A stretch of DNA of 64,000 nucleotides, taken from assembly GCA_002633005.1 (NCBI GenBank), contig NMRA01000049.1:1098011-1162010 (forward strand), in the 5' to 3' direction. The position numbers and the translations under genes are program-made. Position 1 is the stretch's first letter, and the number at the start of each line of letters is the position of its first letter. The notes beneath the pieces are model-generated. The model made no database searches. It was not told where the DNA came from and was given only the letters and a program-made list of their open reading frames with translations. The stretch is from Phoronis australis (lineage: Eukaryota > Animalia > Phoronida). Shown here one piece after another: positions 1 to 64,000 of the stretch.

Positions 1-210
1 GTATGATTGCCACATAGGCACTTAGCCTCTCACTGGAATAGGAAATCATTTTCTGGGTGACAGTTAATGTTATGAAGGCACTTACTGACAAGTGTGGGTA
101 CCCAGCCAAATATCTATTTATAACAGCTACGTATTTTAACTTTAAGTTGGTAAAAGTATATATGTTTTCTGAAAGTACAAAGCCTGGAAACTGATTTTTG
201 ACTTAATATC

Positions 211-411
211 AATACACCTTTATTCATCCAGTTGCCGTATTACAAAGATTCTCCTTTTGAGGTTTTAAAAACAATGCATTGCGCGCTTAATCACAGAGCA
301 GAATGTGATTTTTTCTCATACCTCGTTATGTTTATGTCTTCAATGCATTGTTTTTTTAAACCTAAAAAGAGGCTCACATTTAAAATGGCGACTGCGTGAA
401 TAAGGTCCATT
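211..411. mobile_element. Degenerate palindromic MITE
   Basis: Imperfect inverted arms: aatacacctttattcat..gttgcc vs ggcgac..tgaataaggtccatt, with inner ttttaaaaacaatgcattg / caatgcattgttttttaaa. Confidence 0.5.
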
Positions 412-509
412 TGTCATGGATTGTGTCACACCCATGATGTCTTTTAATTAAAATTTAGCAACAAAGAAAGGTACCTTCATAGCAAATCAACGGTATCAAT
501 AACACCATG

Positions 510-782
510 CAAATGTTCAAGATTGGATCTCAAAAACACTATTATTTTCTAAAATGTCATTTCATTTCATTTTTGTTTGGTGCAACATCAGATTTTTTCC
601 ATAAAAATCACAATAGCCTCTCATGTGAAGTGGAACATTTTTTAAAAAGACAAATCCAAACAGAGTTTTAAAGAAAAAAGGATAAAGTATATAGTGTCTG
701 AAAGTTTCATTTGAATCCAATATGAAATGTTCAGAATTTTGGTGAAATTTGGATATTTCTCTAGGGTCCTGCATAACCTTAA
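510..782 (+). mobile_element. Partial TTAA-ended (Kolobok-type) MITE, same family as 63140-63680
   Basis: Shares aacagagtttt, atatagtgtctgaaagt.tcatttgaa.ccaat and the end gggtcct.cataacc-TTAA with the copy near 63.6 kb. Confidence 0.55.
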
Positions 783-1973
783 CCTTTTCAACACCAAGTA
801 ACTGTCGGCCATTTTGTCCAAAAACCACAAGTAACTTTGACATAGATTGAATTTAGGTGCTTGTTTTCAAAATTCCAAAGACAATCCATTTATCATTGAA
901 TTTCAACACAAATCAAAGTGATGATCTTGTAGGAATGTCTCACTGGAAGTCAGAATATATTTATTAGATGCAATAGCAGAAGCTTTTGAGGACTAAGTTT
1001 GACTGATTTACGATAAACAGTTCTCTGACACAAGAACAAAATATACTAAATCTGTCTAAAATATTGTTTAACAGCTAGCAGCAATTAATTTAACAAGGAT
1101 TAGATGGGTGAAATCAATAACCAACTTCAATTTCAGTGTATTTGAAATAGCAATAAGGCCAGCCCGGATTAAACAGTGCCAAAACTCTCCTTTGTCCCAG
1201 AGGTAAGAAAGCCCATTGTTTTCATTCACAAAGTTTTGGAATTTCAAGTCCAGATCATGGTGGCAACCGGCGAGGTGTACGGTCATGGATATATTACCCA
1301 TTTCAACTGCTTAAAAAGGTTGGGATTCTGTTAGCTTCAAAATTAAATCAATGAACTTGCTTCATCTACTTGACGTCGGAAATGCGACCAGATTAAAATC
1401 ACATATTCATGGATATTTGTAAAGTTTATCAGTGAGGTGGCGCGGGTTACATCTGACCTTCAAAACAAAACACTTAGCGAGCAAGCAGTAATAATTTGAC
1501 TATATACAAATATGAATGTTTACTGAGTGATTTGCTAATCTGCACTAAATTATTCTAGTATATACCATTACTAAATTGTAAGCAAATTTTCGGTCTATAC
1601 TATTATTGCGATCTTTACTTTTTAGTTTGGTGAAAATGTCTGGTTTATGCTGTTATTACGAACTCTACTATTATTTGGATCTTGAGAGTATGAGGTAAGC
1701 TTTTCATAAAAAATGTGAGTTCCAGTTGCGGACTGCAAATTGTCATAACTGTGATACTCAGACTCAGGAACAGTCTATTCAAGAAACCACTGTCTAGTTG
1801 TGAATCTGGAGACAACATTTGTGGGCAGAATTCATCATCAAGCAATTTTGAATCTACGGTAATGAAAAATATGGGTATTTTTAATAAGCTTCTATTCTAT
1901 ACAGTAGTTTTTGAAATGAAACGGAATCGCTGGCAGACCTTTCCAATACCCTAATGGAATGCTGATTATTTTC

Positions 1974-2735
1974 AACATTTGTTTATCACATAGTGATCTA
2001 AGTTTGTGTATTGTTTGACATCTAAATCATGATATGACTCACATTCTTAGCATTCCAAATGTGGTTTATGTGTGAAATTTTCATTGCTGAATTATAATTT
2101 TGACACATTCTCCACAAATTCCCTCCAGGTGGCACAAATAATAAGTTTACAGTATATTCCAGCCTCCCGTTCAGTAACGCTAGGACCTCGCTAAAAAGCA
2201 AGACTTCGCGAGATTACGTGAGATATTGCCGTGCATTTTAAATGAGAACACGTGACTTTGACTAGATTTTAGCTAGGTCCTAGCGTAGGTCCTAGCGTCT
2301 ACTGAACGCACGCCAGGTTTTAATGAGTTACAGTATCTTCACATTCATGTTTTTTTAACATTAAAACAAAGGCTACAGTTAGGGCTTTATAAACTGTATT
2401 TTACTTTGACAATGTCAATAAAATTTNAACATTTGTTTATCACATAGTGATCTAAGTTTGTGTATTGTTTGACATCTAAATCATATCTACATGATATGAC
2501 TCACATTCTTAGCATTCCAAATGTGGTTTATGTGTGAAATTTTCATTGCTGAATTATAATTTTGACACATTCTCCACAAATTCCATCCAGGTGGCACAAA
2601 TAATAAGTTTACAGTATATTCCAGGTTTTAATGAGTTACAGTATCTTCACATTCATGTTTTTTTTAACATTAAAACAAAGGCTACAGTTAGGGCTTTATA
2701 AACTGTATTTTACTTTGACAATGTCAATAAAATTT
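1974..2735. repeat. Direct duplication across single N at 2427 (probably two haplotypes joined in assembly)
   Basis: 1974-2426 is near-identical to 2428-2735 except for a 152-bp MITE in copy 1, a short insertion in copy 2 and a few small differences. Confidence 0.85.
2162..2313 (+). mobile_element. Small MITE with filled and empty site both visible
   Basis: Inverted ends cgttcagtaacgctaggacct / aggtcctagcgtctactgaacg; absent from the duplicate copy (tattccaggtttt); TSD CA (or CCAG). A second, inverted copy lies at 44123-44269. Confidence 0.85.
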
Positions 2736-3375
2736 GTTTACTTTCTCATTTTTTAAAGTAGATATTTATACACTGTCTACACCATGGCTAAAACACAAAC
2801 ATTTTTGCCAGATAAATAATGTAAAAGGGCCAATCAGAAGAAAGATTGCCTTTGTTCTTCATTGCATCAACCAGTTTATTGCAGAAAGTGAAGGTGCTTT
2901 AACAACAGCAGAAGAATTTCAGGTAGCAATGGGCACTGACCACATGGGACGGGTGACTCATACCACATCCTAGCTGCAAAAGGAGTTTCTTTGTCTTCGG
3001 AGAGTGTGGCATAGGGGAGCAGTTTGACTTCGTGAACAGACCCTTTTACATTGTATGTAATTAGACGTAATGTGTTTTAAACAAAGTTATAAAGTGCCAC
3101 CTCATCCTGTAGAAGCCACCGGTATCCGGTCCCACGTAACCAGTTGCCAAGTTGCATTTGAAAGTCTCCCATTGACAGCAATAATAGAAGAAAACAGAAC
3201 TAACTGAAGGCAAAAATGACCACTTTGTGGACAACACATCTATCTGACCACTGGAAAGCGATAGCTTTCTTCAAGATTTTTGCCACTCACAAGAACCCAT
3301 TGCTTGTCATTCACTTCTTAAAGACAGATTTCAGTTCACTTCATGAGAAGAAAATGTATACATGCAAGACTCTAA

Positions 3376-4235
3376 CAGCCGATTTCATAAAGGTGGTTTA
3401 AAGTTAAACCTGGTTTAAACTGGACTTAGACCAGGTTTAATGATAATCTGCATTTCATAAAGGTGGTTTAACTTTTATACCAGTGGTCTTGTAAAACCTG
3501 GTTTAACTCCAGTTTAGACCTGGTCTAAGTCAGTTTTCATTTCACCTACGAGGTCTATATCCTTTAGACCTGTATTAAGACCTTAAACTATGTTTAACTT
3601 TAGACTTGGTCAGACCCAGGTTTAACTGTTAAATATGTCAGACTTGCATGGTATATGTACAACTGAACGATGCCGCGGTGTGCAATTGCGACGCAGTTTT
3701 AGAGCAAAAATGGACTACTTCCAATATTCAGGTTTACTACGACACGAGATCAAACGTAGCAGGGGCGGATCTAGGATTTTTTAAAGGGGAGCGGACGGTC
3801 AAGGACTTTTTGAAAGGGGGGACCAAGTCAACAATTTGAAAATTATAGATTTGATATCATTAAAATCAAGGGAAAAAGGGGGCTCCGGACCCATTGACCC
3901 CCCTGGATCCGCCTATGCGTAGACCAGTACGTGCTGGAGTGTGTCCTGCGGATTCCTCAGAATACGACTGGTCGAGCAGGTCTCATCGTCGCAAGCCTGA
4001 CGGATTTGACTTAAGACAGCATCCTCTGATTCTTCTGACTGAGTTCCACCTTCACTGTTCTCCGATTCAATGTTGCCGGGAAGGGGTCTTGCCCCCCCTT
4101 TGGCCGCGAAAAATAAACACTAAAATAACACGGAAATAAATTTGGGCATTTATCATTTTACATCTAATCATCAGCATGTTCTTTAATGTGNTTTAAACCT
4201 GGTTTAACTTTAAACCACCTTTATGAAATCGGCTG
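3376..4235. mobile_element. PIF/Harbinger-type MITE with long TIRs
   Basis: TIR cagccgatttcataaaggtggtttaaagttaaacc.ggtttaaa mirrored at 4193-4235; TAA on both flanks (3373-3375, 4236-4238); many subterminal acctggtttaa repeats. Confidence 0.85.
3760..3917. mobile_element. hAT-type MITE (CAGGGGCGGATC...GATCCGCCTATG), nested
   Basis: 5-bp TSD cgtag at 3755-3759 and 3918-3922; nested inside the 3376-4235 element. Confidence 0.85.
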
Positions 4236-4284
4236 TAACAGTCAGAGATAACCTAGAAAGTCAACAAACATACATAAAGCTCAC

Positions 4285-4420
4285 CTCTGGTGACAGCATA
4301 GGAGGGTTTGGGTAGCACAGCAGGGGGTACCTTTTTAGATGAGACCACCTGTGGCTTAGGTCCGGATTCCATGGTGATTCCAAGCTCTTTCATGAGTCTT
4401 TTTTGAGTTGCCCCTGCCAT
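4285..4420 (-). CDS. Probable first coding exon of an unidentified gene continuing left of the window (MAGATQKRLMKELGITMESGPKPQVVSSKKVPPAVLPKPSYAVTR)
   Basis: Acceptor ttctttcag| at 4444, ATG at 4420, open frame, donor AG|GTGAGC after 4285; Pro/Lys-rich PPAVLPKP motif. Confidence 0.65.
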
Positions 4421-4521
4421 TATCACTGTGGCTGGAATGTGGGGCTGAAAGAATTAAGAAACTCATGCTAAGTTAAATTTGTTGATCTTGAAGCATGATT
4501 AACAAATAAAATTTTTAAGAT

Positions 4522-4598
4522 AGTAACTGGTCCTCTCATTCATTTAGTAACTGGTCCTCTCATACATTTAGTAACTGGTCCTCTCACACATTTAGTAA
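4522..4598. repeat. 24-bp tandem repeat x3
   Basis: tagtaactggtcctctca(tt/ta/ca)catt repeated three times. Confidence 0.85.
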
Positions 4599-6199
4599 AA
4601 GGTAAATTATAACACGATTTAGACAGGTAAAACATGCTGAAGACAATTTCAGATAAGGTACTTTGTAAATAATTTTATGTCCACTGAGATAATTGTACAT
4701 GCATTTACATGTCATAGGTATCGCTCATATAACATATGGGACAAAATGTCATCCATAACCATCAAGTCCGTGAACTTTTTGTGAAATCCACACTTAAGTC
4801 CTAACTATTAAGAATATAAATGACATTTTCAAATACACATTTCAATCCAAACATGGTATTGGGAGAATAGACTTTTGAGTAAATGTTTAAATTTGAAAAT
4901 TTACTGAGTCCATTTTGGTCACATCCGTTACCATTACGTTGGTATTTATAATTAGCTTTCATTTATATTTTCTAAAAGCATTTCCATGGAGTTACACATT
5001 TATGTAAAATAATTTTATAATTATTAATTTGCTTTTGATAAAACTTAAGTCAAAATGTCACGTACATCCATTACCAAATTAATACTATGAAATGCACCTG
5101 AACTAGATTGATACCTGGACTTAGCCTCAATTTGGAAACCGTCGTCTGGAGCTGAAATCTCATGGTAGGTTTTTTGTAACGTTTGCTATGTACAGGTGTA
5201 CTGGTGTTGATCAGACTCGCACACCTCTGGCTGTGCACACAACACATACCAGTCAAGGAGTTGCTCAGAATCAGTTCCTGTCAATGGCCTCCAATGCCAG
5301 GGCAGATAGTAGGCTACCACCACCTCAGCTGGCCCAGAGCGATGGTGACCGTACCACAGGGGCGCCATACGCTGGAAGCTTTTCTTCGAATTATGCCTAA
5401 CACTGATTAAACCATCAAATCATGTTGCTATAAGCAGGGGCAGATCCAGGATTTTGAGTTGGGAGGTTGAGGGCAGGACAGAGCATTAGCCAGGATTTTG
5501 CCTGTCAGACATTCGCAACCCNGTCCTCTAGCCCAACTTGATCAAATACTCAAATCAAATGTTTTTTTTCGAAGTCGTTCAATCAGTTGACCAAATTGGT
5601 GACAGCTAGACCATTTGAGGGAGCTTAACGCCAATTGTCCCATGTTTGGAATAAAGTCTTATCTATCTATCTATCTTGCAGCAACATAACCTTGTTGTTA
5701 GGCTGTATGTGTGAGGCACAATTAGCCAAAAGCTTCAGGCGCATGACAGCCCTATGGGATGGGCATTGCGTTGGGCAACGTCCCTGACTGGGGCCATGCC
5801 AGTTAAGATGGTGGTAACTGTCTATGGCCAGGGTAGACAGACACAGTCCTACTGACTGTTTCTTACTACTTAGGACTGTGTTTATCAGTGGCATGCTCAT
5901 CCAAACTTTCAGCCAGCTAGTAGGCAACAACTCTAAATCAGGGACCACTATATCCGACCAATACCAAGACAATACAACCGTGTCAATTTCCCACTGTAGA
6001 AACAGTGGCCATCCCACAGAGCCTTCATACGCTGTGGACCATGGCATGGCCACACTCCCCACTGACACTGTGGCAAGTTGACACGGTGGTATGTAGACCT
6101 ATAGGCAAATTCAACCTCAGTCAGTCAGCTACGTATTTTGACGCCCGTCTTTATACCGGTAGTTGAACAATAGGCATAAACGTTCAGTCACGGAAACTC

Positions 6200-6720
6200 A
6201 TCTTGAATTCGGCAGTCGAATGAGTCATGCACTGAGGCTTCACGACTCCGTAAACAAAGTCAAAAGTGACTGCTGACTGACATGACCGAGTCGGCGAGTG
6301 TTGCTGACAGTCACAGAGTCGTGGTCGTGCTTCTTTAGCTACACGAACGTAAATTTACCCGGGGCGATCATGGCTACCAGAACAGATTCAGTGTTTTCCA
6401 ACACTTGTGTAGCACATACCTGTCACCGGCGCTAGTTCGATCTTTTGGGCTCGTCTGGGTTTTGGTCTCTATACTCTCAACCCGTGTTGACTCACCGCTG
6501 GTCCTACGCGGAATTTACAACGAGAGTCGAACAATGTGGACCAGCGCATCGGTTTATGTACCGTTAATATTGGGTCAGCCGCCCCTCTCAATGGCCCATC
6601 ACGACATTCGTCTCGCCGTACTCGTCGGTGTCCAACCTCTGACACAGCGCCACCTATACCTTTCGTAACACTGTGAAAGAGTGTCACGGTTGTCGGCGTC
6701 TCGCCGGGTTTTCCAGTTTC
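6200..6720 (-). promoter_or_regulatory. CpG-rich promoter / 5'-UTR exon region of the left-hand minus-strand gene
   Basis: Local CpG enrichment; two minus-strand donor sites, CAG|GTATGT (intron starts 6419) and GCG|GTGAGT (intron starts 6495), upstream of the 4444 acceptor. Confidence 0.45.
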
Positions 6721-6748
6721 TAGTGGCTATGGAAAATGGTACAGAGGG

Positions 6749-6908
6749 CAGGGTCGGATCCAGGATTTTGAGTTGGGGGGTAGGGCAGAGTATTAGCCAG
6801 GGTTTTGCCCATCGGACATGATTCGCAACCCCAAATTGCCAAATGGAATCTGGAAGAATTTTAGGGACGGGGCCATGGCCCCCTTGGCCCCCCTTAAATC
6901 CGCCACTG
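6749..6908. mobile_element. hAT-type MITE with 5-bp TSD
   Basis: cagggtcggatccagg...aaatccgccactg; TSD gaggg at 6744-6748 and 6909-6913; splits the motif tacagaggg/tgtcccagaaatgcacac. Confidence 0.85.
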
Positions 6909-7656
6909 GAGGGTGTCCCAGAAATGCACACACTGAGATTCTGCGGCGGATCTACTGCATGACACCTTATTTTAAACGTGGATACCGCGTCAATCATCAC
7001 GTAATCTATGCACGAGAATTGCAAAGACAATCTTTCCAAGTTAATGAGCAATAGATTTAATTTGACTTAAGGGCATAAAATTACTTTTCGATCTACAGTT
7101 TGTGAATTTAAACTACTAATATTGTACCTAAGTCAATAAACAATTCATTTATTCTCATTTTCAATTATGACAACATTTTGAGACACTTTGTTGGCGCTGT
7201 CCGACATTCATCAATATCCTTGAAACTTATTTCATATAGGCAAAAATCGTTTAGTGTACTTTGCTATTTGGGGATCGGGTGATAGATCGCCAAATTTTCA
7301 CAATGTCAGCCTGCAACTAAGTTCACTGAAGGGACGTAATTTTTCTTATAAAATTATCTTATCATTGTCAAAAAGTCACCAATCAATCGGTGGATTTTTG
7401 TAGATACATGAACATGTAAATCAGAATAAGCAATTCCCAAACACATGCTCGAATACTCTAGATGGGCAACTGGGGGAACGTGGGAGACGGGACATCCCAC
7501 GGGGATTGGGGTACCCTCAAGAAGTTTAACAGAATTTATTCATTTTTCTGATTTTGATTCATCCTAGAGGTAGCTGTTGCGGTTTCTAGTAAACTTCAAC
7601 ATCTAAAATGACTGAAGTCTTTGTATACGATTGCCAATACACGTACATTCCTTTAA

Positions 7657-8992
7657 AGTGTACGCAACATGACTCTAGTACCTCAAAATAAATTTTATTA
7701 TTATATCTCACTTGATTTCAGTGCCTTTAGTGCACAGCTCATAAAGAAACACGTAAAAATTGAAAAAAAAAAATTTTGTACAACGTCATGGGTTGAACCC
7801 AAGTCGTTCGGCACAGCTGTTCGGATCAGCAACTAAGTGTATAGAGTGAAGTGAAAGTAAAGTATATTTAGCAGGGATGAAAAGATGTGTTTGTGGAGGC
7901 TGCAGCAACAGCAGTCAGACGGAGAACGTCTCGGTGTTCCGAAGGACGCCAAAGTAGCGCAGTAGTGACATCGCTTCGTGCGCCGAACGACAGTGTGGGA
8001 CCTCAGCGTGGACCAAGCGATTCTGTCCGGGGCCACTCTTGTGTTCTGCCCACTTTGAGGAGTCGTGTTTNTTATTATATCTCACTTGATTTCAGTGCCT
8101 TTAGTGCACAGCTCATAAAGAAACACGTAAAAATTGAAAAAAAAAAAAATTTTGTACAACGTCATGGGTTGAACCCAAGTCGTTCGGCACAGCTGTTCGG
8201 ATCAGCAACTAAGTGTATAGAGTGAAGTGAAAGTAAAGTATATTTAGCGTCGAGAAGGTTCGTAGGGATGAAAAGATGTGTTTGCGGAGGCTGCAGCAAC
8301 AGCAGTCAGACGGAGAACGTCTCGGTGTTCCGAAGGACGCCAAAGTAGCGCAGTAGTGGCATCTTCGTGCGCCGAACGAGAGTGTGGGACCTCAGCGTGG
8401 ACCAAGCGATTCTGTCCGGGGCCACTCTTGTGTTCTGCCCACTTTGAGGGGTCGTGTTTCGACTCCAATCAGAAGAGATGTTACGATGAAGGCCTGGTTC
8501 AATAAAGGACAATATTTACTATTCAGAAACATCGGCTCCTTATTCAGGATCGTCTGTTGGATGACTGGGTTGACTGGCCGAGCCCGAGGCCGCTTCTGTC
8601 GCGGGCGGATCCAGTTCGTAAGGCCTCAAAGTAGAAAAGTACGCAGCTGAAAACATATCAAACTCGTTCTCGCTTTCGTGCAACCCCATTTCGTCATCCT
8701 TGCCACCATTCTCGTACGTTTCTTCGTAGTATTTGTTCATTTCTTGCTCATAATCGTTGTCGCTTTCAAATTCCCTACTCTCCGCCGTTGTTCAGTGCTA
8801 GTCGCTGATCTCTTGTGTTCAACCCATGATGTCACATGGCGGGAAATGTGAAAATTGGCAAAACTGAAAGAGAAATCAAAATTTTGAGCTAATGACACAA
8901 AATAATCATGGATTTGACTAAATTTTACGTCATACATTTTGTCTGTGGCCACCGGTAATTCGAAATGTGCAAAAATCCATGGTGTGTACTGT
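7657..8992 (+). mobile_element. Non-autonomous Kolobok-type element with THAP relic
   Basis: TTAA at 7653-7656 and 8993-8996; imperfect TIR agtgtacgcaacatg / catggtgtgtactgt; 7698-8070 is re-read after the N at 8071. Confidence 0.7.
8268..8505 (+). pseudogene. Frameshifted THAP zinc-finger domain
   Basis: MKRCVCGGCSNS...SVF / ..W.. / LLCSAHFEGSCF gives the THAP C2CH signature, split over frames with stops. Confidence 0.8.
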
Positions 8993-11237
8993 TTAAATAC
9001 CTTAATCCATTAGACAAGTGCATTCCGTACACCGTCATCAAAAAATCCTACCACCAGCACGTGAGATATGTTCAAGATGTGCGAGTTTCTTACAAACAAT
9101 TCCTAGCGACTATCTTCAGAAGAATTATTGTTATGAATGATATGAGAAAAAGTAGCGATATGTTATCGTTATAAAATCCCACGAAGTTTCACTACTCTGT
9201 AATTCACTGACCTTCACTAGTTCTGCAAACTTCAGTCCAGCCTTTCCATGGCAGTCTATCCCAATATATTTTTCAATACAAACGTTTTTATTTCTTTGGG
9301 CCGAATGTCTTGATATTGCTTTGTTTGGTATTTTTTCGATGATATTTATTTATTATCTTCTTCACCTTATTAGTGGTTGACAGTGCCGAGTTTACAGAGG
9401 CTCGAAAAAGGGGCAGTAAGTAGGCCTACACACTGCCGCCCTGCTAGGGAGGACGCCATCTGAAAGGGGAACTCTTAATATGAAAGGCCTCGTGTCATTA
9501 AACATGGAAAAGAATGACAACATATTCCATCATCCTATGACCCGCCAAAAAGTGACCTAGCTTCCTGAACATAAAGAGTTATACGATTTCACAAAAACAG
9601 GAAAGTCTGTAGAGGGAATCGATTCCATGAGCAATGCGTCTACTTTCGTTTAATGACTTATTCTTTTTTGATCGCCTATTTGTGCCTTTAAACCACAAAT
9701 TCTGTACCTCAGTCAAGAACAGTGCATTTATTGTCATCTTAATTGTGATTACATTTTTGGGACAACCTGCAGAAATGTCCGAATTACATCAATGTCTTCA
9801 GAGTTATTTTAGATAAGCAAAAATCGTCTAGGTGTTCTTTGCTATTCGTGGATCGGATTATAGAGATTTTCCTAACTACAGGCTGCAACTAAATTCACTG
9901 AAGCATCATCAATTCTTACAAGATTCGCTTCTAGTTGTTAAAAATCATCTACGAATCTGTCAATTTCCGTAGATACATAAACATGTAAATCAGAAACCAA
10001 CGAATTTGTTTATCAAAACGGAATGTTAGACGCAATTTCCGAAGGGTAACCATGGGAACATAGGAGATGGGGCGTCCCACGGAGTTTGGGGATTCCCCAA
10101 GAATTTTTCCCAATTTATTCGCGTTAACGTGTATTTTGTTCATTTCAGAGGTGCTTATCACGGTTTACGAGTTAAGCTTGAAATCTAAAAAGTCACTGAA
10201 ATCTTTATGATTGCAAGTACTTTGAGTACCCCACACGGTCATCAAAAATCACACCCGACAGCCTTTTCGACATGTGCAAATTCCTTTCAAACAACTCTTA
10301 GGAACGATCTTCAAAAGAAATACAGTGTGATACTATGGAAAATAGTAATATTATTTTATAGCTAACCATCGGAAATAGTCCTTTTATGTAATTCACAAAT
10401 AGTGATCTTCAAGTTCTTCAGACTTCCATCCTTTCGATGGCGATCAATCCTATTTTTTCACATTAATTTTTGGTTGTTTGGGTCGAATGTTTTGATAATG
10501 TTGGGCTGTGCAGGAATGTTTTGTGTTTTTCTCGGATGAATTCGGTATCTACTTCCCCTCGTGAATACTTGGCAGTGTCAGATTTACATGCCAGAGAGAC
10601 AAAGGGATAATTCCCCGAACCGCCCCAACGAGAGAGGACCTTGTCTGAACGGGGACACCTTGAGATGAAAGGCTAAATATCATTAAGCATAGAAAATAAT
10701 GACAGTTGTGTGACCTTTCTCAACATGAAAGGTTGTACGATTTCATAAAAAACGAGAAAATAGAACTAATTGATTCCAACATTGAGCCATTTCTCCGTAA
10801 GCGGCCCCTTAAGAATTTATCAATAAAAACACGAAAAGAGTGGCCACTTGAATGTCATCAATGCCCTCCTTTCAAGGGCTGGGCCCCTAAATATGGAAAG
10901 ATTCGTGGTTTCAAAAAACAAGAAATGTGCAGCAATTGATGCTATCTGTCAGGTCATCAATTTTGCTCAAGTGATGCAAAATTTCGAGAAAATCCCAACG
11001 AAAAATAGAGCAACAGATGTCTCCATTATCCCTTGCCAGAGAGGGGCCTCAGCAAAAATATATTATGCATTCGCAAAATTGTCTTCATCAATTTAAAAAT
11101 CCATTGAAAAAATGCGCTTTACAAATTTTCTCGGTTTTTTAGAAATACATGTATGGATGATTAAGTGGACGTTTTAAAGTGTGTTCAGACGCCCTATGCT
11201 GCAAATAAGGATCGCCCTGACAACAACGTCATGGCCA

Positions 11238-11725
11238 GGGTACATTCACAACAGCTATATGGTACATTCACAACAGCTGCATTGTACATTCACAACAGCT
11301 GTGTTATTCATAACAGCTATATGGTACATTCACAACAGCTGTGTGGTGCATTCACAACAGCTGTGTTATTCATAACAGCTATATGGTACATTCACAACAG
11401 CTGTGTGGTGCATTCACAACAGCTGTGTGGTACATTCACAACAGCTGTGTGGTACATTCACAACAGCTGTGTGGTACATTCACAACAGCTGTGTGGTACA
11501 TTCACAACAGCTGTGTGGTACATTCACAACAGCTGTGTGGTACATTCACAACAGCTGTGTGGTACATTCACAACAGCTGTGTGATTCATAACAGCTATAT
11601 GGTACATTCACAACAGCTATATGGTACATTCACAACAGCTATATGGTACATTCACAACAGCTATATGGTACAATCACAACAGCTATATGGTACATTCATA
11701 ACAGCTGTGTGGTACATTCACAACA
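11238..11725. repeat. 22-bp minisatellite (~22 units)
   Basis: ggtacattcacaacagct(g/a)t(g/a)t units with interspersed 20-bp variants; explains the repetitive ORFs at 11165-11748. Confidence 0.95.
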
Positions 11726-12289
11726 AAACAATGGCATCAGTAACATGACAGATTGCGAAATTTACAAAATTTCAAAGATATTGCCAATGAATTCGAAATA
11801 GATTCTCTTGTTTAAACGTGATGGGTCTTCACAAAATGAATTTTTCATTCAAAATATTATCTTATTTCTATTGCAAGTGTTTTGCATCAGGAATATTTAT
11901 GACAGAATTTAACAGAGTAGGTAACGATTATTCATATTCGTATGACCGAATTTTGTCTGATTGCCCATGATCACGATTTCTCAAAAATGTTGTCAAACGT
12001 TTTTAGGTTTTCATTTCGTTTTATGCAATTTCTGAGTTTTTGATTAATAGTAATAATAGTAGTACTTTGCTAGAACCTCATGCATAGTGGAACACGTTTT
12101 AGAGGGCTAGATCACAAAGCACAGTATCTGAAACTTCCATACGAATCCGATCAGTCATTTCTGCCATATGATGTTCGAGAAAAATTTAGAAAATTGTCTG
12201 GAGTTTTAATTTAGTATAGCGATAAAGTCGCTGAAGCCCTAAGAATCATTTAAAAACATTTAAATCAACTAGCATCGTTAAAGTGCATG

Positions 12290-13030
12290 TCCACCTCGCT
12301 TAGGGTTCCTTGTTAATAAAAAATAATGCCCACTTTCGTGCCGGCGTTTATTTGTTAGGGAGTCGGCCTTGGCATCGTGGCCTGACTTTGACGACTACAT
12401 GCCCAATGCTATGCTCTTTTCTATGACAGAAGTTGCAGGTAATCGTTGGATCAGGCTGACGGCATCTTTTCAATGTATGTCCTTCCGCAGATCAGTAATA
12501 ACATCGGACTTTACCTAATGTTTCTCTTGGTCGATTCCGCATCCGATTAGGCATCTTGATTTGGCGGCGCAATCAAGCAACACTCTTTTCTTATTAATGT
12601 GTGATAGGTTTTTTATCAAAGAGGCCGTGGCGCTCCCTGATTAGCGATGAATCCAAGTCGTTGGTTCTGTACCGGAAATCACAGTCGTTAACATTGAACG
12701 TTGTTCCTGTTACAGAGCACACTTTTTCTACCTTCTATAGTTCGCTAACATTTTAACCAAGGTCATCCTTTCGCGATAGGCCACTAGGCACATAAACATC
12801 ATCAGTCATCGTTGTAGCACGGGAAATAACTGCTTTCACGTCATGGGCAATTTGCTGTGATAAGGACTCGTTTGAGATGTTGGATTGTCAGTGAGAAAGT
12901 CGGAGGTAATGCATTTTTCAATCAAACAAGTATCAAGTTTATGAATAACAGGATTAGGCTTTTTGTCGCGAGCTCAATTAATCTTGTCATAGAGGAAGGT
13001 GCATGCACGTATATTGAGTAAGTCAATCAT
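12290..13030 (-). mobile_element. Highly decayed Penelope-like retroelement relic (tentative)
   Basis: Minus strand shows tacgtgcatgcaccttc (decayed YVDDTF-like) near 13000 and CGRTYI (GIY-YIG-like) near 12480, in RT-then-endonuclease order. Confidence 0.35.
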
Positions 13031-13989
13031 TATATGTTTGCATTTGGCGCAACACAAGTTATAGAGCAACTTCGCCGATGAAAAATGCGTTGAAATTCGA
13101 TTTTATCGTTTTCATAATGTTTATGAACGTTGTCATGAAAAAAATCTTAGTTCAAAGCAACAGAAAGACCGCCGTCACCATGCAATGAAATTAATGGAAT
13201 TGTTTCTGAGTCAGCGCCACTATGAATATCAGACAGTTGATAGCGTTCAATTAGTTTAATCATTTTACACTAGTAGAAAAGTTTTCAGGATAAAGAAGAA
13301 TTAAAAGCTTTGCGCTAAGGTTTGGATTCTCCAGTCAACGATTGAGATCCTTGTAAAAATCTATCTACTTAGCGATGGTATAGTAATGAGAGACTGGATG
13401 ACTTTGTTCAACCGGAAGTAGTCCTGTTGGCTAACACCATGAAATTATTTTTGAAACCATGACCGATATTTGTGAGCAGAAAAGGGACAAAAAGTGAAAA
13501 ATAAAGCTCGAAGGTATAACGAAGTAATGACATCAGCAGCTTTATACCCTGATACTGAGAAGGACCAAGGTGACTTGGACTTAAGACAGAAATTTGGTCT
13601 TAGCTTCCCACTTCACAATTTCACAGTCTAAGGTCTCTTGCACGGATCAGAGTAATTGCAGCATTAGCGCTGATTTCACGGCAATAAACCATGACTAAAA
13701 TAGATTGACACTTAGTGGACTAATGATTTTTTCAAAATGCTTGGTTTCTGCAATTGAATTCCTCGTGAAAAGTTGGGATCAAATTTTACCCAAAGAAACA
13801 CGATAAACTTACAAAAATAGATACGTTGGGTTTTGATTGTCTAGCTGGTACCCGTTTTAGTAACGTTTATAGGCAGATTGGCATTAAGTGATTAGGGTCT
13901 CGGCTTCCCGAGAGATGTTGCAGAAGTCCGTAGCCCATACTACATTCATTGCTGCTTGGCATTTGAACTAAGTCACTGTTCACAGATAG

Positions 13990-14690
13990 CCTCGCAACTA
14001 CTGTTTCCGCTTGTCTTGTCGTTCCACTTAACTTTCTCCAACTCAGCAGGACCAGTGTTACACTAGAGCAAGTCTGGTCACTAATTTCACTTTCACTTCT
14101 CTGAGCCATAACAACAGAATCCAGTGATTTCCCATAGCAGGTGTCCATACAGCGTGTAGGCCTGTCTGAAACCAGGGTAAAAGACGACAAAAGCCTGAAC
14201 AAACAGCAAATTAGTACACATTCTTATATCTCTGATGCTCAGTATCTAAGCCTTGAGTTACTTTCCACAGACAGTGCCCACAGCCACCGTTGCTTCGGCT
14301 TGTCTGAATTTCATACTTAATCTACTACACAGAAGGATCAGTGACTCACCAGAGCAAGTCTGGTTATATCACTTTCATTTCTCCTTAAGTACTGTAGGAT
14401 TTAATGATTCCCCAGAACAAGAACAACAAAAACGCTTTCCCCTCATGGTGCATGAATTCCTCTTTGAGGCCACAAAGGTCCGTAGCCAGGCAAGCTACAT
14501 TCTTCTGTTTTTAGTGCTTCAAGTTGGAATCTGATTCACGTTGATACGTATGGAGAATGTCCATGATAGCCACATCTGGTTTCACTTGTCTTGTCATCTC
14601 ACTTTGATTTGTACCCCCACAGAGCCTAAAGTGCCTCCTGAGAGCAAGTGTCCGTGGCAGACAGCTTTCTGTCACCCCATTTAATGGAAG
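13990..14690. repeat. Three diverged ~290-bp tandem units
   Basis: Recurring cttgtct...agagcaagt core (agagcaagt at ~14065, ~14351, ~14641) with shared flanking words. Confidence 0.5.
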
Positions 14691-15140
14691 GAGAGGTATC
14701 CCAATCAAAAGCTGCCCGCGTCCTGAAAAATGCTTCCACCAAGTGCCAGAACCTCAGCTCTTTTACGAGACGAGTCCGATCCCGTCAGTATAGATCAGGC
14801 TGGGGTCCCGCCTGCCATCCGTCTGTTGCCACGTGGGACATTATACGAGTTGCGTTGTGGGAGAGCCTATAGGCCTACGTACTGTTGGATAAGGCCGCCG
14901 TCAGGAAGCAGCGGCTAAAAAACGCGCGGCCAAGCTGGGTGCTGCAACAACTGCTTACCACACTAGAAGATACATCACCAACGCCATAAGAGATTATATA
15001 TTGTTGAGAAAGGTTGACGTCTTGAACCATGACCAGAACAAGATGAAGACAATGAACTTGATCAGATGTGTTTTTGTGATTTGAAGTCGCCGATTCCCGG
15101 CGTTGACTTCCAGCCTTTCGGTTAAATGGCGTGCTTGTCA

Positions 15141-15224
15141 CATGGTCTATATGCGGTGCACCACAGGGGGGGGGGGCTGAGGGGGCTTTAGCCTCCCACT
15201 TTTTTCAGTGCTGCGCCGCCCATG
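15141..15224. mobile_element. CATGGGCGGCGC-family MITE fragment
   Basis: Matches the units at 20101-20304 and 28829-28938 (gggggctttagcc..ccacttttttcagtgctgcgccgcccatg). Confidence 0.75.
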
Positions 15225-17098
15225 CGTAACCTTAAAGTTTTCTGTTCAGATAATATACACGGACTGTTTTGCACTACTTATACAATTAAACGTTGTAATT
15301 TAGCGAATTTCATTGCTTGTGTTTCATGGTTAATCCCTCTGGTGCCAGCCTTGTTATTTCAGCTCAGGCCCCTCTGCAGTTTGGTTCTGACTGGTTGCTA
15401 ATTTGCCCACCAGCCAAGTGAAATTGAAGAGATAAGTGTGTTTTATTCCATGAATGTCACAAATTTGAGGGTGTTGAACCTTAATTTTGAATTGTTGATA
15501 GTCACTTATAGGGGTCTTGGATTTTGAAAATCAGTTTGCCGTTAGTTCAGTGGAGAAAATGTTTCTCAAAACGTGGGACCTCTCCGTAAGTCATTATTAC
15601 CTTTGAAGTAAGTGTTTTTTGGGCAATTCGAGTGTAGGATACGTTTTGAGATTTGTTCCTGTAAATGTGGTTGAGCAGGAAAACTTCTTGTTTGTGAATT
15701 GGCAATAGCTTGGTTGCTATGGTCTCAGGTCGAGTTGTTTTACAGTAACCGTCGTATTGACTCAATTCTGCCGCAAAATCGAATATAATCCGACTAAAAA
15801 TCCTAAAACGTAGATTGGCAGCTGTGATACTCAAACTCATTCGCGCAAGTGACTACAATTGACACTGCACTGCCGCGGTACTTGTGATGGCACAGGACTT
15901 TAATGTGACATCCAAGTCTTATGCAGACGGAACTTCATGACAGTCTTTGGAAATGAGGTATACATGTAAAAGAGGAAACAGTATGCAACGAAATTATTTT
16001 TTGGCATAACCTCTTTTGAGAATGGGCGACGTAGAATAGCGACAAAAATAAAATTGCATTTTAATGGCTTAGTTCCGCCTTTTTAGTAGACCATCCAACT
16101 AGTGCAACTTAGGACTAGTACGCGTTTGCACTTGGGCACCATCGGAATAGTGCACTTTCGTACTCTAGTGAGCTGCTCCCGATCAGCCTTATCTTCGTGT
16201 TGGCTATGAACTTTCCTGGATGGATAAAGACTTACAAGACGTTGTATTTTTGCTTTTCATCATGGACGCTTTGTGAACCATGAAAACTAAGGCAAACCAG
16301 GAAAATTCACGTTCGGCAGAGATTTTGTAAATGATTTTTCAAAATACCGAGGGAGAGAAAATAATGCAAATTTGTCACTGTGGTTTGCTTTCTAAAATAT
16401 CGCACGTGCACTTTATGCTAGACAAATCGCCACCCTTTCAAACCAACTCGTGTTAGTTCAAAAGAATCGCAATGTGAAACCGACCCTGTCGCTGTCGCAA
16501 CAAAATGGTCAGACTGTGTACGAAAACAGGTCAATGGGAAAACGTCAAAGGAAACCGATTATGTAGCCAGTCAGCCGTATTTTCAGAAAGAAGGCGGGCA
16601 TATTTTCCGAAACAGTCAAACATTTTATGTGTTTTTTAAACATATTAGTGAAATTTTAAAAAACACTTTCTTTTTAATGTATGTAATTGTATCTCACCGG
16701 TAAGAATTTAATATTCTTCCATACTTATTTCTCATTAGACAAACACAGTTTGTTAGAATTGTCCTTCATAATCTTACCTACCAGAAAAATCAACAAATAT
16801 CTCGATAAATGATAGTCATTTGAGTGAAAATATAATGTCTCGCCAAAATAAATCTTTATTTCAAAACAAATTACATACGGTTGATAAAACGAGTCCGTCC
16901 GATTTTCAAGACATGCTAACCGTACCGAAAATACGCATATGGTTGTACTTTTTTGAACTTTTTCCGAAAATACGCCAATAGACGTACTTGCTTTGAGGTG
17001 AGTCTATATTTTCAAAAATTCCAGGTTGTTGGCATTTGACGTGTACAATTGGTGACGTCGAACTATTCGTGACGTATTCACTTTACAAATTCTGTAAA

Positions 17099-19503
17099 AT
17101 GAAGCCGGGAATGGCTCACAGTGTCATTCGAAACTTTATAAAAGTTACAATATTATGGTTTATCCACTTTATTTTGCGAATTATGCTGAGAACCACCGAG
17201 AAAGTTTACTCTGTCACGAGGAAATCCCCGCGCATTGTGTCTTTTGGCAACAAAGACGCCTCTGGAACCACGGCAGTGAATGATAAGTGGTCAGGAGACA
17301 CATCTGACGCGTCCAAAACTGTTCACAAAGCAGAAGCTGACACTAAATTAATGCAATCTTATGTCAGGTGCGTAACAGACTTGTGTTGTCTTCTTGTGAT
17401 AGCATCACGCCGCATAAAGGCAAACACTGTCCGCAAATCAACGGACCTTGGTGGGCATGTCACCGAGTGTGAAGTCGAGTGGGAAGATGGAAACTCGACA
17501 AGCATCTACAAAGAAGACGCAAAATATGAAAGAAACACTTCGGAGGAAGTGTTACGCGATTCCACAGAGAACGACCAGAGGGTAAAACAGAATGTACATG
17601 AAAATACGGATCTAACAAATGAACAGAAAGATCCTACTGATGACCCTGGTGTTGAAGGGAGAGAAGTCATGCAATTGAGCGGTAGAAACAAACCAGGCGA
17701 CGTCGAAGATGTTCAACAGGAAGTCATTCAGCCGTCAAGTACCAATGGGTTTGCTGATGAGGCTTACAGTGAGGAAAAAGTCTTGAAACTCGAAAACAAA
17801 CCCGTTCAAAATGACCTGATTTTACTAAGACAACTGAGTCTACAGTTTCAGAGGAAGTGTGCCCCATTTCTACGAAGAAAGATGGGATGTGGAAGACTAA
17901 TGACCATCAAAAGACGGACCTTCCAAATTCAACAAAAGCGGCAATTGGTAACCCTGATGGTAGAGAAGGAGAAATCACGAAATTGGATGACAGAAACAAA
18001 CCGATTGACGTTCGAAAGGAAGTCATGCAACCGTCAGATGTCGCTTATTTCCCTGATGGTGCTAAGAAAGTCTTGAAATCTGAAAGTAATAGCGTTGAAG
18101 GTCACTACTTTGAAGACGCCACCAAGTCGACCGAGTCTAGAGTTTCTGAGGAAGTTTACCACATTTCCACAGACAAGGATGAATTGCTGAAGAAGAATGT
18201 CCATGGAAAGACTGAGCTGCCAGAGTTACTGGCAAGTCAAATCCCTATCATTGCACCCGAGGGAGAAAATTGCATGGAAATACGAAATATTGAGGAAATT
18301 CCTGAGGACGCCGAAGATTGTGATCTCCATGGGTTGCCTTACGGTGCAACTTTTTTCTCTATTGAAATAGCTGCTTCAGAAATCATCCGCCGTAGCTCTA
18401 CATGTATGATTGATACTGGAGAGAAAGAAGCCGGTAAACTGGAAGGCATAAACAAGCCAGGCTACGTTGAAGATGTTCGACAGGAAGTCATGCACTCGTC
18501 AAGTATTGTTGATTTCGCTGACAATGATGATAGTAAGGAGAAAGTCCTGAAATCTGAAAGTATATCCGTTGGAGGTCGCCACTTGGACGACATCACACTG
18601 ATAGATTTCAGTGATCCGACTGAGCCTACAATTTCCTCTGCGATTGGGGAAACTTTTACACAGGACTCACGACGATCCACATCTGAAACTCTGTGCAGCA
18701 CTATGAAATCAGGCAGCGTCGAAGGTAAAAGCCCAGAAGATGCAAATTTGCACAGCTTCGCTAAGTTGCCCCAAGATGCCATTTCGTCTCATAGTGTAAA
18801 TCTTTTAGAGTACACGTTAATAGATGAAACTGTTGAGAAGGACAAAATACAATTTCAGAGCAGTGGTCTGCCCAACAAGCGTGAAGACATGCCACTGGCA
18901 CTGGACGATGTTAAACCTTCTAGTGTCACCACCTGGCCTCACAGCCACATTTCGTTCGTGACGCTGCATTTTCCAACGAATATTGATATGTCCGTAATCA
19001 GTAATGATGAAATTAATACCACATACCTTCAAGCTAAGAACGAGCCAGGGGAGGTTGAGGATACTCGCCTAGAGGACCGCAGATCGTCTCCTTTTGCAAC
19101 GTTGCCTCAGTGTGATTTTTGTTTTGCTGGTGGGGATTATTCAATGGACACTGAATACAACGGTAAAAGAAAAACAAGACTGCAAATTAGCAACAAGCCA
19201 TACATAATTGATGGAATTTCTTCAGAAGACGACAAGACGTTTGTGGATGTGCCTCTCGATACCGTTTCTTCTGATTCAGAGGATACCCACAGAATTGTCG
19301 GTGATTTTACAGATAAATCAAATATTGTGAAACGCGAAGGACTTTTCAAGCGTTTGAAATCACGATTCAGAAGGAATCGTCACGTGGTCCAGGTCTGTGC
19401 TACTTCCTCTTTGCAGGCGCAAAGTTTCGCCTCACGGTGGCGGCATTTGATGTGTTGTAGTGCTTGTGAAGACGAGAACACCTATGCCAGATTACACGAC
19501 TGA
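17099..19503 (+). CDS. Intronless ~800-aa acidic, largely disordered repeat protein with one frameshift near 17815 (gene or young pseudogene)
   Basis: ORFs 17036-18076 and 17857-19503 overlap. Internal repeats (NKPG.VEDV.QEV..SS...EKVLK.ES) continue across the frame switch (PDFTKTTESTVSEEV matches EDATKSTESRVSEEV). N-terminal hydrophobic stretch; basic and Cys-rich C-terminus. Confidence 0.7.
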
Positions 19504-20100
19504 CGGACAGAAGTATAAGCTCAATCTTGAGCGGCTTTTTAACACTTTTAACGTTTTTTATCATAGAATACGCTGTATATCGTTGTATGTTTCGGAACCA
19601 TAAAATCTCTGCTGTGCACACATATTGAATGTAATTTGCACGAGGACTGGCAAAATTAAATGAAAGTGCAGCTGCAAAGTTTATTTTAAGTGTGCTTAAT
19701 CTGAAAGTGTGTTGAATGCTCTCTAAAGGATATACTTTGAGTGTAGAATGAGGCACTTCTTCTTTGCCGCCTATCTAGACTGACACTACAAGACAGGTTA
19801 CACAGCCATAGACACTGCCTGTCCAGATGAAAATTGACCAGTAGGCAGATTGTTCGAGGTTTCGATTTAATAAAAAATACAGCCAAAATTGTTCGTTGTT
19901 AGAGGCATGCATAACGCAATCTCGTCGTTATATAGCGTAGTCGCCAGCACACTAACTCGGGGCAGCTGGAATATCCAATCGCGTCAAAATTCCGAAATTT
20001 CGTTTAAAGCATATTCATTAAAGACCCAGATTTAACTATTGTGTTTACTAATTGTCCTAAGATAATAGCGAGCCCAGTTTCATTCCCAAAGTCCCTAATA

Positions 20101-20304
20101 CATGGGCGGCGCCCCCCCACATTTTTCAGTGCTACGCCGCACATGGGCTATAGGCGGTGCACTACAGGGGGGGCTGAGGGGGCTTTAGCCCGGCCCCCTC
20201 CCCCAATTTTTTCAGTGATACGCCGCACATGGTCTATAGGCGCTGCACCACAGGGGGGCTGAGGGGCTTTAGCCCCCCACTTTTTTCAGTGCTGCGCCGC
20301 CCAT
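20101..20304. mobile_element. CATGGGCGGCGC-family MITE with internally repeated ~85-bp unit
   Basis: TIR catgggcggcgc / gcgccgcccatg; repeated ctataggcg.tgcac.acaggggggctgagggg unit. Confidence 0.8.
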
Positions 20305-20659
20305 GGAGTCGACACGTAAACGACACGGTCTCATTATCTGAGGATTGGTCAACTATAGCGAATTGACTTGTAGACGAGACTGTTTCGCCACCTAGTGTCT
20401 GATTCGAGGCATTCTCTATAACCATAGAACTTCAGTTTTGTCAGGGTATAACCTTGTTCCGGCATTCAGCGCGCAGTTGGCTTCGTGCAAGCCGAACATA
20501 CAAAAAAGTTCCTCACCTACTTATTTTGTATTAGGCTCAGGATATCAAATGTTCCCATATCAGTCTGTTGAAATCTGAGCATTAGACATTAATGTCTCTG
20601 TAAACTCTAATGTTCACCCACGTGGACTGTAGCCTAGTCTCCATCAACCGGACCATGAG

Positions 20660-21070
20660 GACTAAAGAGAAGAAGTAGTTGGGGTTCAAAAACCAGCTTC
20701 AGGATCACATGTTTTACATCTAGACCTCTCATATCCCAAGCGCCATGTCCTCCTGTTTTGAAGACCTCCCCAATACGTCGGTCCCCATTCCCCTGGGGAG
20801 GTGGGGAAAGCAATAATCTCGTCCTTGTATTCCACAACAATAGCTTGGCGTACTCCACTGACAATAAATGTGACGGAGATCCTCGCAACGTGAACACCAT
20901 AATATAAGATTAGGATACTTGTCTCCTGAAGCCAACAACCTCACAGAGATGGCTAGGATCACGTTGGTATCATGCTTTTTTATCCTTGGTCTCAAGCTCT
21001 GCACTAACTCCATTCTTAGATAGTCAAAAAAGGACCGTGTGTTTGATAATTTAATATCCTCCATCAATCT
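20660..21070 (-). pseudogene. PIF/Harbinger (HARBI1-like) transposase relic
   Basis: FFDYLRM..LRPRIKKHDT..LAISVRLLASGDKY, then in shifted frames QAIVVEYKDEIIAFPTSPGEW and GLDVKH (GALDGKH-like). Confidence 0.85.
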
Positions 21071-21072
21071 AA

Positions 21073-21347
21073 GGCCGGGTATTAATTTCTGTACTCTAAA
21101 TCAAGCTCAAAATTATTTTTGGCATTTTCTGTTCTACCCGAAAACTCGAAACTTTGAGTTCAGACTCGAAATTTTAGCCCGAATGCTGGGGTCATCAAAT
21201 GCAAACGAGGTTACCTTTCTAAGCCATTATATACTCGAGCATAGAATTGGCCTAATAAACACTTTTCTTGAGTTTGCGCAAAATTAAATCAGAAAATTCC
21301 AAAAATAATTTCAAGGTCGATTTCGAATAAAAATATTACCCCCGGGG
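21073..21347. mobile_element. Palindromic MITE inserted at the 5' part of the Harbinger relic
   Basis: ccgggtattaattt..aaattatttttggcattttctg mirrored by cagaaaattccaaaaataattt..aatattacccccgg. Confidence 0.55.
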
Positions 21348-23056
21348 CACAGATGTACTGTCGTCACAGCGTACTTCTCTAATCTGCCATCCCAGCCATG
21401 GTTGACTCCTTATGATGCGCCTCGAGGGTTTTTCTCCTAATCTTATAAAATTCTCCTTCACACCTCTTTGAAGGGTGTTACTGTGAAAAAAAAATCTTGA
21501 GACAAGCAGTAACAATCTTAAGACAAGCAGTATGTTCCTAGGGGTTTACATTCCATGGGCCGAGACTGATGAAAATGTTAGATGCGTGGACCACTCTGGG
21601 AGAATTCGTAGCACATTCGAGATATATTCTTGTTACGTTATAAGAACATACGAAGTACATGCTAAATATTCGAACTGCATTCTCATTGATTTTTTGACAC
21701 TCGAAATATATTTAGAAGCTACCCCGGGAGCGTTCCGAGTTTATCTTATGTGATTTCGTTAGGTACCATCCAGGTAAACTTCGACTGGTACTCGGGGAAT
21801 CATTGAACTGCTCTCGTGTGGCATCAGGTAATATTACCCCTGCATTATATGCAGTTTTGTTGTGACCCAACTACGTTTGGACTTCATTCGAAAGCTAGTA
21901 CTATTTAGATACACAAGAACAAGTAAATTCAATTTCCAAGCACATTCAAAGTCGACAGGCATTCTTCCAAAGCAATAAGATGTTGGTCAACATGAAATAC
22001 TCGCCGGAATGTAGTTCAAATTTTTGAAAGGGCTGGCTGTGCAAATGACGAATACCAAGGTGTCGTTTGTTAAAGATTTCTAAATGAAATCAAGCCAGAG
22101 TTGTAACAAAGTTCTCGTGCCTAATTAACTTAAGGTAAGCAAACTGGAGTAACACTTATTTAATTCACCTGAGTATAAGCTGATTGAGCATTGTGCCATG
22201 TAGCGCTCCCAGCGATTGTTAAATGCGTTGACAGACACGACTCCCTAATAACGTCTAAAAATCTCAGAAACAAATCAGTCACCTTTTCCCGCAGTAGGAT
22301 CCTGGCGGCTCCGCAACTGTGACATCAGGAGAAAATTACAAGGAGCGAGTTTTTCCATAGTTTCAATTAATAATTGAGGCATCAATTACTTCACCTGTAT
22401 GCATTTAATGGTGATGTCCATCATCCAACTGTTTCAGACTGATTTACATATTCATATACTGATAAATTTTTCTGATTTGTTTATTTAAATACTGACTGTA
22501 AGTGCCACCTGAAGAATAATATGACCTTCTCTAACGTCTTTTTAACTGAAAGAACATTTTATGTTATTTTAAAACACAAGGCTAACCCTAAAAAATCCAA
22601 TATTTAGGATACGCTTATCTTCATGCATGCCGTCATTTTAGTATCGAATTTCGCGTTGAGTTTGGTGATAAATTCTGGTATCCAAGCAACACCACGAATG
22701 AAGACAGCCATGAGAAAATGATTTCCTGATTTCCTATGATCAAATGTTTGCTACGCACTGTTTGCTATGCAGAGGAGGCCTAACTTCTCGGTAGATTGCC
22801 AATTACTTCTTCGCGTAATAGGTAGGCCTACCAGGTGATTAGTCGACTTGCGACGCCTTCGCCTCTCAGCCGCGCGTTTCGTTATCTGAAATCGATTGTA
22901 GTTTTGTGTACCGAAAACTCGCGCTCTGTTTGAGCTACAACTTTGTATATGGTTACACAAGCAATGAACAGTTTCAAAACTTTCACAGCACACATGTATG
23001 CTCGGTAATGTTTATAAGCAACACGCGAAGCGGAGCTTTCCTCGGTTCGACGCAGT

Positions 23057-23274
23057 TCAGTTGGAAACCAATTTGCTGCTGTCGCTGCGAGGTTGGACTT
23101 AAGGACAGTTCACCGGAGACATATCTCACTATCGTAGTCTAGTGATTGCTGGATAGGCTCGATAATTAGTGAGGAAAGGTATACCAGTTCGTGTAAACAA
23201 AGAAATGGACTACTTATCGTGAAGTCGAAGGTGATAGCAACTTACAAGTAATAAGTAACAAAGGAAAGCACCAG
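23057..23274 (+). promoter_or_regulatory. Candidate TSS and non-coding first exon of the Ly6 gene
   Basis: CpG-rich stretch, tataa at ~23013, Inr-like TCAGTT at 23057, perfect donor CAG|GTAAGT after 23274; no coding frame. Confidence 0.4.
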
Positions 23275-26200
23275 GTAAGTGCCGATCACCCATAATGTAT
23301 AGACCTAGGCATGTAAGCCACCATGTTGTATATTGTAATGTATGAGTTCAGTGAAAACTCATCAGTTGATCTGCCAGACAACAGACCTGGCATAGAATGA
23401 ATCCTATCATGAACAAGATTATCTATCCAGAAAAGTTACATAATTTTGAGATCATTAAAATTCTTAGCTACGAAAATATTGCCCGTGTTAACTAAGCGGT
23501 CTCAAATCGTAAGGTCACACAGTTACTTCATATTAATGCTGTTACAGTGTACAGATAACCAAAAGTATACCAAAGTTGACATCCAATGTCTTAACATTTG
23601 CCATTCCGTCACTTTTATCTGAAAATAAAAACTACGACCTATGAATGTGTTTCGTTTGCGACTGTACTGGTTTAATGTCAACACTTATCCTTTCCGGAAC
23701 TGTCATTGCTGCCCGGCGGATTACTGTTTAACAATGACTCCTACGTTGGGACATTGAATTTGGAAAACCAAGCAATGTTCAAGTCATCTCTGTGTTCGTT
23801 TGCTTTTTAGGTTGTGTAATGGACATAATGACGTTATCAATCAGAACCAACAATAATTCTTTCCATTTACGTAAATGAGCAGTGGGTGTGTGAACAACAC
23901 GTTTCATAATTCATCTTCTACAGGCAAGTTGACAAAACAAAGCCAAAGACAGAAATTTAATTTTAAATGCTATTGTGTCTTTCCAATAAGCTTGCAACAT
24001 GTTTACACCACGCTTTCCTACGCGCAGTCACTAGACTCTGGACGGTGGTTGTGAAAGTTCCCGTTAGGTGGTGTGCTAACATGTCACGAGTAATGCATTT
24101 CTAATTTTACCTTCACCAAAAGAGTAAAACCATTTCAACTGAAACTACTTGCACTTCATTGATAACATTTCACACGTACCTGCAAGTATTTATCACTCCG
24201 ATGACATCTGTTATTCGTCATGTCATCGATCCACGGCGTCATTTCGAGACAATGTCCGTCCTCGTGTCGACCGCTATAACTCCTGCGGATTGATTTTGAC
24301 GCGAAGGGTCAATGCTATACTTATAACACAAAATTTCGATTACTGTTATGTGTTTGACTTGGCCTGTTTGTTATTTAAAAGCCTGGAGCGATACTTGAAT
24401 CATATGAGGGCACAGAGGTTGCTATATGATATTAATAGATATTTATTTTCAAACGCACGGAGTTGGTTTTAAGAGTTATGGGTTCAGGCTTTAGAGGTTT
24501 TGGAAGAAAGCCTATTTTTTGTCTATAAGACAATGTTGAGGTAACTTTTCGATCCTGATATAGGGCAAGCTATGTCGACCTCATTACCTCTGATTTGCGT
24601 GGATAACTACATCCTCATAATTAGCATAATTTACGTGTATGCATGAAATCTCATAATTTATGTAATCTACCGATTTTATCCAGGCTCGACGTATCATAAT
24701 GTTAACCATCGTTTTTAGTACTTGCAAGGTCATTGTCACGTGTTTTAAGCCTAACCATTGCAACTTCATACAGGCTTTAGACGAAAATACCGTTCTGCAT
24801 CGCAACATGGAATAGTTCCGGTTTTGACTGAAGTGTTCTTTCGATCCTGTAAATGTACCATTAGTACGCTCGGCTGATACTTACAACATAATCCGAGCTC
24901 ATGTGTCCCGGTCATCACGATGCTGTTTGTCCCAAAATGTACGAAAACTTAAACCTTAAGTTTATTTTACTGCGTACTGGTATTTTACTGATTCATATTG
25001 AATAATTGTACCAAAACTTTCTTTCACAACCATAAAAATGCAAAAATTCGCTGTAGTCACTATTTGATAGCCTCGTTATTCTATTGTGTGTTACACCAAC
25101 CTTTGCTTCAACGCTGCTTGTTCTCCACGGCAGTTAGACCAGGTCATCATTTCACTGAAATTCGTGCAAACGAAAGTATGAAAACACGCTGCTCTACATC
25201 ATAAAATGGCGTCAGTAGAGCGTCAATCGTTATTATTCAGGAAATCAAGTGTAAAAATTTCGGGTTTTATCTGATCCTGCATGACCTTGAACGTTGAAAT
25301 AAAAACACACTGTTTAACAATCGGTTAGAGAGGTACGTATATGTATGTTAATTTATGTTAATTAAGACCTAGTTACAAGATAAAAGTAACTATACTGCAT
25401 TTCCCCACTCGTGTGAACAAAAATGGTAATTTCTTCTAAAACTTGCACATATTTGCCCTATGGGAAATTATCATGTGACCTTGATAGCCTTGAATTCAGT
25501 ATCCTAAATAAAAATCAAGACCAAAATTGCCAAACTACATCAAAGAATTCATGAAATATGCTGATAATGTAATTTTTGTTAATTAGGATTCTATTATGCA
25601 TGCATATCAGGGTTATGAAGATCGCAATTGCTTGCCGTATGGTATCAGGGTGGAAGAAGAACCTCAAACTGGTTGCCATGTATAAAGAATGGCCATTTTC
25701 TCCAGAACTTACAAACCCACATCCTATTTGGACGGTTTCTGTAAATTTTTGAGAGAAAATGGCTATGTTTGGAAAATGTCAAGTGTTTCTGGCCTTGGTC
25801 AACGTTGCAAGCATCAAAATGTGATTCCGTTAACTATAAGATAATATGTAATTTGAAGTCATTGGGATCTTATCAGTGGGTACAAATCACGATCATTGTG
25901 GCAGAAACTGTTTGCCCTAGACCTAAAGAATGACATCATTTGGAAAAAGAATAGCGACGTCCCATAAAACTGCACACAAGCCCTACTCTCTTGCACGAGC
26001 GTCACGGACGGTTTCCCAACATTCAGTGTTCCTTTCTCCTGAACACAGACTAGATCCATCGAGATAAATCATGTCATGAAAGGCAACTCATTTTACTGAA
26101 ATATTATATTTTTTCAACGATTATATTCTGATGACAATTGTTCGTGAAAACTCTTTTCATGAGAAAAAACGCTGTTCGTGAAAAATGTCCGTTCGTTGGA

Positions 26201-27974
26201 GAAAGGGACAAAGATGCTGATTATGAAACCATCCTGATGCCTGTTGCACGCCGAGCAGACGTGTTTACACAGGCATTAACACTGTTCAAGGAAGAACACC
26301 AGCCGAGACTGTTGCGATTAATTCTTATCGGTCATGCGATGCCATCTTTGAAAAAAATGTTTGGTACGTGTTTTGGGTAGCTGCGTTGATTTGGTTTTAC
26401 GGAAAATTAACGAGGTGACAAAATCAAGGACCGAGAAGAATTCACTGAATGCTTCACCGGGAAGATTCACTTCCGTGAATGTTCCAATTTGGGGTTTACA
26501 GTTTCGGCTGCACTGTATGTAGAGATGCCTAGGGGTTAAGAACGTTGCCAAGCTGACTGCTAAACTATATTTCACTATGCAACACAATTTAATGGGCGCT
26601 AGCCTGTAATCTGGGTAGCAATTTACACTGTGATGTTTTAACGGAAATTTCAGCCTGATGGACCGCGAAAGAACATCACGAACTCTTGTTTGTCAATGAA
26701 TATATCACGTCAGTTATCAGATATCTCGATAATGATATAAAAACTTGCCTGCCCTCGGGTTACGACTCCGGAGGTCAAAATCATGTCAAATATCCATCGT
26801 TAGTGAGATAACAGCTAGAGTATAAGATAACACCAGACGACCTCGGAAGGAGCAGGTGCCGTCTTTTACGATTGCGATTTGAGCAACACCTGATCCGTGC
26901 ACCTGATTTTCTGGAGTATAAATGACAACGTTTGTCTCTTCTTGGTACCTGCGTAAGTGTATGATTTTGGAATATGGGGTAATGAAAAGATTTCCTACAT
27001 AAATGTGTGTGATTTGTTTCATGAGGGAATTGTGGCGATTGATGAACAATATGCGCTGGATCCTAGGGGAAAGCGGGGTTTTCTATGCTTCTTTACCACT
27101 CAGCACGTTAAAACGATTACGTGTGTGTTTTCCAAAAGAAGAGCTGGCACTTAGACACACCTAAAATATATTCACCCTGAAAACAGTCACTGAGCTCAAC
27201 TGTTCCACGCCTTAGATTTTCTTTTATTAAAAACTAGATAATGACACCTACTCAAGTTCAGAGTGCCTGGTGCAATGCTCTATCACTTTGACGACTAAAA
27301 TTTCACATTGCGAACAAGACTAGCCACGAACTCTACCTCCCATCGTGGTGCTATGATGTTAATCTTAGGACAGTTATTTGGAAATGTTAGCCAAGTGACT
27401 GGTTTGTAATCAGAAGACAGTACTTTGAACTTAAAACGTTTACTCTAATGGTCGCTCTGGAGAATTTTGATATTCATTAATCAGCATCATCATTACAATA
27501 GAACGCAACGACGGGGTTAAATTATTGTCATCGTCATATTCGCAAGAAGTCCTTGGCCATGGCCACAAATTGTCCTGTCTGCTCTAGACCGTTGCCTTTC
27601 GCGCCCCACTTTCCCCATTTTAAACTTGTCTGGTCTGTTGCTGGAAAATACTCTATTAAACAGATCACTAAAACTGATTATAACCTGGGTTTCTGATCAT
27701 GACATCGAAGATGGTTCGATATGAGGTGCTTCTGCATGGAAAGTAATACACTTCAATTAGAACATGCAGTCGTAAAAAGGTCATAATGCTCAGGATTATC
27801 ATTTCAAGGTGCAAAACACTGCACGCGTTCAATAAATAACAATATTGCGCACACACTAATCACTTAGCCGGCTAATACACTTATTGAGGAGGATGGTGTT
27901 TGGTATGCTCTTCATGCATCACATGTTCTGCTTATTTCAGAGTCGCGCAAGTGGGTTTCAAGTGTCCCTTTAAA

Positions 27975-28041
27975 ATGTCCAAGTCAATATTGACATGCGG
28001 CCACCTGTTAATAGCTGTCTTCATCAATATCGTAAAATCAG
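27975..28041 (+). CDS. Ly6/uPAR three-finger protein, coding exon 1 (signal peptide MSKSILTCGHLLIAVFINIVKS)
   Basis: Acceptor ttatttcag| before 27941, aaaATG at 27975, donor CAG|GTAAGT, phase 1 compatible with the exon at 36405. Confidence 0.75.
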
Positions 28042-28828
28042 GTAAGTCAGTCGTGACCACAGTAGCTAGTCGACGTCAGTTAAAGGTACGGGTTGCTCAA
28101 TTGTTAGATCCTGCCTTTCTTTCTAAGTTTTGATTTAGACACTTATGGCATAAAACTAATCATAACATGTTTTTGATGAGATTAGAAATATTTTTTGTAC
28201 TTGAGAGGAACCGACAGCTCGCACTTGCTTGAGGGTCATGCTCGACATATAAATTTGCAAAAATCACCGGCTTCCGTCGAGTCAGTTTGTAAAGGTTGTT
28301 CTCCAATTCTTACGACCTGCCAGCAATTGGCTCTACCTGAGTCCAGAAATATCAGTCTAATCTGAAGAAGGAACAAGCTGAGGCCAATTTTATTGCAATA
28401 AGTATTTTTGACTAAAGGTGGGTAGTCAGTTGTACCCAGCACTTTAGCTCCGCAAGAGAGAATCTTGTGCACGCTGGCGTGTAGATATACACCAAATAAT
28501 TGATAAACACGTTTTGTGCCTTGGTATTCCTGCTTATCACATCTTAGATTTCGAAATACATACTAGGCTAATTCATTCATTTGAGTTCCAATAAATTATA
28601 AAAGATCTGAAATCTGGATACGTTCCGACATAGCAAGATCACGCGAAACTACGCAAAATCACAAACATGAAGGGCGACTATACAAGTATACTCGGGATCT
28701 TACTGTCGTACATGTAGCCTGGCAACTTTTTGGAGATTAAAGTGACTGATCGGTGAAGATGGAATGTTACATTATGGGATAAAGTTCAATGTTTTCCCAC
28801 ACACGCGAAGATTTTCTCGTCGCAATTG

Positions 28829-28938
28829 CATGGGCGGCGCAGCAATGAAAAAAGTGGGGGCTAAAGCCCTCTCAGCCCCCCGTGGTTCACCGCCTATAGA
28901 CCATGTGCGGCGTAGCCCTCTATGGTGTGGCGCCCATG
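28829..28938. mobile_element. CATGGGCGGCGC-family MITE with 5-bp TSD
   Basis: TSD aattg at 28824-28828 and 28939-28943. Confidence 0.85.
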
Positions 28939-30959
28939 AATTGTGCTTCGCGAGTCTCTTGGGTCTACAGAAAGCATCCCTGTTTCAGTCTTTACAGACT
29001 ACCTGTCTTTTATGTTGAAAATATGCGGCATGGTATTTTTTCTAACAAAGTTACCTGGCGCTGACAACATAGTTCTAAAAATTACACCAATCACACATAT
29101 CAACCTCTCAAGGTGAAATGTAAGCACACATTCCTTAGTGTACCAGAATTTACAACTTTCCACGAACTTCCTAAAGGTACGATGCCTGCATCATAAATCA
29201 CTTTAATTTTGATCTTTTTGGTGTCACGACACTGACGACACAGTGTCGCAACTGCAGAGAATTATGAACATTCTATCATCTCGTGATCAACTACACAGTT
29301 TGTTATTGGCTCAAAATAATGTTAGTTGATAACTTATCACACTAAAACCATTCACCGGTGTCAAGATCATTGCGCGAGGTTGCACTTATCATTCCGTTTG
29401 GCGATTGAATGTTTTAGCAGATTTTATGAAAACAATGTTGCAGTCTGTGCAAACAAATCACTCAACTAGTTAGGCTTCCCTGTATGCAAGGCATTTTTTT
29501 CTATCTATTAACAAACACGTTTACATGCACATTCATAGCCTATAACTATTTTAATTCAGACTGTCGAACGTTTGCATTTTTAACGTTTGGGTTTACTTAC
29601 ACAGTCAATGCCTTTGCTATAGCAATTGTTTCAAAATTAAATCGCAGTAGACGATTGCGTCAGGGCTTCAACAAAAATTTGTAAAACGCTATTTATATTG
29701 TGTTGTGAACGGTCCTTAAATCAGAAATAAGCCCGCGCCCGCGTTCCTTGTCAGAAACTTACTGGTATAAAGGTGGTCTCACTTTTGTGATCGTTTGTCT
29801 TGCAAAGAGCTGACAGTTTGTTGGTCATCAGGACTGTGGTTGGTGAATAAAATGACACAAGACAACATTTAGAGCCTGCTCTCAAGCACTGACAACCTGT
29901 CAGCTCTTCCAAGTTCAGGAATCGTACCTATTTAAACTAAGGACGAAGTCCTTTTTCACCACGGTAAATGATCTAACTAAACAAACTGGTCTGTGCCACA
30001 GAGGCCGGGTTTAAAGTCATGTAAATATCCAACATTAACACCCCCAGTGAAGACTTGACCAGAGTACACTGTAAACATTGTCTCTGTCCATTTCTTGTCA
30101 TTCCATTGTTAACATGTGACTATCTATTGCCTCATTTGAGAAGAAAAAGTAAACATAGACATGAGCACTAACCAGGCATTGTACCTCTGTATTAATTTTA
30201 GCAACAGTGCGGACAAATGTTTGCTAGAACTTTCACGGTCGTGTTTGATATTTAACTATGGTTGCCTGATGTTCTTTGCAGTGCTAAAGTAAATATTTAC
30301 GCTTTCTAATGACATTTTGCGTTTCAGTTCGATCTTGTTTACTGCATGTCTAACAACAAATGCAAGAATCAACAAAGTACAGGTCTTGTCCATTGTTGCT
30401 CAGTTTATAGATTATCGGCCAGGTGTGTGTATGGTCAATATTTTGTTCTAAAAATGCTTCATGTTCGTGTTCAATCAATGCTGACGCTGATGCCTTTTTT
30501 ACCAGTTTATCTACTTATTGACCGATGCCATGTTGGGGTCCATATATTTTGGCGTATCCAAATCTTGTTGTCCAATACGTACATCATTATCGTTGTGCTT
30601 ATTGTTGAATTAAATAAACTTTATGAAGTTATTAGGTTTGACCAGCACAATAAGGCAATTAAGTCCGTTGCGTTTTTACGATTTTACCTCAAACCGTCAA
30701 TTAAATTCTCGCCGTTTTCTGCTAGACATTCTCTGAAATCAAGTCAGGTGACCTTACCAGTTAAAACAGGTAAGGCCACAGTAGTACTTAAAAATACTAC
30801 TGTGCCATATACTGAGTGGGATTTAGATCAGCCAGCTGCAAAGCAAAAATTTCAGGCTCCATTCCGCGCTTTGGCTGAGCTCAGCAGAAAATGGTTTTCT
30901 CGCCGATAATGTCAGTTTAACGAGAACAACATTTTTAATGTTCAGTGCTCGGTTGCATG

Positions 30960-33900
30960 AAACAGTCTCAAATAGGCACTCATTTTGCGAATGCAAAGCT
31001 ATATTTTCTCACATGCCATAGGCGGACTTAGGGGGGGCCCGCCCCCCCCCCCCCTTGGCTGCCGCAAAAAAAAATTAAACAGCTAGCAAGAGCGTAGGGA
31101 AATGTTGAGTTTATTAATTTGTCCCGGTAATTAAAATTATGCGGATGAAAAAAGTGCGCAGTTTTAGTGTTTGGGGGGGCTCAGATCCAATTTCAAGTGT
31201 CAAATCCGGAACACGGCGCATTCGTAACGGAACTATGGCTAAGTGTAGGCTCTCCCGCGATATCCCAGGCGACCGGCAGTGGCGCTGCGCACTACGACTC
31301 CGTTTCCACTGTGCAATGAAGAAAATTTACTTCATTTTTTAAAGAAAATGGAACCTGAGTGACGATGAAAAAACAGAAGCTGCTGGTAGGATGTGAATTT
31401 TAATCGAAGCCTTAGTGCATCACTCAGAAACTCATTAATTCTCTCTTTGTCAAACCTTAACTTAAGACGATTTCCAAAGCAATCCCGTCATTGTTGCCAA
31501 CACGAAAAACGGATTTGGTCTTTTGGGCATTTGAAGACTATTTTAAGTACAACAAATTTGTTAAGAACCGATTGCACAAAATATAAAACGTGTAATTAGC
31601 ATTACAAAAAAGAAGTAGGTTTCGCGCACAAACGCTGTGGACCATAAACAAGTAGGTCTCTAAGTTTAAGCTTATTAGTGAAATTGTGGTGGTGTAGTAG
31701 TATAGCACGCGCGTCCCATCAACCAGATCGCGAGTTCGGTCTGTGAAACTCGCAGTTTTTCCTGTGTGACATGTTCTCCGTGTTTATTTTTCTTTATTTT
31801 TTTGCCTTTTTTTCTTGGATAATACATCAGAAATCAAGGAAAATGCTTGATTTTTAGAGGAAAAACAGAAAAATTTCCTGGCCTCCCTCCATTCGGTGCT
31901 ATGCGCATCTACAATCGTGGTTTGCGCAAATGCCGGACAAAATGTTGGGCCCCCCCCTTGTGATATCCTAGATCCGCCGCTGCATGCCCCTCTCTGGCAG
32001 GGGATAACGGAGGCAACTGTCGCTCTATTATTTTTCTCGAAATTGTATATCACTTGAGAAAAATTGATGACCTGACAGATAACATCAATTGCTGCGCATA
32101 TCTTGATTTATATTTAGGGGTCCAGCTATTGAAGGGAGCCATTGACGACATTCAAGTGGCCACCATTTTCTTGTTTTTATTGACAAATTCCTAAGGGGCA
32201 GCTCACGGGGAAAGGACCCAATGTTGATATCGATTACCTCTATTTTCTATTTTTTTGTGAAATCGTACAACCGGCTTTGATTTTGAGGAAGGTCACGATG
32301 GAATGAACTGTTAATCTTTTCTAAGCTTAATGATGTTTAGCCGTTCATCTTAAGGTGTCCCATTTCAGACGGGACCCTCTAGTTGGGCGGTTCGGGGTAA
32401 TTGTCCCTTTGTCCCTCTATTCACGTAAATACCTTATTGGCAGTGAAGTATTCACGAGAAGAAGTTGAAATTCCAAATTCATCAAAAACACAAAACATCC
32501 GTACACAGCACAGCAGTATGAAGACATTAGACCCAAACAATCAAAAACATGCGAAAAATCACTTGTATTGACCGCCATCAAAAAGGTGGAATTTTTAAGA
32601 ACGTGAATACCACTATTTGCAAATTACACAAAAGGATTTTTCCGATGGTTAGTCATAAAATAATGTCACTTTTCCTATAGTATCAAAAGAATAGTATTTC
32701 TTTTGAAAATCGTTTTAGGAGTTGTTTGTAAGGAATTCGCACATGTCGAAAAGACTGTCAGGTCTACGATTTGTGATGACCGTGTACATGTCAAACGGGG
32801 GTACTGAAAGTATTCGCAATATTAAACAAAAATTTCAGCGATTTTTGGAGTTTCGAGCTTAATTCGTGAACCGTTGTAGGTACCTCTGAAAGGCGCAAAA
32901 TACACCTTAATACGAATGCCCCATCTCCCTTGTTGCTCCGGTTAATCATCTGCGGGCATGCCTGGGGAAATTGCTTGTAACATTCCGTATTGATACACAA
33001 ACTCGTTGTTTTCTGATTGACGTGTTTATGTATCCACGAAAGTCGACGGATTCACAGATGATTTTTGACAATTAGAAGCCAATTTTGTAAGAATTTATGA
33101 TGTTTCAGTGAATTTAGTTGCAGACTGAATAGTAAAGTACGCTTAGACGATTCTTGTCTATCTAAAATAACTCTCAGACATTGATGAAACTCTAACAGTT
33201 CCCAAAAATATACTCACTTTTCAAATGACAATTAATGCATTGCTTTTTGACTAGTAGGTACAAGATTTGTCGTTTAAACTCACAAAGAGGGGATTGAAAA
33301 GGAATTAAGTCATTAAATCAAGGTATACCCATTGCTCATGGAATCGATTGTTCATTTCTGATTTACATGTTTATGTATCTACGAAAATCGACTGATTGAT
33401 GATTTTTGACAATTGAAGCTAATCTTGTATGAAATGACGATCTTCACTGAACTTAGTTGCAGGCTAACATTGGGAAAATTCGATCTGTCATCAGGTCCCC
33501 AAATAGTAAAGTACACTTCACGATTTTTGTTTACCTGAAATAAATATGAAGGATATTGATGAATGTCGGACAGCTCTACAAAGTGTACCAAAATGTTGTC
33601 ACACTCAAATGACATTAGGAACTAGATTATTGGTTTAAATTCACAAATCATAGATCGAAAAAGAAGTTTAAGTCCTTAAATAAATAAAACGTATTGCTCC
33701 TTACCTTATAAAGTTTGTCTTTGCCTTTCCTTGATGTTTTTAGTTTCCAGAGGTGTTGAGCAATGAATTTTTGTTCTTCATAACTGAAACGTTTGCTTGC
33801 CATTCCCGTGCATACTACACAGACAGAGTACGACATCACGCACCCACGTTAAAAATAAGATGTAACCATGCAGTATGCCTGCGCAAAATCTTAGCGATCC

Positions 33901-34375
33901 ACGGAAATTGAATTTGAACTCTAGGCGTTGAAGTGTGCACATTTTTGGGACACACTCTGTATCAACTATACTACCGGCCTTGTTTCAATAATTGAAGGGA
34001 TTTTGAAATAGTCCCAAAGGCACTATATCAGGGACTTCGCGGGACCTCAGGTTTTAAAAAAAGTCCTTCAAAGAAGGGCCATAATAAAATGAACTTTTCA
34101 CGAAACTGTATCATAATAAAACGAATCTTGACCTGAGAGCCAGCGCAGACGAATAATAGCTAAGCTGCATGTCTCAAGTGAACCATAGACAGCTGAGCTG
34201 ACCAGGGACTAGCTTTAATATATCGAATAATGTATTTTCACACTATTAGATCTCAGTTACATTTACGTGAGGCAGCTCCCACCTACCCGTCAGTACACTG
34301 GCCCTATGCCCATTCTTACTGTCCGTGAAACTTTATTGCTTCACGGTTACTCAAATTCTGATGGCTGCATTCCCG
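30960..34375 (-). mobile_element. Composite repeat copy 2 (inverted), with mariner-like transposase N-terminal relic
   Basis: Reverse-complement match to 6700-11100; minus strand tacagagtgtgtcccaaaaatgtgcacac at ~33960 followed by MASKRFSYEEQKFIAQHLWKLKTSRK. Confidence 0.7.
31017..31982. mobile_element. 966-bp hAT-type non-autonomous element with 5-bp TSD
   Basis: cataggcgga...tccgccgctg; TSD catgc at 31012-31016 and 31983-31987; empty site seen in the homologous repeat near 11045. Confidence 0.85.
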
Positions 34376-36404
34376 GGGTTGCCCCCCACCTATGACGGAC
34401 ATGGGGCTTTAGGTACAAATATGGCGGCATCCGAAGACCAGGGGTGGGGAATTCGGGGGAGGAAGTGATGGTGATAAGAAGGGGGGTAGTTAAGCGAAGT
34501 CGAATTGGTTTGTGTTTCTCCCCTCAATAATTTTTGGGTCTGTTAAGGGCTTAGTCCCTAGTTTTGATTGAATTAAGGGCTCTGTTTTTAATTATATTAT
34601 TCGGAAATGCCATTAGTCAAGGAAGGGCTCATAATCACGATAAAACGTTAGAAAAAATACACCTGTGAGTATAGAACGAAATAAATATGCGAAAGATTTA
34701 GGGAACTTAGTTGAGTCCCTATTTGGGCCTTGTTTCACGCAGCCGGACAGGCAAGTCTCGGGATTTTTACGAAATTTCCAAGAGGTTTTGCCCTTGTCAT
34801 ATATCTGAGAAGAGTGTAGGATTTGTTTTTTCACATGGAAAAACTCGGCGTGTCTAAAACTTTCAACCACATGACGCAACTTTTGTAAAAACACGCTTGC
34901 GCAATGTAAAGTAATTCAGTACTGTTACTTTTTGTTAATTGTTTTATTTTAAGCTTAATAATTGTAAATTGCATTCAGATTTCGTAACAAATGTTCAAGA
35001 TAGAATCTAATGAATAGTTTTTGAAGTTGTAACATCAAAACTTAAAAAATGGCTGTAAATAACAGTCAGCAAGGCTTCCCCGCGCGTGAGCACTGAATTG
35101 ACCTTGAGACAGCACAGCTAGACAAGTCTCCGCTTTTTTCGAGTTGAGACTCGTCTCCGTTAGAATGAACAAGAATATGGAATTCGCCGCCGAAGATGGG
35201 TCCGTTTAAGAAGTTGTTTGCATGTCCTTCCGACTGGGAGTACGTACAGTTGCGACACCCGATTTGTCAATCATAACTTTGTCACCTTCTGGGAATTCCG
35301 GCATTGTTTGGTTGGCGCGCGTTTGGTTGTTTTAGTATTTTGCAGACGATAAAATGTAAGGCGTATGGATTTTTACTTTGCACTACTTAGTGATTCGCCC
35401 ATGTAATATGAAAAAAATTACGTACTCGGTGTTATTAACTAGTCGTGTCGTAACACATTCCAGGTTATGTGAGAAAAACTGTACGCTAATCAATAATTAG
35501 GCACACTACCACGCGTCACGTTGCTTATGATGAAATTGAAAAAATGGAAGTTTTATGCAACGCAGTTGGTAACTGTGTAATCTGGTCTTAAAATTAATTT
35601 AAGTTACTGTACATCTATACACTTGCTGGTGACACAGCGTGTGGGACAATTTTGATAGCACGAAGAATTAGGTACATCACCGAAGGTACAGCCTATTCCA
35701 TTTCGTAGAATTCCTCGATAGGTGAGGTAGGTTTTAGCTGACATGAAACAAAACGTTTGTGTGAATCCCAACATGATCGTATTTTTATATTCCTGACCTT
35801 TACATCCGGGTAAAAAGGGCCACCTCTCGGGTTAAAAAATATCACCATCGAACTGAAAAATACCACCCAAGCTATCAAACTGAGTAGGTTATGGCTAGGA
35901 GCTAAAAACAGAGTAGAAAACATTTTAGAAAAAAAAACTTCGAGAACATAGTTCGACTGGTTACAAATTGTGCCATGACAGCTACAAGCGCTGATCAAAC
36001 GCAAGATTGTTGACGTCAAGGAAGTAAAATGAGAGGCGACCGAGGCCTTTTCTCCGTGAATAGGGGACCAAATGCAAAACTGAAATGAGTGTAGACGGGT
36101 TGGACGTTTTTGCAATGTTACTGAAGGAGATACTGGTTCGCAGTGCCCCCTCCCGGAGTACGCTAATGGATATGGGCGAACTTTCTTCTTGCTAAAACGT
36201 GAACACTTACAATAAAACAGTGGAAGCACTTTCTGCTGGAATGAAGATTTGCGTTATGTCTGGCTCACGAGAATTAAAAGTTATACCGGTACTACGCGCC
36301 CCTGCGACCAAAATGAGGGAAGAGAACTACTTTACTGCACCCATACCAATACGGTACACGCTTGTGCTGAACTGTATCTACTGTAACGTTTGCTTTCTCT
36401 CCAG

Positions 36405-36566
36405 GTGACGGTATACGCTGTTACACGTGCAGCTCATACTCAGAAGACAGCGATTGCTTTAGGCGAACGACTTCCATCAAAGAGATAAAATGCCCTCAAG
36501 ACATGCCTTTCTGTACATACACGGAGAACAGAGAACCATGGATATTCCCAAATAGTAGTGTCAAAA
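36405..36566 (+). CDS. Ly6/uPAR three-finger protein, coding exon 2 (DGIRCYTCSSYSEDSDC...KCPQDMPFC...)
   Basis: Acceptor tttctctccag|, donor A|GTAAGT, phase 1-1, 162 nt; classic [IL]xCYxC LU-domain start. Confidence 0.88.
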
Positions 36567-38731
36567 GTAAGTCAGGTTCAAATTAAATATAACTTTTTCC
36601 CATACCCAAGTTTGGACTAACAATGGAAAGACTCACCAAAATGTTCACATAATAAGAGCAAAAATAAACGCGAGCCTAAGTCAAAATAGGTATGCTAGTA
36701 CTTGATGAGTGCATGAGAGACTACAAGTTAACATGTCTCGGCGTGACATTTTATTCGCCGAACACGCCTTTGATTAATGGCGAACTATCAGTTCTTCGCA
36801 AGAAAAAATCTCATCTGAGTAAGGCACAAGTTAAGGTCATTTGTAAAGCAGCAAGTGGTTTAAATGATAATGTATAATGTAGTTTCTCCACGGAACCACG
36901 GAACGTGGGTTTATTGCAGCTTGAACAAGTAAATATTTAAACAAGTAAGTATTTAGTGTCATTTTTACATTATCTTGCATTGAAAACACGACTATATTAG
37001 TAATAAAGGGACGTTTTCGGCTTTACGCCTGGTGTATTTTGGGGATTACTGTTGGATGGCATAAGCTTTGACCAGAGCTATAAAAAACAAAATCCGTTAT
37101 GTTTTTATGATTTTATTACAAATCGCGGATTCTCGCTGTTATCTGTCAGACTTTTGCTGAAATCAAGACCGTTGTCTTTACCACATACATGCTTAAGTAC
37201 TCAGTTACTAAATGCGTGGAGTTTGGCTTAGCGCCAGAGCGTTCGGATGTTGCTAGCGGGTTCGACTTCGCGCTGCTTTAGGAATTTCTGTAAAACCATT
37301 TTTCTCACCAACTTTCTTTAAAATGTTATTGTAAAAACTTGCTCCTTGCTTTTACTTGAACCGGTGAGCATGACCTGCTGTGCGCGCTTTAGGCGAGTTA
37401 AACATAATATCCATTCTGTGACTGCACAGTGAGTTGATGTTTTAAGATGAATCCTACTATTATTACTCGAGTTAGGCACCAAAGTGCGTTAAGATGGAAT
37501 GAAGTCACCAAAGTGGGCTTTGGCGTCCTTTAGCTTTAGTCTTCATACTGTATTAGCATTTGTCGACAGTCTTGGGGACAAACTCTGAGCATAATTCTAC
37601 AAAAATTATCGCAGGGACGAGATAATGGTGTAGGAATTGTTGGTTAGCAGGATAGCAGCTGAACGCGTTCGGCAAAAGGTGTAATTTTGTGTAAAAATCT
37701 TCGTGGTGACCAAATTAATAGGGTAAAATGAATATGGGACGACCGGGCAAGGGGGAATTACAGGTTGGAGACCACTGGTGCCTGGCGGGGGACGACCGGC
37801 AGAAGTTGCCGGAGACCGTACCAAGGGATGCATGAGTGAAGGTGGGCTCACTATGTCGGGCTAATCTTTTTCCACAGTCCATGTCAAAGTCATACCCTAC
37901 TTCCGGTTTGACCCAAAAGTAGAATAATGCCGTGTTCATCACACAATGTTTTAAGAAAGCAAATGCAGTAGGACACCTGATCGGAAAGCAGATCAGCCGC
38001 TTAAGATGAGCATACATGTACGTCTTACAAGTAATCAATCGATGTACATTTTGACCTATCACGTGAGATCACAATGGGCGAAATAAGCCCAATCACAATT
38101 TACGTATTTGCTGCTATCTCAGATAGTCGTCTGGTTTGGGAACGATAAGAAGGGAAAACAGACGGCTGAAGAGCATTCACCTGGCCGGCACTGATTTGCT
38201 TTTTACTGGATGTCGTGGAGGTTGTATAAGATGCGCCCTACGGTATATGTCGCACAGATTTTGAGTCTTGAAATCGACGTAGTCAACGTCAGCAGCAGGT
38301 CAACTAATTACTTAATACCCGTGTGTCGATAATTTGAACAAGGATGCTTGAAATTATTGATGAAATGAGATTTGCATTAGTTTGGTTTGAACCCCAACAC
38401 AAGTAGGCCTAAATGACTGCAGCTATAAGTGAACTGCGCTTGTATGAAGCACAGAAGATCAATGAAATGAAGTAATGTCAGTAAGCATTCTTTCTGGCAT
38501 AGTATTCAGTCAAAGCGTTCTGTATATGTAAATAGATTGACCGCTCATGAAATTTTAACTGTGGCAAAGACAATTACCCCCAAATTCTTGTACTGGTGTA
38601 TTTTGCGACGACTGCTACGAAATGTATGTCACTGATCAGAAGCGTACGAGTTCCAGACTGACCAGAACGTAATCGAAGAAAGCGTCCCCTATAAGCACTG
38701 GTGCACATGTTGAACAATGGCATAAACTGAC

Positions 38732-38877
38732 CAGTGGCCGATTTAGAAGGGGGCCATGGCCCCTTTAAAATTCCCCTAGATTCCATTTCGCAGTTCGGAG
38801 GTGTGAATGTCTGACGGCCAAAATCCTGGCTAATACTCTGCCCTGCCCTCCAACTCTAAATCCTGGATCCGCCCCTG
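38732..38877. mobile_element. hAT-type MITE (CAGTGGC..GATCCGCCCCTG)
   Basis: Reverse-orientation homologue of 6749-6908; no clean TSD. Confidence 0.8.
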
Positions 38878-38903
38878 AACTCAGTTGTCTTTCTATATTG
38901 CAG

Positions 38904-39160
38904 GCCCGCTTGTTCAAGTAATTCTTGGGTGCGGTACAAGTCCGAGGAAACAGAACTGCTTATATGGAAAATACTGTACGTGGAAGACGTGTTACACTGA
39001 CTTTTGTAACTGTTACACACCCGACTGCACAAACAGTACCTGGCGAGCACGTGCTGAAGCTAGCAGACGATTATGTTTTTTAGCAGCCATAACTGCGATA
39101 GCATGTTCTACATTCCAAAGGATTTTTTTACAAAGATACAAAATTAATGTGATAAGATAA
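38904..39160 (+). CDS. Ly6/uPAR three-finger protein, last coding exon (...LGC...NC...YCTWKTCYTDFCN...)
   Basis: Acceptor ttctatattgcag|, phase 1; C-x-x-D-x-C-N terminal LU motif, hydrophobic tail, TAA at 39158-39160; spliced product 161 aa. Confidence 0.88.
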
Positions 39161-41730
39161 GGTAATACATTGAGGCAATCGCTATCGGTTTTGAATTGAC
39201 TGAAACGACGTTGTTCTAATGGTGCGATTTTCAAGTATGTGGTGCGAGAACATTATCTGAAACGTCGGAGAGTGATAAAATGTTCCAGATAAAATGCGTG
39301 TTTATCGGGGATTTCCAGTTAAGCCCCCAACAGAAGAAAGCGGCCCCGAGCGCTTTTTCGTAATTGGAAGAAAAAGTGCCATAGTTGCGTTTTCGGGAAC
39401 AAAAAGCGATTGGCAATGTTGAGAAAAGTTCGGTATCGTTTATTGTTGTCAACAATTGTAGATAAGTAGAAACATGAAAAGCTATAATCTAAATGTTCTT
39501 CCTAGCCCAGTTCACGTACGCGATTCGCGAAACTCTGTGTACAGACTGTTCCGATTTCTGTGTGGACGTCTCCCGGGCAGGGAACAATAGCACGGACGCT
39601 GGCTCGTATTGATTTTGTCTGGTTACCGGTACTTAAATAATGCTGCTTATAGAAGACAATTCATTGGTTTTGTTCACCGTAATCATTGTTTTTTTGCTGT
39701 ATCATGCCTTCACATATATATTTGTCATTTATGAAATCAGTTTCATTTGGAAAAGGAAATGAAAATAATTTGTTCGTTGTTGACTCTAGATATCTAAACA
39801 GGCAGCGTTCTAGTTTTGTTAGGCATTTCATTTGCATACTCAAATTGTTTGTCGTGAAGTGATTAAATTTCACTGTTAATATTGAAATGACCGCGGGAGT
39901 TCCCAGAAGTCAGCGAGTTCTTAATCAATATCTATTGATTTCAACAGACAGCAACTATTGTGGATTTTACTGCCAAGTTCTAAATTCGATTCTGCTGTCA
40001 CTTGTCACAACAGACATTTCCTATTCATTGTTTGTGTGAGACCTTCATTTAATTAGAACTTGAATCAATTAACTATATCGTGCAAGAAAGATAATGCAAC
40101 TATTTATGAATCATCATTTGTCTGTCCGTGTGTCCGTGTCTGGCCATGGAGCTTCTGGACGGAACTGTCGAGCCATGGCTTATCGGATTGCATGAGAGCA
40201 AACGTGATCCACAAACGGAACTTTGTAGCTAGCATAAATTGTACCGTAGTTCGTATGCACTTTTAACAGCTTTTGACGATACGGTGGTTTTGGCTACGAC
40301 TGAGCTGACGTATAACGTTTGGAAAAAGTTAGTGGCTCCAAGTCTTCGAACGAAGCGTGATAGTAGGGCCTACGTGTACCAGAATCAATTGCACTTTTCA
40401 AAATACTTTATTTCCCCGAAAAAGCACCAATATAAAGCAATCGTTGAGTATGACAGTTTGCTGGGAATAGGTCTTGCTTTTAGAAGTAAAACTCGTATAA
40501 GTCGGACATGCATAAGACGTCTGTTGTCATGTAGGACCTTAGAAAATTTCCTGAACATCGCATCTTTCAAAATGTTTCACTTTGCATGAGGAGCTATGAA
40601 AAAATGGAAATTAAAGATATTCATGAGAATCTCAAAAGTTCAATAACACGAAATGATAATTTAGAAAGCTGTAACAGGGTTGTTGAGTCTTTATTTTGAA
40701 CACTTACATGTCTATCAAAAGACATTTGGTTTTGTTATTAACCATGTACCATTCTTGTTACTAAGTTTTACCAAAATGCTTGGTTGCGTGACCAAATTAA
40801 TGGCCTATTGGTAAAAACATGAAGAAATAAATTCGAAAGCTTTCCACTTTTTAACAATTTATACTCTTACTAATTTAAACGCTATAATTTTACGGATACT
40901 TAGCTAAATACACGGATTTTTCGAAAAAGTCCCACATAACCTGAAAAGGCCGAAAATGCATTTTGGGTGTTGCTTTTGGGTGCATTTGCCGTAAAGTTAT
41001 CAGATTTGAACAGAGCTATGAATCAGCAGAATCTGTTATAGTTGTGAATCGTCGATTCCTAGCAAAGGCTTCCAGTCAGAGTTAACTGTAAGCGAGGTGG
41101 CGACCTGGGCTGCGTTCCGTATCTCGCGAATGAGGTTTGTGTGATTTGCTTGGTGTTATATCTCAAAGTGTTACTGGATCTTGCGATTTCGTGAGTCACA
41201 TCTACGGAACACACGCCTGAATATCTATTTCGCTACTCAGTTGGCGCCGTGAACATGGCCGACGCGGCGGTGTGCAGCGATGGTCAATGCCAGCGTGAAA
41301 AAAATAAGGGAATGAGATAAATTTATGAGACTTGAAGTCACGTGGTTTTAGACGAGCACATTGGTCCGCCATCTTGGTAGGGGATGAAAGTGAATCGACC
41401 TGCCTGTGTACTAGCTGTGTAGTATTTAACTGCAAAAACAGTTGGACGAAAGAACCAAAGCGACAGAGGTAATTATGTCACGTAGTATGTCACTTTTAGT
41501 GTTCGATGTGTGCCACTGTGATTGAATATTGACAAAATTGGTTTATATGGCAGATGATTCCGAATTGACCTATCGCCAGGATTATGACGGACGGCTTAAT
41601 TGACCAATCAGAACGCAGCATTCTTGGCACACCTTCGTCTGCGTTTCCAAGCCGCCATTTTACCCGACAAACCACACGCAGTCGAGTAAACCTTACTTTA
41701 GACTATAGCTCAAGAAATTGTCCGCTAAGA

Positions 41731-41890
41731 ATGGGGAAACGGTGTTGATATGGCGTATGTAGCACCGACAGCCGTTATTCTGCTCCAGAACAATATCCCG
41801 TCATTTTTTGGCATGTCCTAAGCCGAAAAATGATGTTGAAAAGCGTAAACTATGGATCAAAATGTACGGCCACACGAGCAGCTGAACTTA
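41731..41890 (+). pseudogene. Transposon-type THAP domain relic
   Basis: MGKRC*YGVCSTDSRY...VIF / PKPKNDVEKRKLWIKMYG / HEQLN, with a stop and frameshifts. Confidence 0.7.
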
Positions 41891-42622
41891 GCGATTTTGC
41901 TTGATAACTCGAAGGCTATTACAAACACAAATATATTACTTCCAAGATACGCATTTTTCAGCTTGGTGGCTATGGTGCAGGGCTATCTCAGATTTTGACT
42001 CCCGAGTTGAGTACGTCTGGCCGCCTTTGTCTCGGCACCTGCTGGATCTCAGCACTCAGATAGCGGTAGTCCCCAGAAATTGTTGTTTTCAAAGACATTT
42101 TATTTTATGTTTTTTTTTATTTATTTCAACGTAATGGACATTACTTTGTTTCGTGTCAGAGGTACATTTTTGTTATTCATAAACCGTAAGCTGGCGTTCA
42201 ATTGAACTTCTCTCCCGGTCAAAATTTCAGAGATTCGATCGGCACAGGGAAGGGCACTGGATTACTGCCGGAACTCAAAGCCTTGGTTGAGCTGTTGTCA
42301 CTAAAAATAAACCGTTGAATTACTTTTTGACGTGTACCACTAGTACACATTATGTCTGTAGAGTTAGAGAGAGAGTTGTTCAAACATGATATTTAGATTT
42401 ATGAAGCTTTAAAAAAGAATTTGAGTTATTTTTGTAAATACCCTATTTTTGCAACTACCACACCAGACTTGTAATCTTTTGTAACCATACCACGACTTAG
42501 TGATCATGCTACCTTCAAAGTTAAATGAAAGCTACCTTTATGGAATGAAACTGCAAAAACATGCCAAGTTCATAAGAAGGTAGGCCTAATTTAAATGTCT
42601 TTATGGTGCAAACGGACAATTC

Positions 42623-42751
42623 CATAGGCGGATTTAGGGGGGGGGGNGCCCCTGCAACTTTCGGGCCGCCTGTGCACATACACTTGCACTTTGCCCAATT
42701 CCACTAGGCAACATATGTTGGCCCCCCTGTGGTATCCTAGATCCGCCACTG
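42623..42751. mobile_element. hAT-type MITE with 5-bp TSD
   Basis: cataggcggattt...gatccgccactg; TSD aattc at 42618-42622 and 42752-42756. Confidence 0.85.
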
Positions 42752-43439
42752 AATTCCAGACATTAATTTTACTTAGACACAGCCCTAGACCTACCGGAGC
42801 TAACAGTTTGGCCAGGACGAGATGAGTATGCACCTGAGCTATGAACCTGAATTTTTTTATCAAAATATTTCCTTACAAGATTAGAAAAGCGTAAACAGTG
42901 CTATCGAGTCGACCTAGTCAGACACTATAGTGCATGTGTTGTCTGTAATCTATGACCTATTTTGCTCCAGGAGTCCCACTAGTTGTGACCTACTTTTCAT
43001 TTGGCGAAATTTAGCAGACGACAGAATAAAAATATCGGTGTATCTTCACTGATTTTATTCGAAAGATCATAAAATCTATGGAATCGTGCAGATAATTCGA
43101 CTTTAAGGTACATACCCATCTTTACATGAACATATCGTATCAGTGGCCTTGTCATTTGTCAGGTGAAGGTGGCCCCAAGGCCGAGGGGTTCTTCGGATTT
43201 TCGCTGGCTCCTCGAGCACTTATTTTTTCATCGTCACCTTTACAAATTCCCATATCATGAACGTACGATTCACTGTTGAAAGGTATCGCCTCTTGTCTCT
43301 GTCGACGCGTTTTCAAATAGTACAAAAACACTAATTGATTCCACCAGGAACGTCGTTTAGCGACAGTATTGTTGTTTTATTTACCTATGAATATGCCACA
43401 GGAACGTTATCTTGACTAAACGAAAGTGGTAGTCACATT

Positions 43440-44075
43440 GATAATTGGGCAAGCTTATGCTGCAATTTATTGTCAATGTACAGTTTCTATGATGTTTGGG
43501 TAAACCAAGGAGCCGCATGTCAAGAGTCGTTTGAAAATATTTTGTCACAACGTGTTAAGGACTGTGCTTTACAAACGTGGCAGTCCGAAGTTGATGATTC
43601 CAATTCTAAGTTAAACTATTACAAAAATTTTAAGATTGTATTTCAACATGAATACTATTTAGAAATTGACAATCTTCCAATAGTGTTCGTGCAAAGTTTT
43701 ACTCGTTTTCGATGTGCAAACCACAGACTGGCCGTAGAAACTGATCGTCACGTAAGAGTGATATATCAAGACACAGTGTGTACATTATGCTCGAGGAATT
43801 GTGTCGAGGATGAATATCACTTTTTGTTAGTTTGTGACGTTTTTTTTTCCGAAATCATAGCTAAGTTTCTAAGTGAGAGCTTCTGGACAAGTCCCTCTTT
43901 TCATAGACTGTCATGACGGTAATCCAGATACCTTAGTTGTGAAATATGTACGCATCTAAAAAACGGAACAGCTTGTGTATTGCTGACTAGTGTGCATAGC
44001 ATTCCAATGATTTTGTTTGTTTGTTTGTTGTACTTTGGGCGGTTAGCCATGCGTACAAATAAGTAAAGGAAAGAA
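43440..44075 (+). mobile_element. 5'-truncated non-LTR retrotransposon 3' end (RTE-X-like ORF2 C-terminus)
   Basis: SKLNYYKNFK..EYYL..TRFRCANHRLAVETDRH..CTLC..VEDEYHFLLVC zinc-knuckle tail, followed by a short 3' UTR. Confidence 0.85.
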
Positions 44076-44122
44076 ACTGTGTACCCGGAACTGATAAACT
44101 ATGCCACATTAGAGCACGATTT

Positions 44123-44269
44123 GCGTTCAGTAACGCCGGGACCTACGCTAGAACCTAGCTAAAATCTAGCCAAAGTGACGTGTTCTCATTAAAAATACAC
44201 GACCATATCTCACGTAATCTCACGAAGTCTTGCTTTTTAGCGAGGTCCTAGCGTTACTGAACGGGAGGC
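44123..44269 (-). mobile_element. Second copy of the 2162-2313 MITE
   Basis: Reverse complement begins gcctcccgttcagtaacgctaggacctcgctaaaaagcaagacttcg. Confidence 0.9.
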
Positions 44270-45513
44270 AGGTTTTATTTATCCTTTGGAAATTGCTACC
44301 AGGGCACTTGTTTGCACATATACCGAATAGTGGAAAATAGTGACTCATATTCTGTTTTCGTCTTGCAACTTTTACTAAACCAACATGATATTAACGGCCA
44401 TGTTACTCCACCTGTTTGTGAAATATAAATTGTTTTCACCACTAGATTAAGGGATCAAAACTAACTTAACATATCCAGTGAAAATTGACTGAAAGGGGAC
44501 AAAGCCGAATTTTAAAACAAATGGAAATTGATTTAAAAGGTGAATATTGACCAAAGAATCAGAAATAGACACCATGAACAAAATGGACATGATTGATCAA
44601 AATGGCCATAATGAGCCAAAACAGACATGATGAGCCAGAACAAACGTTGCTGAAATCAAGTTACCAACCAGATTTCAGTCTGCCAAAGATAACCCTTTCT
44701 TTGTCCAGTGTTTGCAAGATAAGTTCTCTGCTGAAGTTAATCGTACAGTGGCAGATCCAGACAATACTGGCTAACCACTTAGCTCTTGAATTTTTAATTA
44801 AAAGTCAGAAAGGTGTGAGTTGATCTTCCAGGCTTTATGATTTTTACCCGTTTGCAGTTCCTGTGCTTGTCGCTAGGCGACGTGTCGTGAAGTGGCTGAG
44901 GAAGTAATGCGTGTCTGGAGACTGAAGCTACTCGGGGATGGTAGGCACTGGGCATCAAACATCGAAAGAGAATGACAGAGGATGAAACCCCAGTAAAGAC
45001 TACCAATGATGCGGTATTATTTTTAACTCGTCAAATACAAACGTTAGTAATGAGGGTTAAAAAATATTTAATTAGTTTCACTTACCACTGTGATTAACAA
45101 ATATAGCGCTCATCCATTCCAGTGGGACTAATTGTTACTCTATTCACAGAAAGTTAATACCAGCATTTTTGATTTCGAATATATTACAAATCTATACACG
45201 GAGCAAAAAAAACTAAAAATGTTGAGGAGCTTTTGGTTATTCCTGCCCCTTTTCATATTGGTACAAACCAGTTTCTATTGACTACCCTTTGCATGTACCC
45301 TGTACCCCGTACATGTATACAAATTGCTATTCATTTCAGATGACATCTAAAAATATCTACCTAGTGGTAGACTATATTGCTAACCGTAAGCATGCCATCT
45401 ATCTTTAGTAGACACGCCATTACGGTTATTACTAAATTCAAAGCATGCTTAGTGTATTTTAACTCTCTTTGGCAATAAACTTTCGGAAATCTGTAAAAAG
45501 ACGTGTAGGCTTA

Positions 45514-45743
45514 TCACATCTCATCCAGGTCTATGTCTAGACCGATTGTGTTGATTTTGTCTTGGCATGATCCTCCTTCCGTTGAGCAATAGCTTTTGCG
45601 GGTCTTGCAACATTTCTCCTTCAAGTTAGGATGACTGCACTGTTCAGAAAGTTCGCCTAGTGTGAAGATGTTGGCACATGTGGGAGTGGTGAACAAGGCT
45701 TCTGGGTGAAAGAAGCTTGCTCCTCTTACGTCAGCACTGCAGG
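45514..45743 (-). CDS. Secreted Cys-module precursor, exon 8 (module 3: CSADVRG...TCANIF...QCSHPNLKEKCCKTRKSYC, then tail)
   Basis: Acceptor acatttcag|, phase 1, open to TGA TAA. Confidence 0.8.
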
Positions 45744-46651
45744 CTGAAATGTTAAGCAGATAGCAACCATGATAATACTATAGTATGTACAAACACTAAT
45801 GCAGTTCTACTAGTATGCTACTAATAATACGTGCCATAATGACAATGATGAATATTTTGCTGCACTACCATTGGAAAATGTCTCCGCTATCTTTCTGAAC
45901 ACCTGGTTCTGTAGAGGCGAGGGGAAATTGCTCCTCCGTCTACTGGCAAACCAGACGTCGTAACTTGGATTTTGAACTCAGATTGTGAATTCCAGTTTCG
46001 AGATTAAGTTGAGTTTTATGAAGACAACACTGACATTACAGTCAAAAAGCAAACAACTTTTAAAAATACTTGTACTGAAAAGTCATAACCACAACCAGGA
46101 CAGCTTAACACAACAAAACAATATTCAATATATATATTGAAAATTCTATTTTTACACCTGGAATTAATGAATAGGTGTTAATTTACTTTAGGACAGTAAT
46201 TCTAAATTAGTACTAAACTGCAAGGGATAGTGCTAGGGCTTATCAATTTTCAGAAGTGTGAATATTTTAAACCCCGCAATCTCAAAAATGGTCACGAACT
46301 TTGGATGCCAAGGCATATCGGCAGAAACAGGACAGGAAGAAAAAAAGCATGTCTGTGTATTATCACGTTACAGTCTCTCTTTTCTTCCCAAACAGTCATT
46401 TTCCTGTAAACTAAAAATTCCGGGCTACCAGATCATGGAAACTAATAATACGATTAAGTAGATCCAGGGAGATCCATGTTAACTTGTGAATAAACACAGC
46501 TTGAAAATCATATTTGCTTTTGATTTATATTCGGTACCCTTTTTAATAAGAGCACGCCCTCCTTTATGCAATATTGTCAATGACTAGAAATCTCAGAACT
46601 TTTGCAATCAAAAGGACGAAGTTTGGATGGAATTACTAGTGCATTACTTAC

Positions 46652-46786
46652 GACAATATTGTGTGCGCGAGACACAGCAGTGGTATATTACTTGGTAGTT
46701 GTTGCAGTACCGTGTTGATTCCGACAACAGTTGGTCGCACGTTTTACCCCCAAGAAACTGGATTCCTGGAGTGTTCCTCAGGCAGG
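46652..46786 (-). CDS. Secreted Cys-module precursor, exon 7 (module 2: CLRNTPGIQFLGGKTCDQLLSESTRYCNNYQVIYHCCVSRTQYC)
   Basis: Acceptor gtatttcag|, donor C|GTAAGT, symmetric phase 1-1, 135 nt, one complete six-Cys module. Confidence 0.88.
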
Positions 46787-47185
46787 CTGAAATACATGAG
46801 CAGTAGCCGTCTTGTACATGTCAGGGCTTATTCGCGTTGAAATTTGGAAAATCTGGCGTGCGTTCCGTAGACGCGAGAATCTCGCGAAAACGCGACAACA
46901 CTCAAGAATTCGCAAGATATGGTCGTGTACTACAAGCAAAGCTCGTGATGTCGTTAGATTCCTTAGATATTCTACACTGGCGGAGCTACAGTAAGGAGAC
47001 TACAGAGAAATGACAATGGGGCATTGACTTCTGCGATTCATCACATTTACAATTTTTTAAGCTATGGATAGATTTACAATTAATCATATAATTAGAGTGT
47101 TACTCAGAGATATTGTTTGTGCTTTATTTTAAATAAAAAATTCATAAAATGGATCTTAATACAAGTTAGTTCAGTCGAATCTTAA

Positions 47186-48791
47186 AGGAAAATGCCACCC
47201 AAAAAACAGCCTATTTTGTATCAATTTAGATCGAGTAGTTCCACTCGATAACAGCAAGTTCGACGGCAGGTGGAGGTGTTGAAATTAACCAATGACGTAA
47301 TCAGCCGTTCACAACACGCTTACTGGTGTCAACTTATCGCTTTATACATCATTTACACCAATAAATAATCAAATTTCGATGCAAAACCCTTTCAAATACA
47401 TCGAGTTCTTAAACAAAAGTACTTGTTGCTTTATTTCACTGTTACCGATTTATAGGTATTTGAACGCACTGAAGCCTACAGAGTTCGATCAAAGAGTGTA
47501 GATTCCTAGGTTCGGAAAGTGAAGCCAATTTATCATGGTCAATCCCAGGAGTTTGTGTCTGTTTGATGATGAATTCGAATCATTCTTCCGTAAAATACAG
47601 ACATGGAAGATAGCTGTGTGTTGTACTTTTAGACTTGCGATTTTTTCAGTTCTAAACACACAAAACGCTCCCAGCCAGTGCCTCGGAACCCGATCAGGCC
47701 CGTCGCGGCCGCCGGGAGTACACATCACAAACATAAACCAGCTTAAGTTGGAAACTAAACCTCCAGTCACGAAAAGACTATACTAGTGAGCCAAAGAAAT
47801 ATTGTGCACGTAATTATTTTGTTGAATTATCCACGAAACTGCAGCTCTACTTACTTGTCGGATGCCGCGAAGTCAACTGAAGTCGCCCTTTCACCGAACC
47901 GTCAGGGCAAAAGTTGTACAGTAACAATGATGTGAATAATGTATTTGTGTATCTAAATAAAGATTCCTCTAACATGTGACCATAGCATATAAAATCGAGT
48001 TATTGTTTCACAACAGCTTTCTGTCAGCAAACCCTGAATTAGCATGCTCTCACACGGATTCGGCGCCCGGTCAATTACCTTTATTGCATTTGAAGCCGGT
48101 AACGCAGTGGTTTATTCATTGCTGGCTTCTCAAAGCACTTGCACTCACGAATACTCCAAAGGCATTACAAATTGTATCTAATCAGACAGACTGTTTTGGC
48201 TTTATATAAGCATTGGTTAGGGTGAGAATAATTCATTTTGAAACAGAACGCAGAATAGCAAACGCCAACATGCAAGTCGCAATCCCGACTTAGACAAGAG
48301 CTCATCCGACAAAGACTTCGCAGGTGGATCGTTAAGTTTCACAGGCTATCAGTTCGAGGCGCCGTGAACATGCACAAGCAACGGAACGTATGGATACTTT
48401 GAAGTCGCACTTCGTCAAACTCACTGTCGACGACTGCCGGCCACAGACACGGAGATGTTTCACGGCCTCATACTTGCTATTAACAGCGTACTTTTCATTC
48501 TTCACTACCGCAAGCCACTTCCTAAGCATTTGGACTCTCGAGGAAGTCGAAAAAACGATACACCCGCTTTCCTCGCAACTTCATAATTCGGACAAGCGGG
48601 AACGATGAACCGCAACATAGCGGCATTCACTCTGTAAATGAACCACTGACGTCGCTGCGTCCTTTCTCACCTTCCTCACAGGTTTACGCGACACCTCTCG
48701 AGCGGCAAGGTAAGGTAGACCGTATACGAGGCGATGTGGATATAGTCCGATTAAGACGGTAAAAAATACTAATTTAATCGGGTGGCATTCT
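47186..48791 (-). mobile_element. Kolobok-type element with THAP relic, monomer 1 of tandem dimer
   Basis: TTAA + aggaaaatgccaccc left end, gggtggcattct right end; minus strand from 48626 gives IVPACPN..GVSFFRLP / LRKWL..LRVCG. Confidence 0.85.
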
Positions 48792-48792
48792 A

Positions 48793-50471
48793 AGGAACAT
48801 GCCACCCAAAAAACAACCTAATTTGTATCAATTTAGATCGAGTAGTTCTACTCCATAACAACACGTACGGTTGCGTTACCTGACACCTGACGGCAGACGG
48901 AGGTGATGAAATTATCCAATGACGTCATCGGTTTCACACGCAGTCTGTTGAGCAGTTCACAACACTGATTACTGGTGCCTGCATATCACTTGAAATCATC
49001 GTTTAACACCAATAAATCATCAAACTGCGATGTAAAACCCTTAAAAATACACCGAGTTCTTATAAAAACGTGTTGATTTATTTCGCTCTTACGGATTTAT
49101 TGGTATTTGGACACACCGTAGCCTACAAAGTTCGGCAGGCCAATAAGGTCCGTAGAAGGAGTTTGGGGTCTGTTCGGAGATAATTTCGCGAAGTATTTTC
49201 CGTGAGATACACACAGGAGAACCTAGATCTGCGTTGTTTAGACTTGTGATTTTTTGAGTTCTAAACACAAAACGCTGGTTATCCTGGCCAGTGGCTCGGA
49301 GCCCGATCAGGCCCGTCGCGGCCGGCCGGATTGACTCCGAGTGGTTATCCCGGCCAGTGGCTCGGAAACTGATCAGACGTCACGAACATAAACCAGCCAA
49401 GTTCTGTGGAAACTAAAGTTCCAGTCAAGATAATACTATACTAGTGAGCCAAAGTAATGTGCACGTGATTATGTTGGTGAATTAGCCACAAATCTACTTA
49501 CTGGTCTGGGGCAACGAATTCAGGTTCCGCTTTGGCCACAGCACCGTCAGGGCACATGCTGTACTTTGACAATCATTATTTGAGTAATGTAAATGTAAAT
49601 AAAGATTCCCCTAACACCTGGCCGTAGAATGAAAATCGAGTTGTTTCACAACAGTTTCTGCCAGCAAACACTAAATTAGGATGAGCTCACACGGCCTCGG
49701 TGTCCCATCAATTAGTTTATTATACCTAAAGCCGGTAACGCCGTGATTTATTCATTGCTGGCTTCTCAAACCATTTGCACTCACGAACACTCCAAAGGCA
49801 TTACAAATTGCATCTAATGATACTTTGTTTCAGTTTTACATAAGTATTGGTTAGGGTAAGAATAATTCATTTTGAAACAGAACGCTCAGTAATAAACGCC
49901 AACATGGCAACTCGCAATCCCGACTTAGGACGAGCTAGAGTTCATCAGTCCCGACTTCGCAGGTGGATCGTTAAGTTTTACAGGCTATCAATTCGAACAG
50001 GAATACAGTGATGAAGAAATACTAGAGAGGCGCCGTGAACAAGCTCAGGCAACGGAACGTATGGATTTCATTTTGGTAACCCGGCATTCGTCAGGCGCTG
50101 TGGACGTCTGCAGGCCACAGACAGTACGGAGATGTTTCACGGCCTCATATTTGCTATTTACATCGTACATTTCATTCTTCACTACCATGAGCCACTTCCT
50201 AAGCATTTCGGACTCTCAAGGAAGTTAAAAAAACGATATACCCGTTTTCCTCGCAGCTGCTTAGTTCGGACAAGCGGGAACGATGCACTGCAACATAGCG
50301 GCATTCACCGCTCTGCATATGAACCACTTACGTCGCTAGCGTCATTTCTCACCTTCCTCACAGGTTAACGCGACACCTCTTGGCAAGGTAAGGTCAACCG
50401 TATGCGAGGCGAAGTGTATATAGACCGATTAAGACGGCAAAAAAACTAATTAAATCGGTTGGCATTCTCCT
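48793..50471 (-). mobile_element. Kolobok-type element with THAP relic, monomer 2 of tandem dimer
   Basis: aggaacatgccaccc...ggttggcattctcct + TTAA (50472-50475); colinear diverged copy of monomer 1. Confidence 0.85.
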
Positions 50472-51173
50472 TTAAGCTCAGAGAACTGATAACATCTGTA
50501 GCCTTCATGTCGGCGAATGTCTTGCAGACATCTACGAGAAATCATTATGGCGATTTGTAGCAAGATCACAAAAACAGCGGATTTGATTATTTTCATAGCT
50601 TTGGTGAAAGTTGATTTCTTCCCAAAAATAATCCCCAAAAGTGAGTTTCTCAACCTAAATCAGAATGTCTCTTTGATTGTTAGATCAAAGTTTTACATGG
50701 AGCGTGGCTTAGTGCGCATGACATTTACAGAAAGGAAAGTTTAAGTATGCACGTATTATGAAAACGCAGGCGCTCATCAAGAAAATTTGATTTCTTTGTC
50801 TGACTAAAGGAAATTTCTTGTGAAATTGTTTGGACTGTTGATAACAATCACAACACAATTTGTGCAGTTGGTGGAGATTAAAGGAAACCTGAACTTCGCG
50901 GGGTTCCAGTCTCTCGAACCAGCCCTGACATCGAGGCTGATATCAGAAAATCATTTTTCTCGCCGATTATGCCCCATTGAGAGATCAACATTCAATGAAC
51001 AAGCACCTGTTTACACAATGTCATCATAATTTAGTTGAAATTTAACTTAAATTAATAAAACCCGACGATTACTCTTTTGTGGGTGTCCAAACAAAGTTAA
51101 ACTTGTCGATGTGAACTAATAAATTATAGTGAATTTGATTTCTCTGTTGAACGCATCAAATTAAACTACTCAC

Positions 51174-51247
51174 TCTCGCAGTACATTCGCCTTGTGCCGC
51201 AGCAATGCTGTTGAAGGACGGGGTGACGACAGCCTCTAGCTCCCACT
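51174..51247 (-). CDS. Secreted Cys-module precursor, exon 6 (VGARGCRHPVLQQHCCGTRRMYCE)
   Basis: Acceptor gtttgacag|, donor A|GTGAGT, phase 2-1; same C-x8-CC-x6-C spacing as exons 7 and 8. Confidence 0.85.
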
Positions 51248-51589
51248 CTGTCAAACACTTGTTTGCACGTCATACCACTCACTCGAACGTTTCGAGTGTC
51301 GGAGCAATCTAAACCGAAAACAAATGTTTTGTCTCTCTCATTTCATTTAACCTCATAGTTCGACCAGTTTTGAACTCCATGAGGTGGACACAATTTGCCG
51401 AATGATTCGAATTTTGCGTTACTTTGGAATAACCCCACATGTGCATTTAGTTAAAAAGGGTAGCATTCACCCTACTTCATGGTCAACGTGGATTTAAAAG
51501 TATTTTTGATGTATTAAAAATGATTATCTGAAGACCACTGCCCAGAAGTTTGAGGATGTCGGATACATTTATGATCCTTGTATGTGGAG

Positions 51590-51800
51590 GAGGTTTTATA
51601 AAATTCCTATTTAAGAGTAAACGATACAAAAAATGCCAGTTTCAATACAAAGTGATGCATAAGATACTTCCTACAAACGCTTGGTTATTTATAACTTCTA
51701 ATGTTGATTCTGGATCTTGTATTTTCTGTACACTTATTTTGGCTCGACATTCAGAGCCTGTTATTAGCAAACGTCCGAACACCATTTGGAAAAAGACAAT
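51590..51800 (+). mobile_element. L1/Tx1-clade LINE zinc-finger (zf-RVT) relic
   Basis: FQYKVMHKILPTNAWLF...SCIFC followed by frameshifted HLFW. Confidence 0.75.
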
Positions 51801-52118
51801 TATACTTTTTGAAACGCCGTTTAAAAAAACACTTATTTTCAAATTTTCTTCAATTTAAGATTAAAGTTTTCCATCTAACGTTTTCACACTAGGGTAGAAA
51901 TATGTTTCAACCGCAATAGAAAATAGGTCAAATCTAAGAGATAAGATGGAAACATTACAGACTAAGTACTTAACTAATGACACAAGAATTAATGTGAAGT
52001 CAATGATTCCATGACGTTGACACAATGTGGTTTAGGTTAACCTGGCGAACCAGCTTGCCCTTACGAAGCGTTCACGTATTCTGAGTAAATTATCCTCTCC
52101 AGGATGCAGTATAATAAC

Positions 52119-52176
52119 CTCACGAAAATGTTCCACGAGTATGCTACATTATTCTTTTGAGGGTGCTGGCGAAAAT
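52119..52176 (-). CDS. Secreted Cys-module precursor, exon 5 (FRQHPQKNNVAYSWNIFV)
   Basis: Acceptor gtttgacag|, donor AG|GTTATT, phase 1-2 bridges exons 4 and 6; F..HP...NIF aligns with module 3. Confidence 0.65.
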
Positions 52177-52265
52177 CTGTCAAACTATTCCGCAAAATCG
52201 AGCGTTGATTGGGTTAAAGTGTTCACAAGGACCTGGCCCAGGATAAAAGGTGCTGGGTAGCTTAC

Positions 52266-52307
52266 TTTCTGGTTGGCCTTTCAAATCGTTATTTCGGCAC
52301 ACAGCGG
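52266..52307 (-). CDS. Secreted Cys-module precursor, exon 4 (AVCRNNDLKGQPE)
   Basis: Acceptor tttcaag| (59-nt intron), donor A|GTAAGC, phase 1-1; C...DLKG aligns with C..DVRG of module 3. Confidence 0.65.
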
Positions 52308-52366
52308 CTTGAAATTACGTCGTGATCCCCCTCTCCTTCGAAAAACCGGTTATCCAAAGTTCTTAC

Positions 52367-52498
52367 CCGGGCCCGTCCTGTGAAGAATATCTCGGACCTT
52401 TCGTGATCTTGACTCTAGAGGATCAGGAACTGTGTCGTCAGAGGAAAGCTCGTGAGGTGGCGCTGGTGGTGACTCGGCAGGAATCGTCACGGTGATAT
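52367..52498 (-). CDS. Secreted Cys-module precursor, exon 3 (Pro/acidic propeptide ending RSRKVR-DILHRTGP)
   Basis: Acceptor gtttcag|, donor G|GTAAGA, phase 1-1, 132 nt open; R-x-x-R furin-type site. Confidence 0.78.
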
Positions 52499-52696
52499 CT
52501 GAAACGTTTTTTTTTTTAAATTTTCAATGCTGCTCTCGCAAATGTATTTAAGCCAAAAGTGTTTAATTAACTTAATGAACTTTTCATGAAGTGTAGATGA
52601 CGACGCATTTTCGTACGTTCGTTTGGCGCAATCACATGAGTTCTACAAAAATGCTATCTGAAAATAAATCAAAACATCTTCAAGTTGTCCACTTAC

Positions 52697-52754
52697 TTGG
52701 TATCAAGTCATCCCGTTTCAACTTTTCAATCACAAACTCATCATCTTCATCAAT
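52697..52754 (-). CDS. Secreted Cys-module precursor, exon 2 (IDEDDEFVIEKLKRDDLIP)
   Basis: Acceptor gtctttcag|, donor A|GTAAGT, phase 0-1. Confidence 0.8.
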
Positions 52755-53299
52755 CTGAAAGACGAAGAATTACATTAACGTAATCCATTCAGTAAGACTA
52801 CAAAATATTTCCAACGACATCACGTTTTCTGATCATTTGATAAATATGTTAATTGTTTATAAATATTGATAGTTGCGAAAATGAAGAGTTGTTTTTGTCG
52901 AAAACGTGACTTGATAGAATTGATTTTATCAAGCATCAAAATTTTTACAATTCTCAATTAGATTTTGTCATTGCAGGTAACTTTTTTAAAACGGTAACAA
53001 ACCCGCCTTCCAGCACAAGTAACATTTTTTTATTTAGATCGCTGACCGTGGTGAAATGTTTTTCAAATTGTTCTTTGATAAAATTTTAGATGATTTTAGG
53101 ACTTCAAAAGAGCTGATAGTTTATCGCTTGAGATAAAGCCCTACAGGTTGGACATGTCACGGAATGTCTTTTGATGCGAGAGAATGATCTAAACAAATTG
53201 AGACCGATTTTGTAATGAAACGTGGTACGCATCATGAGCTCGCTTCTTGGACAGAATGCAGGTTTGATAACCGCTTCAATTCTAAAATTTCAATCCTAC

Positions 53300-53359
53300 C
53301 GCAGGAAGACCGTATGCCTCGATGACGAATGCAGTTAGAAGTACTGCTATCACCTTCAT
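53300..53359 (-). CDS. Secreted Cys-module precursor, exon 1 (signal peptide MKVIAVLLTAFVIEAYGLPA)
   Basis: agtATG, K plus hydrophobic core plus A-Y-G cleavage motif, donor GCG|GTAGGA phase 0. Confidence 0.8.
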
Positions 53360-54139
53360 ACTGTATGTCGAGCTATTTGGAGAATGGAAACAACGGGAGA
53401 CGTATGCAGCTTTTATTTGTAATTCAAAGAGGAAGATGTTTCTTATCGAAAAAAGCAGCGCTAAAATAACGGAAACCTGTTGTGAGTGATTCTGGAACGT
53501 GTTTATAAAACGGAGTGTTTCTAATGTTTTGTCCTTTCCGTTCCACTAAACTACTTTTTAATTTCCCTGTTCCTTGTCCCCGTACAGTTCACAAGTTTAG
53601 AGCAACATCAGTCACATGCACAGATTGAATATTTTTCTAACCATGTCACGAGACCATAGTAAAATTTATCAGAAAAGGAAGGTACGGCGAAAGCAAAACA
53701 GTGGTATCAATAACACGACCAAACTTTGTTTAATATGTATGTTCAAGATGAAATCTCAAAAGGCTGCTACAGTTTTTTAAATTGTCATTTCGTATTCGTT
53801 TTATAAGACTTTTGATTTTTTTTTCACGAAAATAGTCAAAGTCCAATTTTTGACAACCCCTCACACAAAAGAAGGACATTACAGAAACAAAAACATTTGC
53901 AGAACAGCGTATTGAGCATAGCATCTGAAAGTTTCGTATGAATCTGGTCCTTTGAAGATGTTCGGATGGTAGCCAACTTTGGAAATTTATCAAGAGATTG
54001 GGATTGATACGGTTCCGCTTCCTTATTAATGAATAAAGGTTTAGCCATGCCAACGTTAGCACATACAAATAGATTAAAAAAGCTAGGTCAATAAGTAAGA
54101 AGTAACGAGTATAGAAACTGCATTTTGCAATCTTTCGGA

Positions 54140-54460
54140 AATAGGCACAGTCGTGCAGAGCATGAGAGCAAATTGGCATCGTGGTGCGGAGCATGCGAGT
54201 AAATGGGCCTAATTGTGCGGAGCATAAGAGCAAATACACGGGCGGATCCATGGTTTTTATTTAGGGGGGGGGCAGGGCAGAGTATTAGCCAGGATTTTGC
54301 TCGTCAGACGGCGCACCCCCGAACTGCCAAATGGAATCTGGGAGAGTTTTAGGGGGCAATGGACCCCTTGGCCCCCTCTAAATCCGCCACTGAAATAGGC
54401 CTCGTCGTGCGGAGCATGAGAGCAAATAGACCAAGTTGTGCGGAGCATAAGAGCAAATTC
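54140..54460. repeat. ~30-bp degenerate tandem repeat interrupted by a hAT-type MITE (54237-54392)
   Basis: gtgcggagcat(g/a)agagcaaat units on both sides; MITE TSD aaata at 54232-54236 and 54393-54397. Confidence 0.85.
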
Positions 54461-55999
54461 CAGACTTAAGTCACTCGTCATGCAACAGAACCCTGGTATT
54501 AACGGAATCTCAAAGTAGGTCACGAAAACACCCGAGATGCTCCATGAGCGTTATCGTGTACATTTAGTACAAACAAAAATACAAGTTTGTGCAACGGATT
54601 TACCGCCAAATCCAATCCTTGTCATTCTAACAGAATTTTAAGGCACTAAAGTAATTTTCTCGAGGTTAAAACCACTCAGACATATACATGGAGTTTAAAT
54701 ATCTTACCGTCACTGATTTCCTGCACCACTCTGACTTCAGTGCACGCCGTATTTGAACGATCAATCGGCTAAATTTTTATCTTTTTACTGACAATAAACG
54801 ACTTGACTATGTTTGATTGGCCCATATTTTGAACACAAATTGTGCCTAAGAAGTCTCGCACATATTCTCAAACCCATGCACAAAGTGGACCTTGTACAAC
54901 TGTATGTACACAGTATTACCTGTGCCAGATCAAGTAGGTCTTGTACCGAGACTGATGACATATGTTATGAGATTACTTTATTTTGGTTGGTTCATTCTCT
55001 CAGGATATCTTAATGATTGGCGAGCGGTGGCCATTACAAATAGTATGGTTAGGACAATTTGTCTTCAGACAAGGAAGTTCATGACAACAGCAAACTGTAT
55101 GCAGAAATTAGGGGCATTGGTAAATATGTAATTCAAGCCACCTCACGTGCTATTACAATTTGGGGCGATTGCTACTTTGATGAACATTCGTCGAGTTTAA
55201 GTTATCAACGAGCAGCAGTACATGTAATTTAGCAACATTATTTTCCAATCATACAAGTATCAACAAGATTTTATAGAGCATAATATATAAATTCCACGAG
55301 CACGATTTGCACTTGTGAAAAAAAAACCAGTACAGTTCATTTGCTAGCCAATACATGTATGCAGCAGAATTTGTCTGTGTTTTATTAAATACAATACTTG
55401 GCTACGTTCGCAAGACTCTAGCTCCAAAACTTTCGAATTTTCTTGTTAGTGTTGAGTTATTTCCATCATGCAGTCGTGTGTGATGCAAACTTTAATGCAA
55501 ACAGAGAGACAAAACACACTGTTTTGACGTCGAATCTGGTTTTACTACGTCGAAATTAATTTTTTATGACGGATTCAACGGTGAGAGTAAAATAAGGGGA
55601 GATTTAGTAAGACCTCAACCGTTTTATTACTTTCATTAGACATAGCATCCGATTTATGTCACTTGTTACACTAAATATGATCTCAACTGGTCCCTTGTTC
55701 AGATAAAAAGTTGTTTCTTATTAAGAACTGACATTTGGTTAATACTCGAGGCCATAGTCGGCGCATAAAATTCTTTAGCATACCATAAAATGCTTAGTAA
55801 AAAATAAACAGCCAGTTCTTTCTAAACCCAGATATCACTCGTAATTTCGTCCATATCGGAAATTAAGTGGTCTAAATTCAAAGTTAGTGCGGCAAATGAG
55901 GGCGGTCGGGTTGAATTGTACATGTCGAAAGGGGGTACTCAAAGAACTCTCGCAATCATAAGCAAAGATTTCAGTGGGTTTTTTTTGTCAGTGAGTTCA

Positions 56000-57130
56000 C
56001 GTTTACCGCGTGAACCGTTATATGTACCTCTGAAATGAGCAAAAATACACCTTAATACGAATGCCTCGTCTCCCATATTCCCTCGGTTGCCTGTCACTGT
56101 TTGCAAGCATATATAAATTGCTTATAACATTCCGTTTTGATAAACAAATTCGTTGGTTTCTGATTTACTTGTTTATGTATCTACGAAAATCGACAGATTC
56201 ATAGATGATTTTTGACAATTTGAAACTAATCTTGTAAGAATTGATGATGTTTCAGTGAATGTATAATTACAGCCTGAAGTTAGAAAAACTCTATAATCCG
56301 ATCCCCAAATAGTAAAGTACACTTTTAGACGATTTTTGCATGTCTAAAACAACTCTGAAAGACCTTGATGAAATTCGGTTTCACAAACCGTAGATAGAAA
56401 AAACGTTTTAAAAATCCTCAAGTTAATAAAATTACTGACTCCTTGCTTGGAAAGGTTGTCTTTGCACTTCCTCCAGTTGGTTATTTAGTTTCCAGTAGTA
56501 TTGAGCAATGAATTTTTGTTATTCAATACTGAATTGATTGCTTGTCCTGATTCGTGTGGACGTCATGACTGACGTACCCACGTTAAGAATAAGATGGAAA
56601 CCTGCGCGCAGAATTTCAGTGATCCACGGGAACTGAACTTGAACTCCAGGCGTTCAGGAAGTGTGTACATTTTTGGGGCACACTATCCTTATCCCCAACC
56701 ACCAGAAACTGGACTATACCGGTCGTTTTTTAACTAGGCATTTTGAAACAGCAAGTACTATACCAGGGGCTTCGTGACTTCACCTTTAAAAAAATTCCCT
56801 TCAAAGAATGGCCATAATAAAATAAAGTTTTCCCGAAACTATAGATCACACTGACGAATCTTGACCTTCTAGAACGAGCGCAGACGACTGGTACGAGATG
56901 CACCTGTCTCGTGTGAATCGCAACTCAGTGAGCTGCCACTGAGCAACTAGCTTTAGTTCATCGGGAATGTCGTTCACACGTACTCTAACCGTTAGAGGCT
57001 CTCTGCAGTTTATTGAGTTATAGCTATTTGGAGTGACTGCTCCTCGCTACCGGTCAGATTGGTCCTACCCAATTCTGACTCTCCGTGTTGGTTCACGGTT
57101 ACTCAACTCCGATCGCTTCACTTCCCGCAG
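56000..57130 (-). mobile_element. Composite repeat copy 3 (partial)
   Basis: Colinear with parts of 32870-34375, including aagtgtgtacatttttggggcacac and ttcacggttactcaa. Confidence 0.7.
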
Positions 57131-57278
57131 GATTGTCCCAGGGACGGATTCAGCATTTTGAGTTGGGGGGGACGACCCGGGGGGGGGGGGCAGGAGTGAG
57201 TCGCGCCAAGCGGTTTACACGGGCAGTCAGAATTCGCACCCCCGAACTGCCACTTGAAATGGGAGTCTGGGAGAATTT

Positions 57279-57386
57279 NNNNNNNNNNNNNNNNNNNNNN
57301 NNNNNNNNNNNNNNNNNNNNNNNNNNNNNNNNNNNNNNNNNNNNNNNNNNNNNNNNNNNNNNNNNNNNNNNNNNNNNNNNNNNNNN
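57279..57386. other. Assembly gap (108 N) inside a G-run-rich MITE starting ~57139
   Basis: Run of N. Confidence 0.99.
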
Positions 57387-57896
57387 GGTAGTGGCGATCG
57401 GAGGGGGGGGGGGTGGCGAAGTCAAAATGGTTTGTGCCCAACAATAATTTTTGCCTTCCTACGGGCCTCCTTGGCAGTTAACAAAGAAGCTAGATGTTAT
57501 CACACGCTCACAACCCTCCGGACTCTAGTACGTCTGGTAACTCAGAACGGGCACCGTACGTGTCATGCACCGAAAGCAGCGCGTGCCCCTATGCCAGCAG
57601 CGGCAGCTGGGCCTCGACCAAGCCGCCCAAGGCAGGTGCGAGAACGGGCCGAGCCTCCGGAGGCTGCGAACCACACAGAGCCCTGTTCCGAGTCCCCTCA
57701 GGTGCCGGTCGCCCGATTTCACATTTTCATCGTTTTGCTATTACCATTGCACAACAGACTGACCTTTGTTGATGTTTTGAAGGGCAGCACCGGTTGTGGC
57801 AATCCGTGAATAACCTGGTAACTAACTACATTATATGGCAACTTGGTTCTGCTCATTTTTATAATCTGATATAAAATCACATTTTCGATTGACGCG

Positions 57897-58097
57897 ATGC
57901 AGTCTCTAATTCGAGCGGTTTCAGGTAACCGTTTTCTGTCCGTCAGAATGTCGGCATCAGCTGGGCACTTTTCGTTTCTACAAACGACTGCGTCCCTTCA
58001 GAATCCGGAGCAAAAGCCGTTTGTTCCTGTTAAACACAAGATTTACCACGAGAGGCACAGAGGAATTGATGTTCTGAGGAATCCTCAAATTAACAAG
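57897..58097 (+). CDS. ME3: Malic enzyme (ME1/ME3-type, mitochondrial transit peptide), coding exon 1
   Basis: MQSLIRAVSGNRFLSVRMSAS (Arg/Ser-rich, no acidic residues) ...RGIDVLRNPQINK, donor AAG|GTTCGT phase 0; the ME3 label is by resemblance only. Confidence 0.9.
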
Positions 58098-58305
58098 GTT
58101 CGTATGACACGTCAAATAAATCTACCCATGTATTCTCAGGATACGGCACTTTATTGGAACATTTCAAATAAAATACAACCACTAATCAATGCTCAATATT
58201 TTTTTTGTCAGATAGATGTTAAGTTTGATATTATAATTCTTTAAATAGTTTGGACTAAGCGCCCATCCACAGAGCTTCAAAAGCAATCCGTTAACACAAA
58301 CTCAC

Positions 58306-59861
58306 TGAGGGCACTGCATGGTCAGATATAGTGGTCCCTGATTTTGAGAAGCAGGCAAACATGATTGAATAATGGCCCGTTATTCAGTGAATGCAGGGCT
58401 CGACGCTATGAAAATCGCCAGGTCGCATTTTGCGACCAAGCCAAAATCCTAGGTCGCATTTTCAAAATCCAGCTCGCATTCATAAATTCCAGGTCGCGAA
58501 AATTTCCCGCCATTTTTACGGACCAAAATTGGCTTTAACGTCATCAGAAAATGCCTAGATTATGCTCTTGCGACGTTAAATACTCACAAATTTCATGTCG
58601 CAAAACTGAGTTCTTAGAAGCATATCATGCATGCACCGCGTAATCATTCTTCACTGGCGCTTTCCAGTGAAAGACCTTGGAGCGCAAGGGAGTTGCCGAC
58701 GTGAAAGTTAAATCAGTGCTCTCTAACCGACACATGCATTCGATTAGCTAAGTGTGCAACGTGAAAACGAAGAAAATACTCGTTGAAAAAGTATCCGCGA
58801 CTTTTCTAGGACTGACTTGCTATATGACTGCCATCAAAGTCGTTAAAGATCCAAAGATTGATAACTCTGAGTGCGAATTCCTTCCATTTGTTCGCAGGCC
58901 AAACTTTTCGACTTGACGTTTGAAAAAACATCCTGTCGGGAGAAATTCGTGAAACGTTGCCCTACTCGCTGTATGACATATTGATACGTGGAAACAATTC
59001 ACTGCAAATTTCACAACAAAAAATGTGGGACTTATGTTGTTTACCGGTACGTAGTCAATTAGTTTTCCATGAAATAAAAAGCCTTGAAATGATTTCCGAC
59101 GGTGCGGGTTTCTACTATTCTGCCGAAAGCGCGTAAAGGCATGCCCATCGTTTGGCGATTAATTCGGATGTCATTTTCACATTTGCTGTCTTTCGCAATA
59201 AAAAAATGAGACGCATTTTTCCAAAACACGACGATCGTCTGCCGGGACCGCTTTCCGGCGCTAACAGTGGAACCGATCAGTGCCGCAGTGCCATCAGGCA
59301 TATTGCCGTGGGTGTTGCCGTAATTTGATATTAAGGACACCATACATGAAAAATAAATGTTTTTCCACCACTAAGCTTGGTAATTTCGTCGTTTAAGAAT
59401 TAGTAGAAACACCGTATTATCACGTGTTATTCCGAGGTCAGAAACTTTCTTCAACACATCCGTAAATTTGCAAAAGGCCGAAAGTATTGGTCAATAAAAT
59501 GCGTCAGACCAATTCTGCATTCCCTTGTTCATGCGACTGCGTCATGTTTACAAGTCATCGGGAGCGCTTTTCTCAATGAATGTTCCTTTGAACTTGATTT
59601 GGCAACAACCAATTAGCGGTCGGAATCACCCGAGTTGCTCAACATTTCCCAGGTACTGTATCTGCCGCGAAGTTTAAAAACTCAGCTCGCATACGTTGGA
59701 AATTCCAGGTCGCATTTTGCGACTTAATGCGAACTGGCCAAAATCTCAGCTCGCATTTCCAAATTTCAGGTCGCAAATGCGACCTGCAGCTCGTTATGTC
59801 GAGCCCTGGAATGGAAATGTTTTTCAAAATCAGAGACCACTATATCTGACCAGTGCCCTCA
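58306..59861. mobile_element. Short MITE split by a nested insertion
   Basis: Arms gagggcactg(cat)ggtcagatatagtggtc.ctgattttga / tcaaaatcagagaccactatatctgaccagtgccctc. Confidence 0.8.
58394..59808. mobile_element. 1.4-kb hAT-type non-autonomous element with 5-bp TSD
   Basis: Perfect TIR CAGGGCTCGAC / GTCGAGCCCTG; TSD gaatg at 58389-58393 and 59809-59813; subterminal ggtcgcatt repeats at both ends. Confidence 0.9.
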
Positions 59862-61787
59862 CCGAATGCTCGAGGACCAGTTTATCAAATGACTTTAGAA
59901 ATGACATCAACTTTTGATGATGGTAGTCATTTTGCAAGTGGATTTTCTTGAAACTATAATACATTCACTGACATATGTAGCAACTGTGCTTACAATGAAA
60001 GATCATTTGTATCAAAGTACAAAAATAATAATATTATCTTTGTTTGGGAGGTATTTTGACAGGTGGTTGTTTGACCAGTGTTGACACGTGGCAGGCCAAA
60101 ACTGAAGTGATCCATCTTAATTTAATCATTGTCTTCTTAGATGCTGAAGTTGAAATGAAATCTGTTATTTGAGCATTGGATTAGACACCCACTATGAATT
60201 GTCTTAATCCCAAAGTAACTTAACATTTTTTAGACTGAAATATTTCATAACTACAATTTCTTGATGACTTTTCAATTTTCTTAATGATTACTATTTTTGT
60301 GGTTACAAAACACGCAGTTTTCATGAAGTTATGCTTTAAAATAATGAAAGTTATCATGTGCATCACAAATCAGAACTACCTATTGAGCACATTTGGGATC
60401 ATTTTCAAACGAGGCTTACATAACGGTAACACTACTCTTGTCCAAGTTGTCAATTTTATTTCAAAGTTATCGGAGAATTTTGTTAGTGTTCGATAAACTG
60501 GCCTTGTTTGATGAACTGATCCTCTTCCTTTACATTGCATTAGCGTAAGAGTACATAGGACCGATAACTTTTCACATTATTTATGCATTTCCTTGTAAAT
60601 TCCATAGCATTTTTGCTAAAGTTTATCCAATATAAAAAACATTTCCTTGGCTTTTGAAGGGTGTCACCTAAGCGAGAATCTATGAACAAAAGGCTACAAT
60701 TTTACAAACAGTAGCCTATGAAAGTGTGTATATACCCACAATTAACACTCCGCAACTCACCGTTTCCAAAATCACATCTCTGTAAATCTTTGTCATTTAT
60801 TAACAGGTAGTAATTTAATTGAATGAAAATATTTAAGAATTTTCAATACATTATGCAGTTTTACTTCGAGTGTGTGAATTTTCAAAAATAGAAACTTCCC
60901 AGACATCTTCTTCCACTGCTATTTTAATTTGTCACTGTCAGTGTTAAAAAGCAAGATTTTGTGCACTAAGGGAACAGTAAACAAGATAGACAGTGACCAC
61001 CGCCTCTAGCTGGCAGTAGAGAAAGTAAAACTACTGTAGGCATTTTATATGCTGGAAGCTTATCAACGAATTATGCCTCACACTGATTAAAACATCAAAG
61101 TAGCATTGTTATAAATACCGTTTGCGCACAGAAGGACACCTTAGGAGGCCATCCATGTCTTTAATTCCTTCCAACTTGAACAAATACTCCCATTATTAAA
61201 CTTTTTCTTCAAGCAGTCTTTCATTCAGTTGCCCAAATCTGCAACTGGTCATTTTTACACTGCGCACGCCAGGGGACATGGCGTCATATCCCAAGGACAT
61301 GGCGTCATATCACCTAGCGGGCGTGGTAAAAATAGGAGCACAAAATGGCGCAAAAGATACTTATATCAACGTGACTTTGATGTTTTAATCGTTGTGAGGC
61401 ATAATTTACCGAAAAGCTTCGGGCGTATGATGTGCCCATAGGAGCTTCACCATCTCTGTCACCTAGAGACGGGACCATGGTTACAAGATGCCCCCTGTGT
61501 AGTGCAGTAAGACTGTCAACCGTATGTTAATGGCTAGTACTGCATGTGATGGGTTGACAAACCTCCTGGGTAACTTGTAAACTGAAAGTTATTTCTGGGG
61601 GACTTAAATTAGATTTGAGTTATCGGTACTGAAAATTTTAAAACCTAACAAAATTCAAATATATCTGGCCATAAACTTTGGCCTATTTTGATGTTCTTTG
61701 ATCCTTTACAATGAAGTGTATTTACTGTTACTTGGTCATTGCTAAAAATTCCACTGCCTGCAGCTATCCTCTCTCACCATCATAGTT

Positions 61788-62287
61788 TGACAATTGTCTT
61801 ACATAACCTGCATATATATGACAATTGTCTTACATAACCTGCATATATATGACAATTGTCTTACACAACCTGCATATATATGACAATTGTCTTACACAAC
61901 CTGCATATAAATGACAATTGTCTTACATAACCTGCATATATATGACAATTGTCTTACATAACCTGCATATATATGACAATTGTCTCACACAACCTGCATA
62001 TATATGACAATTGTCTTACACAACCTGCATATAAATGACAATTGTCTTACATAACTTGCATATATATGACAATTGTCTTACATAACCTGCATATATATGA
62101 CAATTGTCTTACATAACCTGCATATATATGACAATTGTCTTACATAACCTGCATATATATGACAATTGTCTTACATAACCTGCATATATATGACAATTGT
62201 CTTACATAACCTGCATATATATGACAATTGTCTTACACAACCTGCATATAAATGACAATTGTCTTACATAACCTGCATATATATGAC
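61788..62287. repeat. 31-bp minisatellite (~16 units) in malic enzyme intron 1
   Basis: tgacaattgtcttaca(t/c)aacctgcatata(t/a)a tandem array. Confidence 0.95.
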
Positions 62288-62794
62288 TGAAGATCAAATG
62301 GCAAGTCATCAAGTGTGTTTGTCATCTATCCAGATACTTTATTCTTGACATTTTGTCTTATGATTTAAAAATGATAAAGTAAATCAGTTAGCGCATTCCC
62401 AAAGGGGAGTCACTGCCCCCATCCCCCTTTTCTTTGTGGTTCTTGGTGATTGTATTGCTTACTCTGTTCCATGCTGGGTGATTGTAGGGTGATTCTGTCT
62501 TACTTAATGAGACCTTAAATCTAGCTTATCAACATATCAACTGATATTGGCTGAACACTGTGAGAATAACTGTCTGAGGTAAAAAGTTCATGTTGTTAAG
62601 AGATGATGTAAAGTTTGGGAACTCAATGCAATGTATTTAGTGGCACGAGACCACTTCCAAATGATATTACTGGCTTCTGACAAGACTCTTTGCCATAGTT
62701 TTCAGTAACGATATTTCGGTATAAAAGTTATTCCGGTTTATTTAGTATCCACGACAAACATGTACCCTTATTATGAACATGAAGTTTGAGAAGG

Positions 62795-63030
62795 TAGTGT
62801 GGCCAAATGGAATAGGTGTCTGCTTCCTTAAGTTTACTCAAGGTCATGGGTTCAAGTCCTACTGGGGCACCCTTGAGTCAGGTCTCTAACTCGCCAGCTC
62901 GTTTTTATCTATATATTGATAAAGCATAAAAATGGTTCCAGGTGATTAGTGCAATAGACCCACCCGAGCGGCCTGCACACGTCTGGTACAATGTGTACTA
63001 AACCTCGTGCAATTATTTTTTTAAAAAAAG
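62795..63030 (+). mobile_element. tRNA-derived SINE
   Basis: A box TGGCCAAATGG and B box GGTTCAAGTCC, then a gcacccttgag core and a T/A-rich tail; no clean cloverleaf. Confidence 0.65.
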
Positions 63031-63139
63031 AACATGAAGTTTGAGTTGCCAAAACGATGATTTGTTAAGAATGGAAAATGTCAGTAAAAAATTACTGAAA
63101 CAGGCTTTTGTGTTCCTTATTTCTTTTGTTATTCATTAA

Positions 63140-63680
63140 GGTTATTTAGGTCTTTAGCAAAACATGGTCAAAACTATATAGATTTTAACTTAGTAAAAGC
63201 ATTTTGTGATTTAGTGGAAAGCCTTTAGGATTTACTTGTTTTTGTGTTTTTGCCTATAGAAGTGTGATTAATTCAGTCACTTGATCATGTCTTTTTAGAA
63301 AAATTTAGCAAACAAGATGGTACATGGATTGCAAAACAACAGTACCAATAAGATGGTACATGGATTGCAAAACAACAGTACCAATAAGATGGTCAAATTT
63401 TATTTTATACGAATGTTCAAGGTGAGATCTCAAAAACGCTGTTACAGTTTTCTAAAATATCATCTTGTTCTCGTTTTCTGCGACTTTAATTTTTTCAGGA
63501 AAATCATAAGAGTCCTCGTGCAAAGTGGAATAGTTTAAAAACAATTTCTAACAGAGTTTTGGAGAATAGTGCAGAAAGCATATAGTGTCTGAAAGTCTCA
63601 TTTGAACCCAATCAGCTGTTTCTGCGATAGGTTCCAAAATTAGCCAAATTTGGAATTTCTCTAGAGGGTCCTACATAACC
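63140..63680. mobile_element. TTAA-flanked (Kolobok-type) MITE with internal 36-bp duplication
   Basis: TTAA-ggttatttagg...cctacataacc-TTAA; aagatggtacatggattgcaaaacaacagtaccaat x2 at ~63315-63392. Confidence 0.75.
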
Positions 63681-63762
63681 TTAAATTTGATGTAAAAGCG
63701 ATCAATGTTGTTTTTGGTTTATTATCACGTGCCTGACAAAGCACATACTGTTCCTTCTGTAG

Positions 63763-64000
63763 GGTATGGCCTTCACCCTAAAGGAGAGACAGATCATGGG
63801 AATCCATGGTCTGATTCCACCCACAGTGCTCACGCAAGACCAACAGATGGTGCGAGTGATGAGAAATCTCGAGCGTATTGGCGACGATCTGAATCGATAC
63901 ATATACATGAATCAGCTGTACGACCGCAATGAGAAGTTGTTCTTCCGTGTTCTAATTGACCACGTGGAAAAAATGATGCCTATTGTGTATACTCCCACTG
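63763..64000 (+). CDS. ME3: Malic enzyme coding exon 2 (runs off the window)
   Basis: Acceptor ttccttctgtag|; GMAFTLKERQIMGIHGLIPP...DRNEKLFFRVL..VEKMMPIVYTPT is the malic enzyme N-terminal signature including the catalytic Tyr motif PIVYTPT. Confidence 0.97.

Follow-up and report, generated by a model that had tools for sequence, protein, structure and literature searches.

A transcribed six-exon gene of Phoronis australis for a likely secreted precursor with three ShK/PLAC-related six-cysteine modules

The stretch of Phoronis australis DNA analysed here, 64,000 nucleotides long and referred to as the window, had been proposed in a first-pass annotation to include an eight-exon gene for a secreted, processed precursor with three copies of an unfamiliar cysteine module. 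This raises the questions of whether such a gene is used, to which known domains its modules are related, and what role its product may have.

Gene structure and transcription

RNA evidence was drawn from three raw-read runs (X2 to X4) and a contig run (X1), and a splice joint was listed if it had at least three reads from two start places and a share of 1 in 100. As judged by these data, the gene consists of six exons on the minus strand (Table 1) and is strongly expressed, at ~138–234 reads per kb per million in all three raw runs. The corrected CDS of 750 nt encodes 249 amino acids, including 19 Cys, instead of the 262 amino acids and eight exons claimed before. At the level of the sequence, the eight proposed exons are all present, bounded by GT-AG and sum to 789 nt. 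Four of the seven junctions between them are supported, namely 53300/52754 (364, 270 and 223 reads in the three raw runs), 52697/52498 (501, 360 and 302), 51174/46786 (244, 221 and 160) and 46652/45743 (426, 309 and 200), but 52367/52307, 52266/52176 and 52119/51247 are absent among the listed joints. The actual joint leads from 52367 to 51308 (271, 175 and 148 reads) and is also found in an X1 contig.

Proposed exons 4 and 5 (52119..52307, minus strand) are used by no listed joint and were rejected as intronic. Read depth is 1–8.5 at 52072–52314 and 0–7 in the remaining intron, as compared with 221–432 in the module 1 exon. Two false exons are at chance level, since stop-free AG..GT stretches of 30–150 nt occur 83 times in the true intron, which is 1058 nt long. 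The correction completes module 1, which was without its second Cys in the eight-exon model, because the real exon starting at 51308 provides both Cys 1 and Cys 2.

Skipping of exon 2 (52498/53300) is rare, with 0, 2 and 4 reads. Alleles with a 3-nt deletion within exon 3 were seen in X1 and X4, and across the exons of modules 1 and 2, X1 differs from the window at seven nucleotides, six of which are silent (p 0.001–0.005). Self-BLAST revealed no paralogue of the gene within the 64-kb window. Intron 4 is filled by two copies of a dispersed repeat, each ~1.6 kb and 74% alike, which attract reads from both strands that are mostly 90–95% alike.

Table 1. Coordinates of the features of the gene in the window.
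Feature	Position	Strand	Evidence
Transcript start	53370-53372	-	Read ends cluster at 53370/53372 in 3/3 raw runs
Exon 1: 5'UTR of 11-13 nt, ATG at 53359, codons 1-20, signal-peptide-like	53300..53372	-	Junction reads
Exon 2: acidic propeptide	52697..52754	-	Junction reads
KR, residues 33-34, in exon 2	52718-52713	-	Translation
Exon 3: Pro/acidic propeptide and beginning of mature chain	52367..52498	-	Junction reads
RKVR, residues 72-75, with Arg 70; predicted furin-type convertase site	52392..52403	-	R-x-x-R match
Exon 4: 135 nt, phase 1-1, module 1, Cys85-Cys127	51174..51308	-	Junction reads, translation
Two tandem copies of dispersed repeat, intron 4	47185..50468	.	Self-BLAST
Exon 5: 135 nt, phase 1-1, module 2, Cys130-Cys173	46652..46786	-	Junction reads, translation
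Exon 6, first part: module 3, Cys175-Cys226	45586..45743	-	Junction reads
Acidic 23-residue tail, odd 19th cysteine Cys233, stop codon	45514..45585	-	Translation
3'UTR: main ends 45088 and 45056; longer form to 44726	45056..45513	-	Reads

The signal-peptide-like N-terminus, the acidic and Pro-containing propeptide and the RKVR site proposed earlier are retained in the real gene, as judged by hydropathy, composition and an R-x-x-R match. Eight-residue hydropathy is 2.1–3.05 across the first 14 residues, with the cleavage site placed by eye, and residues 18–75 include 14 D/E and 9 P. Furin-type cleavage follows a rule of basic residues at P1, P4 and P6; RKVR fits R-x-x-R but not the strict R-x-[KR]-R. 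The linkers between the modules comprise only two and one residues and lack a basic pair.

The six-cysteine modules and their predicted fold

Each of the three modules has six Cys and occupies one exon, with the consensus C-x12-20-C-x10-12-C-x8-CC-x-[TS]-R-x-x-Y-C; the C-x8-CC-x-[TS]-R-x-x-Y-C end described by the first-pass annotation is found in all three. The spacings are 12-11-8-0-6, 14-10-8-0-6 and 20-12-8-0-6 for modules 1, 2 and 3, respectively. The pattern for modules 1 and 2 gave two matches in the window, with 0.00 expected from 100 shuffles. Module 1 is net basic (8 K/R and 2 D/E), and modules 2 and 3 and those of a Lingula relative are near neutral. While the six cysteines and the C-x8-CC core are found in all three modules, none (0/3) has the C-terminal C-x3-C-x2-C of ShKT, and none has the CC-x-[TS]-C end by which PLAC is known and which was measured here on two PLAC-type invertebrate repeats (P0007 and P0008); Arg occupies the position of the last Cys.

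The suggested relation to PLAC and ShK held up, with a weak PLAC match, matches to ShK folds, and an Arg where PLAC-type relatives have their last Cys. The best Pfam match was that of module 1 to PLAC (PF08686; 15.9 bits, E 0.022), under the gathering score of 26.4; modules 2 and 3 did not match PLAC, and among nine aligned modules only one did so, below the cut-off. Pfam ShK (PF01549) was not matched by the three window modules at E up to 10, nor by any of the nine. A profile of the nine long-spaced modules matched the short-spaced P0008 module (probability 91.8, E 7.2e-7, 41% identity), and in this alignment the conserved Arg stands opposite the last Cys.

Structure models built on alignments of 3 and 7 rows reached pLDDT 87.4 for module 1 and 82.2 for module 2. 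In a structure search of 48,161 chains, ShK-fold chains made up 4/5 rows with one model and 5/6 with the other (9/11 overall), with low Z of 2.0–3.1 and rmsd of 2.2–2.9 over 32–35 residues; they include Acan1, Nak1, a Brugia ShK-like peptide, OspTx2a, the MMP23 toxin-like domain and the pseudechetoxin C-terminus. Language-model neighbours lie in ShK clusters (0.85–0.88), which serve as leads only. Foldseek with the predicted models returned nothing significant, PDB sequence searches gave nothing or noise (BLIP, fractalkine), and an Atlas structure search with a poor model of the Lingula protein stayed at TM <= 0.30. None of the fold searches listed a PLAC structure, but nothing can be excluded on that ground. 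The modules have a predicted ShK-like helical fold, and on the ShK/PLAC scaffold theirs would be a third way of arranging the cysteines.

Relatives in Lingula and at a likely protease tail

No described family with such a cysteine spacing was found, in agreement with the novelty proposed at the outset. However, the gene is not lineage-specific in the narrow sense, as Lingula anatina and other animal contigs show the same spacing and layout. The long-spaced pattern C-x11-20-C-x10-12-C-x8-CC-x-[TS]-x4-C, in tandem after a signal peptide and propeptide, is that of the window gene, and a profile search identified L. anatina XP_013391653.1 (E 2.8e-22) with the same layout. Collinearity is only partial: the best scores of window modules 2 and 3 are with Lingula modules 3 and 4, yet the third Lingula module has a higher score with window module 1. 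Literature searches found no papers that name the Lingula accessions.

The long-spaced (CC-x6-C, Lingula-type) family found so far is small. Word-indexed protein searches with the three modules returned 124 candidates, of which none scored; those with the Lingula proteins returned only themselves (2/580), and those with the nine modules three ENA fragments (3/963). Two of eight profile hits, a fish mucin-5AC-like protein (P0005) and P0011, lack a six-Cys module and were set aside as spurious, and 40 of 44 loci from a metagenome pattern scan, without a full module, were regarded as chance.

One animal locus from a metagenome (L001) encodes four modules with Asn/Pro-rich linkers downstream of exons that match ADAMTS_CR_2 (E 2.8e-4; 21.7 bits, below the cut-off of 27.3). 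The contig is genomic and unspliced, and it shows no catalytic domain. PLAC domains are found at the C-terminal end of ADAMTS-like proteases or of lacunin. From the sequence, the L001 modules likely sit on an ADAMTS-like protease tail, whereas in the window gene and the Lingula proteins they are not appended to a protease.

Possible roles and comparison with known systems

At a probability of about 0.5, the product is likely a secreted precursor, likely trimmed by a furin-type convertase, and likely one three-module extracellular binding protein. The 249-residue chain would be cut after RKVR, giving a mature protein of ~174 residues with Asp76 at its start, which would stick to a component of mucus, tube, cuticle or matrix. 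Its module may derive from the PLAC-type module at the tail of invertebrate ADAMTS-like (M12B) proteases, as a variant whose last Cys would have become Arg while a Cys four residues on takes over its role. Multiplied by duplication of phase 1-1 exons and released from the protease, the modules would tether, cross-link or compete for the targets of such tails, and the odd Cys233 would permit a disulfide with the matrix or with another copy of the protein. It is likely that the modules are tags for binding matrix or mucus and not venom, although toxins and defence peptides, too, typically have a layout of signal, acidic propeptide and convertase site, and the charge of module 1 is positive. For a shell-matrix role, neither a mention nor a motif was found in the text and supplement covered of PMC4595640 or in the text covered of PMC4453069, a weak negative given that such texts need not list sequences.

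A further step can be suggested only tentatively: that the module is a third permutation (ShKT 0/+4/+7, PLAC-type 0/+1/+4, here 0/+1/+8) linking ShKT and PLAC, that it must hold a disulfide of neither, that an undescribed secreted bioactive family was freed from a protease tail, and that Arg-x-x-Tyr of the last helix forms a new binding or channel-blocking surface.

It is unlikely that the mature chain or its modules act as a defensive or predatory toxin that blocks potassium channels like ShK of sea anemones, with Arg-x-x-Tyr in place of the Lys-Tyr dyad. The nearest structures of the models are Kv-active or toxin-family ShK folds, the MMP23 domain is reported to block channels without a dyad (PMC6409789), and the precursor layout and high expression would suit a toxin. 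A single secreted binding protein is nevertheless favoured, because cleavage sites that would release the modules are lacking between them, no C3–C4 loop of the three modules has a Lys-Tyr pair, and the predominance of silent polymorphism speaks for purifying selection. Of 13 long-spaced modules only 6 retain Tyr, there is no paralogue in the window, and the relative belongs to Lingula, a filter-feeding brachiopod that is not known to be venomous. Hence, no positive evidence was obtained for the toxin or defence role raised by the first-pass annotation.

Somewhat less likely still is an innate-immune or antimicrobial mucus protein comparable to aurelin, described as an ShK-fold antimicrobial (PMC6409789). 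The charge of module 1 would fit, and the positive charge of modules could be shielded by an acidic propeptide, but the other window modules and those of Lingula are near neutral, the tail is acidic, and expression is similarly high in the three runs, which give no sign of induction as far as they can show it. Improbable, too, is a neurosecretory or pheromone-like signalling molecule comparable to neuronal ShK-like2 of Nematostella, described as a conserved neuropeptide with a ShKT motif (bioRxiv 10.1101/2020.05.28.121442): convertase sites and conservation with Lingula are compatible with it, but relatives are on a likely protease tail, and five nine-residue motifs of the window protein and its Lingula relative are missing from the part covered of the supplement of a nemertean, brachiopod and phoronid neuropeptide survey (PMC8557429). 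That the module has no kinship with ShK/PLAC but only resembles them as a small helical disulfide domain is very improbable, despite the poor Pfam scores and Z < 3.2, given that three partly independent lines (PLAC HMM, language-model neighbours and ShK folds in 9/11 structural rows) agree and [TS] stands at +3 from Cys4 in 26/26 modules.

For the favoured binding protein, an abundant stand-alone product made of these modules only would be a handy probe for the targets of protease-tail modules. ShK-fold peptides are drug scaffolds, and a cysteine moved while the fold is apparently kept exemplifies rewiring of a disulfide framework. Lying below Pfam detection, such proteins are overlooked in venom, mucus and matrix surveys.

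The closest known proteins are the uncharacterised Lingula products LOC106159797/LOC106162021 (XP_013391653.1, XP_013394575.1) and LOC106156002 (XP_013386516.1). Like the window gene, they consist of a signal peptide, an acidic propeptide, a basic site and tandem modules (C-x11-18-C-x11-12-C-x8-CC-x6-C) separated by 1–2 residues (GD, DN, E), the last with a longer first loop. They differ in that there are four modules, the basic site is KR where the window protein has RKVR, and the propeptide is shorter; an odd mature Cys is absent, and Tyr precedes the last Cys in only one of four modules.

With PLAC and the PLAC-type repeats P0007 and P0008, the window modules share the C-x8-CC-x-[TS] core and an Asp near Cys1; a C-terminal position on ADAMTS-like proteases is likely for the modules of the L001 animal. 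The last Cys is at +4 from Cys4 in the PLAC type and at +8 here, with Arg at +4; the window modules also have a longer first loop and form a stand-alone precursor without an enzyme. PLAC is described with six Cys (PMC4133867), and its function is stated not to be established (PMC8667168).

With ShKT (PF01549; ShK, Acan1, NnK-1, the MMP23 toxin-like domain) they share ~40 residues and six Cys, and a short-helix fold of the ShKT kind is predicted for them. The ShKT disulfides are given as C1-C6, C2-C4 and C3-C5 (PMC6409789). In the jellyfish multi-ShK precursor NnK-1, a signal and propeptide likewise precede copies in tandem, but there basic residues flank each peptide (PMC11122761), whereas the window linkers are non-basic and offer no cleavage sites. 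Its Cys31, 35 and 38 give the ShKT reference spacing of 0, +4 and +7 (PMC11122761), which is 0, +1 and +8 in the window modules.

Gene model and predicted precursor

The gene is real, and its structure was corrected. The eight exons of the first-pass annotation were confirmed in their coordinates, GT-AG boundaries and sum of 789 nt; however, RNA-seq reads retained only four of the seven proposed junctions, and the model was revised for this reason. The three runs used (X2-X4, 2026) bear the species label of the contig run X1, which contained a small share of the sequence words; 1280 of the 1324 X2 reads on 51100-53500 were at least 99% alike. Five junctions (53300/52754, 52697/52498, 52367/51308, 51174/46786 and 46652/45743) had 148-501 spanning reads in each run. 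Former exons 4 and 5 are intronic, being absent from all listed joints and covered at depth 1-8.5, the intron background; the acceptor at 51247 was likewise absent from all listed joints. The intron holding these false exons includes 83 chance stop-free AG..GT stretches. Module 1 as first proposed had no second cysteine, and two further cysteines are encoded in the open frame upstream of 51247. The corrected coding sequence has 750 nt and encodes 249 residues. First mates map to the plus strand, consistent with a minus-strand transcript, which starts at 53370-53372 and ends mainly at 45088 and 45056. Crudely estimated, expression was 138-234 reads per kb for every million reads.

Exon 1 encodes a hydrophobic N-terminus by hydropathy, called a signal peptide by eye, and residues 18-75 form an acidic, Pro-rich segment. 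The furin rule calls for basic residues at P1, P4 and P6, with which the predicted site at RKVR, together with Arg70, is consistent. Modules 1 and 2 are encoded by separate exons, each of 135 nt and phase 1-1, and the last exon starts in phase 1 with module 3; this pattern would be the mark of exon duplication. The linkers between modules are 2 and 1 residues long without basic pairs, and an acidic tail of 23 residues carries an odd 19th cysteine. The protein would be secreted and its acidic propeptide removed at RKVR, releasing one chain of ~174 residues with three closely packed modules.

Features of the precursor, of the window and of related metagenome loci
Feature	Position	Strand	Description
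KR	residues 33-34		within acidic, Pro-rich segment
RKVR	residues 72-75		preceded by Arg70; R-x-x-R, not strict R-x-[KR]-R
Module 1	Cys85-127		spacing 12-11-8-0-6
Module 2	Cys130-173		spacing 14-10-8-0-6
Module 3	Cys175-226		spacing 20-12-8-0-6
Tail around Cys233	45565-45517	-	module-start-like Cys-x-Asp, as if a truncated fourth module; by eye only
Ly6/uPAR (three-finger) gene, upstream exon	36405-36560	+	Pfam UPAR_LY6, E 6.9e-4
Ly6/uPAR gene, downstream exon	~38905-39150	+	C-terminal C-x-x-D-x-C-N motif, hydrophobic GPI-like tail; a middle exon would lie between the two
Malic enzyme exon	63763-63999	+	window end; Pfam malic above cut-off
Two overlapping long acidic ORFs	16997-19503	+	359 and 562 aa between stop codons, internal repeats; no Pfam match; intron or frameshift near 17815-18076
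Intron 4 repeat	47185-50468		tandem ~1.6 kb copies, 74% alike; coding capacity sought, not found; related copies elsewhere transcribed from both strands
Likely LINE retrotransposon remnant	43416-43916	+	weak zf-RVT, E 0.006
Minisatellite array	11165-11748
Minisatellite array	61788-62287		62-bp unit
Likely ADAMTS-like protease gene	L001:109-2242, L005, L043		at least five C-terminal long-spaced modules, several near-identical, Asn/Pro-rich linkers

Relatives of the modules

A three-module profile searched against 1.84 billion representatives gave eight matches, two of them spurious. Four share the long spacing (CC-x6-C) of the window modules: the Lingula anatina proteins XP_013391653.1 and XP_013386516.1 and the ENA fragments P0009 and P0010. 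The module type is common to at least Lingula and other animals, and its description as lineage-specific, taken narrowly, was not borne out by the profile and metagenome searches. In this brachiopod, which is not known to be venomous, XP_013391653.1 (240 aa, E 2.8e-22; near-copy XP_013394575.1) has a signal peptide and an acidic propeptide; KR and then four modules follow, joined by linkers of 1-2 residues. For window modules 2 and 3 the best-scoring Lingula partners were modules 3 and 4, respectively (z 6.9 and 5.0 relative to shuffles that preserve cysteines), and module 1 scored nearly equally on Lingula modules 1-3. Hence homology is clear and one-to-one orthology between modules is not.

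The matches P0007 and P0008 are arrays of a short-spaced module ending CC-x-[TS]-C, which is the end motif of PLAC, and point to a wider unannotated family. Each has six to eight PLAC-type six-Cys modules below the Pfam cut-off; P0007 matched Pfam PLAC weakly (19.1 bits). A nine-row profile matched P0008 with probability 91.8 and 41% identity, the conserved Arg aligning with the last Cys of P0008. Counted from Cys4, position +4 of 13 long-spaced modules is Arg in 10, Phe in two and Lys in one, and [TS] stands at +3 in all 13 of these and in 13/13 short-spaced modules.

Among 44 loci from a metagenome scan, four carry full modules (three contigs, from the same animal as P0010). Locus L001 has four modules with Asn/Pro-rich linkers, downstream of two stretches resembling exons, whose translation matches ADAMTS cysteine-rich domain 2 below the cut-off (E 2.8e-4), and L043 supplies a fifth long-spaced module. 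No catalytic domain was found on the L001 contig; we infer that these modules are spliced onto an M12B protease.

Full-text searches, covering few subscription papers, found neither a paper naming the Lingula accessions nor a pointer to the long cysteine spacing. Searches by term found no module motif in the supplements to PMC8557429 and PMC4595640.

Possible roles

A conserved extracellular binding role, given about an even chance (0.5), is favoured because of the likely protease-tail position of the module in another animal, the predominance of silent variation and the like-built brachiopod protein. Between X1 and the window, six of the seven differences in the exons of modules 1 and 2 (a complete listing) are silent (binomial p 0.001-0.005), and in the propeptide three of four listed substitutions alter a residue, besides two 3-nt deletions. 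For the last exon the set may be incomplete, as 15 of the 19 X1 differences in 44726-45743 are listed.

That the chain is a toxin is unlikely. It has no sites between modules, unlike the multi-ShK toxin precursors described in PMC11122761, where every peptide is bordered by basic residues. The matching loop of the window modules lacks the Lys-Tyr dyad, which PMC6409789 treats as essential in ShK, although that paper also notes activity without the dyad. An antimicrobial function is a little less probable again. Signalling is improbable. The mostly barrier-epithelium expression of ShKT-bearing astacins (PMC9848320) is consistent with a surface role of either kind. According to part of PMC8667168, PLAC function has so far had no biochemical study.

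Fold and cysteine arrangement

Pfam HMMs matched PLAC weakly in module 1 alone, at 15.9 bits against a cut-off of 26.4, with no match to another family; PLAC matched one of nine long-spaced modules. AlphaFold2 models of modules 1 and 2 (pLDDT 87.4 and 82.2) have three to four short helices, and Foldseek gave no significant match for either. In a full structural alignment against 48,161 chains, 5 and 6 rows were listed for modules 2 and 1, at Z 2.0-3.1, where Z below 8 may reflect only a common arrangement; ShK-fold entries made up 4/5 and 5/6. The top row for both was Acan1 (6dri; rmsd 2.4 over 34-35 residues); the ShK-fold entries also included 6ckf, 7l2g, 2mcr and 2k72, together with 2dda at its C-terminus, and the non-ShK row for both was a Fanconi-complex chain. 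With Z this low, the models argue through enrichment for one small family, the ShK fold. An unrelated fold is very improbable. Atlas feature neighbours in ShK clusters (0.85-0.88) are leads only.

Counted from Cys4, cysteines lie at 0, +1 and +4 in PLAC-type modules, whereas in the present module they lie at 0, +1 and +8. In ShKT they lie at 0, +4 and +7, with bonds 1-38, 11-31 and 20-35 in NnK-1 (excerpt of PMC11122761). As read from the sequences, 0, +1, +8 is a third arrangement beside these two. If C2-C4 were kept, the remaining bonds would be C1-C5/C3-C6 or C1-C6/C3-C5. By defining spacing and by HMMs the window modules fall outside both ShKT and PLAC, and they are most likely built on the ShKT/PLAC scaffold.
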